A stretch of DNA of 64,000 nt from a virus. The DNA lies in the IMG/VR virus record IMGVR_UViG_3300020051_000004. One strand, given 5' to 3'. The translations under genes were made by a program, and so were the position numbers. The number at the start of each line of letters is the position of its first letter. Position 1 is the first letter of the stretch. The notes beneath the pieces are model-generated. The model made no database searches. It was not told where the DNA came from and worked only from the letters and a program-made list of their open reading frames with translations. Below, one piece after another: positions 1-64,000 of the stretch.

Positions 1-698
1 TTCCCAAGCAGAGTGAAATGTCCACCTTTCCCTCTTTTACTAAAACCTCCATCTCCATCAAAATACCCATGCATAAATGCGCTCAAAAAGTTAGTGGGAA
101 CTTTATCAAAAATAGACGCATTTAAATTTAAAGATTTATTAGGAAGAATCCCAAGGGAGTTCAAATCATTAAAAATTTCTTTTCTCGCTATAATTAGCTT
201 TGGCCCAGTTTTATCCTCATGTATTTTTCCGCTATAGCATACAGCCTTTGCAAATAAAATAAGATGACACCTATCTTTTTCAGCCAATCCTATTTGAAGT
301 CTATTTCTGTAAACATTTCCGTCTGCCGCGATAAAGCCCAGCCAATATGCTTTTTCTGGCGTATTTATTTCCTTGAAATAGGTTGCATCTAAATCAAGTT
401 TGTCGATTTTCATTTCGGTATTTGACCTTCCGCCTCCGTGTTTTGCAAGAATTTTACCTATTGAAGATCGCCCAATAGATATTTCTTTACGAATCTGTTT
501 AATGGTCTTTTTTTCTTCAAAGTATAGCTTTACCACTGTAGATTCTTGTTGCTCTGTAATTTTTTGGTTCCTAGAGAAACCGTTAGCGCTTGCCGCCTGA
601 TAAATTTGATTTTTGGTTTTCTGGTATTTTTCACAGAAATATTCTATTGGAACGGAACCGTAATTATTTTTTAGATCTTCTAAGAGGACGCTTTGCAT
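1..698 (-). CDS. LAGLIDADG homing endonuclease with N-terminal HTH (3' end runs off the window)
   Basis: Not in the ORF track. Manual translation from ATG 698: MQSVLLEDLK...YFKEINTPEKAYWLGFIAADG...FMHGYFDGDGG, containing two LAGLIDADG motifs. Confidence 0.9.
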   Translation of the reverse strand, partial: MQSVLLEDLKNNYGSVPIEYFCEKYQKTKNQIYQAASANGFSRNQKITEQQESTVVKLYFEEKKTIKQIRKEISIGRSSIGKILAKHGGGRSNTEMKIDKLDLDATYFKEINTPEKAYWLGFIAADGNVYRNRLQIGLAEKDRCHLILFAKAVCYSGKIHEDKTGPKLIIARKEIFNDLNSLGILPNKSLNLNASIFDKVPTNFLSAFMHGYFDGDGGFSKRGKGGHFTLLG

Positions 699-784
699 AG
701 TAATTATACTATGCAGATGGAGACGAATAATCTATACCTTTATAAGGAATTTTTGGTAGTTTTTAAAGCGTAGTAGTTGGTCGG

Positions 785-1144
785 TCATTGTTTTCTAAGA
801 AGGTCTTCTAGTTTATCCCATTCTTTGCATAGGGAAATTCTTTCTTTTTCAATTTGCTTTAATCTTCTGTCGATTACGTCTATTTTTAAAGGGGCCGCAA
901 AAAGTTTTGCCGCTTTCTTTGTTGGAAAAATATGCGCGGTTGGAAATTGAATTGCCCCATCGTAAGAACATGTTAAAAGACAGTGTTTTCCATTCGGACC
1001 ATTAAAGTCAAACCAGCCGTCGAATGTTTCCTGCCACGTTAGTTCATGAGCGTTGGAATAAAACTTAACTGGCACGATCCAAATTTTATCGCCCCTTTTA
1101 AGTTTTTCTAGGAAGCGTTGTCGGGGTGTTTTTGATTTTTGCAT
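785..1144 (-). CDS. hypothetical protein
   Basis: ORF; start MQKSK chosen to reduce overlap with the upstream ORF. Confidence 0.6.
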   Translation of the reverse strand: MQKSKTPRQRFLEKLKRGDKIWIVPVKFYSNAHELTWQETFDGWFDFNGPNGKHCLLTCSYDGAIQFPTAHIFPTKKAAKLFAAPLKIDVIDRRLKQIEKERISLCKEWDKLEDLLRKQ

Positions 1145-1298
1145 AGAGTTGCCAGTTTTCTTCGTCTTCGTTGTAGAAATCGCAGTGAATTTTTGCTCGC
1201 CAGTAGTCGGAAAACTCGTATTCCTTACCAGTGGTTTCTTTGCGGGCGATGAAGTATTCGATTTCATAGGGGAGATTAAGGAGTTCGTCTGTTGTCAT
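1098..1298 (-). CDS. hypothetical protein
   Basis: ORF preceded by TTGACG-N16-TATCTT on the minus strand. Confidence 0.55.
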   Translation of the reverse strand: MTTDELLNLPYEIEYFIARKETTGKEYEFSDYWRAKIHCDFYNEDEENWQLYAKIKNTPTTLPRKT

Positions 1299-1430
1299 AA
1301 AATTTTTCCGTTAGGACATAAGATACGCACATTGTTTCCATCGTCAAGGAAAGAACATAAACTTTTTGCTAAATTTATCGCATCTTCCAAGTTATCTGCT
1401 ACGTCGGTGCATGGAAACCACATCCCATAT

Positions 1431-2180
1431 TCAAAAATTTGAATTTTCCATAAGGCTCTCCCAACTGAATTCATCGCTCGACATATCCTCCAATTCAGGT
1501 TTGTCCAATGTTTGGTTTTTTCCGCCGATTCGACCAGTTACTATGCGATACGTTACATACGAGTCGTAATCACCCTTATTTCGATAATAAATTGTCTTGG
1601 CCTCTTGAGTCGGCCAATTATTTTGCGCGGCCAATTTTAATGTTTTGGCGCGGAGATTTTCGTCAAAAGGTAAGCTGTTGCTCTCCAAGAAAAGAGTCGG
1701 CGTTGCAAAACTTAAATCAGGAACACAAGTTTGAAAATAAAAAGAATTTCGATGCGTGAAAGAATCATAAAATGGCACGGCTAAAGATAAATCCGCCGAC
1801 CATTTTTCTTTTAAAGTGTCGCAATCCAAGAAACCTTCCGACTCTGTAAAAGCCAGCGAATAGAGCTTCATTAAAAGTTTCGCGCCGTTGTCGTTTTTAG
1901 CGAATACGATTAATTTATGGGCCGAAGTTTTTTTGTCTTCCGCCATTCTATCGTTACAAACGTTGAACCGAATGCCAAAAATTAGTTGAATGCCAAGCTC
2001 TTTTGAACGGTCAAGTGCCGTTTTAAAACCTGTGAACTCGTCTTCTACTAGGACGATTTGTTTTAGGTTGTGGTCCTTGGCGATAGAGAAAATTGAATCG
2101 GGGCCACTGTTTGGTGGCGCTGGTTTCTCAAGAGTAAGAATACTTTTGCGGGAATAGGTGGATTTGAAGAGTGGAATCAT
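1431..2180 (-). CDS. stand-alone PHP domain of DNA polymerase III alpha (split DnaE, N-terminal part)
   Basis: MIPLFKSTYS..SILTL; QLIFGIRF; HKLIVFAKNDNGAKLLMKLYS matches the DnaE PHP pattern; no polymerase core follows. Confidence 0.8.
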   Translation of the reverse strand: MIPLFKSTYSRKSILTLEKPAPPNSGPDSIFSIAKDHNLKQIVLVEDEFTGFKTALDRSKELGIQLIFGIRFNVCNDRMAEDKKTSAHKLIVFAKNDNGAKLLMKLYSLAFTESEGFLDCDTLKEKWSADLSLAVPFYDSFTHRNSFYFQTCVPDLSFATPTLFLESNSLPFDENLRAKTLKLAAQNNWPTQEAKTIYYRNKGDYDSYVTYRIVTGRIGGKNQTLDKPELEDMSSDEFSWESLMENSNF

Positions 2181-2181
2181 G

Positions 2182-3267
2182 TTAATTTCGTCTTTGGAAG
2201 GCAGGACAACCCCCATAAAATTTTTCTGTCCATGAAAATAGCTCAATTGGATACTTTGTCAAGAATTTTTCTCGTTCATCAATAAAGCAAGACGCGACCC
2301 AGTTGTTGTCTTTTTCAATGTAGTAGTAGGGGAAGGCGAACTTCGCTTCGCAGGCAAACATCAACGATCCATCTTTTTTAAGTTGCCCTGGATATGTTGC
2401 TCTTCCACAGAGCAAGGCGCACGAAAAAGAATCATCTGTAGGCATTCCTTGATCAGCGGCGAAGTTTTCTTTAGCCGCTTTTTCATCAAACGACTCCAAG
2501 TATTGCTGGTAGTCTTCTAGCTCGTAATCAAAGCCTTTAACGTCCTCTTCTGTGAATACAACAGTGATTCGTCCGCCGCCATTGTGGACTTGTTTTTTGG
2601 TAGCCTTACCACGGTATTCTCCAGCTAGCCATTCCGACTCTAAAGAGCAGTCAAATTTCAAGAAAAGAAACTCACAAGAGATAGTCTTAACGGGTGGAAT
2701 AATCCCAGCATCAGACATTTTTCTCACGGCCTTAGCATAGAAATTGGCCTGCAATGGATCGGAAACATCTTCGCCACGATAGCATTCTTTTGAAGTTTTG
2801 TAGTCGCGAATTAAAGCGTGGCCATCCTTATAAAGAAACAGTCGGTCAATAAAACCTTTGATCCTGTATCTATCTAGCTCCTCAAATAAAAATTCTTTCT
2901 CAGTAAAAACATGAGTAGGATCACCACGAAGCGTTCCATAAAAGTCATAAGACAACCCATTAAGAGTAAAGTCCTTAATCTTTTGAACGTTCTCTGGCGT
3001 GTCAATTTCCAGTTTGAGCAGCCACTTATAAGTTAAGTGTTTGATTCCTTGGCAAGCAAAAATATCGCGGCGCTTCAGTATTTTTTTTACAACGCTCTTT
3101 CGTCTGTCTATTGCAAGACATTCAAGAATAATGTGGACAATCCCACCGACTTTTGAGCCACTATTTCCTCTACTTGGAATATGAAGTAAGTACGAAGACC
3201 AATACTTCCAACTACAACCTATTGCGGTTTTATCTTTGCTTGCTGATTGAGTGACAGTTAATGGCAT
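2182..3267 (-). CDS. PD-(D/E)XK exonuclease, RecB/Cas4-like
   Basis: IKGFIDRLF...IRDYKTSK...QANFYA; N-terminal Cys plus C-terminal Cys cluster. Confidence 0.8.
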   Translation of the reverse strand: MPLTVTQSASKDKTAIGCSWKYWSSYLLHIPSRGNSGSKVGGIVHIILECLAIDRRKSVVKKILKRRDIFACQGIKHLTYKWLLKLEIDTPENVQKIKDFTLNGLSYDFYGTLRGDPTHVFTEKEFLFEELDRYRIKGFIDRLFLYKDGHALIRDYKTSKECYRGEDVSDPLQANFYAKAVRKMSDAGIIPPVKTISCEFLFLKFDCSLESEWLAGEYRGKATKKQVHNGGGRITVVFTEEDVKGFDYELEDYQQYLESFDEKAAKENFAADQGMPTDDSFSCALLCGRATYPGQLKKDGSLMFACEAKFAFPYYYIEKDNNWVASCFIDEREKFLTKYPIELFSWTEKFYGGCPAFQRRN

Positions 3268-4343
3268 TACAGTTTCTTTAAAAATTTCTCAAGTCCATCT
3301 TTTGAGAAGTGGGGTTTGTTCTTTTGGGTGTATTCATAAATTTCTTTGGGCGGCAAAAATTCTCCGCTGCGATTCCACTTTAAAACGTCAATGCCACTTT
3401 CGTGCATCTCGGAAACGTCATTAAGAATGGGCAACCTAATTGCTAACCTGTCAAGAGAAAAAACACTAGAAAGTTTCGCCATTGTTTTAATGGCGGCGAT
3501 TTTTCCTCTGTTTCCATCTTTTGTGTCTTCCTTGGTTGAGTCGTTGTTGGTGGAGATTATGATTTTCTTTGGATTTTTCTCAAGAAGAAAGGCAAGCATT
3601 TCAGCGGAACAGCCTAGTCCAAAGTTTACCAAGTGATTTTCGCATCCATGTTCCGTTAAAGCTAAAGAGTCTCCAATGCTCTCAACTACCGTGATTTCTC
3701 CCAGTAGGTCGATTTTTTCTCGACATTCTGGCAAATTTGGAAGGTAAAATGGATAAATCCAGCCCTGCTTTTTGCCAATGTGTTTCCACTTAGCAAAAGT
3801 GGATTCTTCTGTCCAATTTGTTGCGCGGCCCGAAAAACCAATTAAATCTTCGCTCTCATCAAAGATTGGAAACACTGTTCGGTTATACATCTGGCCCGAC
3901 ATAGCGAAGCCAGCCTGATATTTCTTCATTGTAGCGGGCGAAATATTCTTGCGCGTATAGAAAAAATAGTTCGGCGCTAATCGGGTTAAACAGTCTTTTT
4001 CGTAAATTCGTGGCATTTCAAGTTGTTTTTTAATTTTAACGGGCGCTTGTATGTTTTTGCCGTTTAGTATTTCTTTGATCTTTTTTGAGTCGGAAATGTG
4101 GTGCTTGAGTAGTTGGCCGAATGAGAATTTTTCGTTGGCCGCATAGTCAATGCAATATCCATTGTTCTTATAAACTTGAAGGCTAGTAGGGTTATCGCCG
4201 CCCCTATAAACTGCCTTTGTTCTAAAAAATTGGCCGCAATCTTGAAGCGGCCCATATCCTAAATCTAGTAAAATCTCCCGAACTCTACCAGCTTCAAACT
4301 CAAAATTGTTTGAGGTCGTAGTATTTTTGGAGAAACTTTTCAT
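3267..4343 (-). CDS. DNA primase (TOPRIM)
   Basis: RTVFPIFD...IGFSGR; VVESIGDSLAL; STNND; PILNDVSEM. Start could extend to 4385. Confidence 0.85.
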   Translation of the reverse strand: MKSFSKNTTTSNNFEFEAGRVREILLDLGYGPLQDCGQFFRTKAVYRGGDNPTSLQVYKNNGYCIDYAANEKFSFGQLLKHHISDSKKIKEILNGKNIQAPVKIKKQLEMPRIYEKDCLTRLAPNYFFYTRKNISPATMKKYQAGFAMSGQMYNRTVFPIFDESEDLIGFSGRATNWTEESTFAKWKHIGKKQGWIYPFYLPNLPECREKIDLLGEITVVESIGDSLALTEHGCENHLVNFGLGCSAEMLAFLLEKNPKKIIISTNNDSTKEDTKDGNRGKIAAIKTMAKLSSVFSLDRLAIRLPILNDVSEMHESGIDVLKWNRSGEFLPPKEIYEYTQKNKPHFSKDGLEKFLKKL

Positions 4344-4536
4344 TCTTTGCTGCGATTTGAAGGACACATTCTGGGCATAAATCATGGGTAAAAGCTTGAA
4401 GACGAGTTTCCTTGTGCTCTGTTAGTTTTGCGCTGCCCCAATAAAGGGGGAATTTACTTGAGCCGTCCGTTTGGTGCTCTGCTTCGTACCCGCAATTATC
4501 GCAGATGCATTTGTAGGTTTTGATTTGTCTAAGCAT
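4300..4536 (-). CDS. small Zn-finger protein
   Basis: CDNCG...LCPEC. Confidence 0.6.
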   Translation of the reverse strand: MLRQIKTYKCICDNCGYEAEHQTDGSSKFPLYWGSAKLTEHKETRLQAFTHDLCPECVLQIAAKNEKFLQKYYDLKQF

Positions 4537-4978
4537 ATGGTCGAAGCAGGTTAGGGGTTTCGCAAATGTTTCCAATTACCTCTAAACTGTTTTTGCGCAA
4601 CGAATATTTCATATCAAAAAAATCTGTTGAAACGCCGCTATATAAATCTTCTTGAGAACTGCCCGATAGAAGAATCCACCCACCTTTACAGAACAAAACC
4701 TCTAGTGGCTGTTTGTTGTTTCTGCTTAGAACAATGTCTCCCTCGTAAACTTCAGTATCTTTTTTATCTAGAAGTCCAGTGAACTGTTGCACCACATAGT
4801 CGCTTGGTTTATCTGGATGAATGAGCCGAATAAATTTTTCAATTGTTAGGTTTTCATACCGTTTTTCTTCATCTGGAGCGAAAAAAGATTCGCAGTAAGA
4901 AAAAGAAAGGCCGTTGCGGGTTTCAAGGTATTTATCTTCTTTCTTGGAGAAGACGCGGAATTTGATTGTTCTGTTCAT
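4529..4978 (-). CDS. YopX family protein
   Basis: IKFRVF...QQFTGLLDKKDTEVYEGDIV...EVIGNI. Confidence 0.9.
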   Translation of the reverse strand: MNRTIKFRVFSKKEDKYLETRNGLSFSYCESFFAPDEEKRYENLTIEKFIRLIHPDKPSDYVVQQFTGLLDKKDTEVYEGDIVLSRNNKQPLEVLFCKGGWILLSGSSQEDLYSGVSTDFFDMKYSLRKNSLEVIGNICETPNLLRPYA

Positions 4979-4992
4979 GTTTTTGTGTTTTT

Positions 4993-5415
4993 TTAGCTTA
5001 AAAGTTCTGGGTTTTCAAAAACATTTCCGATTACAACATAACCGTCAACCATGTTTGGATTTGTCAATGTAGTATATTCAAATAGCGTACCCACTCCATC
5101 AATAACGAAGGCTCCAGACTCGAAACTTATTGAGTTTCCAGTTTTAGTCAATGCTCTTTTATCCCATTTTATAATGTCACCCTCATAGATTTCGCGACCA
5201 GTTTTGTCGGTTAAACCCGTGAATTGTTGAATGATTAAATCGCCGCTTATAATTTTCGCTTGAGCCTCCGAGCATAAAAAATGCCGAATCCCAAATGGGT
5301 CTCCATAAGTTCTAAATGAAACAACTTGATAAGTACCAATCAAATCTGGCAGTTCTCTCCATTGAGAATATTCTTTGTCGTAAAAACGAAATTTAAAAGG
5401 GCGGTGGTTCGTCAT
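4993..5415 (-). CDS. YopX family protein
   Basis: FKFRFYD...QQFTGLTDKTGREIYEGDII...VIGNVFENPELL. Confidence 0.9.
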   Translation of the reverse strand: MTNHRPFKFRFYDKEYSQWRELPDLIGTYQVVSFRTYGDPFGIRHFLCSEAQAKIISGDLIIQQFTGLTDKTGREIYEGDIIKWDKRALTKTGNSISFESGAFVIDGVGTLFEYTTLTNPNMVDGYVVIGNVFENPELLS

Positions 5416-6892
5416 GGTCTGATGTTTGAAGTTTTGGGTTTGTTGATTTGGCTTTTACAATATCGCGTAAGTCGCCCCGCTCTTCAACTGAAAAATTAGA
5501 AAAATCGAGGTTAATAAAGTTTTGAACTAACTCATCTCCGAATTTCACGTATTCCAAGTCTCCAGCTACATCTTCTCCAAGGTGGCGGGCTTTAATTCTA
5601 ATTAATTTATGAGTGCCGAATTGCGGGCCTTCGTTCATAATTTCTTCCATAACCTTCTTGCGAAGAATGAATGCGTGAGAACTATAATGAATAATTCTAT
5701 CGGCCCCAGAGATGATGCTTTCGTCGTCAACAATTTGATTAGCCTTCTTATTGGTTGTTACGCCAGAGCGATTTGCCTGCGCCGAAGTAAAAATACTAAT
5801 CATGGGTTTGCCGTCAAAAACAATCTCTTTCTGGATAAATCTTTTGAGCCTATTCACCAAGTCTCCAAGAACTTGCCACTCAGGGGAATTTGATCCCGCC
5901 GAATCTGGTGGTTTGATATAGTCAAAAGAGATGATCATCTTATTGCCTCTACCAACTTCATTGTAGTAATACCTACGTGCAATATCAATAATATCATCAA
6001 CACCCATTCCAGCAACGCTGTAGTAGATGAACTTGCTGTAGTTCTCTTTGATTTTTTGGATAGCGTCTCTTACTTTTTTGCATGTTTCTGGGTTGTTTCT
6101 CCATTTGCCTTTTTTAATTAAGTAATGGGAGACTCCAGAGAGCGCCGAAATGCGCCGAAGTTGAAGCTCTTCTTTTGACATTTCTCCATTATCAAGATGT
6201 AGAACTGGAATCTTATATTTGTCGCCAACAAAGCAGCATTCGTCTAAGGCTAAGGTTGTTTTGCCAGCAGCGGACCTTGCAACAATAGTTGTTACGTTCC
6301 CTGGTTCATGGAGACTTCCGTAAATGCGATTTAAAATTTCAAACCGCCCAAAGATTTCTTCTTTTTGTTCCTTCCCCATGTTCTCGATAACTTCTTCAAT
6401 GTCATCGTAGATATTTACTGGAAGGTCGCTATCAAGTTCAAAATGGTTGATCTTTTTATTATAAATACCATCAGCAGTTTGAATAATATCAATGAACGAC
6501 GAAGAAGGGTCGATCTTCTCCATAGCCTTGCTTAACTCTTGCCCCGTCTTGGCCAACTCTCTTCTGACGCTGAGCTTTTTCAGCTCTCGGGCAATTTTAA
6601 ACGCGGCCCCATCTTCTGATCCTCTTTTGGACAGACCCAAGACGTATCTTGAAATTGGAAGATCGCCTTTATGATTTAAGTTTAGTTGCTCAATTCTTTG
6701 AGCAACTATGTTTCCATTAATTTCTTCGCCACTTTCGACACTTCTTCTAATTATCGAAATGATTGTAGAATCTGGCATATCATCATCATAAATATCACTC
6801 TCACAGAAGAACGAATTGATCGAAAGCCACTCAGACGGTTTTTTTAAAAGCGCCGTGATTAAATTTTGTTGTAGTGTTGTATCGTAAAGCAT
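5393..6892 (-). CDS. dnaB: replicative DNA helicase, DnaB-like
   Basis: Walker A ARSAAGKTT; DNGEMS; FDYIK; SAQANR; IKARH. Confidence 0.9.
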   Translation of the reverse strand: MLYDTTLQQNLITALLKKPSEWLSINSFFCESDIYDDDMPDSTIISIIRRSVESGEEINGNIVAQRIEQLNLNHKGDLPISRYVLGLSKRGSEDGAAFKIARELKKLSVRRELAKTGQELSKAMEKIDPSSSFIDIIQTADGIYNKKINHFELDSDLPVNIYDDIEEVIENMGKEQKEEIFGRFEILNRIYGSLHEPGNVTTIVARSAAGKTTLALDECCFVGDKYKIPVLHLDNGEMSKEELQLRRISALSGVSHYLIKKGKWRNNPETCKKVRDAIQKIKENYSKFIYYSVAGMGVDDIIDIARRYYYNEVGRGNKMIISFDYIKPPDSAGSNSPEWQVLGDLVNRLKRFIQKEIVFDGKPMISIFTSAQANRSGVTTNKKANQIVDDESIISGADRIIHYSSHAFILRKKVMEEIMNEGPQFGTHKLIRIKARHLGEDVAGDLEYVKFGDELVQNFINLDFSNFSVEERGDLRDIVKAKSTNPKLQTSDHDEPPPF

Positions 6893-6894
6893 TT

Positions 6895-7134
6895 TTATTC
6901 CTCGTTCATTTCTTCCATATTTCCCATTATGTCTCGCTCGTTCATTTTTTCGCACCAAGTTTCGACAGTTTTTCTCAAGCCCATCATTGTTGCAGAATCA
7001 ATTTCTCGCGGCACTAATGAACGCGCATTTCCTTCACTGTCAAAGTAAAAAAGAACAAAACCTTTGTATGAGTCCTTTTTACCTGTGAGTTCGTAGATTT
7101 TCTGTAGGAAAGTTTCGGGGATTTGGAATGGCAT
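6895..7134 (-). CDS. hypothetical protein
   Basis: ORF within the replication block. Confidence 0.65.
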   Translation of the reverse strand: MPFQIPETFLQKIYELTGKKDSYKGFVLFYFDSEGNARSLVPREIDSATMMGLRKTVETWCEKMNERDIMGNMEEMNEE

Positions 7135-7170
7135 AGCTAAGATATTACGCCCAAATGTCCAAAACATTAC

Positions 7171-7599
7171 CTACAATTCAACACCTTGGGAAAGAAAAAG
7201 TTGTTCTATTTCGGCGCGAGTCTTTTTATAAAACTCTTTCTCGGTAAATTCAACAAGCACTATTCCATTTCTTTCGCAGAATTCAATCTTTTCTAGGTCG
7301 CGTTTAACTTGACTAAGAAAATTCATTTTACTGCCGCGATGAAAAAAATCATTGTATTTTGCATGTTGGCCCCCCATCGCCTCAATTACAACTCTCTTAG
7401 TTGCGTTATAAATATCGAATCGACTTCTTGTTCCCACTACAGGAAACTCCTCGAACACAAAATCGGCTTTCCAGTAATCAAAAAGAAAATCCTTCACGGC
7501 CTTTTGAAATTTAGATAAACTTTTGCCCTCCCAGTCGATTAGATACTTGGAGGTTTTTTTAACTGTTTTTTTGCGGCCTTTTGCGTCAAGGAAAGTCAT
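7171..7599 (-). CDS. Vsr/DUF559-like PD-(D/E)XK endonuclease
   Basis: EEFPV...RFDIY...VIEAMGGQH...RDLEKIEFCERNGIVLVEF. Confidence 0.7.
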   Translation of the reverse strand: MTFLDAKGRKKTVKKTSKYLIDWEGKSLSKFQKAVKDFLFDYWKADFVFEEFPVVGTRSRFDIYNATKRVVIEAMGGQHAKYNDFFHRGSKMNFLSQVKRDLEKIEFCERNGIVLVEFTEKEFYKKTRAEIEQLFLSQGVEL

Positions 7600-8751
7600 T
7601 TAGGAAATAATCTCTACAATCTCGTTCGTAAAAAAATCAAGCACGCTTTCATTTTCTGGCTGCTGAAGATATTCAAGAAGGTTATCGTAACCTTGAATCT
7701 TCTCTTGTAGTGTTAGTCCAGCCGATTGAGCCTTTTCTCTAATGTCGTCTGGAAACTTAAACCATGAGCCTGATTTTTCAACCATTTCGTAAGCGATCAT
7801 CATATCGCAAACCTCAAGGGACTTCCAGATACAATTGCCAGTTTTGCCTTTTTGAATTGGGTATTTTACTGTAATTCCAGAGACATCGTTTGCTGATTTT
7901 TTAATCGCAAGCTTCACCCATAAGCCTTTGATTTTGTTTTTAAATTGATCTGGCTGTTCCTTTGGCTTTTCAAGGATATAATCTCCATTATACCTAGGTT
8001 GAAACTCAAAAACATAATCCGACTGGTGTCCAATAGATGATCCACCACTGCTACTAGCTTGGCGAGGAACATTTGGCGCATATGGATCAATCTTGATTTC
8101 AGCGGCGTATTGCCCCGTGACAATAAGAAGAGCGTCATAATGAGCAATTGGAAGTGCTAAATGGCGGAACAATTCTTTTGTAAGCTTTGGAACGCCAGCT
8201 ACCTTTACTTCTCCATCCATATGTTTTTCTAAATCTTTCTTGAGAATAAGTCCATCCAAAGAATCAATAATAATGCAAATATTTTCGCCGCACTCATATC
8301 CTGATTTTAGTGTATCTACAATAATTTTTGCTACTGTTTCAAATACATTACAAGAAAGAACGAACACGGTTCCTTCAGTCCATTCATCAGGAGAATCTAC
8401 AAAATTAAGCCCAACTCTATGCTTCATTTCTTTAGAGAGCCGCCCCTCTGCTTTGACAAAAATCGTCTTGGATTTTGGCATCGCTTTCATGTAGTTTTCT
8501 GCCAAAACAAAGGATAAACTGGTCTTACCCTGCTCCGCCCCTTTTCCTACAAGGCGAATAACTTGACCAGAACGGATTTTGACAACCGAATCAAGAATAA
8601 TTGACCCACTAGAAATTGGCGTTCCTAATGGAATAATTGAGTTATAAATGTCGCCCGAGTAATTTTTATCTTGCATTAAAGACTTGAGAATGTCGGAAGA
8701 TGTTTGTTTTTTATCTTCTTTCGGTGGAAGGGTGCGTTTGATTGTGGCCAT
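7600..8751 (-). CDS. RecA/UvsX-like recombinase
   Basis: ISSGSIILD; GAEQGKTS; IIIDSLDGL; SGGSSIGH; VEKSGSWF. Confidence 0.9.
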   Translation of the reverse strand: MATIKRTLPPKEDKKQTSSDILKSLMQDKNYSGDIYNSIIPLGTPISSGSIILDSVVKIRSGQVIRLVGKGAEQGKTSLSFVLAENYMKAMPKSKTIFVKAEGRLSKEMKHRVGLNFVDSPDEWTEGTVFVLSCNVFETVAKIIVDTLKSGYECGENICIIIDSLDGLILKKDLEKHMDGEVKVAGVPKLTKELFRHLALPIAHYDALLIVTGQYAAEIKIDPYAPNVPRQASSSGGSSIGHQSDYVFEFQPRYNGDYILEKPKEQPDQFKNKIKGLWVKLAIKKSANDVSGITVKYPIQKGKTGNCIWKSLEVCDMMIAYEMVEKSGSWFKFPDDIREKAQSAGLTLQEKIQGYDNLLEYLQQPENESVLDFFTNEIVEIIS

Positions 8752-8762
8752 GTGTTTTAGTG

Positions 8763-9026
8763 TTATTCTGCTTTGAAGTAAGGATTATCCCATGAGCCGC
8801 TTTTACCAAGGGTATTAAGAAGCTCTTGTTCAGAAATCATATTTGCGGCGCAAAGTTTTTCTGTAATTAATTTTAAAAGATCAAGATAATTACCGCTATC
8901 TAAGTTTGCGCGACTTGAATCATAGTCAGATACATCGGTTACGCCATTAAGAGCATAATCAAGATAGCATCTAATTGATACAGGAGATTCAACTGAATTG
9001 TTTTTGTTATAGGCTACTTGGATCAT
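8763..9026 (-). CDS. hypothetical protein
   Basis: tightly packed ORF. Confidence 0.6.
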   Translation of the reverse strand: MIQVAYNKNNSVESPVSIRCYLDYALNGVTDVSDYDSSRANLDSGNYLDLLKLITEKLCAANMISEQELLNTLGKSGSWDNPYFKAE

Positions 9027-9027
9027 A

Positions 9028-9240
9028 TTACCTTTGTTCTATTTCGCTCCACGCGCAAAAGGTTTCCATCCAATATTCTGGGTATTGTTGTTTTTCTATC
9101 CTCTGTATTTTATTTATATTCTTGGCAAAATCTTCGCCGCCATTAAGAATCCTTGATACAAATTCTTCAACCGTTATTTTATGAGGGTAAAAAAGTTCAG
9201 TTGTGTCTTGTCTGATGGGTTTGTCGAAAAATGTTCTCAT
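9028..9240 (-). CDS. hypothetical protein
   Basis: tightly packed ORF. Confidence 0.6.
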   Translation of the reverse strand: MRTFFDKPIRQDTTELFYPHKITVEEFVSRILNGGEDFAKNINKIQRIEKQQYPEYWMETFCAWSEIEQR

Positions 9241-9596
9241 ATTAGTTCCCTCAGCGACAATTTCCTCTCCACTTTAACATCTTCGCCGAATTTTTCTGGC
9301 GATAGTTCAATGGTTTCTGGAATTTTTGGTTGGTAATTAAAGGCATAAAACTTGCGGGCCAATTCTGTTTCGCCCCACTCACTAGACAGTACGGCCAAAC
9401 TAGGCAACTTCTTTCCAAAATCAACGGTATTCAAGAACTCTAGCGAGAACTTTTCTTCAAGTCTCTTTAGCATAGTGAACTCGCGCATACTCCATTCTCG
9501 GATGTTTTGAGATGGTTTCTCAACAAGTCGTTCGAGCAACTTTGTTTTGTTGATCGGCGGCGGTTTTGGGGTTTTGATTTTTTTAGGGCGGGCCAT
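9237..9596 (-). CDS. hypothetical protein
   Basis: ORF from MARPKK. Confidence 0.65.
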   Translation of the reverse strand: MARPKKIKTPKPPPINKTKLLERLVEKPSQNIREWSMREFTMLKRLEEKFSLEFLNTVDFGKKLPSLAVLSSEWGETELARKFYAFNYQPKIPETIELSPEKFGEDVKVERKLSLRELI

Positions 9597-9603
9597 ATTA
9601 TGT

Positions 9604-10182
9604 TCAGGCAAAAACTGGCCTATCGAAAAAATGATACATCCCAATATTAATCCAGTTTCGCACTTCAGCCATATTTAGAAATAATTCTTCATTGGTTTCA
9701 TGTTTACGATTTTCACAGTCAAAAGCCATTGGTTTAAGCCCTCCATTGGTAGAGCGAAACAAAAACAAGTAACTTCTTTGGCCGACTTTCATTTGTCCTA
9801 AAGTTTTTGACGACATTTCAAAACTAACTTCTTCTCCTTCTGGTAAGTATTCTGGGAACCTATGAACATTAAAAATTGTCAACCATTCTCCATCTACAAA
9901 CTCTGAACTAATAATTTCTTGAATGGATTCCGATTCGATATTCTTATAATCTCCAAGAATTTGGAAACGATTTTCTAGTTCTTCTATCTCCTCTTGAGCT
10001 AAATCAAAGGTAATGTAATGCTTGTTTTCAAGGGTGTAATCTGTTGCCATGATGGCAAACTTTGCTCCATGAGGCTGCAAAATAGAACATGTCACGAAAT
10101 ACTCTTTATCGGGGATTTCGTAGTGGCCTGTTGGTTTTACGGTTTTTAGATACCATTTTTCTTCAAATTGTTGTCGGGTCAT
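9604..10182 (-). CDS. hypothetical protein
   Basis: 192-aa ORF. Confidence 0.7.
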   Translation of the reverse strand: MTRQQFEEKWYLKTVKPTGHYEIPDKEYFVTCSILQPHGAKFAIMATDYTLENKHYITFDLAQEEIEELENRFQILGDYKNIESESIQEIISSEFVDGEWLTIFNVHRFPEYLPEGEEVSFEMSSKTLGQMKVGQRSYLFLFRSTNGGLKPMAFDCENRKHETNEELFLNMAEVRNWINIGMYHFFDRPVFA

Positions 10183-10207
10183 AAGTTGTGTTATAAGTTG
10201 TGTTATA

Positions 10208-10399
10208 TTAGGGCGCGTCGTAAAACGGAATAATTTTGAGCCACATTAAAATTGGCATGATAAAAAGCACACAGCCGATTCCTCCTAGATAAAGGACTGC
10301 AAGCACCCAAATATAATCTCTGCTCTTGATTGAGAATTTGGTAATCGCAATCACATAATACAATGGAATAAAGGATAATAAAAATGATAAAACGGCCAT
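10208..10399 (-). CDS. small two-TM membrane protein
   Basis: two hydrophobic segments. Confidence 0.6.
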   Translation of the reverse strand: MAVLSFLLSFIPLYYVIAITKFSIKSRDYIWVLAVLYLGGIGCVLFIMPILMWLKIIPFYDAP

Positions 10400-10400
10400 A

Positions 10401-10844
10401 TTAGTCTTCCCAAAGTTTAAATGTTTTTAGAATAGCCTCTTTACGGACGCTTATTTTCGCCGCAGCAGCTTTAATAAAATCATTACAAGTCCAATCAGAT
10501 TCCGTGTCTGAAAAATCTAAAATTTGCCTTAGAAAAAACCAGTAGAATGAGCTTTCGCCGCTTTCAATAATTTGTTTTTCTATGACATTAAGCATGTCAA
10601 TGTCTATGTGAGGGCAGCAGCTCCAGTCTTCATATTCTTCTGGTTCTGAAAATTCATAATCCTGTGGATACTCAGTATATGGCCAATTAATTTTGTCGAT
10701 AGCGATTCTTTGCATCGCTTCATCTTTTGATCTTAAAGATAAGTAGCCGTTTTGTCTTTCTTTGTCGGTGTAAAAACGCCATGCTTTTACGGGTTTGTAG
10801 CCAAGTAGTTTGTAAATGGCGATGTTTTGTTTTTCTATAGTCAT
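10401..10844 (-). CDS. hypothetical protein
   Basis: 147-aa ORF. Confidence 0.65.
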   Translation of the reverse strand: MTIEKQNIAIYKLLGYKPVKAWRFYTDKERQNGYLSLRSKDEAMQRIAIDKINWPYTEYPQDYEFSEPEEYEDWSCCPHIDIDMLNVIEKQIIESGESSFYWFFLRQILDFSDTESDWTCNDFIKAAAAKISVRKEAILKTFKLWED

Positions 10845-10873
10845 GCCTTACTTTGACATAACAAAAGAACAAG

Positions 10874-11947
10874 TCAAGAATTATTTACGTCCCAATCGAC
10901 CATTTCGGCCAATAAATCTTCAAAGGTCTTTTTCGGAGTCCATCCGAGTTCGCGGCGAATTTTATTTGACGAGCCGAATAAGAAGTCCACGTCATGGAGC
11001 CTGAAGAACTCTGGATTTACAGACACTAAAATCTGAGATTTGATTCCGCCGATTTCATTGGTATAATTGTCAACAATGTATTTTTCCTCTAAGCCTTCTC
11101 CAACCCAAGAGCCAGAAACTCCAACAGCGGCGAAAGCTTTTTCTACAAACTCTCGAATTGTATGCGTGGCATTCTCAGATAACACATAAGGCTTCCAATC
11201 CTTGGGTTCTCCCTTTTGATTCGCAATAAGCCAAAGACCTTCTGCTACGTCTTTTGCATGTTGCCATGATCTTGATGAGTTTAAATTCCCAAGTTCAATC
11301 GGGGAGAACGGCTCTTTATTTTGAATGGCGCGAACAATTCTTCCTACTCCTTTTGTAATTTTGCGTGTAACGTATTTTTCGCCGCGAAGTTTTGATTCAA
11401 AGTTAAATGTCCATGGTTGGACGACATAGAGATTATAACTATTACGGTAAATGTCCACCATGTAACGAGCATAGCTTTTTGCGGCGGCGTAGGGTGATTT
11501 TGGAGAGATTTTTGTATCCTCGTCTTGAGAGCCATTAGGAGAATCCTCAAAAGTGCATCCTAACTCTTCACTTGTTCCAAGATTAACGAATCGGGCATTC
11601 GGGACATATTTCCTTACAGCCTCAAGAAAATGCACGACGGCTACTCCGTCATAAAGTGCATAGGCTAGGGGGCTTTTCCAACTTTCAGCGACATACGCTA
11701 ACGCAGCAGTGTTAAAAATATAATCTGGTAAATATTTCGCTATAACCGTTTCGATTGATGCACTATCAGCAAGATCAAGAATTTCAACTTCAACCTTAGA
11801 TTCGTCATAGATTTTAGGTTGCTTGTCGTAACTTTTTTGCCTGACCGTTCCAATGATTTTAAAATCAGGATAGTTTTCCTGAAAGAACTGAGCAAGATGT
11901 TGACCTAGTTGACCATTAATTCCAGAAATTAGAACGCTTTTAGACAT
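10874..11947 (-). CDS. gmd: GDP-mannose 4,6-dehydratase
   Basis: LISGINGQLG; GTSEELG; PKSPYAAAK; FNFES..RGEKYVTRKIT; LGNLNSSRSW. Confidence 0.9.
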   Translation of the reverse strand: MSKSVLISGINGQLGQHLAQFFQENYPDFKIIGTVRQKSYDKQPKIYDESKVEVEILDLADSASIETVIAKYLPDYIFNTAALAYVAESWKSPLAYALYDGVAVVHFLEAVRKYVPNARFVNLGTSEELGCTFEDSPNGSQDEDTKISPKSPYAAAKSYARYMVDIYRNSYNLYVVQPWTFNFESKLRGEKYVTRKITKGVGRIVRAIQNKEPFSPIELGNLNSSRSWQHAKDVAEGLWLIANQKGEPKDWKPYVLSENATHTIREFVEKAFAAVGVSGSWVGEGLEEKYIVDNYTNEIGGIKSQILVSVNPEFFRLHDVDFLFGSSNKIRRELGWTPKKTFEDLLAEMVDWDVNNS

Positions 11948-11948
11948 A

Positions 11949-12995
11949 TCAGATATTAACATCTTTGTCCAAAACCCATCCGTAAAAATTCTCCTTATGT
12001 TGTTTTCTTATCCAATGATAGAATCTCCCTAAAACAAATTTATTTTGCCTGCAAAACTGAGAAATATTTTTAATTTTAATTCTTTCCCCGTCTGGAGAGA
12101 TTAGATTAATGCGTTTGCCGAGTCTTTCTAAATGAGATTTCCTTAAAAGGTCTTTATTTGGGCTTAGGGACCATCCATTAAATACTAAAGCTTTACCACT
12201 TATAAGGGAATAAAGACTACTTCTATAAAATCCATTTTCTTGACAGAATTTATATACATTATCCACAAATATTACTCTTCCGTCTTCATGGTAAAGAGTG
12301 GCTTTATGTTTCGGCCCATTATAATCCTCAATGGAAAGTGCTGAACCAAATCTTTTCCAACCTGTTTTTGAGATCACATCCTTTCTCATTATGGTATTTA
12401 CCACCTGTCTGCTTATACCCTCTTTTTCAAGAAAGAGATTAAATTCATCTGAATTCCTATCGAGAATTACAGATTCATTTGTGAAGATATTGTCTAATTT
12501 TACATACTTTTCAACAAAACTGATTTTTGATACATCAGTTCCTTTTAGAGCAAACCCCTGAGATGATTGATTTATTCCAGAAACCATGTTTAACATTGCT
12601 CCATAATTTAATCCTCTATCTCTACAAAATTGACTCAAGTTCTTAACTTTAATTTCGTTGCCGCTTTTATCTATTAAATCATATGTTTTTACGTGCGTCG
12701 GAAGTTTGGTGCTTTTACCACCAAAGATCAGATTATACCCATTTGGCATCATGCTATTATGCTCAAGTATGAATAATTTTTCTTTTTCAATTAACTCTTT
12801 CTTTGAAACCTCTCCTTCCCAAAGAATGGTTTTTTCAAAATTTTCAAGGCCATATTTTTTAACAGCGGATTTCAAATGAAGGCCATGTGTCCATTTCCAC
12901 CACTTTCCATGTCTATACCTCTCCTCAAAAGAGGCTTCGGTGCTTCCTATATAAGATTTATTATTAACTTTGTTTAAGATTCTGTAAATTTGCAT
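11949..12995 (-). CDS. GIY-YIG homing endonuclease with repeated C-terminal DNA-binding modules
   Basis: MQIYRILNKVNNKSYIGST...GYN; repeated (V/I)xNxxxFC modules. Confidence 0.9.
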   Translation of the reverse strand: MQIYRILNKVNNKSYIGSTEASFEERYRHGKWWKWTHGLHLKSAVKKYGLENFEKTILWEGEVSKKELIEKEKLFILEHNSMMPNGYNLIFGGKSTKLPTHVKTYDLIDKSGNEIKVKNLSQFCRDRGLNYGAMLNMVSGINQSSQGFALKGTDVSKISFVEKYVKLDNIFTNESVILDRNSDEFNLFLEKEGISRQVVNTIMRKDVISKTGWKRFGSALSIEDYNGPKHKATLYHEDGRVIFVDNVYKFCQENGFYRSSLYSLISGKALVFNGWSLSPNKDLLRKSHLERLGKRINLISPDGERIKIKNISQFCRQNKFVLGRFYHWIRKQHKENFYGWVLDKDVNI

Positions 12996-13049
12996 AGAGC
13001 GTATTGTATCTCTATGATTATTACACTAAATCTTTAAGAGTGTTAGGTT

Positions 13050-13400
13050 TTAATACCCAATCTTTTGCTCTTTTAATTCGCCGTTGAAGAATTTTTCTTG
13101 GATTTTTTTCTTAGCCAAGTAGCGTTTGTAGTTCAAATAATCAACTGCCGAGGCTGGAATTTCGTCAGTTTTGGCCATGTCCACTGCTTCAAATATTTTC
13201 TCGTTTGTTTCCACCAGCTCGTCAAACTCATTTGAGTCGATAACGTCTGAAAACTTTTCGAGTGTTATTTGATCTTTGATTTCGTTAGCAAGGTCGAAGT
13301 AGTTTTGGTAGCTTTGTTCGCTAGGTTTTTTGCGGCTCTTTACTAGGGAAATAGCTAACATGTCTAAGGCGTAACCCTCATCAACGGAGATTTTAATCAT
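13050..13400 (-). CDS. hypothetical protein associated with the glycosylation locus
   Basis: 116-aa ORF overlapping the stop of the FkbM C-terminal fragment. Confidence 0.65.
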   Translation of the reverse strand: MIKISVDEGYALDMLAISLVKSRKKPSEQSYQNYFDLANEIKDQITLEKFSDVIDSNEFDELVETNEKIFEAVDMAKTDEIPASAVDYLNYKRYLAKKKIQEKFFNGELKEQKIGY

Positions 13401-13532
13401 ACTTTTTGTGCCAAAATGTTGTATTCGCCGCTTCTAGACAAAGAATATCCGAGCGAGTAGAGTTTTTCTGTTAGTCTCTTGTGTTTTTCGCCAACAGAGA
13501 AAGTATCGTCTGAATGAGTGTACTCGTATTCA

Positions 13533-14841
13533 TTGACATACTCCCCGCCGTAAACGACGGGGATTCTCTCATCGCTGAGAGGATTTCCTGCTTCGTTGCG
13601 GACTGCCCCGAAGAACGTAGTTCTTCGCTGGTCTTTCGTCTGCTCCACAGGCAAATGGCACCGCTTGTCCAGCGGCGAGGATATTCTTGGCGGCGTTGAT
13701 GTCTCGGTCATGTGTAGCCCCACATTCGCATGTCCACTTCCGCATGTCAAGCGAAAGATTCTTTTTTCTTCCACAACATGAGCACGTTTTGCTCGTTGGC
13801 CAGAATCGGTCAACGATTAGCAGTTCGCGCCCACTCCACTTAGCCTTGTATTCGAGCATAGTTCGGAAGTCACGCCAACCCTGCTCGCTGATACAGCGAG
13901 AAAGTTTGCGGTTCTTAACCATGTTTTTAACGGCCAAGTCCTCTAGCGCAATCGTTTGGTTTTCACGAATGAGCTTAGTGGATAGCTTGTGGAGAAAATC
14001 TTTTCGCGTGTCAGCAATGTGTTGGTGAAGGCGTGCCGCTTTAACGCGAGCCTTTTCACGGTTCTTGGAACCTTTTTGCTTGCGAGAATGCAGCTTTTGC
14101 AAGCGTGCTAGCTTTTTGCGCAACTTACGAATGCGCTTGGGCTGTCCAAACTTTTGACCATCGCTGGTTGACGCAAAAGTTTCAATTCCTAAGTCAACGC
14201 CAATCTTTTTGTTGGAATAAGGAAGTTTCGCGATTTCTTCGTCGCAAAGAAAACTCGCAAACCATTGACCCGCAGCGTTTTGCGAAACAACGCATTGACT
14301 AGGCTCACCAGAAAGCTTGCGCGACCAAACAACTTTGAGGGGCGTTTTGATTTTCGCAAGAAAAAGATTGTCGCCCTCAATTCGGAAGGCGTTGTCTAAA
14401 AATCGGGCCGACCCACCGTTTTTGCGACTCTTAAACGATGGATAACCGCCACGTTTCTTGAAAAAGTTGACGAACGCAACGTCTAAATTTCTTAACGATT
14501 GTTGTAGGCAAACACTAGACACTTCATTGAGCCACTCACGTTCGGGCGTTTCTTTTAGTTCCGTCAAACCTTTTGACGTGGCGTTATACGAAACACTTTT
14601 CTTTTGCGTTACCCAAGCCTCACGCTTTTGGGCGAGCGCCCAATTATACACAAATCTGCACGATCCAATTGTCTTACGCAGAACAGTTTCCTGTTCGGGC
14701 GACGGATAGATTCGGAATTTGTATGCGCGATGCGTCATCAAAGAGTATTACACTTAATTTAGAAAAAACTATCGTTATTCTTTAAATAATGCGAAAATTC
14801 ATCCTCTACCTAAAGGAAGAGGTTTTCTTTTCGTCACCTCA
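13533..14841 (-). mobile_element. IS200/IS605-family non-autonomous element (TnpB only, IS1341-like), 1309 bp, inserted 3' of TTAT
   Basis: Left-end hairpin CCTCTTCC-TTTA-GGTAGAGG; right-end GAATCCCCGTCGTTTACGGCGGGGAGTATGTCAA; no tnpA; no target duplication. Confidence 0.9.
13569..14741 (-). CDS. tnpB: TnpB RNA-guided endonuclease
   Basis: RAYKFRIYP HTH; RuvC GVDLG / IALEDL / DRDINAA; Zn ribbon TSKTCSCCG...WTCECG. Confidence 0.95.
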   Translation of the reverse strand: MMTHRAYKFRIYPSPEQETVLRKTIGSCRFVYNWALAQKREAWVTQKKSVSYNATSKGLTELKETPEREWLNEVSSVCLQQSLRNLDVAFVNFFKKRGGYPSFKSRKNGGSARFLDNAFRIEGDNLFLAKIKTPLKVVWSRKLSGEPSQCVVSQNAAGQWFASFLCDEEIAKLPYSNKKIGVDLGIETFASTSDGQKFGQPKRIRKLRKKLARLQKLHSRKQKGSKNREKARVKAARLHQHIADTRKDFLHKLSTKLIRENQTIALEDLAVKNMVKNRKLSRCISEQGWRDFRTMLEYKAKWSGRELLIVDRFWPTSKTCSCCGRKKNLSLDMRKWTCECGATHDRDINAAKNILAAGQAVPFACGADERPAKNYVLRGSPQRSRKSSQR

Positions 14842-15271
14842 ATAAAAGGGATTTCGCGCCCATTAAAATCCAGTGCTAGCAACACATCCACATCCCAACC
14901 CTCCATGTCAATATAAAGGCGGTCAATTTTTTGAAGGCCCAAAGAGTTAAATAGACTATTAATATCTACCAACGGCGAATAAAAAGCCTTCACCTTTTGA
15001 TGACGATGCTGGAAAACATGCTCTAAACTTGCCGAGGCATGAACCGAACCGCTTTCATCTTCTGGAAAGTAAAAAGGAACGACGCCCGAACAAATTCCAA
15101 CCGCCGAAACAACTGGAATTAATTTTGGCCCTAAAGAAGAGTAAACTGTTTTGGCCGCTTCAATGGCTTTTGGTAGAGCGTCAATTACAATAAATTTGTT
15201 GATGTTTTCTGCGTTTTTAAGAACGTAGTCTTTTACTTGATCTTGGCAGTCGTTGCAGCCGATTTGAAGGA

Positions 15272-15961
15272 TTATTTGGTCCATGTGTAGTGTTTAATTG
15301 TTGCGTGGTCATAAGTCCATTCAGAGCTATCGAATAGCGGCCCATCTTCAGGTTGGTAGCATTCCACCAAACATCCAAGGGCAACAGCCAAATGATATAA
15401 CCCTGTGTTCGCTGTGGATACCCTTCCTGCTTGCCGCATAAGACAAATGAGCTTTGGTAGCTCTAAATCATTTAAAGTCGCGCAATCCCATTTTTGCTCG
15501 TTGTTCTGGATAATAATAGGCGTTTGATTTTTTAATTTCGCGCCAGAAAGAATTTCTTGAACAATGTCAAAAGGTAAGTCTCGGACTTCGCTCCATTTCT
15601 TTGAGACAAAAGGGCACACTAAAACAGGATTAGGTTTATCCCGAAGGTAATTTGCAGCCCAAATTTCTGAGCTTTCGTCAGAGTATAAACATAATGGCCT
15701 AATGTCTGCAAACTCTGCGCTGTAACCAATAATTCCTCGCAGCTTGCGTCTTGCGTAGTGCCCGCTACCATAATCATTCAGTGGTTGCAAATCTTTTCGC
15801 TCGCAGATTTCTACATCCGCTAATCCTTCAAACAAAACGGAGAATCTTTCTTGCTCCTTGAGAAGCTGAACAGTGAATTTTTTGGGCGCGAATTTTGCCA
15901 CTGATGACAGGAGGAGCACATCCCCGAGGCCCATTGAGTCTGGCGAAGAGGAGATTTTCAT
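15272..15961 (-). CDS. GT9 (heptosyltransferase-like) glycosyltransferase
   Basis: GLGDVLLLS; ANTGLYHLAVALG. Confidence 0.75.
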   Translation of the reverse strand: MKISSSPDSMGLGDVLLLSSVAKFAPKKFTVQLLKEQERFSVLFEGLADVEICERKDLQPLNDYGSGHYARRKLRGIIGYSAEFADIRPLCLYSDESSEIWAANYLRDKPNPVLVCPFVSKKWSEVRDLPFDIVQEILSGAKLKNQTPIIIQNNEQKWDCATLNDLELPKLICLMRQAGRVSTANTGLYHLAVALGCLVECYQPEDGPLFDSSEWTYDHATIKHYTWTK

Positions 15962-16140
15962 GCCAGCAAATCTATCGCCGCATCAGCAGCATCCAACCAG
16001 CCTTTTACTTGTTTTTCTTTGGTTGGGTCGTCGTGGAAATCTTTCCAAATGGGGAGAGGGTCGCCATTATAAGCTCTGCCTCCTACCGATTGGCAATAGG
16101 CGGTATAAAGGCGCTCTGCTACTGTGTAGGTATCAATCAT
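15958..16140 (-). CDS. hypothetical protein
   Basis: ORF with 4-bp overlaps on both sides. Confidence 0.65.
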   Translation of the reverse strand: MIDTYTVAERLYTAYCQSVGGRAYNGDPLPIWKDFHDDPTKEKQVKGWLDAADAAIDLLA

Positions 16141-16910
16141 GATAATCTTAGGTTATGGGGTTTGTATTCGTAGTGGTCAAAGGAGTCGAGAGAATCATGC
16201 AGGACATGGGCGGGTTTTCGACCTCCTCCTGTAGTGAGCCAGTGTTCATTCCAAAAAGCGGCCCCCCTATTTAAACGAGAGTCAAGATGAAGGTAGCCTT
16301 CGTGGATCAAATACGGTACGTTGCCCGCTTCCAAATCTTGCATATTATTTGGCATTCCAATGGAAAAAACCATATCTCCATTTTCATCAATTACTTCAGT
16401 GCCATCAGAAATTTGAGTATTGGCTGTTCCGTCAGGATTTCGTGCCTGATTAGAGATTCCGCGATAAACGCCTTTTTTTGTAATATTACCTTTCAAATTG
16501 CAGGCTTTATAGTGACCTTCGTCTCTAAAAAGATCAACAGATGGAATCGCTAGACATCTAGCAGGCGAAAATTTAAACTGAAACAAGTAATTGTCTAAGA
16601 TTGGCCTCATCCATTTTTGAATGTATTCATCACCATCTACAAGCATTTGAAATTCATGAGAGCACGCCTGTTGGGCTGCGTTTTTAATTTGTCCATCCAT
16701 TGGAGCCGCTTTAGGAAAACTTGTGTGAATTATTTTGCAATTTTTATATGGGGCTAAAACTTTTTCAACCTCTTCAATCGTATTATCAGTAGATGTATTA
16801 ATCGCCACTACAAGCTCATCACCAAAAATAGCGGAATTTGTTAATGACTTTTGCCATCCGCGAATATCGTGAGAAATAACATTAAATAAGGGAGTAAAGA
16901 TACTTAGCAT
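16137..16910 (-). CDS. GT2-like glycosyltransferase
   Basis: LSIFTP...DELVVA..STDNT...KNAAQQAC...LVDGDE. Confidence 0.75.
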   Translation of the reverse strand: MLSIFTPLFNVISHDIRGWQKSLTNSAIFGDELVVAINTSTDNTIEEVEKVLAPYKNCKIIHTSFPKAAPMDGQIKNAAQQACSHEFQMLVDGDEYIQKWMRPILDNYLFQFKFSPARCLAIPSVDLFRDEGHYKACNLKGNITKKGVYRGISNQARNPDGTANTQISDGTEVIDENGDMVFSIGMPNNMQDLEAGNVPYLIHEGYLHLDSRLNRGAAFWNEHWLTTGGGRKPAHVLHDSLDSFDHYEYKPHNLRLS

Positions 16911-17023
16911 AATTTTAAATATTAATGTCTCGAAGTTTAAAAATAGTTTCAAACTTTTCCTTTTCTTTTTCTTCTCAATGGTTCCATATCTCCTATATTA
17001 ACGGAGATATGGAAAAAAATCTG

Positions 17024-17536
17024 TTAAATTTGAATCGCCGCCTTGATTGATTCGATTATTTTGAATAAGTGGTTGTATTCTGGGTTTGGTTTTTGCGGTA
17101 ACTGGTAGTACCATTCGTCTCCAAAGATTTTGTACAACTCATCTGCATTCACATCTACTCCACGATCATCAATGTTACTCACGTCCATCCATTTAAAAAG
17201 AGCTTCTTTTTTGGAGATTTCGCCATTTTTTCTTGCGGCCAAAATAAATTGTTTTGCCGCCTGCTGGAGACTTTCTTGAGAATCGTCAGTAATTGTGCTT
17301 CTAATTCCCCTGTGGAACTTCCCAACTAGATAATCTGTTCCAGCTTCAAGAAAGAACTCTTTGATAGAGCTTCGTGCTATTGCGCTCCAAAAATATGACC
17401 AAGCATCGCCGTCACATTCGATGGTCACTTTCCCCTGATTTTTGCCGAAATCCTCAAAGAAGGCGCTTATAGAGTAGATATTTTGGGCGGCATTTGTTAT
17501 TTGGATTTTTTCGACGAGAGATTTGGTGATAGTCAT
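17024..17536 (-). CDS. hypothetical phage protein
   Basis: 170-aa ORF with its own TTGACA promoter at 17565-17570. Confidence 0.75.
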   Translation of the reverse strand: MTITKSLVEKIQITNAAQNIYSISAFFEDFGKNQGKVTIECDGDAWSYFWSAIARSSIKEFFLEAGTDYLVGKFHRGIRSTITDDSQESLQQAAKQFILAARKNGEISKKEALFKWMDVSNIDDRGVDVNADELYKIFGDEWYYQLPQKPNPEYNHLFKIIESIKAAIQI

Positions 17537-17570
17537 GTTACTACACTAGCATAAGACTTTATCTTGTCAA

Positions 17571-17619
17571 CAAAAATCCCCTCCTAGAACGTTTGCAACC
17601 GTTAACCTAAGAGGGGATT
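17571..17619 (-). terminator. probable intrinsic terminator after nrdB
   Basis: AATCCCCTC/GAGGGGATT stem followed by a T run on the minus strand; loop is long. Confidence 0.55.
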
Positions 17620-17720
17620 CGCCGTTTCAGGGGTTTTGTTTATTTGTTCCTGTCTTGGACTTGTTTTAAAAATCCCGAAGAATTGCGCGTTAAAAAGAGG
17701 CGCTCCGAGAAAAGTTGTTG

Positions 17721-18779
17721 TTAGAGAGTGAACCCGCTAAATTCACCTTCCTTAATTTCAGTATTTCGCGCCCCAATTTTATAAGAAATAATTTCAGACT
17801 CTTGCGGGGCAACTTGTCTTTTAGAGCTATCCATGAAACCGTCCAACCATCCAGCAATAGGACTTGTCTTTTGATCAAAGATTTTTTTGTATCCTAAAGA
17901 TTGAAGGCGGTTATTAGCGAGCCACTCAACATGTCCCGCTCCAACTTCAGCGTTCAAACCAAGAAGAGAACCTTTAGAGAAGAGATATTTAAGCCATTTC
18001 TTCTCATTTTCTACTGCAAGTCCGTAAGTGTCGTAGATTCTTTGCTCATTATCCTTCAGAACTCCTTGGAAACCTTCTTCGGAATTTTCTTTCCAATTTT
18101 TAAAGATATTTTGAGTAATCGACACATGAAGATTTTCATCACGCTGGATTAGAGAAATAATATCAGCATTACCTTTCATCTTCCCTTTATGTCCAAAGAA
18201 AAGAGAACAAGCGAAAGAAATGTAGAACGCCAAACCTTCTGTAATTTGCGTGGACAAAACGGCGTCAAAGATTTTTTGCTTAATATCTTCTGGCTCGCCA
18301 AGAATAGCGTCATAGCTTTTTTTAATTTCTTTTGCCCGCGAAACAATTTCTTCATCTTCAAGAATTGAATCGAAAAACTTTCCTGGGTCTTTTGTGATGT
18401 TCTGAAGAATCCATGTATAAGAGTAGCTATGAACATTTTCAAAGCGAGCCCATGTTCCCATGCAAATTTCAAGTTCTGGATTTGTCACATATTTACCAAC
18501 CTGATGAATTGAACGAGACAGCATACTATCCGTCATAGTTTGCCAGCGAAGGTTGCTATTAAAAATGAACTTCTCAGTATCAGTCAAATTTTCATAATCA
18601 GAGCGATCTTTCGCTAAGGAAATTTCTTCGGGCATCCAATGAAACTCTTCCTGCTTTCTCCAAAGCTCAAAGAACTTGGGATACTTGATCTTATCATACC
18701 TCTGAAGGGCCAACCCTTCTCCAAGAAACATGAGGTTATTTGAGCCGTGAACGTTTTCGGTATTTAGTACTGTTTTCAT
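17721..18779 (-). CDS. nrdB: ribonucleotide reductase class Ia beta subunit
   Basis: FHWMPEE; ENVHSYSY; EGLAFYISF; RDENLH; APQESEI. Confidence 0.95.
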   Translation of the reverse strand: MKTVLNTENVHGSNNLMFLGEGLALQRYDKIKYPKFFELWRKQEEFHWMPEEISLAKDRSDYENLTDTEKFIFNSNLRWQTMTDSMLSRSIHQVGKYVTNPELEICMGTWARFENVHSYSYTWILQNITKDPGKFFDSILEDEEIVSRAKEIKKSYDAILGEPEDIKQKIFDAVLSTQITEGLAFYISFACSLFFGHKGKMKGNADIISLIQRDENLHVSITQNIFKNWKENSEEGFQGVLKDNEQRIYDTYGLAVENEKKWLKYLFSKGSLLGLNAEVGAGHVEWLANNRLQSLGYKKIFDQKTSPIAGWLDGFMDSSKRQVAPQESEIISYKIGARNTEIKEGEFSGFTL

Positions 18780-18783
18780 AAAA

Positions 18784-21045
18784 TTACAGAGAGCAGGCCC
18801 CACTTGAGCATGATTCCTCTTGATTCGCTGCGCTTTGTTTGTCGCCATCGTTTGTATTCAGGTAGTAACCAGTTCTCCACCCCATTTTATAAGCATAAAG
18901 AAACTCTCGAATCACTTTGGAGTCAGGCAAAGCTCCACCTTCATAATGAGCATAATTGTAGTAGCGATTTGCGGAGATAGACATATCAACCCATTTTTGA
19001 AGCGCCGCAACAATGTTAATCATACCAATATTATCCTTCATGTCAAAGGCTAATGTGTATTTATTTTTCCACTGATGAATGTTTGGAACAATTACTGGCA
19101 ACTGTCGAGACTTGGACTCTTTATAAGTAACAAGAGAGCGAACAGGTTCAATTCCATTTGTAGAACTTTGAATCACTGAGCTACTTTCACACGGCATTAA
19201 TGCGGACACGGTTGAATTTCTCAATCCAAATTCCTTGATTTCGGCGCGAAGAGATTCCCAATCCATGGATGGCTTTCTTGTTACAACAGAATCAACATCT
19301 TTTTTGTAAGTGTCGATTGGAAGAATTCCAAGAGAGTATTTGGTTCTATCAAATTTTTCACACGGGCCTTTTTCTTTGGCCAGTTGGCAAGAAGCCTTTA
19401 ATAAAAAGTATTGAATCTTCTCCATCAATTCATCGGCCACATTCGGCGCTTCTGGGTCTTCATACTTTACCCCATTTTTAGCTAGATACGCTGCAAAGTT
19501 AGTGATACCAACAGCAAGAGAGCGGCGCTTTTTGGCGAAATTTTCTGCTGCTGGCGCAAAATAATCCTGATAATCAATTAGCTCGTCCAACATGCGAACT
19601 GTAATGTCACAAATATCTTCCATTTCTGCGTCAGAGTTAATTTCCAACACATTAATTGCAGACAGAACACAGATTCCAATTTCTCCATCTGGATCGTTAA
19701 TGTTTTTTAATGGTTTAACTGGTTGACACACTTCCAGGCAGAGGTTGTTCATACGAACAGTGTCTAGCCAAGCTCCTCGCTCATTGGTATGATCAATATT
19801 AGCAAAGTAAATTCTGCCAGTCTCAACGCTTTCTTTTGTGAAAAGGCTCATTAATTGAGCCGCTGGAATTACTTTCTTTCTTTTGAGTTTGGTTGATTTT
19901 TCATACTTTTCATACAAAGAGTCAAACTCTGGTGTTCCGAATTTTTCATACAAATCTCCAACTTCATGTGGGGAAAAAAGAGTAATATTTCCGCCGCTCA
20001 AAAATCTTTCATAGAAAACTTTAGAGAATTGAATCACATAATCCAACTTGCGAACTCGGTTATCGTCAGTTCCAGCATTATTCTTTAGCTGAAGAATATC
20101 TTCGATTTCGTAATGCCAAAACGGAAAATTAACTGTTGCGCCACCACCACGAATACCGTTTTGATGACAGGACTTTACAGTTGACTCAAATACCTTTAGA
20201 AAAGGAATAACACCAGTATGAATAACATCACCCTTACGAATTTCAGAGCCAATCGCTCGCATTTCTCCAGCATTTAATCCGATTCCAAAGCGTTGAGAAG
20301 TGGCGAAACCAACTGCCGTGTTGGCCGCAAAAATAGATTCAATGCTATCCCCAATATCAATTAAGCAACAAGACGAGTACTGGCGGAGCTTTGTTCTTAC
20401 TCCAGCCATTAGAGGAGTGGGCAAATTACTCTTGTGTTTTGAGTAGGCGTCATAAGCCTTTTTTACGCGAGCAATCCTTGTTTTAGAATCATAAGCGCTA
20501 AAAAGAGTCATCGCAACAAGCATATAAGCAAATTGCGGCGTTTCAAAAATTTCACCCGTTTTTCTGTTTTGAACCAAGTATTTATCGCAAAGCTGTTGAA
20601 TACCAGCATAAGTAAAAATATCGTCGCGTGAATGCTTGATATAGTCATCGAGTTTATTAATTTCACTCTCGGTATAAAGCTCTAGAACAGCATTCTCATA
20701 AACGCCAGCAGCAACGTTTTTCTTAATAAAATCAATTAATTTAGGTGGGTTTTTGCCGCCCCAAACCTCTTTTCTAAGTTGATAATTAACCAAGCGGCCA
20801 GCTACATATTGGTAATTTGGAGTCTTCTCGGAAATCATTCCAACAGCAGAGTCGATAACTGATTGATGAATCTCTTTTGTAGAAATTCCGTCAAATAGTT
20901 GAAGTTTTGCATTAGCGCAAACTGTATTTGCAGAAACGCTTGATACTCCCTCAGTAGCCCATTTTACTACTTGTTCAACCTTCTCCGCGCTAAAAATTTC
21001 TGTTTCGCCATTCCGTTTTTTTACTGTAAAGTTTCCGTGTTCCAT
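18784..21045 (-). CDS. nrdA: ribonucleotide reductase class Ia alpha subunit with ATP cone
   Basis: VKKRNG ATP cone; QYSSCCL; NNLCLEV; MPCESSS; C-terminal CSSGACSL. Confidence 0.97.
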   Translation of the reverse strand: MEHGNFTVKKRNGETEIFSAEKVEQVVKWATEGVSSVSANTVCANAKLQLFDGISTKEIHQSVIDSAVGMISEKTPNYQYVAGRLVNYQLRKEVWGGKNPPKLIDFIKKNVAAGVYENAVLELYTESEINKLDDYIKHSRDDIFTYAGIQQLCDKYLVQNRKTGEIFETPQFAYMLVAMTLFSAYDSKTRIARVKKAYDAYSKHKSNLPTPLMAGVRTKLRQYSSCCLIDIGDSIESIFAANTAVGFATSQRFGIGLNAGEMRAIGSEIRKGDVIHTGVIPFLKVFESTVKSCHQNGIRGGGATVNFPFWHYEIEDILQLKNNAGTDDNRVRKLDYVIQFSKVFYERFLSGGNITLFSPHEVGDLYEKFGTPEFDSLYEKYEKSTKLKRKKVIPAAQLMSLFTKESVETGRIYFANIDHTNERGAWLDTVRMNNLCLEVCQPVKPLKNINDPDGEIGICVLSAINVLEINSDAEMEDICDITVRMLDELIDYQDYFAPAAENFAKKRRSLAVGITNFAAYLAKNGVKYEDPEAPNVADELMEKIQYFLLKASCQLAKEKGPCEKFDRTKYSLGILPIDTYKKDVDSVVTRKPSMDWESLRAEIKEFGLRNSTVSALMPCESSSVIQSSTNGIEPVRSLVTYKESKSRQLPVIVPNIHQWKNKYTLAFDMKDNIGMINIVAALQKWVDMSISANRYYNYAHYEGGALPDSKVIREFLYAYKMGWRTGYYLNTNDGDKQSAANQEESCSSGACSL

Positions 21046-21239
21046 AGGTGCTATATACTTACATGCAAACCACCCCAAGTCTAGCAGTTTTTTGGGTTTT
21101 TCTTTCGGATTTCTTTGTTGAGAAAACGTCTCAGCAAAATCTTTCAAAATGGGCGAAAAAAGTTGAGATTTTTTAGCGTTGAAAATCAACAATTTATGCG
21201 GGCGATAAAAATTTTGTTGAAAGGTTTTGGGGAGAAAAA

Positions 21240-21540
21240 ACGTTAGATAAATGCTGTCTTTGAAATAGTACAGTGGTTCGCTTCGCTCACTAATTAACGA
21301 ACTCGCCGCTCCGCTCTGAGTTCTAAACTAAAGCGCAAGCGCAAAGGCTAACTGAGGAACGAAGTTTGCCTTCACTGGGGTCTGGGGTGTGAAACCCCCA
21401 GAATCGTAAGATTCCTGCGAAACGAAGAGTAGCAGTGAATCAATGTGAGCGAAGCGAACGAAGATTGTACGCACACGCGAGAAAAAGAAGACGCCCAAAC
21501 ATTTCGCCTACGGCGATTAGCCTAGCGGCTAAGTAATCAA
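21240..21540. other. palindrome-rich non-coding strand-switch region, candidate replication origin
   Basis: Perfect 15-bp inverted repeat 21276-21290 / 21445-21459, several internal hairpins, divergent gene orientation. Confidence 0.45.
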
Positions 21541-21615
21541 TAAATTATTTTGGCCGCGAAAAAAGTTTGTACATTCTCGATAGATTATGTACATCTATAC
21601 GTACTGTACGAGAAC

Positions 21616-21984
21616 ATGACAAAAACAATGAACCTGCCTGTTGATTACTCTACTTTTGTTTCGCGCCTCTTAAAAGATGGCAAGGATATTCTTGAATCTT
21701 TGACGCCTGAAAAATGCAACCAGTGGCATTTGGCTGTTGGCATCGCAGGAGAAGCTGGTGAACTCGCGGACGCTTTCAAGAAATATGTTGTTTATAACAA
21801 GCCTCTTGATCGAAAGAATGTGATTGAAGAGTTGGGCGACCTTGAATTTTTTATCGAAGCAACTCGTCAGTCTATTGGAGTTTCAAGAGAAGATGTTCTT
21901 TTGGCTAACGAAGAAAAGTTGATGACGCGATATAAAGATGGATATTCTGATTTCGCCGCTCAAAACCGCGCAGACAAACAGTAA
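21616..21984 (+). CDS. MazG-like nucleotide pyrophosphohydrolase
   Basis: GIAGEAGELADAFKK...EELGDLEFF...NEEKLMTRY. Confidence 0.9.
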   Translation: MTKTMNLPVDYSTFVSRLLKDGKDILESLTPEKCNQWHLAVGIAGEAGELADAFKKYVVYNKPLDRKNVIEELGDLEFFIEATRQSIGVSREDVLLANEEKLMTRYKDGYSDFAAQNRADKQ

Positions 21985-21986
21985 CT

Positions 21987-22172
21987 ATGGACTTCTCAAC
22001 CATCCTGAATAAATCAAAAAACTACGCATTTGCTTTTCTAAACGAGCAAAATGTAGAATGGCGCGTCTCAGAAATTGATGGCCGCAAACAAGTTGTCACT
22101 AGAGACTATAACCCTGAACGGCTGAATCTTGTAGTGAGAAATGATAGAGTAGTAGATTTCACTCTTGGTTGA
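21987..22172 (+). CDS. I78/potato-inhibitor-like small protein
   Basis: VVTRDYNPERLNLVVRNDRVV.G motif. Confidence 0.65.
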   Translation: MDFSTILNKSKNYAFAFLNEQNVEWRVSEIDGRKQVVTRDYNPERLNLVVRNDRVVDFTLG

Positions 22173-22173
22173 T

Positions 22174-22443
22174 ATGGAGACGAACGAACAACACAACCAA
22201 TCAGAGCTAGATTATTTATTGGGCCGCGCAAATTTTTGTTTGAGCAGCCTTGAAACAATTTTGCATACTCTCAATAAGAATTTCCCAGTTGATGGATGTA
22301 AGTGGGCCGTCTGGGAGAATCAGGTTGATTGTGTTCGTTTTGAAGATTTGGAGTGGGACGAATTTGAGGAGCCTAATGAGCCAAAATGTTCCAAGGGACC
22401 ATTCTTTGATGAACAGGATCAGGAGTTTTATTTGCGCCAATAA
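22174..22443 (+). CDS. hypothetical protein
   Basis: ORF. Confidence 0.55.
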   Translation: METNEQHNQSELDYLLGRANFCLSSLETILHTLNKNFPVDGCKWAVWENQVDCVRFEDLEWDEFEEPNEPKCSKGPFFDEQDQEFYLRQ

Positions 22444-22447
22444 ACCT

Positions 22448-22627
22448 ATGAACAAAACAACAATCAACGACGCCATAAAAATCCTCCAAGATTTAAAAGA
22501 AGAGGTTGGCGGAAATGCTGTTTTTATTGTATTTGGCATACATGGAGACAGAGAATATCCCAAAGGATGGAATTCTCTCATCAGAATTAAGGACAATGAA
22601 GAATTTGAGGAGTTTTATTTAACATGA
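22448..22627 (+). CDS. hypothetical protein
   Basis: ORF from MNKTT. Confidence 0.55.
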   Translation: MNKTTINDAIKILQDLKEEVGGNAVFIVFGIHGDREYPKGWNSLIRIKDNEEFEEFYLT

Positions 22628-23175
22628 TTAAAAACATTTTACTCGATATGGACTCCGTGATAGCGGATTTCCTTCCGTCAGCACTTCGCGTATTAAATAG
22701 AAAGTATCGCAAAGACAATCCTGCGACAATAAAAGAATATCAGGAATACGGTCAGTTTAGTATAGCTGATTTTTATGGCATTTCCAAAGAGCAATTCTGG
22801 GCGGCGATTGATTCAGATCAGTATTTTTGGATTAATATACAACCATTTCCTTGGGCCGCTCAGTTAGTTGGGTTTTTAAATGAATTTGCCCCTGTTACTA
22901 TTGCCAGTTCTCCGCATACTTCAAGAATTTGTATTGCTGATAAAGTTGAATGGCTTCAAAAGCATTTAAACATTAAGAGCGAAGGGTGTATGTTTGGCGC
23001 AAGAAAGTATTTAATGGCCAATCCAGAGACTTTATTGATTGACGACCTTCAAAGTAATGTGGATGATTTTATAACTTACGGAGGAAAAGCCATTTGCGTT
23101 CCATCGAACTGGAATACTGAAAACCTTTCATTTGAAATGATCGTAGCAAAAATTGTAAAAGGAGGACTTGTTTAA
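22624..23175 (+). CDS. HAD 5'(3')-deoxyribonucleotidase
   Basis: ILLDMDSVIADF; IASSP; KVEWL; LLIDD. Confidence 0.85.
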   Translation: MIKNILLDMDSVIADFLPSALRVLNRKYRKDNPATIKEYQEYGQFSIADFYGISKEQFWAAIDSDQYFWINIQPFPWAAQLVGFLNEFAPVTIASSPHTSRICIADKVEWLQKHLNIKSEGCMFGARKYLMANPETLLIDDLQSNVDDFITYGGKAICVPSNWNTENLSFEMIVAKIVKGGLV

Positions 23176-23747
23176 TGACTATCTACGCAGTGGCAGGAAA
23201 GAAGAGAGTGGGCAAATCAACGCTGACACAAGGCTTCATCAACCATTTTGAAAAACTTGGATTGCGGGCAAAAAATTATGCTTTTGCAGATGAGCTGAAG
23301 AAGGAACTTGATCCTCTTTTCTTGTTGAATGCGGGAGTATCAGCGTTCACAGAAGACCCAGTGGAGAAAGAGTTGTGCAGGGGTGTAATGATTGCATACG
23401 GCACAGGTTATTGGAGACAAAAAGACCCCGACCATTGGATAAAAAAACTTGCGGCCCAATTAAAAAAGGACGAAGGAGAAGTTGATGTTGCAATAATTTC
23501 TGACGCCCGTTTTGCCCAAAATGAAATTCCATGGGTTAAAAGTCTTGGCGGCAAAATCATTTATTTGATTCGCACTGACGACGAAGGTAAAGAATTTCCG
23601 CCCGCTGGAATTGATGAAGAAATCAATGATCCAGAATTAAGAAAGGCCGCTGATTTTATTTTTTCTTGGGGAAATTACGAGAATAATCTAGAAAAATGCT
23701 ATTATACTGCAAGCAACTGGCTTAGCGAAATTTTAGCACATGGATGA
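23175..23747 (+). CDS. deoxynucleoside monophosphate kinase-like
   Basis: AGKKRVGKST; AFADELK; IISDARF. Confidence 0.8.
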   Translation: MTIYAVAGKKRVGKSTLTQGFINHFEKLGLRAKNYAFADELKKELDPLFLLNAGVSAFTEDPVEKELCRGVMIAYGTGYWRQKDPDHWIKKLAAQLKKDEGEVDVAIISDARFAQNEIPWVKSLGGKIIYLIRTDDEGKEFPPAGIDEEINDPELRKAADFIFSWGNYENNLEKCYYTASNWLSEILAHG

Positions 23748-24309
23748 TTATTCTTTAGTAATGAAAGTAAAAGAAACTGGCGATAGTTCAGCCATGGCTC
23801 AAATAATTGCTCAGCATTCTGGTGTATTTACAACCGTGCTCGAAAAGTCTTTGCCAGCAGACACTTTCTCAACTCAGAGACAAGACTTTTTGGCCGAAAA
23901 GTCGTTTCATTTGTATGACGCTGTAATGAAATATCGCCCTGATAGTAAAATGAAGCTTTCAACCTTTATTGGCCAAACTATCAAGTGGAAATGCTTATCC
24001 TTAAAAGATCGCGGCCAAGATAAAGACACCGTTTTTCTTGAATCTTTAGATAATCCGCCGCCTGAAAAAGAAGAAGAATGCAGCGACAAAAAGTTCAAAA
24101 TCGAACAAATCTTTCAATTCGCTGAAAATTATCCAAACGAAACCGCAAGAAAAATCGTAACACTGCGTTATGATAGCAAGAACCACCTTCCATGGAAGGA
24201 AGTCTCAAAAAAATTAGGAATTTCAGTTGCACAAGCTACTCGTTTGAACTATGAGTTCTTAAATGCTGCGAAAGCTCACTTCTCAAACGCCGAAGGGCTT
24301 CAGGGTTAA
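23740..24309 (+). CDS. phage sigma70-family RNA polymerase sigma factor
   Basis: region 2 LYDAVMKYRPDSKMKLSTFI; region 4 IVTLRY...WKEVSKKLGIS. Confidence 0.75.
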   Translation: MDDYSLVMKVKETGDSSAMAQIIAQHSGVFTTVLEKSLPADTFSTQRQDFLAEKSFHLYDAVMKYRPDSKMKLSTFIGQTIKWKCLSLKDRGQDKDTVFLESLDNPPPEKEEECSDKKFKIEQIFQFAENYPNETARKIVTLRYDSKNHLPWKEVSKKLGISVAQATRLNYEFLNAAKAHFSNAEGLQG

Positions 24310-24320
24310 TTTTATAAGAT

Positions 24321-24632
24321 ATGAAAATCATCAGCCACCAATGTTTAATCGTTTTACAAAACGATGACGACTTTAAACTTTCCACCGAAAACTTTAAGCC
24401 AGCCAAAATTAACTTTTCCGCCACAAAAGAGTATGTTGTAGATAACCACAAGGTGGACTCTATACCCTTGCATTATTACGAAATTGAAGAATCGCCCGTT
24501 GAATTTTTAAATAAGCAACTTATCTATTTTGCTGGTCCGCTTTTTCGCTCTATAAAAAGAGAGGATTTACTCCCAGCTTTCCTTGAAGAAAGAAATAACT
24601 TCTTGTCTAAAGCGAAAAACCTGCTAGAATAA
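24321..24632 (+). CDS. hypothetical protein
   Basis: ORF. Confidence 0.6.
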   Translation: MKIISHQCLIVLQNDDDFKLSTENFKPAKINFSATKEYVVDNHKVDSIPLHYYEIEESPVEFLNKQLIYFAGPLFRSIKREDLLPAFLEERNNFLSKAKNLLE

Positions 24633-24637
24633 AATTT

Positions 24638-24895
24638 ATGAGAAACATTGATGATGAAATAAAAATGTGGGAAGAAATTTTCCGCAAAGAAAAAGAAATT
24701 TACGACAGACTCTCTCCGTCATTAAAAACCAACGTCGAGTTGGAAACTTGGCACGAAGCTATAAGTCATCTTCACACTGCTCAATCAAATATTGATAAAT
24801 TGCACAAACAGAAGAGGTCTGACTATCTTGACGCTCTTAATGACATTTTTAAGAAAAATATGGCAGAATCAAACCAACCAACAAATCACCCCTAA
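24638..24895 (+). CDS. hypothetical protein
   Basis: ORF with TGc-TAGAAT extended -10 seven nt upstream. Confidence 0.6.
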   Translation: MRNIDDEIKMWEEIFRKEKEIYDRLSPSLKTNVELETWHEAISHLHTAQSNIDKLHKQKRSDYLDALNDIFKKNMAESNQPTNHP

Positions 24896-24901
24896 AAACA
24901 C

Positions 24902-25279
24902 ATGCTAACCATCCAATCCGTAGGTAATCTCGTTAACGATCCAAAACTCGTTACTCTCAAAGACGATTTCAAAATTGTCGAATCTCGAATCGCCGTCACA
25001 AAGTCCAAAGATCGCTCTGCCTTTATTGACGTAAAGTTTAAGAATAATAAAGCGGGCGAAATCTTTCTTCAATACGCAAAACAAGGCTCTGGAGTCTCCG
25101 TGTGGGGAGAGCTTGACGAAGAAACTTGGGGAGAGGGAGAAAACAAGCGTAGTAAATGGGTAATCGTTGCTGATGGTTTCCGATTTACAGGAGGTCAGAA
25201 GTCAGATGACAAACCTGCGGCCAAAACCCAAGTGCCAAAGAAATCTGTTCAAGACAGTACCGAGGACATTCCTTTTTAA
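24902..25279 (+). CDS. ssb: single-stranded DNA-binding protein
   Basis: VGNLVNDP...GELDEETW...C-terminal EDIPF. Confidence 0.9.
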   Translation: MLTIQSVGNLVNDPKLVTLKDDFKIVESRIAVTKSKDRSAFIDVKFKNNKAGEIFLQYAKQGSGVSVWGELDEETWGEGENKRSKWVIVADGFRFTGGQKSDDKPAAKTQVPKKSVQDSTEDIPF

Positions 25280-25292
25280 TGAAAAATCTAAT

Positions 25293-25368
25293 TGCGGGAT
25301 AGAGAAATTGGTTATCTCATCAGTCTCATAAGCTGAAGTTTTCCGTTCAAGTCGGAATCCCGCAACCA
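25293..25368 (+). tRNA. tRNA-Met(CAT), initiator-like
   Basis: Cloverleaf TGCGGGA/TCCCGCA, D arm GAGA/TCTC, anticodon loop CT-CAT-AA, T arm TTCCG-TTCAAGT-CGGAA, ACCA end. Confidence 0.9.
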
Positions 25369-25394
25369 CTTCACAATCAACCAACTAAAAACAC

Positions 25395-25685
25395 ATGCCC
25401 GAAGAAAAACTAACAAAGAAAGAAAAGTCAGTTGAAGCAGCCTTTGCTGAAATTCAGCCAGCTTCAACCAAGACCGTTCCAGCGGTAATCGAAGAAACAA
25501 TCCTTGAACCAAGGACAATCGAAATCGCCCCCGATTCTCCATGGAAGAAGATTCACTCAGATAGCGCCATTACAACTTTCACTATGGAAGTAAAAGGAGC
25601 AGGAACAATCTTGCGAACACAAACATATGGCTCGGAATCAATGGTATTCCTACCTAACGTTTTGGCGTCGCAGCTTCCTAAGTAA
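25395..25685 (+). CDS. hypothetical protein
   Basis: ORF with AAAACAC-ATG leader. Confidence 0.7.
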   Translation: MPEEKLTKKEKSVEAAFAEIQPASTKTVPAVIEETILEPRTIEIAPDSPWKKIHSDSAITTFTMEVKGAGTILRTQTYGSESMVFLPNVLASQLPK

Positions 25686-25689
25686 AAGA

Positions 25690-26021
25690 TTAGGCATTGC
25701 GCCGAGGTTGGTTTGCCTTGGTTAATTCATCGGCCTGTGGGTAAGCGCATAAAACCCCACACTTCTGATTTTCCTATTAAGGAAGTTGGCTTAGAAGCAG
25801 CCATCTTTTAAAGAGTAATGATCTAAACTGGTCGGAGTGTTCCTGTTACCTAGTACAACATAGAATAACGGCAAATAGCTCTTCTGTTTCTCATGTACGA
25901 GTTCAGGTTTTGGCGTAACAGCACACTTTTTGGGATCATTTTTTAAAAAAAATAGGCGGCGCTTGATTATGGCACCTTGAATGAGGTTCTTTAAAATAAC
26001 AGCGAGTTAACCCGCCAACCA
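25690..26021 (+). ncRNA. structured ncRNA region containing a 23S rRNA H43-H44 (L11-binding) mimic
   Basis: AGGAAGTTGGCTTAGAAGCAGCCATCTTTTAAAGAGT...GCGTAACAGCACACT, with a pseudoknot upstream and an ACCA-ended hairpin downstream. Confidence 0.75.
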
Positions 26022-26030
26022 CTTTCTACC

Positions 26031-27119
26031 ATGCAGTATATTCTCGAAACTCCAATCAACAGCCTCTCCTTGGGGCAAATTGGCTTCAACCTCCTCAAAG
26101 CTTCTTTTGAAGCGGGCCATGATGTTGCCTTATTCCCTATTTCAGGAGACAGCAACAAACCTCTAGAGGCTGACTTTTCTGCTTATGAAGTAGAAGAAAG
26201 TTTCGGGAATTACATTCGAGAAGCAGTCTCAAAAAGATACTCGTTCTTGGAAAAAGACGCTCCCGCAATTAGAAACTGGCACTTGAACGGCAGCGATTTG
26301 TTGAGAACAAACAACCAAGTGTTGTTAACTTTCCATGAGACGAATTATGCTACACCAGTAGAAGTCTCTATCGCTAACCTCCAAAAGAAAACTCTTTTTT
26401 GCGGCAATTTTTCCGAGAAAGTTTTTAAAAATTTTGGGGCCGAAAATGTTGGGTCGTTCAATGTAGGATTTGATTCTTCGTTTAAGCATGAAGGAAAAAC
26501 AATTCGCGCCTCTGATGTTTCTTTTTTACTTGGCGGCAAATTTGAATCGCGCAAGTTCACCAAGAGACTTTTAAATCTTTGGGCAAAAAAATTTGGCAAC
26601 AATAAGAAATATTCTTTGAATTGCCTGATCTTTAATCCATTTTTCTCTCCTGATGATAATTCTAAGCTCATCAATGATGCTCTAGAGGGAAAGAGATATT
26701 GGAACATTAATTTTTTGCCGCGTTTAAGAACAAATAAAGAAGTTGCGGCGCTTTTGGCTGCTTGTGATGTTGATTTGAGCGCGTTTGGCGGAGAGAGTTG
26801 GGGTATGGACGCATTTAACATGACATGCCTAGGTAAATGGGCCGTTTCTAACGTTTCTTGGGGCCAAGCAGCATGGGCAGATGAAGCTAATTCAGTAACA
26901 GTGTCCACTGATAAACTGCGGCCCGCTCCAGATGGGGCGTTTTTCCATCCAAACGGAGATTTTAATCAAGGTTATTTCCCAGAACTTTCGGATGAACAAA
27001 TCATTGACGCTCTTGAGAGAGTTGAAGCTAAGGCTGGAACTGTTAATGAGAATGGGTTGCAATTAGCAGAACGGATGACTTATTCAAAAACGTTGGAGCA
27101 AATTTTGTCTAATTTCTAA
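26031..27119 (+). CDS. GT4-like glycosyltransferase
   Basis: GGKFESRK...GESWGMDAFNMTCLGK. Confidence 0.75.
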   Translation: MQYILETPINSLSLGQIGFNLLKASFEAGHDVALFPISGDSNKPLEADFSAYEVEESFGNYIREAVSKRYSFLEKDAPAIRNWHLNGSDLLRTNNQVLLTFHETNYATPVEVSIANLQKKTLFCGNFSEKVFKNFGAENVGSFNVGFDSSFKHEGKTIRASDVSFLLGGKFESRKFTKRLLNLWAKKFGNNKKYSLNCLIFNPFFSPDDNSKLINDALEGKRYWNINFLPRLRTNKEVAALLAACDVDLSAFGGESWGMDAFNMTCLGKWAVSNVSWGQAAWADEANSVTVSTDKLRPAPDGAFFHPNGDFNQGYFPELSDEQIIDALERVEAKAGTVNENGLQLAERMTYSKTLEQILSNF

Positions 27120-27124
27120 AAGAC

Positions 27125-27343
27125 ATGTTAAACTGGCAAAAAGATTACGACGATTCGTGGAATACTTCTTGGCGGGCCGAAAGCAAGCGGCTCGCCTTTT
27201 GGCGTTTAAGTCAAAAACTAGAGAGCGACCAAATCTGGTGGTATGAATCTCACGACCCCGAATTAGCCGATGATTGTCCATGTGAATGGGACAACCTCGC
27301 TGACGCAAAAGAATACATCCAAGAACAAGAAGACTCCCTCTAA
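27125..27343 (+). CDS. hypothetical protein
   Basis: ORF. Confidence 0.55.
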   Translation: MLNWQKDYDDSWNTSWRAESKRLAFWRLSQKLESDQIWWYESHDPELADDCPCEWDNLADAKEYIQEQEDSL

Positions 27344-27741
27344 TGGCATTATACGATTTTGAACATATCCGAACTGGCGAGATACAAACCGTCTTTTTCC
27401 GCATGAATGACGAGAAAATTTATTGCGGCCCAAATAATGATCAAAAAGGAGAATGGCGCAGAATTTTCACTGTTCCAAATGCTGCTATTGATTGTAAAAT
27501 TGATCCATATTCTAAAACCGAGTTTGTTGAGAAGACGCGCAATAAAAAAGGCAGCGTTGGAGACTTGATGGATGAAAGTGCCCGACTCTCAAAAATCCGC
27601 GCCGAAAAAAATGGCCAAGACCCTATTAAAGAAGGCTTCCTAAAGAAGTATAAAAAGGACACTGGTAAAGACTACAAATCCTTGGATAAGAATAAAACCA
27701 TTGAAGGTAAGGGTTTCAAGGTTGATTTTGGGGCAAGTTAA
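27343..27741 (+). CDS. FmdB-like N-terminus hypothetical protein
   Basis: MALYDFEH...WRRIFTVP resembles MPxYxY..RxxS of the FmdB family, but without the Cys residues. Confidence 0.55.
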   Translation: MALYDFEHIRTGEIQTVFFRMNDEKIYCGPNNDQKGEWRRIFTVPNAAIDCKIDPYSKTEFVEKTRNKKGSVGDLMDESARLSKIRAEKNGQDPIKEGFLKKYKKDTGKDYKSLDKNKTIEGKGFKVDFGAS

Positions 27742-28591
27742 GCTCTTTCTCCCAAGCAGATAGTTCAATTTTGCCGCAGTAATCCGAGAAGTGATTTCTC
27801 ACGGGATCAGCGTCTAATCCTAGTTCGTGAAATCCAATCAGGTAATTCTGATATTTGTTCTTGACCGACATTGGATATGGAATTTTATCTGGCCGCGAAA
27901 AACGATGATTCCATCTAAGAAAAGGGGCGCATAAAACTTTTTTGCCCGCTTGTCTATATTTTTCTGCAATGTAGAACTCTTCGCAGCCAAAACCCTTGAA
28001 TTTTTTAGAAAACCCTATCCAAGAATTCTTGCGGCAAGAAAATAATCCGAGTCCCTGCATGGGAATCTCAAAAGGTTCAGCGGCGGAATCTTTTCCCCTA
28101 TCATCGCAATCCCATTTTCCAAACATTTGAGTTCCCCATTCTGGTTTAAAATGAGTGGCGATATTCTTTAAATCGTCATATAAAAGCGGCCCTTGGATTA
28201 GGTTCCCGCTGTCCTCTCCACGGTCATAAAAGGAAATGAGTTTTTTTAAAGCGCCGCTTTCAATTAAGACGTGGCAATCCATGCACAAAACCGCTTCCGC
28301 ATTAGACTCTGAGAAAACTTTTTCGCGGGAAGATGTTCCAGTCACTTCCTCATAAGGAACATACTTAATTGGCTCTTTTATCCACTTACAAAATTCTTTT
28401 ACAGCTTTTCCGTGCTCTGATCTTGGGTTATTATCAATAATGACAAACTCAACGTCACTCAACACCTCACTGTGGAACATTCGTATCGCTTGAATGGAGA
28501 AATACACACCATGGAAGTCATCAAACGTGCTCATTCCAATGGTTAGTTTCTTAGGTGTAGAAATTTTAGCAATCACAATTATACTAACCAA
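27716..28591 (-). CDS. GT2 glycosyltransferase
   Basis: KLTIGMSTFDD...EFVIIDNN...LCMDCH...GFGCEE. Confidence 0.8.
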   Translation of the reverse strand: MVSIIVIAKISTPKKLTIGMSTFDDFHGVYFSIQAIRMFHSEVLSDVEFVIIDNNPRSEHGKAVKEFCKWIKEPIKYVPYEEVTGTSSREKVFSESNAEAVLCMDCHVLIESGALKKLISFYDRGEDSGNLIQGPLLYDDLKNIATHFKPEWGTQMFGKWDCDDRGKDSAAEPFEIPMQGLGLFSCRKNSWIGFSKKFKGFGCEEFYIAEKYRQAGKKVLCAPFLRWNHRFSRPDKIPYPMSVKNKYQNYLIGFHELGLDADPVRNHFSDYCGKIELSAWEKELNLPQNQP

Positions 28592-29127
28592 TTTAATTGG
28601 CCGCTTTTAGATAATTTGTCGATTATCTTTTTTTCTTCTTCTGGTTGATGTAGGGAACCTCTTATAGCGTTGTCTCCAAAATGATGACGCTCTCTATTCT
28701 CCCACCAATCAAATCCAGTGATAAAAACTGATTCGCGGCTCTTTAAATAATACCAAATGGCTAAAAGACCCGTAGAAAAACCATAATACTTTGTGCCGCC
28801 GAACTGTTGAAGCTCAAAAATCCATTGTTCTTGGCTTTTGAATATTTTTTTGGCCGAAATTATTGGAGAAAAACGCTGCCACAATTTATCTTTTTGCGGT
28901 GAAAATTGCCATGAATGAAGGCAAACCTCTGTATAATCCTTCGATAACAAAGGATGATGGGGCTGAACAAAAGAAACCGTGTTCCACCAATGAGTAGTTT
29001 TTTCGCCTGTAAAAGGTTCAAAACCCTTAATCTTGTAGTCGTTAAACCTAACAATAGATTTAAACGAGTCTATCTTAGTTCCCAGTTTTTTGTCCAGAAT
29101 AGAAGGGCCATTTCCAACGATGATCAC
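28579..29127 (-). CDS. GT29 sialyltransferase-like protein
   Basis: sialylmotif L IVGNGPS...IDSF..IVRFN...GEKT; motif S STGLLAI...ITGFD; VS-like H.PEEE. Confidence 0.75.
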   Translation of the reverse strand: MIIVGNGPSILDKKLGTKIDSFKSIVRFNDYKIKGFEPFTGEKTTHWWNTVSFVQPHHPLLSKDYTEVCLHSWQFSPQKDKLWQRFSPIISAKKIFKSQEQWIFELQQFGGTKYYGFSTGLLAIWYYLKSRESVFITGFDWWENRERHHFGDNAIRGSLHQPEEEKKIIDKLSKSGQLNWLV

Positions 29128-29161
29128 CCTTATATTAAACTATCTATCCTTTTCAACTAGA

Positions 29162-29755
29162 TTAAGGAGCCTCAATATCCCAGAACCTCCAACCACCGCT
29201 AGAAGGAGCATATGCTACAAGCGACCCATTGATCACAACATTATCGGAGTCGCCTGTTCCAGGGTTTGGGGTCCAATTTGTTCCATTGAAAATATAATTT
29301 GACCCTTCAAAATCTACTAATGCGTTGGCTGGCGTCGGAGAAGAAGAGTAAAATAGTGTTCCCAATGTCCATTCTCCTTCTGGAGAAGTCAAGTTGGCGT
29401 TATTTGACTGAGGAATTTCAATGTAAGGAACAGACTCACTGGGGTTTGAGTAATCAGAATAATTCCCAACCAAAGAAGATTTGACCCAATAAACGTAATT
29501 AATTCCAGGCTGAACGTCGTAATCCACATAAGAAGTTTCAGTTAACTCATTTACTATGTTAACTTCTTCCGAGTGAGAGTCTGTGGTGCTGCGATAAATT
29601 GAAAAACTATCGTCAGAAGCGCCGCTCCAAGTTAAAAGAACTTCAAGATGCCCCGCTGTTGATTGTAAATTAGTTGGCGTTGTTGGAGTCATTGTTGATG
29701 GAGAATTAATTTTATATTTTTGATGTGGTATTCTGAGTCTTAATCCTATGATCAT
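29162..29755 (-). CDS. fibronectin type III domain protein (probable virion accessory)
   Basis: PTNL...LTWS...FSIYRST...SYVDYDV.PG.NYVYWVKS. Confidence 0.7.
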   Translation of the reverse strand: MIIGLRLRIPHQKYKINSPSTMTPTTPTNLQSTAGHLEVLLTWSGASDDSFSIYRSTTDSHSEEVNIVNELTETSYVDYDVQPGINYVYWVKSSLVGNYSDYSNPSESVPYIEIPQSNNANLTSPEGEWTLGTLFYSSSPTPANALVDFEGSNYIFNGTNWTPNPGTGDSDNVVINGSLVAYAPSSGGWRFWDIEAP

Positions 29756-29759
29756 TTTA

Positions 29760-30029
29760 TTAAATTTGTTTAACAGCCTGACAAATACCAGAAGAAAGTC
29801 TAAAAGATGTGACGTTTCCTAAAAAACTACTTGGCGCAGCAAAATTAATTCCAACAATAGAAGAAAGATTAGTGACGCCAGAACCAGAAACAGCGGCCAA
29901 AGAAAATCCGCTTGCGCCCAAAGTATTCAATGCGCCGAAATTGCCATTATACCAACCCGTTCCTGTCGCAATTACGCTTCCCCATGTTGCTAGAGATGTA
30001 CCAAGTAGGGAATAAGTCGAAGAGTCCAT
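29760..30029 (-). CDS. small Ser/Gly-rich protein
   Basis: ORF preceded by the GTGTAA motif. Confidence 0.6.
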   Translation of the reverse strand: MDSSTYSLLGTSLATWGSVIATGTGWYNGNFGALNTLGASGFSLAAVSGSGVTNLSSIVGINFAAPSSFLGNVTSFRLSSGICQAVKQI

Positions 30030-30167
30030 ATCTTTCTTTTACACCTTTCAATGGGGAAAATAAAAGAAAAAGAGAAAAAAGAATGACCCGAAAAGTTTTC
30101 ATGTTAAATAGTAACGATTTTTAGAGATTTGAGTAATATAAGGGAAGCAATTAGCCTTATTTACACA

Positions 30168-30647
30168 GTGAACTATCCCATCTACAAAGGAAATAAAAAA
30201 AATACTGGAAACTGCGCAAGTTTTCAACTTTCAAACGATAAAAAGTCCTTTTGGATTAAAGCTGTAAACCAGTTTTCGTGGGACGAAAGCAAGCCAGGAC
30301 AAAATAAAGCTTCTTTCAAGGAAAATGCTCGGAATCCAGATAAGTCTATTTCGGTCAAGGTTAATCCTACGGAGCTTGGAGGAATTATTTTTGCATTGGA
30401 TAATTGGGAGCCATGGGAAACAGTTCATAAATACGAAAAGAATGGTCAAAATTTCACTACAAGCATTAAAATCGGAGTTTGGAATCGCCCTGACAATCCA
30501 AAAGGTAACGCAATGTCTTTGTCCATCACACAAGGAGAGAAGAAATTTGGAGTAGCCCTTGAAAAAGGAGAATTGAAAGTTGTTAAAATTATGATGGAGT
30601 CGGCAGTTGTAGAAATGCTTAAATCTGGATGGGTTGAAGAGGAATAA
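30168..30647 (+). CDS. hypothetical protein (beta-rich, possibly ssDNA-binding)
   Basis: GTG start; function is a guess. Confidence 0.6.
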   Translation: MNYPIYKGNKKNTGNCASFQLSNDKKSFWIKAVNQFSWDESKPGQNKASFKENARNPDKSISVKVNPTELGGIIFALDNWEPWETVHKYEKNGQNFTTSIKIGVWNRPDNPKGNAMSLSITQGEKKFGVALEKGELKVVKIMMESAVVEMLKSGWVEEE

Positions 30648-31516
30648 TGGCCGTGGAAGACAAATTAAGGTCTATAACTTTTGGTATAGCTAATGCCTAT
30701 AAACATCGTGGTGGGATTTACCAGTTAAAAAGCAAGCATAATGGTAAATTTTATATTGGCTCTGCCGCGTCTTTCTATAATAGGCTACACACGCACTCTC
30801 ATCACTTGAGGGAGGAAACCCATTTTAACGATCATTTAATTGCCCATAAAAATAAATATGGAATTGAAGATTTAGTTATGGAGGTTCTTGAATTTGTGGA
30901 TAACACGAATGAAAATTTGATTCGCCGCGAACAATGGTGGTTAGATAATACTGATTGTTTAAATAGAGAGGTTGGCTTTAATAAATGTCCCACGGCACAG
31001 TCTCAGTTGAATCGCGAGATGCCAGACACACATCGTCAAAAAGTAGGCAATCGGTCAATTGGCAATAAATATTGCGTGGGAAGAAAAGCGTCCGAGGAGA
31101 CGAAATTAAAAATTAGTAAAATTCAGGGATTGCCTATTGCTAGGTATAATTGGGATGGAACTCTTATGAGCGTTTATGAAACACCAATGCTTCTTAGAAA
31201 AGCTGGACATTGTGCGGAGAGTGTCCGAAAAGCTTGTAAGGGTATCGCAAATTACAAAAAATCTCTCTGGAGAGTTATTTTGCCAGATCAAGAAATTCGA
31301 GATTTAACGCCCGAAGAGATTAATAACCCAATTTTTAAAGTAAAAAAGAAAAGAATTAATCATTTAGTAGGGGGTCAATTAATAGGTTTATATTCGACAG
31401 TGAAAGAGGCCGCTAAATCCACAGGAATTCCTCATCATAAAATCAGAACCTTATGCAACGGAGAAAGAAAATCATTTAATGAAGTTGATTTTAAATACGA
31501 ATTTTTTTATGAGTAA
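30647..31516 (+). CDS. GIY-YIG homing endonuclease with NUMOD-type repeats
   Basis: GGIYQLK..HNGKFYIGSA...REQWWLD; GRKASEETKLKIS; YSTVKEAAKSTG. Confidence 0.9.
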   Translation: MAVEDKLRSITFGIANAYKHRGGIYQLKSKHNGKFYIGSAASFYNRLHTHSHHLREETHFNDHLIAHKNKYGIEDLVMEVLEFVDNTNENLIRREQWWLDNTDCLNREVGFNKCPTAQSQLNREMPDTHRQKVGNRSIGNKYCVGRKASEETKLKISKIQGLPIARYNWDGTLMSVYETPMLLRKAGHCAESVRKACKGIANYKKSLWRVILPDQEIRDLTPEEINNPIFKVKKKRINHLVGGQLIGLYSTVKEAAKSTGIPHHKIRTLCNGERKSFNEVDFKYEFFYE

Positions 31517-33422
31517 AAAAACAATTTTAATTCATAGTAATTTTAGCAAGCTGTTTACAGGATTTGGCCGTACATCGCGGACCATTCTTCGCTATTTGTA
31601 TAAAACTGGTAAATACAATCTTGTGGAGGCGGCAAATGGGTTAAGTTTTGATTCTCCAGAATGCCAAAAACAGCCGTGGCCATGCCATGGAACCGCTCCA
31701 ACGCAGGAGCAGCAATCTCAAATTAACAGTGACCCCAATCAGCGCGATCATTGGAATAGGGCGGCTGGATATGGATATTTTGGTATTGATAAAATCGTAG
31801 AGCAATACAAGCCAAATGCGGTTCTATGTATGGAGGATTATTGGGCATTCTTTGGGTTTGAAAAGAAGCCTTGGTTTAAAAAAACTAACCCTATACTTTG
31901 GACCACGGCAGATTCAACACCACTTCAAAGTGAGTTTGTTGATATGGCGACTCATTATGATAATATTTATTGCTGGGCATCATTTGCAGAAAAAGAGTTT
32001 AAGAAAAAAGGTTATGATCATGTAAAGACTCTTCACGGGTGTATTGACCCTACTCCCTTTTATCCCTTGGCGGAAGATGAGAAAAACGATCTTCGCTCTA
32101 AATTTGGAATATCCAAGAATACTTTAATATTTGGATCATCAAACCGAAATCAACTAAGAAAAGGATTTCCGCTGCTTTTAGACGCTCTTGTGGATTTCAA
32201 AAGGCAAAATCCAGATATTGATGCAAAGGTATTTTTTCACACATCTTTCCAAGAAGGCTTCAATCTTCAATTTTTAGCCGCCGCAAAAGGAGTTAACCCA
32301 CAAGACCTTTTATGCACATATTACTGCCCTAGTTGTCGAGAATATGAGGTTCGTCCATTTTCAGGGCACGATCAAAAATGTCGGTATTGTGGATATGAAA
32401 AGGCTAATACGCCGTCTATTATTTCTGCTCCAGATGATCGTCAGTTAAATGAAATTTTAAATCTTTTTGATATTGGCGTTCATCCAGCAAATAGCGGCGG
32501 TATGGAATATTTTTGCCTTGAAGCTAAGTTGGCTGGGGTTCCAGTTTGCACTACTAACTATTCTTATGGAGAGGATGTTGTTGGAGAGGGAACAGGGGGT
32601 TTAGCCCTTGAATGGGAACCCTATACGGAAATCGGGTCAAATTTTACGAAGGCCGCTGTAAAGGTTTCATCCATCGTAGAACAACTTAATTATTTATGTA
32701 ATCTTGGGAAAAATGGTCGCAGTGAAATTGGAAAAGTTGGTCGGAAGTTTGTCCTAGATAATTATTCTATTGACATTATCGGCAAGAAGTGGGAAGAGGT
32801 TTTAGACAATCTCCCAGAAAAAGACTGGGACGCGCCAGAAAATCAGGTAAAACCACAAAACCCCCTCTACCAGCCCCTCCCCAATCTTTCCCCGCAAGAT
32901 TTCGTCTTGGATTTGTTCAAAAACATGCTCCACGAAAAAGTGGATAAAAACAACAGCCAAGTTAAACACTGGACCGAGCATTTGACGCGATCTAGTGACT
33001 ACCAAGGAGTGTACAACCACTTTGTTAATGTGGCTCGTCAGTTTAACGCTCAATTAAACCACAAGTCTATTGACTTTGGAGAGTTGCTTGACTCAACAGA
33101 TGAGAAAAGACTGCTAGTTTGTATGCCAGAAAGTGCGGGTGACGTGTTAATGGTATCATCGCTCATTCCCCGAGTCGCAAAACTCTATCCAGAACACAGG
33201 ATTTATTTCGCCACAAAACCTCAATTCAGAGAGCTGGTTGAGCACTTACCAGAGATTCATAGAGTCTTAGATTATCATCCAATCATGGAAGACATTTTCG
33301 TGCTAACAGGAAGAGGCGGTCACAAGGGTTATTTTGACTATGCCTTCTTGTGCCAAGGACAAACTCAACGATTTATGAATTACCAGCAAGCCAGCAATGA
33401 GCTACGGAGGGAATGGATGTGA
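31509..33422 (+). CDS. multidomain glycosyltransferase (GT4 with Zn-ribbon insert plus GT9-like C-terminus)
   Basis: TGFGR; NRNQLRKG; CPSC...CRYC; GGMEYFCLEAKLAGVP; SAGDVLMVSSL. Confidence 0.8.
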   Translation: MSKKTILIHSNFSKLFTGFGRTSRTILRYLYKTGKYNLVEAANGLSFDSPECQKQPWPCHGTAPTQEQQSQINSDPNQRDHWNRAAGYGYFGIDKIVEQYKPNAVLCMEDYWAFFGFEKKPWFKKTNPILWTTADSTPLQSEFVDMATHYDNIYCWASFAEKEFKKKGYDHVKTLHGCIDPTPFYPLAEDEKNDLRSKFGISKNTLIFGSSNRNQLRKGFPLLLDALVDFKRQNPDIDAKVFFHTSFQEGFNLQFLAAAKGVNPQDLLCTYYCPSCREYEVRPFSGHDQKCRYCGYEKANTPSIISAPDDRQLNEILNLFDIGVHPANSGGMEYFCLEAKLAGVPVCTTNYSYGEDVVGEGTGGLALEWEPYTEIGSNFTKAAVKVSSIVEQLNYLCNLGKNGRSEIGKVGRKFVLDNYSIDIIGKKWEEVLDNLPEKDWDAPENQVKPQNPLYQPLPNLSPQDFVLDLFKNMLHEKVDKNNSQVKHWTEHLTRSSDYQGVYNHFVNVARQFNAQLNHKSIDFGELLDSTDEKRLLVCMPESAGDVLMVSSLIPRVAKLYPEHRIYFATKPQFRELVEHLPEIHRVLDYHPIMEDIFVLTGRGGHKGYFDYAFLCQGQTQRFMNYQQASNELRREWM

Positions 33423-33625
33423 TAAACAAAGATTGGGCGAATTTTGTTGCAAAAAGACTTCTTAATGAATATAAAGGGCTAACCAAAAAAGGCAGCGTTC
33501 CATTAAATTTTATTTCGCCCATAGAGTTTTCACTTGTTACGCGCCCATTTTACGAAGGACGCATTGATAAAAAACAGTGGATTCAGGTTATTAATGAAGC
33601 AGTGCAAACTTACAAAAACCGATAA
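33413..33625 (+). CDS. hypothetical protein
   Basis: ORF. Confidence 0.5.
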   Translation: MDVINKDWANFVAKRLLNEYKGLTKKGSVPLNFISPIEFSLVTRPFYEGRIDKKQWIQVINEAVQTYKNR

Positions 33626-34776
33626 TGTCTCTTCTTACTACTTACTCTTCATACTTAGGAGTCCTGCCTCTCGACCCGCCGAACATCAATGTTCAGGTTT
33701 TTCCTGTTCCATTCGATAAATACATCACGTTTCACGCGGGCGACGGTAAAATCCAAGCTAAACACTACGACTTTTGGCAAGAAGCAATCGGCCTGATGAA
33801 AGCGGCGCTTCATCATTTTGGAATCAAGATTATTCAAATCGGCGGCCCAGAAGATTCACCGATTTCAACTTGCGACGCTCATTATTTAACCCTATCAAGG
33901 GCTCAGAGCGCGTATATCCAAAAAGGAGCAATGCTTCATATTGGCATTGACAGTGCCCCAATTCATATTGCCTCTGCTTTTAGCAAGAAGATTGTGGCGG
34001 TGTATTCACATATCTATAAAGAACAATCGCCATGTAACTGGAGTAAACCTGAAGACGTTATCTATTTAGAGCCTGATAGAGGAGAAAATCATCCGCCCTT
34101 CTCAGCGGTTGAAGAACCCAAAATGGTAAACTCTATCAAACCAGAACAAATTTGCCGCGCCGTTTTTAAATTATTAAATTTGCCCGCCGAAATTAATTTT
34201 GAGACTAAATTTGTTGGGCCGCTCTATAATTTGTCTTGTGTGGAAATTATTCCTGACTTTTATGGGGAAAGCGCCGAATTAAAAAATGTTTCGCCGCATT
34301 TAAGAATGGACTTAAACTTTGACGAGCAATGCGTTCACGCATGGGCTCAAAATCAAACGATAAAAATCGTTTCAGACAAACCCGTATCCTTGGAACTTTT
34401 AAGAGCGGACAAAAAGAACATCCAACAACTAACCTTGTTGATTGATGACATTGATTCCTTCTCCTTGGAATACGTTAAAAAAGCCAAGGGTCTAATTCCC
34501 AATTTGATGCTAGTAGGAACAAACGGCGAAACAATTTCTAATGTGCGCGAAAAGTTTTTTGACTATATTGTTGAAAGAATGCCGCCACCAAGCCGTTCTA
34601 AATACGAATCCTACATTGGAAGTAAATTTTGGACGAAAAAATTAGTCTTTTCTAAAGCGCAGCAATTTGCATCAATTGCACACTGGGAAAAACAAATTCC
34701 GTTTGACAAAGAAAACATTGTGGTAGATAGTGACGAAACCTCAAGAGAGGTTGATCACTTTTTTATCTTTAACTAA
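33625..34776 (+). CDS. GT9-like glycosyltransferase
   Basis: KHYDFWQE...IIQIGG...HIGIDSAPIHIASAFSKKIVAVY. Confidence 0.8.
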   Translation: MSLLTTYSSYLGVLPLDPPNINVQVFPVPFDKYITFHAGDGKIQAKHYDFWQEAIGLMKAALHHFGIKIIQIGGPEDSPISTCDAHYLTLSRAQSAYIQKGAMLHIGIDSAPIHIASAFSKKIVAVYSHIYKEQSPCNWSKPEDVIYLEPDRGENHPPFSAVEEPKMVNSIKPEQICRAVFKLLNLPAEINFETKFVGPLYNLSCVEIIPDFYGESAELKNVSPHLRMDLNFDEQCVHAWAQNQTIKIVSDKPVSLELLRADKKNIQQLTLLIDDIDSFSLEYVKKAKGLIPNLMLVGTNGETISNVREKFFDYIVERMPPPSRSKYESYIGSKFWTKKLVFSKAQQFASIAHWEKQIPFDKENIVVDSDETSREVDHFFIFN

Positions 34777-34787
34777 TATGACCAATT

Positions 34788-34964
34788 AACTTCTCATCGC
34801 GTGGGCTATCAAAGTCTCTATACGCAGATAGCATCTTGCCCTACATTAGTCGCCTGACGATCATCTGAAATGGTGTGAAACCCGAAAGGGTAGCGCGGAG
34901 TATCCCAAGTAGGGGAATAACTGGATACCAGTAGAGACACCCACGGCCCACGCGACGAGAAGTT
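34788..34964 (+). ncRNA. 177-nt rod-shaped ncRNA with 6S-RNA-like architecture
   Basis: 18-bp closing stem, GTCTCTA/TAGAGAC, central bubble, CCCTAC/GTAGGG, apical CCC-GAAA-GGG. Confidence 0.6.
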
Positions 34965-34983
34965 TGCTTTAAAAACACACAAC

Positions 34984-35742
34984 ATGACTACAATCACCCG
35001 AAACTCCCAAGGTCTTCTTGAAAATCTTGAATACAAGACAGATAAGCTAGGCTATATTATTTGGCGAGACATGATTCCAAGCGAATACCTTTACCCAAAC
35101 AAAGAATATTTCGCCCGAAATAACTTGTCTGCCCCAGAAAGCGCCGAAGGTCTTCCTGACAATCAGTGTCTTGTTAAAATCGGCGGACTCATTGAACTAA
35201 TGAAGATTCGCGGGTACACAAGTCTCGACCAGCAAGTTTTGAACGTTGACAATGGTTATGTTACAGCCAAATGCACAATCACTTGGCTTCCAAATTCAGA
35301 AACGGACAATAAGCCTGTAACTTTTTCTTGGGTGGCTAATAGCAACATTGGAAATTGCGGCGATTTTATGGCCAACTTCCAAGAAACTCAAGCTCAGAAT
35401 CGTGCCTTGAGTCTTTGTGTTCGTAAGTTCTTAAATGTTAACATCGTTTCTGACGAAGAAATGAGCAAGGGGCAAACAAACTTGATCCCAGAAAAAGAAA
35501 AGCCCGCCGCGACTCTTCCTAATTTAAACAACAAACTGCGCAAGAAACTCCTAGAGGCAAACTACAAAAGCCCAGAAGCTCTCTTGGCCTTGATTGAAGA
35601 AATGAAAGCGGCGGACAAAATTCAAATTTCGCCCGAAGATTTGATGGATGAAAACGGCAAAGTTAGCGTTGATCCACTTGGGGCAAAAGAGTGTCGCATT
35701 ATCATGGGCTATTTAGATGAGAAAAAGAAAGGTGAAAAGTGA
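34984..35742 (+). CDS. hypothetical protein, possibly ssDNA-annealing (Rad52/Sak-like fold)
   Basis: YVTAKCTITW...ETQAQNRALSLCVR; weak resemblance only. Confidence 0.5.
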   Translation: MTTITRNSQGLLENLEYKTDKLGYIIWRDMIPSEYLYPNKEYFARNNLSAPESAEGLPDNQCLVKIGGLIELMKIRGYTSLDQQVLNVDNGYVTAKCTITWLPNSETDNKPVTFSWVANSNIGNCGDFMANFQETQAQNRALSLCVRKFLNVNIVSDEEMSKGQTNLIPEKEKPAATLPNLNNKLRKKLLEANYKSPEALLALIEEMKAADKIQISPEDLMDENGKVSVDPLGAKECRIIMGYLDEKKKGEK

Positions 35743-35930
35743 ACTTTACAATTTCTCTCCCATCTTTTCGTCATTCAAGACTACTAGCAACCAGACTTGA
35801 AGAACTACTCTTAAAGAGCGGCGAATTAAAATCCTCCACTAAACACGCCGACCAGTGGATTTTAAAGGATGGAGAGAACGAATACAGCTTTATACCTAAA
35901 AATAGCATAAATTATGGCTCGCGAAATTAA
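35739..35930 (+). CDS. hypothetical protein
   Basis: ORF. Confidence 0.5.
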   Translation: MNFTISLPSFRHSRLLATRLEELLLKSGELKSSTKHADQWILKDGENEYSFIPKNSINYGSRN

Positions 35931-36330
35931 ATTCCGTGTTTTTGATTCCTTTGAAAATAAATTTGTTGATTTCGGAGTCGGAGGGTTACGCTCTGATTAT
36001 ACTCTAAACGATATTTTTGAGGACAACTTTAATGATGGCCTTAGATATGTCATCCAGCAATTTACGGGTCTAAAGGATAAAAACGGCAAAGAGATTTATG
36101 AGGGCGATCTTATTAAAGTTCCAACAAAAAGTAAATATTACAAAGTCGAATATTACAGCTACATAGCATCTTTTCAATTTCTTCCAGTTGATTATGATAT
36201 TGATGCCATGACATTTAGGATGTGTACGAATTATGAGAGTTTTATAGTTAACATGAGAATGGTAAAAGATTACGAAGTAGTCGGACACATCTTTGAAGAT
36301 AATGAATCACAAACTAACCCTCTGGCCTAG
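35914..36330 (+). CDS. YopX family protein
   Basis: REIKFRVFD...QQFTGLKDKNGKEIYEGDLI...EVVGHIFE. Confidence 0.9.
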   Translation: MAREIKFRVFDSFENKFVDFGVGGLRSDYTLNDIFEDNFNDGLRYVIQQFTGLKDKNGKEIYEGDLIKVPTKSKYYKVEYYSYIASFQFLPVDYDIDAMTFRMCTNYESFIVNMRMVKDYEVVGHIFEDNESQTNPLA

Positions 36331-36529
36331 CATTGCCGCCGTCATTATGTGGCTAACCCCACTTCGATGCCAAGAAAAAGTTTCGCCGCCGAAACCAATT
36401 CTTGAGTTTAAACTAATTGAGCCAGGAATCCCTAGTTTTCCAAACATTCCGCCAGTTTTGCCGCCGCCGAAACTAAACAACCAAAACTTGTCTCTTGATC
36501 AAAAAAATAACAGACCCGAAAGAGTTTGA
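36302..36529 (+). CDS. small Pro-rich membrane-anchored protein
   Basis: N-terminal hydrophobic stretch, Pro-rich tail. Confidence 0.45.
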   Translation: MNHKLTLWPSIAAVIMWLTPLRCQEKVSPPKPILEFKLIEPGIPSFPNIPPVLPPPKLNNQNLSLDQKNNRPERV

Positions 36530-36947
36530 AATTTTATGCCGCCAAATCGCGGCCAAATTCTCTAGCGAGAATGAAAAATACGGCCACTGGGAATCGAAAA
36601 TCAACCCCGAATCTTTAATAAAGGCTTGGGGCGATTCTCGGTTGCTGAATTTTCACTTACACGTTTGGGCTAATAAAGAGGAGGAGTATGATTCTGTTAT
36701 CATGTTCCAAGGAGTGGACAACCACGTAACTGGCGAAAAACAGTGGCAAGAATATTTTTGGATTAGCAGCAACCCGAAAGTCTCGTTTCAACTTTTAAAT
36801 CGGGCGAAAAAGTTTGGAAAGTCTCTCGGCTACAAGAAGATCATAATGTTCCGCGTAATTAATTACCCGACTTCAGATAAACTTTGCAAAGTTTACGAAA
36901 AAATGGGCTTCAAAAAGGACTCCGAGATGTTTGTCTCAAATCTTTAA
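36495..36947 (+). CDS. GNAT-like protein
   Basis: EYFWIS...LLNRAKKFGKSLGYKKI...KVYEKMGF. Confidence 0.6.
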   Translation: MIKKITDPKEFEILCRQIAAKFSSENEKYGHWESKINPESLIKAWGDSRLLNFHLHVWANKEEEYDSVIMFQGVDNHVTGEKQWQEYFWISSNPKVSFQLLNRAKKFGKSLGYKKIIMFRVINYPTSDKLCKVYEKMGFKKDSEMFVSNL

Positions 36948-38014
36948 AAGAAACTCGCGGCGAAAAATTCCGAAGAATCGCCAGAAGAAACCGCATCGCT
37001 ATAGCCAACGCCATCAACGACAAGACCCATCCATGCAGCGCCAGAACCAGTTATGGTCCATGATCCTGTTCCAGTTGGCTCTCTAGACGAGCAAAGTTTA
37101 AAGTTTGGGTGAATCAAGCCACTTCCCAAATTATCGTCAAAAGCGTTTGCGTGATATAAAATTAGATTTGACGCTGAATATGGGCGCATTGTTAAGTAGT
37201 AATTCACGCCACTTTGCAATTCAACGCTTTGGCTAAACTCTAGGTAATGAATACCAGCACCAGCAGTTGGCGGCATATTTGTCCTGATTAGGCCAGAGGC
37301 AAGAACAGAAGACCCATTTGAGTCATAAATCAAAGCTGAACCACTAGCATCAGCATCCAACCAAGCCCAACACCCTTTAGCTCTTAGCGGACATTCTAAC
37401 TGAAACTGATTACCAATATTATTAGGGGCCGAACCACTGTTAAAAGTTGAAGAGTTTAATTCTGAAATGGGGATACAGCCAAACGGCGAAATATAAGCTC
37501 CATCTGAATACTGCAAAGAAAATATCGGAGCGCCTTGAAGTGCCGCTGTAGGAGTTAAATTATTAACTAAAATATACGGCCCAAATAAATTTGAATCAGC
37601 AAACGAAGCAATTTGCAAACTTGTTGGAGTTCCAGAACTTACGTCTAATCTTGCCGCCAACCAGTCTCCTTTATTAACATTGGTGACGCCAGATAGCGTT
37701 GTTGGAAAAGACTTATTATCATCAGTGCTGGCGACAACAACAGAAGCGTTACTTGAAGCGGATGCAAGTCTTCCAGTTGGAATACCAGAATCAAGGCTAG
37801 GAAGCTCCAATCTCACGTCCAAAGTACAGCCAGCACTAACACCAGCCGTTCGGAAAAACAGCCCGCTAATATCGCCGCTTTTTGGAGCTTGAAAAACAAT
37901 GGAATATTCCCCAGTCGCCCCATTCACCCCAATATTTGAGATGAAACTAGGAACCGTATCAGCCTCAAGCGGTGGCTCTGGATAAAATCGCGGCGCAATG
38001 TCTTTGTATGTCAT
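36944..38014 (-). CDS. tail-associated beta-sandwich protein
   Basis: last gene of the tail operon; duplicated beta-rich halves. Confidence 0.6.
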   Translation of the reverse strand: MTYKDIAPRFYPEPPLEADTVPSFISNIGVNGATGEYSIVFQAPKSGDISGLFFRTAGVSAGCTLDVRLELPSLDSGIPTGRLASASSNASVVVASTDDNKSFPTTLSGVTNVNKGDWLAARLDVSSGTPTSLQIASFADSNLFGPYILVNNLTPTAALQGAPIFSLQYSDGAYISPFGCIPISELNSSTFNSGSAPNNIGNQFQLECPLRAKGCWAWLDADASGSALIYDSNGSSVLASGLIRTNMPPTAGAGIHYLEFSQSVELQSGVNYYLTMRPYSASNLILYHANAFDDNLGSGLIHPNFKLCSSREPTGTGSWTITGSGAAWMGLVVDGVGYSDAVSSGDSSEFFAASFF

Positions 38015-40212
38015 GATTTTACGATCATTAGGTTAATATTAGCGAACTGAACCCCACTAACAGAATTAATTTTGCACCCAAGGTAAGAATCTCTGCTTAA
38101 CCCGCTTGTCCAACCAACCACATCTCCAGAATTTTTAATTTGCGCCGAAAGATTTGGATTATTCGCGCTAACAATGTTTGTTAAAGCTGGAAAGCTTGAG
38201 TAATCTCCATAAACAATATCAAGATTAATTGATCCAGTGTTGGACGAAACAACTTCCCAACCAGTTATGGTACAGTCAAAAGGAATTTTTGAATAACCTT
38301 TTACTCCAGTGGTTAAACTAGCGCCGCCTATAAATAGGTTGATTGTTCCCGTTTTGAGAGTGTTTAGCTGAGTCTGTAAATTTTCAGATGTAGTATTTAC
38401 ATAAGAAGCTGTCGCAAAAACTCCAGTATCATTTGGCCTCACAACGTCGCCCGTGACAAAATTTCCAGTATCACTAGGGCGAACCACGCTTCCTGTGGCG
38501 AAAACTCCTGTGTCGGAAGGTCTTACGACGTTTCCAGTTACGAATCCGCCAGTTTCAGATGGGCGCACCACATCACCAACAACAAAAGAACCTGTTTCTG
38601 ACGGCCTAACTACAGAGCCAGTAACATAATTACCAGTCTGAGAGTTTAGAAGATTGAATTGGCCGCTAAAATATCCACTAATACCAGAAACATAAGAAAT
38701 CGAAGCATAAGACGAAAGATCAACACCAGTTAAATACCGTCCATCAAAATTAACGAGGATTGTTCCGTTGTCGCCGCTTCTGTTTAAAGTTAAAACGCCG
38801 TTGCCAGTATTGAATTGGCCCGAATAAACAAACCAATTTTCGCCCGAAACACTTTCTCCTGTTCCTTGTAAATCTGTGAAAGTGGTGGTTACAGTTGAGC
38901 CGTCTCTCTTGTAAAGAGACAATGTTTTAGAAGACGAACCAGAAACATTTGCGCCCGTTACATCAGTCAATAAAGGAGTCCACTGACCACTGTGACAAAC
39001 ATAAAGATTTTGGCCGCTTCCTGTTTGATAAAACGTGATTCCATCAAAAGGGCTAATCTGCGGAACTGAGTAACCAGTAAAAATACCACTCCTTTGACCG
39101 CTAGAACCAAACGGCGGAATACCTTCTGTGAAAGTTTTGGCCTCTTGAGGATAGTCTAGAACGCCTGTTAGTTGTCCCGTCCAAAATAGTCCCGTCGAAA
39201 AATCATCATATGGAAGAACCTTGTAGTATAAAATTTCTCCTTTGGGCTGCTCCTCTTTATCTATTTGTAAAGAATAAGAAATATCTGAATCAAAAATAGG
39301 AACACTTTTCAGTAAGTTTCCGCTATTAGGAGAGAAAGAAGAATTTGCGCCTGTGAAAACATCAAATTGCCTGACCAAAAACTTCGTCCCATTATCTGGA
39401 ACACTTAAAAATAAACTAACAGCGCCCGTTTGACCCTCTGAATATCCAGAAACTTGCGCCGCATTAATTTGCGCGGGCAAATGATAAATTGTGAAATTGC
39501 TAAAATTAATTTCTGCGTTTTCTTGAAGCCTAAAATTTAATTGATAATAACGATGAGCTTCGCCAGCAAAAGCCTCCTTGTTTTGCTCGTAAGTGAAAAC
39601 ATAGTTCGTAGAAGAAATACCGCTTCTAAAATTAGAGCCGCTAGGAGCAACGCTTCCTCCCGTGTGATAAACATCAAATCCAATGGAAACGTCAACAAAA
39701 CTATTCGCCAAATCAAAATCATTAGAAATAGCGTTCCCAAACCGATCCTCGAATTGAAAATCGAACGGCACATCTTTTTTCAGCGCTACAGAATAGCCAA
39801 TGCCCGTTCCATTTGATCCGTCAGAAGGAACAAAAGAAGAAGGAAAACCAATATCAGGAGGACTCTCGAAAACAAATGGCGCGGGAGTAGTTGTTGGCGC
39901 TGGTGTTGTCGGGGGTGGCGTGGTTGGCGTGGGAGTAGTTGTGGGAGGAGGCGTCGTTGGCGGCGGGGTAGTCGGCGGCAACGTCGTCGTGGGCGGCAGT
40001 GTAGTAGTCGGAGGTGGAGTTGTGGTCGGCGGAGGCGTCGTCGTAGGGGGTGGCGTTGTCGGCGGAGGAGTCGTTGGTGGTGGGGTTGTGGGTGGCTCTG
40101 TCGTGGGAGGCGGAGTCGTTGGCGGAAGTGTAGTAGTTGGAGGAGGCGTTGTCGTAGGTGGCAACGTCGTCGTAGGTGGTAAAGTGGTGGTAGGAGGAAG
40201 AGTAGTTGTCAC
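38011..40212 (-). CDS. tail fibre-like protein with mucin-like Pro/Thr N-terminus
   Basis: follows J with a GTGA overlap; about 110 aa of P/T repeats; 14-aa repeats; C-terminal GVKGY..IPFDCTITGW domain. Confidence 0.7.
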   Translation of the reverse strand: MTTTLPPTTTLPPTTTLPPTTTPPPTTTLPPTTPPPTTEPPTTPPPTTPPPTTPPPTTTPPPTTTPPPTTTLPPTTTLPPTTPPPTTPPPTTTPTPTTPPPTTPAPTTTPAPFVFESPPDIGFPSSFVPSDGSNGTGIGYSVALKKDVPFDFQFEDRFGNAISNDFDLANSFVDVSIGFDVYHTGGSVAPSGSNFRSGISSTNYVFTYEQNKEAFAGEAHRYYQLNFRLQENAEINFSNFTIYHLPAQINAAQVSGYSEGQTGAVSLFLSVPDNGTKFLVRQFDVFTGANSSFSPNSGNLLKSVPIFDSDISYSLQIDKEEQPKGEILYYKVLPYDDFSTGLFWTGQLTGVLDYPQEAKTFTEGIPPFGSSGQRSGIFTGYSVPQISPFDGITFYQTGSGQNLYVCHSGQWTPLLTDVTGANVSGSSSKTLSLYKRDGSTVTTTFTDLQGTGESVSGENWFVYSGQFNTGNGVLTLNRSGDNGTILVNFDGRYLTGVDLSSYASISYVSGISGYFSGQFNLLNSQTGNYVTGSVVRPSETGSFVVGDVVRPSETGGFVTGNVVRPSDTGVFATGSVVRPSDTGNFVTGDVVRPNDTGVFATASYVNTTSENLQTQLNTLKTGTINLFIGGASLTTGVKGYSKIPFDCTITGWEVVSSNTGSINLDIVYGDYSSFPALTNIVSANNPNLSAQIKNSGDVVGWTSGLSRDSYLGCKINSVSGVQFANINLMIVKS
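38410..38635 (-). repeat. five 14-aa repeats (TGxFVTGxVVRPSx) inside the tail fibre
   Basis: visible in the translation. Confidence 0.85.
39877..40212 (-). repeat. PTT(T)(L/P)P low-complexity repeat
   Basis: visible in the translation; codons are diversified. Confidence 0.9.
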
Positions 40213-43200
40213 TGCTTAATTTTTATTCCCGCGAAAATGCTGTTGTTTCTGATTGGTGCTGAGTAAGATAACACTACAATACCTGAAGAATTGGTTGGCC
40301 CAATAGGATTAGGAATAGATTCCTCATTTCGTGCCGAAACTTTAAAAACAAATCGGCCCGCTTGAGTTTGATCCGTGAAAACTGCATGGTTTCCAGTTGT
40401 TCTTCCTGTAATCGAATTGAACTTTGGCGTGATTAATTCGTAATCATAGCTCGTGGCATTAGAAGCTGCTTGCCAACTTCCAGAAATGTCTATAGAGTCC
40501 GCTTGTTGGTCGTAGTTTCCAGTAGTTACAGAATTTATAACAGGGTATCCAAGCTGATACAAGAAGCTCTGCCGAATAGTTTCGGAACCCTGAGTAGGAG
40601 AAGTGACGTTAGGATAATTATTATAAAAATCAACTAAACTTTGGCCGCTTTCAATTTGTCCGAACTTGCCAGTGTCAAATTTAATCGCCGCCACTTCATA
40701 TTCTACAGAAGAAGATTCTTTAACTGTAGTGAGTTTGTAAATTTCCTGTTGAAGGCCGCTTAGAGTAACCGAGTAAATGCCGCCAATTTTAGCTTTGTCT
40801 AGCAAAGCAATGTTTTCGCCCGTCGCATTTAAATATAATTTTGATCCAAAAGAAAGATTTTCGTGCCCAGTAATTGAAAACGTCGCGATTTGCGGAACGT
40901 CATTCGCATACAAGTAGTTCATACTGAGTTTAGAAGGACTAACGGCGCGATTGTAGTAATCCGCGTAAGTATTTTGCCCAGTAGGAATAAACAAAGAAAC
41001 TTCGTTGAAAAATTTGGCCGAATCAAACGAATCATCGACTCTCAAAATTCTATTGGAATAATCAATATCCAAAACACGGCCAATGTTTTTTTGCAACGAT
41101 TTAAGATCATCCTCGACACTAATCAAATCTCCTGGCTTGCAAGATAAAATTTCGGGGCCGCAAACAAATGATACCGCCTGATTCTCATTAACTGTAGAGT
41201 AAATTACGTGTTTACCAATGCGGTTAGCGTGAGCACGCGAGGTTATTCCATAAGTATCAATTTCAGTTCTTAAAACGCCGCGCTTCTTAATGTCTTCCGA
41301 GTCTTCAATGTATTCAACCTTTGCTTTAAAAGAGTCGTCACGGTCAAAGTAGTTGACTTCCAATGTGTTATACTGCTCGTCTCTACGAGAGTTTGTGTAA
41401 TTGAAAATTCCCTCACGAACATTTTGGTTATTGAAAAACGCTTTAGGAAGTTTTACTCGGTCATCAGTAAAGTCAATATAAGAATTTGAGTAAAAAACAT
41501 TACCACGGAATGCCGCCGAAATATTTTGAATCGCGTCAAAAACATTCACATTGTCGCCAATGATAATATTGCAAGAATATCTTGGTTCTAATCCACCAGT
41601 TGCACTAGGAACACCAGTAAAAACGCCATCATCATTTACAGCATCACAAAAGCGACCGATTTTATAAAGCTCCCAAACGTTCACATCGCTCGCTTCAATG
41701 AAATTGCCAAGCCCGTATCTCTTGTTGGTCAAAAGATCAAAAACAATCCACACAGGGTTATCGCTCCACGCTTCTTTAAATGTTCCGTCCCATTCTCCAT
41801 TGTAGATAATTTTATCAGATTCAGGCGCGGCAATAAATTCTGAGGTCGTTTTGTATAGCCTTTTATCTGTTCCATTTGTGCGAAGAGGATAGTAGTTGCT
41901 AGGAACAAGAATCCTTTTTAAGCGAGCGTCGTAAGAACGAGGAGGCAGGCTCGAAAGTGTTCTTGAGTCTAATTTGACGCCAACAATAGCCGAGTTAGGA
42001 TAGGAAAATTTAGCATTGATAATCTCAGTAACTTTTTCAAGAGAAATTTCGCGCCGAATCAAAGAAGAATACGTCTCTGGTGTTAGTCGTGTGACTCGAA
42101 TATAACGAAACGATCCATCAGTTGACTGAGGAATAGCTAAAGCAGACGCCACATTATCTGGCCCCTGAATAAACCGAGAGTAAGACGCCAAACTATTAGC
42201 ATTTTCAGTGCGCCCAATATCAATTAAAACGGGCGATTCTGTTAACCCAGTAATCTGAAAATCAAGGATTTCTGTGGGGTCTCGCTCTACGCCATTTAAA
42301 TCTTGAAGACCCATTTCGATGCGAAACTTAACAAGCGTTGGGATTCTTGTTCCAGCGTCAATGTTTTCGCCGATACCTTTAATGTCTTTTGTTTTTTCAA
42401 CAGTGTCACTTAAAACGCGCACGCCCATTGTTACGTAAACAGATGAAACGTTAGGGTTTTTAATTACATGAGTAACAGCATTAGGTTCTTCGTCAAATTG
42501 AGAATATGATCCAGCACTCCAATTTGAATAGCTTTTTCCGCCGCGAGTGTCGTTTGAACCTTCAAAATCACCAACGGCAATAAGAGATGCTGCGATTTGT
42601 TTTTTAAAGCTATCTATCTTATAAGTTACATCCGTAATCTTTTCGTCCGATACGTTTTCTTCAAATGGATTGCTCTGTCGATCAAATGCCATTTGGATTT
42701 CAGACTTGTACTCATACTTCTTTAATGAACGAGTGAATACATCTCCAGTTTTTGTAAAAATAAACTTGTAAAAAGTGTCAGGCTTAGTTGTTAGGAATTC
42801 GTTTTCGGATAATTTGATTGCGCCGTCTTTTCTTTTTTTTGGCCATAAAACCTCTACTTGAAAGTTGCCGTTGTCGTTCAAATAGACCTGTTTAAGCTTT
42901 CTTAGGCCCCTGTTTCTATAATTTCGCGCCGCCTTATAGAACTTTCCATTTTTCAAGAGAAATTCTTGCAAATTCCATTCTTCAGCTAGAAAATTTCTAT
43001 CTTCTTCTGAAATGTAAGCTCCTTCTTGGAAAGATGTGTATTCAAATGGAGATGGAAAAATGTCAATGACGCCATTTTTAGGTATTTTTGGCGCAAAATT
43101 TTTAATTCTAGGAGTTTGACCCTGAGTAGAGAAAGGGCCAAGCAACTTGATCCCGTAGTTTTTGTCAAGGTAAGTTTTATCAAAAAACCCGAGAGATGAC

Positions 43201-44291
43201 TGAAGTTCTTCGCCGTTTTTTATTTCAGCGAGAATATTATAGTAATTATACTTTTCCGAAGAAAAGTCAATCATGTAAAAATTCTTAACATTAGAAGAAA
43301 TGGCCTCGACTGTTTCATGGGTTGGATAACCATTCTCCTGAACGCCAAAGATATAAATGCTGCCGCAAATTTTAACGTCGCTTGTAGAAGCTCCAAGACT
43401 TAAATACGACATGTCTAGCCACCTAAGAGGTCTTAAAACTCGACGCTTACCAATTTCAGAAATTTCTAGCTTCTCAAAAACATAACTTGAAATATCAGAA
43501 TCTAAGTAAGCTGAGCAAAATTTATTAACGCCGAATTCCCCAGCATCCTGAACTGGTCTGGATGATTGAGAGTAGAAATCGCCAAGGTTAATCTTGATGC
43601 AAAAAAACGGATAATCCGTTGACGATGGAAAATCTTTCAGTAAGCTTGTCTCTATTGACGAAAAAGTAGAGTAACCATCAAACCTTAAAAGTTTTTGGCG
43701 CGAAATTGATTTACAAGTACTGTCTTGTTTCTTATCAACGGATACTCTTTTTAGGTCGTTAATCCCGCGAAGTATGCATTTAGCAATATTTGTTTTGCCG
43801 CTAACTATTTCTGCTGAAATATTCCCAGAATCTACAAAGTGAAATTTATAAGGGTCGCTTACATTTCTATCGCTTTGGTAAGAGCCGTCTTGAAGACTTA
43901 ACGAAGACAAGCTTTTGTCAATTGTTTCGCCGCTTTCATTTTTCCAAACGTTCGAGATAGCGGCAGCTAAATTTTCCAAAGAAACGCTTGCTTTTTCAAT
44001 ACTCTCATCAAAAGGATTGATTGTCTTTTTAACGGGAACGTCATCAATATAAATGCTTTCAAAGATTCTGTACCCATCAACAATTTCGCCGTTTTGATTG
44101 ACTAATCCTTCAATTGGACCTTCTCCAAGCATGTCAATACTCTCACTATAGGAATACGACGACAAGGAACGCAGTTTCCCGAGCTTTGGGGGCAAAAGGG
44201 TGGCTGGAGGCGGAGGATCAGGACGGTCTTGTTTTTTGCCGCCGCCAGCGCCATGAATTAAGGAGAAGTTTCTGGTTAAAAAGTGTTTCAA
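40209..44291 (-). CDS. tail tip / host-specificity protein J-like
   Basis: HGAGGGKK; LGEGPIEGLV; YPNSAIVG; WDGTFKEAWSDNPVW; EPRYSCN. Confidence 0.9.
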   Translation of the reverse strand: MKHFLTRNFSLIHGAGGGKKQDRPDPPPPATLLPPKLGKLRSLSSYSYSESIDMLGEGPIEGLVNQNGEIVDGYRIFESIYIDDVPVKKTINPFDESIEKASVSLENLAAAISNVWKNESGETIDKSLSSLSLQDGSYQSDRNVSDPYKFHFVDSGNISAEIVSGKTNIAKCILRGINDLKRVSVDKKQDSTCKSISRQKLLRFDGYSTFSSIETSLLKDFPSSTDYPFFCIKINLGDFYSQSSRPVQDAGEFGVNKFCSAYLDSDISSYVFEKLEISEIGKRRVLRPLRWLDMSYLSLGASTSDVKICGSIYIFGVQENGYPTHETVEAISSNVKNFYMIDFSSEKYNYYNILAEIKNGEELQSSLGFFDKTYLDKNYGIKLLGPFSTQGQTPRIKNFAPKIPKNGVIDIFPSPFEYTSFQEGAYISEEDRNFLAEEWNLQEFLLKNGKFYKAARNYRNRGLRKLKQVYLNDNGNFQVEVLWPKKRKDGAIKLSENEFLTTKPDTFYKFIFTKTGDVFTRSLKKYEYKSEIQMAFDRQSNPFEENVSDEKITDVTYKIDSFKKQIAASLIAVGDFEGSNDTRGGKSYSNWSAGSYSQFDEEPNAVTHVIKNPNVSSVYVTMGVRVLSDTVEKTKDIKGIGENIDAGTRIPTLVKFRIEMGLQDLNGVERDPTEILDFQITGLTESPVLIDIGRTENANSLASYSRFIQGPDNVASALAIPQSTDGSFRYIRVTRLTPETYSSLIRREISLEKVTEIINAKFSYPNSAIVGVKLDSRTLSSLPPRSYDARLKRILVPSNYYPLRTNGTDKRLYKTTSEFIAAPESDKIIYNGEWDGTFKEAWSDNPVWIVFDLLTNKRYGLGNFIEASDVNVWELYKIGRFCDAVNDDGVFTGVPSATGGLEPRYSCNIIIGDNVNVFDAIQNISAAFRGNVFYSNSYIDFTDDRVKLPKAFFNNQNVREGIFNYTNSRRDEQYNTLEVNYFDRDDSFKAKVEYIEDSEDIKKRGVLRTEIDTYGITSRAHANRIGKHVIYSTVNENQAVSFVCGPEILSCKPGDLISVEDDLKSLQKNIGRVLDIDYSNRILRVDDSFDSAKFFNEVSLFIPTGQNTYADYYNRAVSPSKLSMNYLYANDVPQIATFSITGHENLSFGSKLYLNATGENIALLDKAKIGGIYSVTLSGLQQEIYKLTTVKESSSVEYEVAAIKFDTGKFGQIESGQSLVDFYNNYPNVTSPTQGSETIRQSFLYQLGYPVINSVTTGNYDQQADSIDISGSWQAASNATSYDYELITPKFNSITGRTTGNHAVFTDQTQAGRFVFKVSARNEESIPNPIGPTNSSGIVVLSYSAPIRNNSIFAGIKIKQ

Positions 44292-44989
44292 TTGTTTGTT
44301 TGAATTTCGTCTTGGTTGTCAACGTAAGCCATGTATGAACCGCCTTTTTTTGTGGCTGTTTGGGTAAATTCGTTAAAGATTGGCAGACCGTTCTTCTCGT
44401 CAAATTTGGCAGGGAAACTTTTAATGGTTGATTGAATCACGGCAGAACCGATTCTTAGTCTGCCATATCCAAGAGGCACGGGGTTCCCTTGTTCAGCAAC
44501 ATTTTCGCCATTTGAGAAAAGAAAGGATTTATTTAGGGCATTTGCTCTGGCAGAAGCAGAGCCAGCGTCTTTGGCTGTTTGACCAGAATCCTTCATTAGC
44601 AAATTTGAAATACCATAAGAAAGAGCTGCCGATCCCACGGTTATCAGAATAGTTGACAATAAAGCGTAACTTGTCCCAAGGGTTCCAGCATAAAGACCCC
44701 CTACTGTGGCTACAACACCAATAACAGCCGCCACTCCAGCGCTACCAATGATAGAAGGAACAACATGAACCTCCTTGATATTCTTGATAGACAATGGAGA
44801 ATGCTCTAACTTTCCATCAACAACTAAAGAATAGTGAGCGCCTTTTTTGCTTAATTCAATGATCCTATTGCAGAATCCAGTTTTGTTTGCATCAATAGCT
44901 TTTAACGCATCGCTGGCACGGGAAAGCGAAAATTTAAACTTTCGCCCAAATTCCTTTCCTAAAAGTCCGTGAACATAAACAGTTGTCAT
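44288..44989 (-). CDS. tail assembly protein I-like
   Basis: VHGLLGKEFGR...NVAEQGNPVPLGYGRLRIGSAVI. Confidence 0.9.
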   Translation of the reverse strand: MTTVYVHGLLGKEFGRKFKFSLSRASDALKAIDANKTGFCNRIIELSKKGAHYSLVVDGKLEHSPLSIKNIKEVHVVPSIIGSAGVAAVIGVVATVGGLYAGTLGTSYALLSTILITVGSAALSYGISNLLMKDSGQTAKDAGSASARANALNKSFLFSNGENVAEQGNPVPLGYGRLRIGSAVIQSTIKSFPAKFDEKNGLPIFNEFTQTATKKGGSYMAYVDNQDEIQTNN

Positions 44990-45366
44990 AGCGCATCCTT
45001 TAACCTGCTTAGATTTACACTGTCTAGTTCATTAGACTCTGGAACATACAGTGCAAATTTTCCTTCTGGCACGGAATAAACAACGAACGGCAAACAACAG
45101 TTCTCAGAAGTCGCCTCGTCAAAAGCTGAAAACTGCGAATCCCCATAAATATGGGAATGAAGAACGGCCAAAAATAAATAATTACTTTTAAATTCTAAAA
45201 ACTCAAGAGGATCAACGGCGAAATAATTTTGAGGGTCGGGCGAGCGGTTTTTAATTAATTTTAATTCGGCGCTTTCTTCTTTCAAGCCCAAGAATGCAAT
45301 AATTTCCTTATTATTGTCGGAAATCGCGCTAGTTTTAAAAAGCTCTAAACAGTCTTTTATAGTCAT
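44986..45366 (-). CDS. tail assembly protein K-like (JAB/Mov34 domain only)
   Basis: EIIAFL...VLHSH...FSAFD. Confidence 0.8.
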   Translation of the reverse strand: MTIKDCLELFKTSAISDNNKEIIAFLGLKEESAELKLIKNRSPDPQNYFAVDPLEFLEFKSNYLFLAVLHSHIYGDSQFSAFDEATSENCCLPFVVYSVPEGKFALYVPESNELDSVNLSRLKDAL

Positions 45367-46343
45367 TGCGAGCCTTTCGAGTAACGATCAACTGCTGGAT
45401 AGCCGCCAAAAGACATACTTCTATCTTCTTCTGGGATACCAAAACACAATGGGTTAGCGATTGTTGATCCGTCAATGTATGAAATTCCTGTTTGAAGAAA
45501 TCTTTTATCGCAAGCAAAAACCTTTTTTGAGCATCCTTCTTTTTCCCAAGTAGTTGGACTTTGCGTAGGAGAGTTTGTCTCGTTGGAAACATGATCAACT
45601 GTTGAAACGTAGTAAGTTTTATAAGGGTCTTTGCCCAAAGGAACAAAGCAGTGGTCGCCGCTAGAATAGTTATGGCCGTATTTCCATTCTTTTTCAGCGT
45701 CTTGAAAATTAAATTTACCTGTAGGAGCAACTGAAAACGGCGTTCCATCTTCTTTTTCAACAAGCGGCCCCCAATAATTGCATCCGCATCCGCGATACTG
45801 AAAAGAGCAATAATTACTAGAGATTTTCCTCCCAGGAATTGTGTAGTCGCTCAAATCGTAGGGAACCGTGCATTCAAATTCTACCATGTCTCGGTTTTCG
45901 CCGAGTTTTTGAGACAAAACGAACGTATCAACAATCTCTTGAGTTGGGTCAGGAGTTCCAAAAGGATTTTCGCCGCCATCAAAATTTCGATCATCCAAGA
46001 ATCTCATTTGAGTGCGAATGCGAGCAATTTTCGCATCTTTCAAGTCGTTCTTTTTGCGGAGAATCTGGGAGATTAGCAGGTTTTCATTGCTGATGCGGAG
46101 TTTTGGCCGTTGGATTCTTCCTAGCGAACCATATTCAAGATTCTCGATTTCAATAGGAAGAGCGTTATATTGAACGCCTTGCCAGTAAATAGTGTTGCCA
46201 TACCCATTTGTGGACGAGCACATAGGGTAAAAGCTACTTGGCTCATTTACGGGATCGTAGTAAAGGCGAAAAAACTCCACCTGCTGACTTCCAGGGTCGT
46301 TAATGGAAAGTAGTCCTGCAATAAATTTTTCGGAAAGAGCCAT
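45363..46343 (-). CDS. minor tail protein L-like
   Basis: IYWQGVQY.ALPI; CSFQYRGCGCNY; CSKKVFACDKRF; FGGYP. Confidence 0.9.
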   Translation of the reverse strand: MALSEKFIAGLLSINDPGSQQVEFFRLYYDPVNEPSSFYPMCSSTNGYGNTIYWQGVQYNALPIEIENLEYGSLGRIQRPKLRISNENLLISQILRKKNDLKDAKIARIRTQMRFLDDRNFDGGENPFGTPDPTQEIVDTFVLSQKLGENRDMVEFECTVPYDLSDYTIPGRKISSNYCSFQYRGCGCNYWGPLVEKEDGTPFSVAPTGKFNFQDAEKEWKYGHNYSSGDHCFVPLGKDPYKTYYVSTVDHVSNETNSPTQSPTTWEKEGCSKKVFACDKRFLQTGISYIDGSTIANPLCFGIPEEDRSMSFGGYPAVDRYSKGSQ

Positions 46344-46374
46344 GAAGTTTTTTAGTAATGTATATTAGCAACCA

Positions 46375-46872
46375 GTGACTAATTTACACACCCTAGACCC
46401 AGAATTACTCCTAATCAGCGGCAAAGAGCTAAAACAAGCTCGCCAGCAGGTCTTCCCTTTCTTCTTGGAGTTTTGCCTACAAAGAAATCCGCTTCCATGG
46501 TTCACTGGGGGTTTAGCAGAGAGACAAGATCAAATCAAGAAATACTTCCTAGACACTTTCACCGAGGAAAAAGATTTAATTCTTCGCGCCGAAGGAAATT
46601 CTTTAACGGGATTAGCGCTTTTCGACCCTCAAAATTGGAGCTTAGAAGGAGAAGTGGCCAATTCTACCATTGAATTAGTCATCGCAGCAAGTTTGCAAAA
46701 AAATCCATGGCGAGACAAAAAAGATTTTAAAATTTTAATCGCGGCCTATAAAAATTACAAAGGCCGAGACATTGTGGGCATGAACATCAATAGAGAATGG
46801 AAGAGGGCGAAATTCAAGAATTATTGCCTTAAACTAGGATTTCAGGAAAACCAAGGATTATTTATTATATGA
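46375..46872 (+). CDS. hypothetical protein
   Basis: 165-aa ORF. Confidence 0.6.
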   Translation: MTNLHTLDPELLLISGKELKQARQQVFPFFLEFCLQRNPLPWFTGGLAERQDQIKKYFLDTFTEEKDLILRAEGNSLTGLALFDPQNWSLEGEVANSTIELVIAASLQKNPWRDKKDFKILIAAYKNYKGRDIVGMNINREWKRAKFKNYCLKLGFQENQGLFII

Positions 46873-47384
46873 GTAAAAACTTTACAAACGCTACTAAATT
46901 CGGGCCTCAAAATACCGAAACAGATATTTGGCTTACTCCTCAGTGGATAATTGACAAGATTGGCCCTTTTGATTTAGATCCATGCGGTCATTTACCAAAT
47001 GGTCGGCCCATTGTAAAAACAGCAGAAAATTACTTCACAGAACTGGAAAACGGATTAATTCAGCCGTGGTTTGGAAATGTTTTTGTTAATTTTCCATATT
47101 CAGACTCATTTAATTGGCTGGAAAAGTGTAAAAACGAGTTTTTATCTGGCAATGCAGAATCCATAACAGTCTTATGCTTTGCCAGAACGGAAACAAAGGC
47201 TTGGCAAGAAAACGTGAATCAAGCGACAGGAATTAATTTAATAAAGAGGCGCATTAAATTTCTCTCGAAAGACGGAATTGAGAAAAGCAATGGGAATGCC
47301 CCGAGTTGTTTAATCGCGTTTGGAGAACAAGCGTTCAATAAAATTAAAAACGTGGATGGAATCTTTGTAAGAATTGAAAAATAA
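46869..47384 (+). CDS. phage Dam-type N6-adenine DNA methyltransferase
   Basis: WLTPQWII..GPFDLDPC...NGLIQPWFGNVFVNFPYS...ARTETKAW...RIKF. Confidence 0.85.
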   Translation: MSKNFTNATKFGPQNTETDIWLTPQWIIDKIGPFDLDPCGHLPNGRPIVKTAENYFTELENGLIQPWFGNVFVNFPYSDSFNWLEKCKNEFLSGNAESITVLCFARTETKAWQENVNQATGINLIKRRIKFLSKDGIEKSNGNAPSCLIAFGEQAFNKIKNVDGIFVRIEK

Positions 47385-56523: not shown

Positions 56524-56793
56524 ATGATCCTCCTAACAACCATCAACTTACTCCTACAACTCGCTGTTCAATTTTTGCGCCTCAAAATCAAAACGTCAAC
56601 CTATGACATTTTGGAAAAATTTGACGAGCGCCTTGACAAATTGGACCAACAGCGCGAAAAACTCCGCAAATCAACCAACACAGCCGACCAACAACGCGCC
56701 GATAAAATCATGGACGAAATCTTGGAAGAACAGAAGAAAAAGAAATTGTTCCTAGAAGATCAAAAAGTAATTGACGGGTCGAAAGAAAGCTGA
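56524..56793 (+). CDS. N-terminally anchored coiled-coil protein (i-spanin-like)
   Basis: hydrophobic N-terminus followed by a charged coiled coil. Confidence 0.45.
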   Translation: MILLTTINLLLQLAVQFLRLKIKTSTYDILEKFDERLDKLDQQREKLRKSTNTADQQRADKIMDEILEEQKKKKLFLEDQKVIDGSKES

Positions 56794-56799
56794 TATAGT
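56771..56799 (+). promoter_or_regulatory. sigma70-type promoter
   Basis: TTGACG-N17-TATAGT, ATG 6 nt downstream. Confidence 0.6.
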
Positions 56800-56805
56800 A
56801 AAACC

Positions 56806-57012
56806 ATGAAAGTTCAAGCAAAAGCCCGCGTTCAAGCGACAATCGAAGTAGAAGCATCTGCATGGGGCGGCGATTGTTCAATCAGTCAACTCTATAAACA
56901 AGCAGGAGAAAGCGCCATCAACCAAATCAAACATGCTTGCCAGTTATCCAAGCAAAAATTCACAATAGTTGGCGAACCTAAAGTAATCGGAATCATCACA
57001 GAACAACATTAA
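56806..57012 (+). CDS. hypothetical protein
   Basis: ORF. Confidence 0.6.
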   Translation: MKVQAKARVQATIEVEASAWGGDCSISQLYKQAGESAINQIKHACQLSKQKFTIVGEPKVIGIITEQH

Positions 57013-57016
57013 AAAC

Positions 57017-57265
57017 ATGGGACTTTACACACAATTCAAATTCCTAGACCAAAAAGACCCAGAATATCTCACGGCCAAAAACGGTTCTCCAGAAGAGATG
57101 GAGGAGTGGGAGGATGAATATGGGCCGCTTGATTTGCGACCAGGAAAACCAGTTGACGGCGAAGAATCCTGTATTGAAGAAACCGAAGAAGAATACGGCG
57201 GCTGGCTAATTGACTTGTCAAAGATTCCGAAGAAAGCAACACACCTACTCGTTTACCGATCCTAA
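57017..57265 (+). CDS. acidic hypothetical protein
   Basis: ORF. Confidence 0.6.
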   Translation: MGLYTQFKFLDQKDPEYLTAKNGSPEEMEEWEDEYGPLDLRPGKPVDGEESCIEETEEEYGGWLIDLSKIPKKATHLLVYRS

Positions 57266-57270
57266 TGCTC

Positions 57271-57481
57271 ATGAGCAAATACGTCCTACTAACAACCCTC
57301 CTGCTAACCAGTTGCCAGTCAAAAGTTGATCAAAGAATTTATCAACCAGCGCTTTTGTTGCTTCCCCCCGCTAACCGAGGTCCAGACCACGGAAGGCGTA
57401 TATACAAGTTCTGATTCTATTGAAAGGTGGTATCCCGCCAAGAAGGTAGAAGACTTAGAAGCTAAACTGTCAAATTTTTAA
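57271..57481 (+). pseudogene. small lipoprotein apparently frameshifted at a C6 tract (57364-57369)
   Basis: MSKYVLLTTLLLTS-C lipobox; deleting one C gives ...LPPLTEVQTTEGVY...ERWYPAKKVEDLEAKLSNF. Confidence 0.5.
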
Positions 57482-57486
57482 AAACC

Positions 57487-57660
57487 ATGAATCAACAAAA
57501 ACAAGACAAACTCATTGAAGTTTTATTAGATGGCCTAACTTTTGATGGAGCACATCATAAACAATATTATCTTGGCGCGGCCCTAAAAATTATCTTGGGC
57601 GAATCAGAATACGCCGCATTATATGATCAATTTGCATGGAAAGAAGGGGTTCCAGCTTAA
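57487..57660 (+). CDS. small hypothetical protein (DGAHHKQ motif)
   Basis: manual translation, 57 aa. Confidence 0.6.
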   Translation: MNQQKQDKLIEVLLDGLTFDGAHHKQYYLGAALKIILGESEYAALYDQFAWKEGVPA

Positions 57661-57664
57661 CAAT

Positions 57665-57955
57665 ATGCAACTAACCGACCTCCCCCAAATCTTGGACGAA
57701 ATGGTGTCCAAACAAAAAGAAAAACGCGCCAAAACTTTTGTTGCCCGCTATAAAGATAAGAATCTAATTATGCGAAGCGGCAAATCATCGTGGAAAGCAG
57801 TGAATCATGCGAAGGCCGCCGTAAGAAATCATTTTTCAAGCGAAGAGCGTAGTTTTGTTTATAGTGGCCGCGATTATGAAAATTACAATGACCGCCGAAA
57901 ACAATTTGGCGAAGAACTCTTTAAACTAATTGACATTGTAGAATTAACAGACTAA
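57665..57955 (+). CDS. hypothetical protein
   Basis: ORF. Confidence 0.6.
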   Translation: MQLTDLPQILDEMVSKQKEKRAKTFVARYKDKNLIMRSGKSSWKAVNHAKAAVRNHFSSEERSFVYSGRDYENYNDRRKQFGEELFKLIDIVELTD

Positions 57956-57956
57956 C

Positions 57957-58223
57957 ATGCAAACAATTACAACAACAGACAGAACCATCACTTTCGACGA
58001 TTCGCCAGAAGCAAAGGATAGGGTTTTTGACTTAATGCTTGACTTTTTTAAGCAAGTTGATATGTTTAGCGGCGAATGTTTGGGGCAAAGCGATGAAACT
58101 TACATTGAGGCTCCAAACATTTTGTCAGAAGTGGCAGAAGATGGGTTTAAATTTAAGGTAGAATACAGCGATGATTTATCCGACCAAACAGACTACAAAA
58201 ACTCACTAAAGAACGACTGTTAA
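57957..58223 (+). CDS. hypothetical protein
   Basis: ORF. Confidence 0.6.
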   Translation: MQTITTTDRTITFDDSPEAKDRVFDLMLDFFKQVDMFSGECLGQSDETYIEAPNILSEVAEDGFKFKVEYSDDLSDQTDYKNSLKNDC

Positions 58224-59117
58224 ATGAGCACTCTAGACACATCTTACCAACAAATCCTACGCGACATTCATCAATATGGCGAATGGGAAAACAATAGAAC
58301 AGGAATCCGCGCCAAAATAATTCCATCCGCAATGATTACTCATGATATGAGTAGTGGATTTCCACTACTTACGATCAAGAGAACGCCATTTAAAACAATG
58401 GCCGTTGAACTTGAGGGTTTCATCAAAGGAATCACCTCTAAGAAATGGTTTCAAGAACGTGGATGTAAAATTTGGAACGAGTGGTGCAATCCTCAAAAAG
58501 TTCCTTATGGCAATGATAAATTGAGCAAAGCAAGAATGCTGTTAGAAGATGATCTTGGATTAATTTACGGTAGCCAGTGGAGAGATTTTTGTTTCCCCGA
58601 CAAAGATGGCATTTATACTGACTCGCATGGTAATTCTCCTAATGGAGTTGATCAGTTGCAAATCATTGTTAATACGCTCAAAGAGAATCCACAGGATCGG
58701 CGAATGATTTGTTCCGCATGGAACCCTTTAGCCTTGGACCAAATGGCTCTTCCTCCTTGCCATGCTCTCTGGCAGGTTTCAGTGATCAATAACAAACTAA
58801 ATCTCTGCTGGTTTCAGCGTAGCGTTGATACCCCCCTTGGGCTTGGAATAAATATTGCATCTTATGGTCTTTTGCTTCACCTTTTGGCGCGGATTTATGG
58901 ATTTAGAGAGGGCGTTCTTACTGGTTTCTTATCAAATGTTCATTTTTACGAAAATCAAATGGACGGCGTTGATGAAATTTTAGAGAGACATTCTACTTAC
59001 AGCTTACCACAAGTTGAGACAGAAAAGCTTGATTCGATTTTTAATTGGTCGCATTATCAAACAAAGTTGATTAATTACAATAGCCTTGATAAAATCAGTA
59101 TGCCAGTTGCCGTTTAA
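58224..59117 (+). CDS. thyA: thymidylate synthase
   Basis: NRTGI; FPLLT; DLGLIYGSQWR; MALPPCH; QRSVDTPLGL..NIASY; NVHFYENQ. Confidence 0.95.
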   Translation: MSTLDTSYQQILRDIHQYGEWENNRTGIRAKIIPSAMITHDMSSGFPLLTIKRTPFKTMAVELEGFIKGITSKKWFQERGCKIWNEWCNPQKVPYGNDKLSKARMLLEDDLGLIYGSQWRDFCFPDKDGIYTDSHGNSPNGVDQLQIIVNTLKENPQDRRMICSAWNPLALDQMALPPCHALWQVSVINNKLNLCWFQRSVDTPLGLGINIASYGLLLHLLARIYGFREGVLTGFLSNVHFYENQMDGVDEILERHSTYSLPQVETEKLDSIFNWSHYQTKLINYNSLDKISMPVAV

Positions 59118-59118
59118 T

Positions 59119-59601
59119 ATGACCTTTGAACAACTTTTCGCCCCATCCATCCCAAAAATGAGAAGTGTCGCTCTCTCTTTGGGTCTTTCAAAAGAAGACT
59201 CAGAAGACTTGACTCAAGACGCTGCGATTCATTTCTGGAAAAAATTAGCGGCCAAAAAAATTGATTCGGCCCAAAATGTTGAAGCTTATTTTTGTCAATT
59301 TGTTCGCTGGCGGGCAAAAGATTTTCTCAGGAGCAAAAAGGTTTTTCAACCAGTAAGCTTAACAGACGACCTTTCTCAATTTATCCCCGCGCCCGAGAAA
59401 GAAGACGATTCGGTCATTTTAAATGAAATCATTTCTTGCGCCCAAAATAATTTAAGAAAAAGAGAAAAAATTTACTTCGACAGATTCATGGCGGGCAAAA
59501 AAGTTTCTGAAATCGGGGCGGAATTAAATCTTGACAACCAAGGGGTTTATCTGCTAAAATGTAGGATATTCAAGAAACTGAAAAGTAAGCTGATTAAATA
59601 A
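59119..59601 (+). CDS. ECF-type sigma factor
   Basis: DSEDLTQDAAIHFWKK...RWRAKDFLRS...GKKVSEIGAELN. Confidence 0.8.
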   Translation: MTFEQLFAPSIPKMRSVALSLGLSKEDSEDLTQDAAIHFWKKLAAKKIDSAQNVEAYFCQFVRWRAKDFLRSKKVFQPVSLTDDLSQFIPAPEKEDDSVILNEIISCAQNNLRKREKIYFDRFMAGKKVSEIGAELNLDNQGVYLLKCRIFKKLKSKLIK

Positions 59602-59828
59602 ATATGCAAAATCACAATAAATTTGAAAAAACTTTTTGGATTGTTTTTTTAATCTCATGCGTTCTTGCATTTGCGGCTGCATTATTTATTAATAATGGAT
59701 TTGCTGAAATAGGTGTCATCTTTCTAATCACAGCTTTATCGTTGTCTGTTATTGCAACAAAAAATTTTCCTGATTGTGGTTAAAATAACCTTGATAAGCG
59801 ACCAAAATAATCCAAATATTAAAAACAC

Positions 59829-60218
59829 ATGAACGAAACACTAAAACCATACATTGAAAAACTACTTTCTTCGGGCGCAAAAACCGTTGAAGAGGCCGCA
59901 AAATTCATTGAAACTCAAACACCAGAACTAGCGAGCGAAATTGTTCGTTGGGGCGCTATTTCAGAAAGCGCCGCGCCACTATCTTTTATACTTCTTATGT
60001 TTATTTGCATTACCTTTCACTTTATTCTTTTAAAGGCAAAATGGTACATCAAAGGAACACTTGATGAAAGAAATGGCGATCCTCCAGTTTGGCCATTTAA
60101 TTTGGTGGTATTTATTTTCTTCTTTGTCTGCTTCGCTGTTCAAATAATTGATGTTTTATATCCACTCATTGCTCCACGCCTCTATATCCTCGAAAAAATC
60201 TCTTCTCTAGTCAAGTGA
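59829..60218 (+). CDS. membrane protein
   Basis: two TM segments; LIAPRLYILE. Confidence 0.7.
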   Translation: MNETLKPYIEKLLSSGAKTVEEAAKFIETQTPELASEIVRWGAISESAAPLSFILLMFICITFHFILLKAKWYIKGTLDERNGDPPVWPFNLVVFIFFFVCFAVQIIDVLYPLIAPRLYILEKISSLVK

Positions 60219-60436
60219 CCGACATCTCTAAAAAATTCGCCCTAGTTTGCTCGCAAGAACACCTAAACACCCTAGTCACAGACTATATTATTTACGGCGT
60301 TGATAAAAACAACCTTGACAAAGGAGTTCTTGAAGTTTACAATGTAAGCTCAAACGAAGTGCTGAAAAAGCTAACCGAGATGCTGGCAATAAGCGTAGAA
60401 AAGAAAATTGAAAATGACCGCCGAACAAATTCTTAA
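60215..60436 (+). CDS. hypothetical protein
   Basis: ORF; contains TTGACA-N17-TACAAT (60315-60343). Confidence 0.45.
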   Translation: MTDISKKFALVCSQEHLNTLVTDYIIYGVDKNNLDKGVLEVYNVSSNEVLKKLTEMLAISVEKKIENDRRTNS

Positions 60437-60716
60437 ATCTCATGGGTTTTCTAGTGGCAAATTAATATCCCTAAGCAAAAGCAGTTACCGCCACCTATAC
60501 CCAAATAATACTGTCGTTTTCAACGCAACAATTTTGCTTAAATCGGGCGAAAAAGTTTCAATGTGCGACATAGATTTAACCCGCAGCGATGAAAAATTAA
60601 TTTGCGCCGCGAAAGAAATTGGCGAATTCATCGTTCTAAGAGAAAGTGACTCTTGGAGCGTTGAAAAAGAAAATTACGAACAACTAAAACAAAAAGCAGT
60701 AAAAATTTATGGTTAA
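60414..60716 (+). CDS. hypothetical protein
   Basis: ORF. Confidence 0.65.
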   Translation: MTAEQILKSHGFSSGKLISLSKSSYRHLYPNNTVVFNATILLKSGEKVSMCDIDLTRSDEKLICAAKEIGEFIVLRESDSWSVEKENYEQLKQKAVKIYG

Positions 60717-60990
60717 TCCTTTTAAACGCACCTACCAAATTATTGAATATAAAAACCTAGACGGGAAAGTAAGATACACTGTAATTTACGCAAGCCTTTT
60801 AGAAAGGTTGTTTTCTTTTATTGGTTTTAATATATTCGTTGAAGCAAGTGGAGATTTGTATTGGAAGCAGTGGGCCTCTTCATTTCTTACCATAGAATTC
60901 GCCCAAAAAGCTGTTGAAAACCATAAAAATAAAGTAGAACAGGACAAAAGACAAGAATACAAAAAATCAGCAATTCACTATGTCGAATAA
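60709..60990 (+). CDS. hypothetical protein
   Basis: ORF. Confidence 0.55.
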   Translation: MVNPFKRTYQIIEYKNLDGKVRYTVIYASLLERLFSFIGFNIFVEASGDLYWKQWASSFLTIEFAQKAVENHKNKVEQDKRQEYKKSAIHYVE

Positions 60991-61204
60991 CACAGGAGCA
61001 GGCAAAGGTCCAAATTTAAGAAAGGGTGCGAATCTAAATGCCTATTGGCAAAACTACGACAATATTTTTCGCCGCCCAAAAGTTGTCAAAGACGGATGCG
61101 GCAACGAATGGCAGTCTTGTAAAAGACAAGACTGTGGATTGCATGTAGTCCGCCCAGGAAAAGTTCAATGTTGGTGCGACGAAGAAGGAGGGCCGCTTGA
61201 GTAA
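60980..61204 (+). CDS. hypothetical protein
   Basis: GAGKG..R...NYDNIF; Cys-rich tail. Confidence 0.6.
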   Translation: MSNNTGAGKGPNLRKGANLNAYWQNYDNIFRRPKVVKDGCGNEWQSCKRQDCGLHVVRPGKVQCWCDEEGGPLE

Positions 61205-61400
61205 TTTTGAAAACCGTTTAGCCTCAGACGAGGCTATGAATTTGATCTCAGATTTTGTTGACTTACTTGAAAAGTATGAGGATGTCTTGCTAGAAATCTC
61301 AAAAAGCAACCTCCCGAAAAAACTAAAAGATCGCGCCGCCGAAGCTCTTTCCTATGGAAATGAACTAATTGACGGGCCGCCAGACAACCTTGAAGATTGA
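61197..61400 (+). CDS. hypothetical protein
   Basis: ORF. Confidence 0.5.
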   Translation: MSNFENRLASDEAMNLISDFVDLLEKYEDVLLEISKSNLPKKLKDRAAEALSYGNELIDGPPDNLED

Positions 61401-61409
61401 TAAATTAGT

Positions 61410-61652
61410 ATGGAAAAACTGCCAAAAAATATCAGCGAAGCGATTCGATTCTCGGGTGGGCTGTCAAAAATCGTTAGAGACATGAGAGATATGCTTGACG
61501 CAACAAGTCAAGAAATATCCAGAGCTGCCGATTTAATTTCTTTCTACGAAAAAGAGCTAACTGAAATAGCCAACGCCAAAGGTTTTGACAATATTGGTAA
61601 TTGGGCCAAAAATAAAGCAAAAGCGGCAATCAAGAAAGGTAAAACATTATGA
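61410..61652 (+). CDS. hypothetical protein
   Basis: ORF. Confidence 0.55.
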   Translation: MEKLPKNISEAIRFSGGLSKIVRDMRDMLDATSQEISRAADLISFYEKELTEIANAKGFDNIGNWAKNKAKAAIKKGKTL

Positions 61653-62059
61653 CCAAATGCTACTCTCAAAACGAAGAAGACTTTCATTCTAACATGGAAA
61701 CAGCCCTACAATTAGCTGTTGAAGATTTTTTAGGATGCAGTCCAGATTTTGAGGGAGAAACTGAAATTGAATTATTTGAGGGCGAAAAAGACTACAAAAG
61801 CATCTCAGCATTCCTACCCAAAATCAGCGAATACATCGAAGACAGGGCCTATGGAGAAAGTGATGATTATGCCAAGCATTGGTGCAAAAGAATAGAGAAA
61901 AATTCCGCCGAAATACAAAAAACCTTGAGCGCTGCATTAGAAAATTGGGCCAACCTTACCAACAATCAGCCAAACTTTTATAGCGTGAAAAACGTTCAAC
62001 CAATCTCTGTGAAAATTAATGTTGACAAAGAGGGCAATTGGGAGGAAGTTAAAGCATGA
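61649..62059 (+). CDS. hypothetical protein
   Basis: ORF. Confidence 0.65.
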   Translation: MTKCYSQNEEDFHSNMETALQLAVEDFLGCSPDFEGETEIELFEGEKDYKSISAFLPKISEYIEDRAYGESDDYAKHWCKRIEKNSAEIQKTLSAALENWANLTNNQPNFYSVKNVQPISVKINVDKEGNWEEVKA

Positions 62060-62478
62060 AAAAAATCCGCCGCCCAAAATGGTGCACAGGTTTGCAGTCA
62101 ATCCTAGATGCCTCAGACAAACAAATGCGGGAATATAGGGATTGGATTAACAGCCTACCAGAACCCGACCCGAAGTTTGAAAATAATCGCTACTCTTTTT
62201 GGAGCCGCTATAATAAAAGGCGTTATTTTATCTTAGAAAACAACGAATGGTTTTTTGACGGTGAAAAGTTGAATGACTATATCCGCGTGGGATACAAGGA
62301 TAGTCCAAGCAACCCAACCTTTATTGACCCCGATGGTGGACCTTTTTTAGAAATCGGCTCAAAGTTCAAAAAACATGTATCCGTCTTGCCAGAACACAAT
62401 CTTCAAATCACTGGCTTTAAGAACGAGAATGGCCGCTGGAAACTACTGACAACAGGAGCAAAGGAGGTAAAATGTTAG
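62056..62478 (+). CDS. hypothetical protein
   Basis: FIDPDGGPFL. Confidence 0.65.
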   Translation: MKKIRRPKWCTGLQSILDASDKQMREYRDWINSLPEPDPKFENNRYSFWSRYNKRRYFILENNEWFFDGEKLNDYIRVGYKDSPSNPTFIDPDGGPFLEIGSKFKKHVSVLPEHNLQITGFKNENGRWKLLTTGAKEVKC

Positions 62479-62807
62479 ACCAAGACGACTATCCCACAGA
62501 AGAATTCCTCAAAAGCATTGAAGAATTTGACGATTACAAAAACCTTGAAACTCTTTTTGCTGAAATTAAAAAGGCGTGGGCGTATGCTGGTTATTTTAGC
62601 GACCCATTGGATGAGCCGCCAGATGAAGTTAAGCCGCTGCTTTTCGGAGAGCGCCATTGCAAGTGGTTGAGATTAGCAACTGGAGGGTGGTCAGGCAACG
62701 AATCAATTATTGCGGCCTTGGAAAAGAATCCTATCGTTCAAGCTTTTTGTTGGTATATGTCAGCAAGAGGAGGTCTTCATATTTATCAACTTCCGCTATG
62801 GAAATAA
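62472..62807 (+). CDS. hypothetical protein
   Basis: ATGGWSGNESII...SARGGLH. Confidence 0.7.
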   Translation: MLDQDDYPTEEFLKSIEEFDDYKNLETLFAEIKKAWAYAGYFSDPLDEPPDEVKPLLFGERHCKWLRLATGGWSGNESIIAALEKNPIVQAFCWYMSARGGLHIYQLPLWK

Positions 62808-62915
62808 TTGCTCTCGAACAACTAATCATTTTGGCACAAAACGACCTCGATAAATTCAAGGCTCGCAAAAGCGGCTATCCTAAAAACGACTCCCATATAG
62901 AATCGGCCAAAAATG

Positions 62916-63347
62916 TCATAAACGGGGCGAAAAAACTGCTAGAAGAGCTAAAAGCTGCTTAGCCACAAACTTTTCATTGCCGCGCTCTAAAATAAAAACA
63001 TGCGGCGCTTCATTTTCTGATACCTCTTCAAACAAGGAGTCTGAGTCTTTGTATTTGCCCGATCCAAGATGCGAACAATAAACAACCACATCGGGCGCAA
63101 ATATTTTTCTCAACTCTTTTGTGGGGCAAATAAAATCACAAACCACAACTCGCGACCCACATTTTTTGGCCAAAAGTTTCATAGTTTCTGCTTGACGCTT
63201 TCTCCCATTCATGGTAAAGTCATTATTGCTAGTCAATTCCCTCATAAAATCACCATTAAAATGAGTAAAATCAAAGAAACCTCGCAAATAATTGGCAAAA
63301 AAAGTTTTTCCGCTTGACGAGAGCCCGCAAATTAGAATCTTAATCAT
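62916..63347 (-). CDS. adenylylsulfate (APS) kinase-like P-loop kinase
   Basis: ILICGLSSSGKT...FNGDFMR...DFTMNGRKRQ...VVCDFICP...R. Confidence 0.7.
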   Translation of the reverse strand: MIKILICGLSSSGKTFFANYLRGFFDFTHFNGDFMRELTSNNDFTMNGRKRQAETMKLLAKKCGSRVVVCDFICPTKELRKIFAPDVVVYCSHLGSGKYKDSDSLFEEVSENEAPHVFILERGNEKFVAKQLLALLAVFSPRL

Positions 63348-63365
63348 AACAATAATAACAACAAT

Positions 63366-64000
63366 ATGAAAATTACCTTCCTCCGCCACGGACACTCTAA
63401 CAACTCTTCATCTAGCCATTCTCTTATTTTCACAAGGCAAGAACTGCCAAACTCCGACGAGAGTTCTGAATTTGGCTGGCAATCTTTCACCTGCTCAAGC
63501 AAACAAGACAAGTTGAACTATTTATTGACTTGTCTGCACGAAAAGTTTTCGAGCCAATTAAATTTTCCGTATCTTTACGAGATTGATGACTATAAGAATG
63601 ACAAGTGGCACTCTTACGTGGAATCTTCCAGGAAAACTTTAAATAATTTAGAAAGCTCAATGTTTAAGACTTGGGTGAAAATCTACCTTGGATTCGAGGA
63701 TTTTAATGTGAGCGGTTATGTTGACCACCAATCAAGGATTAGCTTCCCATGTGATCGAGGCGGCAAAAAAATTCATTATGAATTTGCCAAAGACTTTATT
63801 AATGAGTTCGTTTGGTCTGGAAACTGGTATGTTTTCGGCGGCAATGACAATGAGGATCGTAGCGACCCCCCAACCAATGACGAAAAGGGTGATTTTGAAG
63901 ATTTCCGTGCCGTCTGGAGGTTCCTAACCGATACTGGAGATATTATGTGTGTCAAAGACCAGTTGACAAACGAGTATGTCTTGAGTAATGTAGATGGACA
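63366..64000 (+). CDS. hypothetical protein (NSSSSHS...DHQS...GNDN type), runs off the window
   Basis: manual translation MKITFLRHGHSNNSSSSHSLIF...GYVDHQS...FGGNDN. Confidence 0.7.
   Translation, partial: MKITFLRHGHSNNSSSSHSLIFTRQELPNSDESSEFGWQSFTCSSKQDKLNYLLTCLHEKFSSQLNFPYLYEIDDYKNDKWHSYVESSRKTLNNLESSMFKTWVKIYLGFEDFNVSGYVDHQSRISFPCDRGGKKIHYEFAKDFINEFVWSGNWYVFGGNDNEDRSDPPTNDEKGDFEDFRAVWRFLTDTGDIMCVKDQLTNEYVLSNVDG

Follow-up and report, generated by a model that had tools for sequence, protein, structure and literature searches.

A phage RNA gene that resembles the uL11-binding domain of 23S ribosomal RNA and carries a variable arm at a constant site

Positions 25772-25935 on the plus strand of IMGVR_UViG_3300020051_000004, a stretch of DNA of 64,000 nucleotides from an uncultured phage, referred to here as the window, appear to constitute a gene for a non-coding RNA of about 165 nt. 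The predicted RNA is a self-closed copy of the uL11-binding domain of 23S rRNA, the GTPase-associated centre (GAC), and its GAC sequence is interrupted at one point by an inserted arm. It belongs to a phage RNA family that is very large and apparently undescribed; phages thus seem to imitate the uL11 site off the ribosome. We propose that it is a stable non-coding RNA that rebuilds the GAC away from the ribosome, where its most likely role would be to sequester host uL11, a reading to which we assign a probability of roughly 0.45. The evidence is presented below, from the locus to the family, and is followed by the other explanations that come into consideration.

The locus and its match to 23S rRNA

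The GAC copy is found in an intergenic gap of 345 nt (25686-26030; the flanking ORFs end at 25685 and start at 26031). It consists of a 5' piece at 25780-25816 and a 3' piece at 25913-25927, separated by an insert of 96 nt (25817-25912). A tRNA-Met gene is present at 25293-25368 on the plus strand, about 400 nt upstream, with a 96-aa ORF in between. A rereading of the sequence agrees in all respects with the original prediction as to letters, coordinates, gap length and the nearby tRNA-Met. The alignment it proposed was reproduced with the real 23S rRNA of Salmonella LT2 (L012): 46 of 52 positions are identical to nucleotides 1054-1090 and 1091-1105, and the six differences are the same ones, with two compensatory pair swaps among them (1058-1080 and 1090-1101). 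The nucleotides said to be retained (U1060, A1067, A1070, A1088 and A1095) are all present, as are G1071, C1072, A1084-A1085 and the G1093.A1098 pair. Two hallmarks of the family, the U1090-A1101 pair and G1089, are both found in the window's copy. The rRNA-like letters stop at 1054 and 1105, and the flanks on both sides are devoid of rRNA sequence. A non-rRNA helix had been predicted in place of H42; it is present, with 8 of 10 positions paired, and it covaries in the family. The parts of the element are as follows.

25772-25781, plus strand: closing helix, 5' strand; pairs with 25926-25935, replaces the tip of H42 and is not rRNA-like; covaries, with all four Watson-Crick pair types in the family.
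25783-25807, plus strand: copy of H43 (E. coli 1057-1081) with the A1067 loop at 25791-25799; matches the Salmonella 23S rRNA; pairs 1057-1081, 1058-1080 and 1064-1074 covary.
25808-25816, plus strand: the 1082-1086 turn and the lower H44 5' strand (1087-1090, with A1088); 1082-1086 swaps among U-A, C-G and A-U in the family.
25817-25908, plus strand: inserted arm, predicted by RNAalifold with the relative L048 to form three hairpins (25820-25833, 25834-25882 and 25883-25907).
25909-25912, plus strand: UUUG linker from the arm to upper H44; TTTG in 41 of 52 and TTTA in 8 of 52 members of the set fetched by the 5'-half pattern.
25913-25925, plus strand: upper H44 with the A1095 loop, and the lower H44 3' strand (1091-1103); matches 23S rRNA; 1092-1099 swaps between C-G and U-A.
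25926-25935, plus strand: closing helix, 3' strand; pairs with 25772-25781; the match of covariance model R1 (see below) ends at 25938.
25936-25945, plus strand: U-rich tail UCAUUUUUU directly after the closing helix, read from the sequence; candidate 3' end.

A U run occurs at the same place in several other members, and UCAUUUUUU is a possible 3' end of the RNA.

A covariance model, R1, made from 22 other members with the window's own left out, matches the window end to end at 25769-25938 with 83.7 bits (E 1e-21). The score for the closest relative, L048, is 89.1 bits (E 3e-23), and that for real rRNA is 52-58 bits (E 1e-14 to 9e-13), with the arm states skipped. No second copy was found in the window by the R1 search. 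The resemblance of the window's element to 23S rRNA is far beyond chance.

Covariation and the conserved core

Two sets of members were compared. A set of 52 unique members in fixed register was fetched by a 5'-half pattern, which leaves the 3' half unbiased; the invariance of the 5' half in this set is partly imposed by the search pattern. A second set of 100 members was fetched by the 3' half, such that the 5' half is not fixed by the pattern, and here the fuzzy match is mildly biased. Every native GAC helix is kept in the 52 unique members. Among these, the 1058-1080 pair is G-C in 33 and A-U in 17, the 1054-1105 pair is G-C in 30, A-U in 19 and U-A in 3, and the 1092-1099 pair is C-G in 49 and U-A in 3. 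Within the closing helix, each of the four Watson-Crick pairs occurs. At the base of the arm, the insert's first three bases form pairs with the three that precede the linker in 51-52 of the 52 members, and all pair types are represented. Position 1101 is A, which pairs with U1090, in 48 of the 52, whereas it is U in rRNA. Further swaps, at 1057-1081 (A-U / C-G) and 1082-1086 (U-A / C-G / A-U), are seen in the set that was retrieved with the 3' half.

Covariation was assessed in 22 short-armed members that were aligned with MAFFT, on a structure specified by us. The fraction of cells that are paired is 93.6%, compared with 70% after shuffling and 32-54% with slid partners. The covariation score is 0.632; shuffled alignments give 0.172 (0 of 500 reach the observed value) and slid partners 0.09-0.17. 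Compensatory changes are found at 16 of the 24 pairs. Covariation is seen in every helix of the RNA.

Which parts of the domain are kept most strictly? In the 5' half, U1060, G1063, C1072, A1084, A1085, G1087, A1088, G1089 and U1090 are invariant in the 100 members, whereas position 1067 is A in 79% (G, C or U in 21%) and position 1070 is A in 82% (G in 18%). In the 3' half, G1091, G1093, A1098 and C1100 are invariant in the 52 members, and position 1095 is A in 48. Because the tertiary core is invariant while A1067 and A1070 vary, the fold recognized by uL11 appears to be kept more strictly than the factor and thiostrepton contact. The pattern is suggestive but not decisive: it speaks for the tertiary fold that binds uL11 more than for the contact of factors with A1067.

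The inserted arm

The arm is 29-369 nt long, with a median of 138 nt (152 set entries). It is always inserted between 1090 and 1091, and the same site is used in more than 150 independent contigs and in complete cultured phage genomes; the insert position is therefore constant throughout the family. In the few members that have neither UUUG nor UUUA, the return linker is a near variant; the window's insert ends in UUUG. The base helix of the arm is weak in the window (A-U, A.G, U.G, or A-U, A-U, U.G if shifted by one), and in L048 it consists of G-C, A-U and U.G.

L048 (IMGVR_UViG_3300042516_005638) has an arm of 98 nt that differs from the window's at about 20 positions. It is the only further relative of this arm type found in the viral scans; a metagenome scan for the arm type produced 47 matches, all of them chance and without GAC context. 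RNAalifold of the window and L048 gives three hairpins with 24 pairs, of which 4 are changed on both sides, 1 on one side and 0 are broken. The three-hairpin fold is also the minimum free energy structure of the insert alone. The single-sequence folding energy is not distinctive (z -0.25 for the insert alone; the other z is -0.65). The original prediction described the insert as one long hairpin. The hairpin it described does exist, as the middle one, while the arm as a whole is predicted to consist of three hairpins on a short base helix. The complementarity of AATGATCT and GGATCATT is real in the window's sequence and is not kept in L048. The pairing of AAUGAUCU with GGAUCAUU would compete with the closing helix and is likewise not kept in L048. 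Also suggested at the outset was a switch or pseudoknot in which the first letters of the insert would pair with 25933-25940. It is not supported, as the corresponding letters of L048 belong to the following tRNA-Ser, where they form the 5' side of the acceptor stem.

The arm is most likely retained in the mature RNA and not an intron, to judge from the compensatory changes that it carries, which are expected for a retained structure. A recurrent module, CACC-CCG-GNRA/UAAN-CGG-UAAGG, is found before the linker in the arms of L005, L006, L001, L013, L014, L042 and others, and the 3-bp helix that flanks it covaries; the window's arm does not have it.

Hairpins similar to the sarcin-ricin loop (SRL) are another motif seen in arms. 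SRL-like hairpins of the GUACGAGAGGAA type are present in the arms of L024, L165, L276, L272 and L257, i.e. in 5 of 153 unique arms, where about 1 is expected, and these are mostly long arms. In these few long-armed members the hairpin points to translation GTPases or SRL-directed enzymes, and not to uL11. In the window's arm, a fuzzy search for an SRL hairpin of the AGUACGAGAGGAC type found no match within 5 mismatches. An SRL copy there was considered and rejected: the SRL-like words CCUAGUAC and GUACGAG are not conserved in L048, and the fuzzy search gave no match. To judge from these arms, an SRL is not common to the whole family. With the window, a small arm type is added that has three hairpins and no sarcin-ricin element, which leaves the GAC copy alone as the common denominator of the family.

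Extent of the family and genomic context

How widespread is this RNA? A blastn comparison of the gap with INPHARED shows that homologs exist in unrelated cultured phages, as the same word of 36-37 nt occurs in unannotated intergenic DNA of large phages, frequently between annotated tRNAs. The cultured carriers number at least 10 and include Aeromonas 4_4572, Ralstonia RSP15, Vibrio 2.275.O, Pseudomonas phages pf16, UNO-G1W1, Milchi and Astolliot, Cronobacter GAP32, Pectobacterium CBB and Xanthomonas XacN1. The architecture at these loci is constant and consists of an own closing helix, the 5' half, an insert at the same point, the UUUG linker and the 3' half. No close relative of the window's phage was found in INPHARED, where the sole match is the 36-nt GAC word. 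One copy per genome is present in 5 of 5 complete cultured phage genomes.

In IMG/VR, the exact 5'-half word gives 62 loci and the exact 3'-half word at least 120. The GTDB genomes contain 69 word matches, 36 of which have the 5' half at the right distance; the remaining matches are at about chance level (by our own estimate, about 69 are expected in 596 Gb). Most GTDB carriers, which come from many phyla, are metagenome-assembled genomes (MAGs) or isolates with prophages, and 10-25 tRNAs on the same strand are often present within 8 kb. The family total is more than 180 IMG/VR contigs, 36 contigs of bacterial genomes or MAGs and at least 10 cultured large phages. Two further sequences are of interest. 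IMGVR_UViG_3300008009_000480 (L071) carries at 4341-4414 a free-standing GAC copy without an arm. At 1101 it has the U of rRNA, its own flanks do not resemble rRNA, and R1 gives it 49 bits; it is perhaps a relative of the family in uninterrupted form. The record of Paenibacillus phage Pd_22F (L004, MZ092003.1, about 83577-84413) holds true contiguous 23S rRNA that extends well beyond the GAC, near the record end. This is host DNA or contamination and is outside the family.

The element is almost always situated in an array of tRNA genes and on their strand. Such genes are present within 6 kb at 38 of 45 loci, all on the strand of the element. In L048, the element is situated between two tRNAs with gaps of only about 3 and about 6 nt, and so its ends are probably made by tRNA-processing enzymes. 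No convincing sigma-70 promoter was found for the window's element. HNH endonucleases are the only recurrent neighbour proteins (9 and 4 of the 45 loci), and no other conserved protein partner adjoins the RNA at these loci. No uL11 homologue was found in 5 complete carrier phages, whereas the control was found in 14 of 14 genomes. Given these two results, any protein partner would be the host's.

Several observations concern single loci. HNH endonuclease genes adjoin the element in Vibrio 2.275.O and Pseudomonas Milchi. In Xanthomonas phage XacN1 (L009, 1-378), the gene immediately upstream of the element carries the annotation 2'-5' RNA ligase. In the window, genes for a dNMP kinase (PHROG 139) and an SSB-like protein (PHROG 44) are present at 23175-25279, just upstream of the tRNA-Met; the T4 tRNA cluster is likewise near gene 1 (dNMP kinase). 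Elsewhere in the window, 54588-54685 on the plus strand is a tRNA-like sequence with good D and T arms, 44 nt in place of the anticodon arm and two acceptor-stem mismatches. It scores 31.3 bits with the Rfam tRNA model, just above threshold, and is not called by ARAGORN.

Comparison with known RNAs

No existing family covers the element in Rfam 15, as determined by cmscan of the window at the gathering threshold and at E<=10 and of 10 relatives at E<=1; weak sub-threshold matches to LSU rRNA were the only ones, and these were in relatives. Full-text searches of the literature turned up no account of a split-GAC phage RNA. The main text of a catalogue from 2023, which lists 10,006 viral RNA candidates, reports that none of them overlaps an rRNA prediction and names no rRNA-like RNA (PMC10690425).

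The phage RNA shares with the bacterial 23S GAC (E. coli 1051-1108, i.e. the tip of H42, H43 and H44, the 58-nt uL11/thiostrepton domain) the secondary structure, the loops and the tertiary-core nucleotides U1060-A1088, G1071, C1072 and A1084-A1085. Unlike it, the phage RNA is encoded by a separate small gene and has its own closing helix, the U1090-A1101 pair, G1089, and the extra arm and UUUR linker between 1090 and 1091; in addition, A1067 is not invariant. Ribosomal protein operon leaders (L1, L10(L12)4, S8, S15) are likewise RNAs outside the ribosome that imitate an rRNA site for a ribosomal protein. These, however, are cis-regulatory in cellular mRNA and usually copy a small motif, whereas the phage RNA stands alone and copies a whole domain. 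We know of no leader of this kind that binds uL11.

RNAs C and D of phage T4 (species 1 and 2) are likewise stable non-tRNA RNAs within a phage tRNA array. They were considered as members and rejected as not homologous, since R1 with filters off gives at best 7 bits in the T4 tRNA region. Intervening sequences of 23S rRNA and group I introns in rRNA also represent extra sequence at a fixed point of an rRNA helix. The phage arm differs from both in that it has no intron signature, can be as short as 29 nt, varies in its final base and is subject to structural selection.

Proposed function and other explanations

What might such an RNA do? The RNA would close on its own helix and rebuild the uL11-binding GAC (H43, H44 and the tertiary core). 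The variable arm would leave the 5' strand of H44 between 1090 and 1091, return by way of the UUUR linker and stay in the mature RNA. The RNA would be produced along with the phage tRNAs; its ends are probably generated by tRNA-processing enzymes or by termination at a U run. Off the ribosome, it would offer the GAC surface to a host molecule that normally recognizes the GAC. The most likely partner is host uL11, which would be taken from the free and exchangeable pool, and its sequestration would change uL11-dependent ribosomal steps, e.g. the activation of RelA. The isolated 1051-1108 RNA binds L11 tightly, and crystal structures of the L11-RNA complex have been reported (Wimberly 1999; Conn 1999). 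The tight binding of the isolated domain, together with a conservation pattern that fits, makes uL11 the best candidate. On the other side, the free pool of uL11 in the cell is small, which counts against titration, and the benefit of titrating uL11 during the lytic cycle is not obvious.

One other explanation is that the element represents host rRNA debris, either an assembly chimera or a captured fragment in decay. The high identity to 23S rRNA would suit this, and the Pd_22F record shows that true contiguous rRNA can be found in a phage record. However, nothing rRNA-like extends past 1054-1105, the closing helix is the element's own and covaries, the U1090-A1101 pair is specific to the family, and the split site is the same in more than 150 independent contigs and in complete cultured phage genomes. 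The comparative sequence data refute the debris explanation, to which we give practically no chance, and they support the original proposal of a selected, free-standing GAC copy. If the insert were removed, either as an intron or as an excised intervening sequence, a GAC copy of 70 nt would be left as the mature RNA, in one contiguous piece or in two. In favour of this, the base before the insert is always U and its final base is in most cases G, and at least one arm-less free-standing copy (L071) is known. Yet A takes the place of this G in 8 of 52 members (15%), the shortest arms, down to 29 nt, are plain hairpins, and no intron family in Rfam was matched at permissive thresholds (E<=10 for the window, E<=1 for 10 relatives). 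The arm rests on a 3-bp base with a conserved linker, and here forms a multi-hairpin junction that offers no long duplex for RNase III; moreover, it carries compensatory changes. Excision is thus very improbable. Group I introns are characterized by a catalytic core (P3-P9), a terminal G and a size above about 200 nt. A group I intron was rejected, with an insert of 96 nt here and a family minimum of 29 nt, a terminal G that is not fixed and no Rfam match. A further thought is that the element acts in cis on the tRNA or downstream transcript, as a terminator or as a processing or stability signal, and is not a trans-acting RNA. The U run after the closing helix, here and in several members, and the location within polycistronic tRNA arrays speak for it. 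The downstream neighbours, however, vary by locus (tRNAs, ORFs, separate terminators), and a near-exact rRNA tertiary core is unneeded for such roles, so that we regard a cis-acting element as quite improbable.

Two explanations also call for a trans-acting GAC copy, with targets other than uL11. One is that the RNA is a decoy or competitive inhibitor for a host's or competitor's weapon aimed at the GAC, such as a nuclease, an ADP-ribosyltransferase or a thiopeptide. The GAC is a known target in biological conflicts, and the 1095 loop is well kept. There is also a parallel with anticodon nucleases, whose tRNA targets are replaced or outcompeted by tRNAs of the phage, and the element is found in tRNA arrays, as are the counter-defence tRNAs. 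We know of no anti-phage system directed at the GAC, which weighs against a decoy, as does the variation of A1067 in 21% of members. The toxin Tre23 ADP-ribosylates H44 around 1095-1098, and it needs actively translating ribosomes; purified 23S rRNA is not modified (PMC8661411), and hence Tre23 would not take free RNA as a substrate. As Tre23 is the sole documented GAC-directed toxin, its sparing of naked rRNA weakens the decoy explanation, which we consider unlikely. The other, which seems to us less likely still, is an off-ribosome dock for translational GTPases or RelA-type factors (EF-G, EF-Tu, IF2, RF3, RelA, HflX), which would be sequestered or mis-activated there, with or without bound uL11. 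In its favour, the RNA has the two loops that contact factors, and EF-G reportedly binds isolated GAC and SRL oligonucleotides (Munishkin and Wool 1997). Some long-armed relatives add an SRL-like hairpin, and a dock is more attractive for these than for the window's member, whose arm has no SRL-like element. The affinity of factors for the isolated GAC is weak, however, and A1067 is not invariant. Neither uL11 binding nor a decoy nor a GTPase platform explains the constant position of the arm and the UUUR linker.

Significance

With sequestration of uL11 as the preferred reading, a wider proposal may be put forward tentatively. Large phages of many bacterial phyla would make a dedicated RNA that imitates the uL11/GAC site off the ribosome and captures uL11, a factor or a weapon, and would in this way reprogram or protect translation. 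If true, host-takeover RNAs would gain a new class, and a natural 'ribosome-in-pieces' would be known for the first time. The prospect is directly testable, as there are at least 10 cultured carriers with one copy each. The RNA would also account for some of the DNA in phage tRNA arrays that is neither tRNA nor annotated, and it provides structural biology with a natural, self-folding GAC that has a built-in extra arm. If the RNA works as its fold suggests, phages would have a widespread and unnoticed action on translation, through RNA mimicry of a functional centre of the ribosome.
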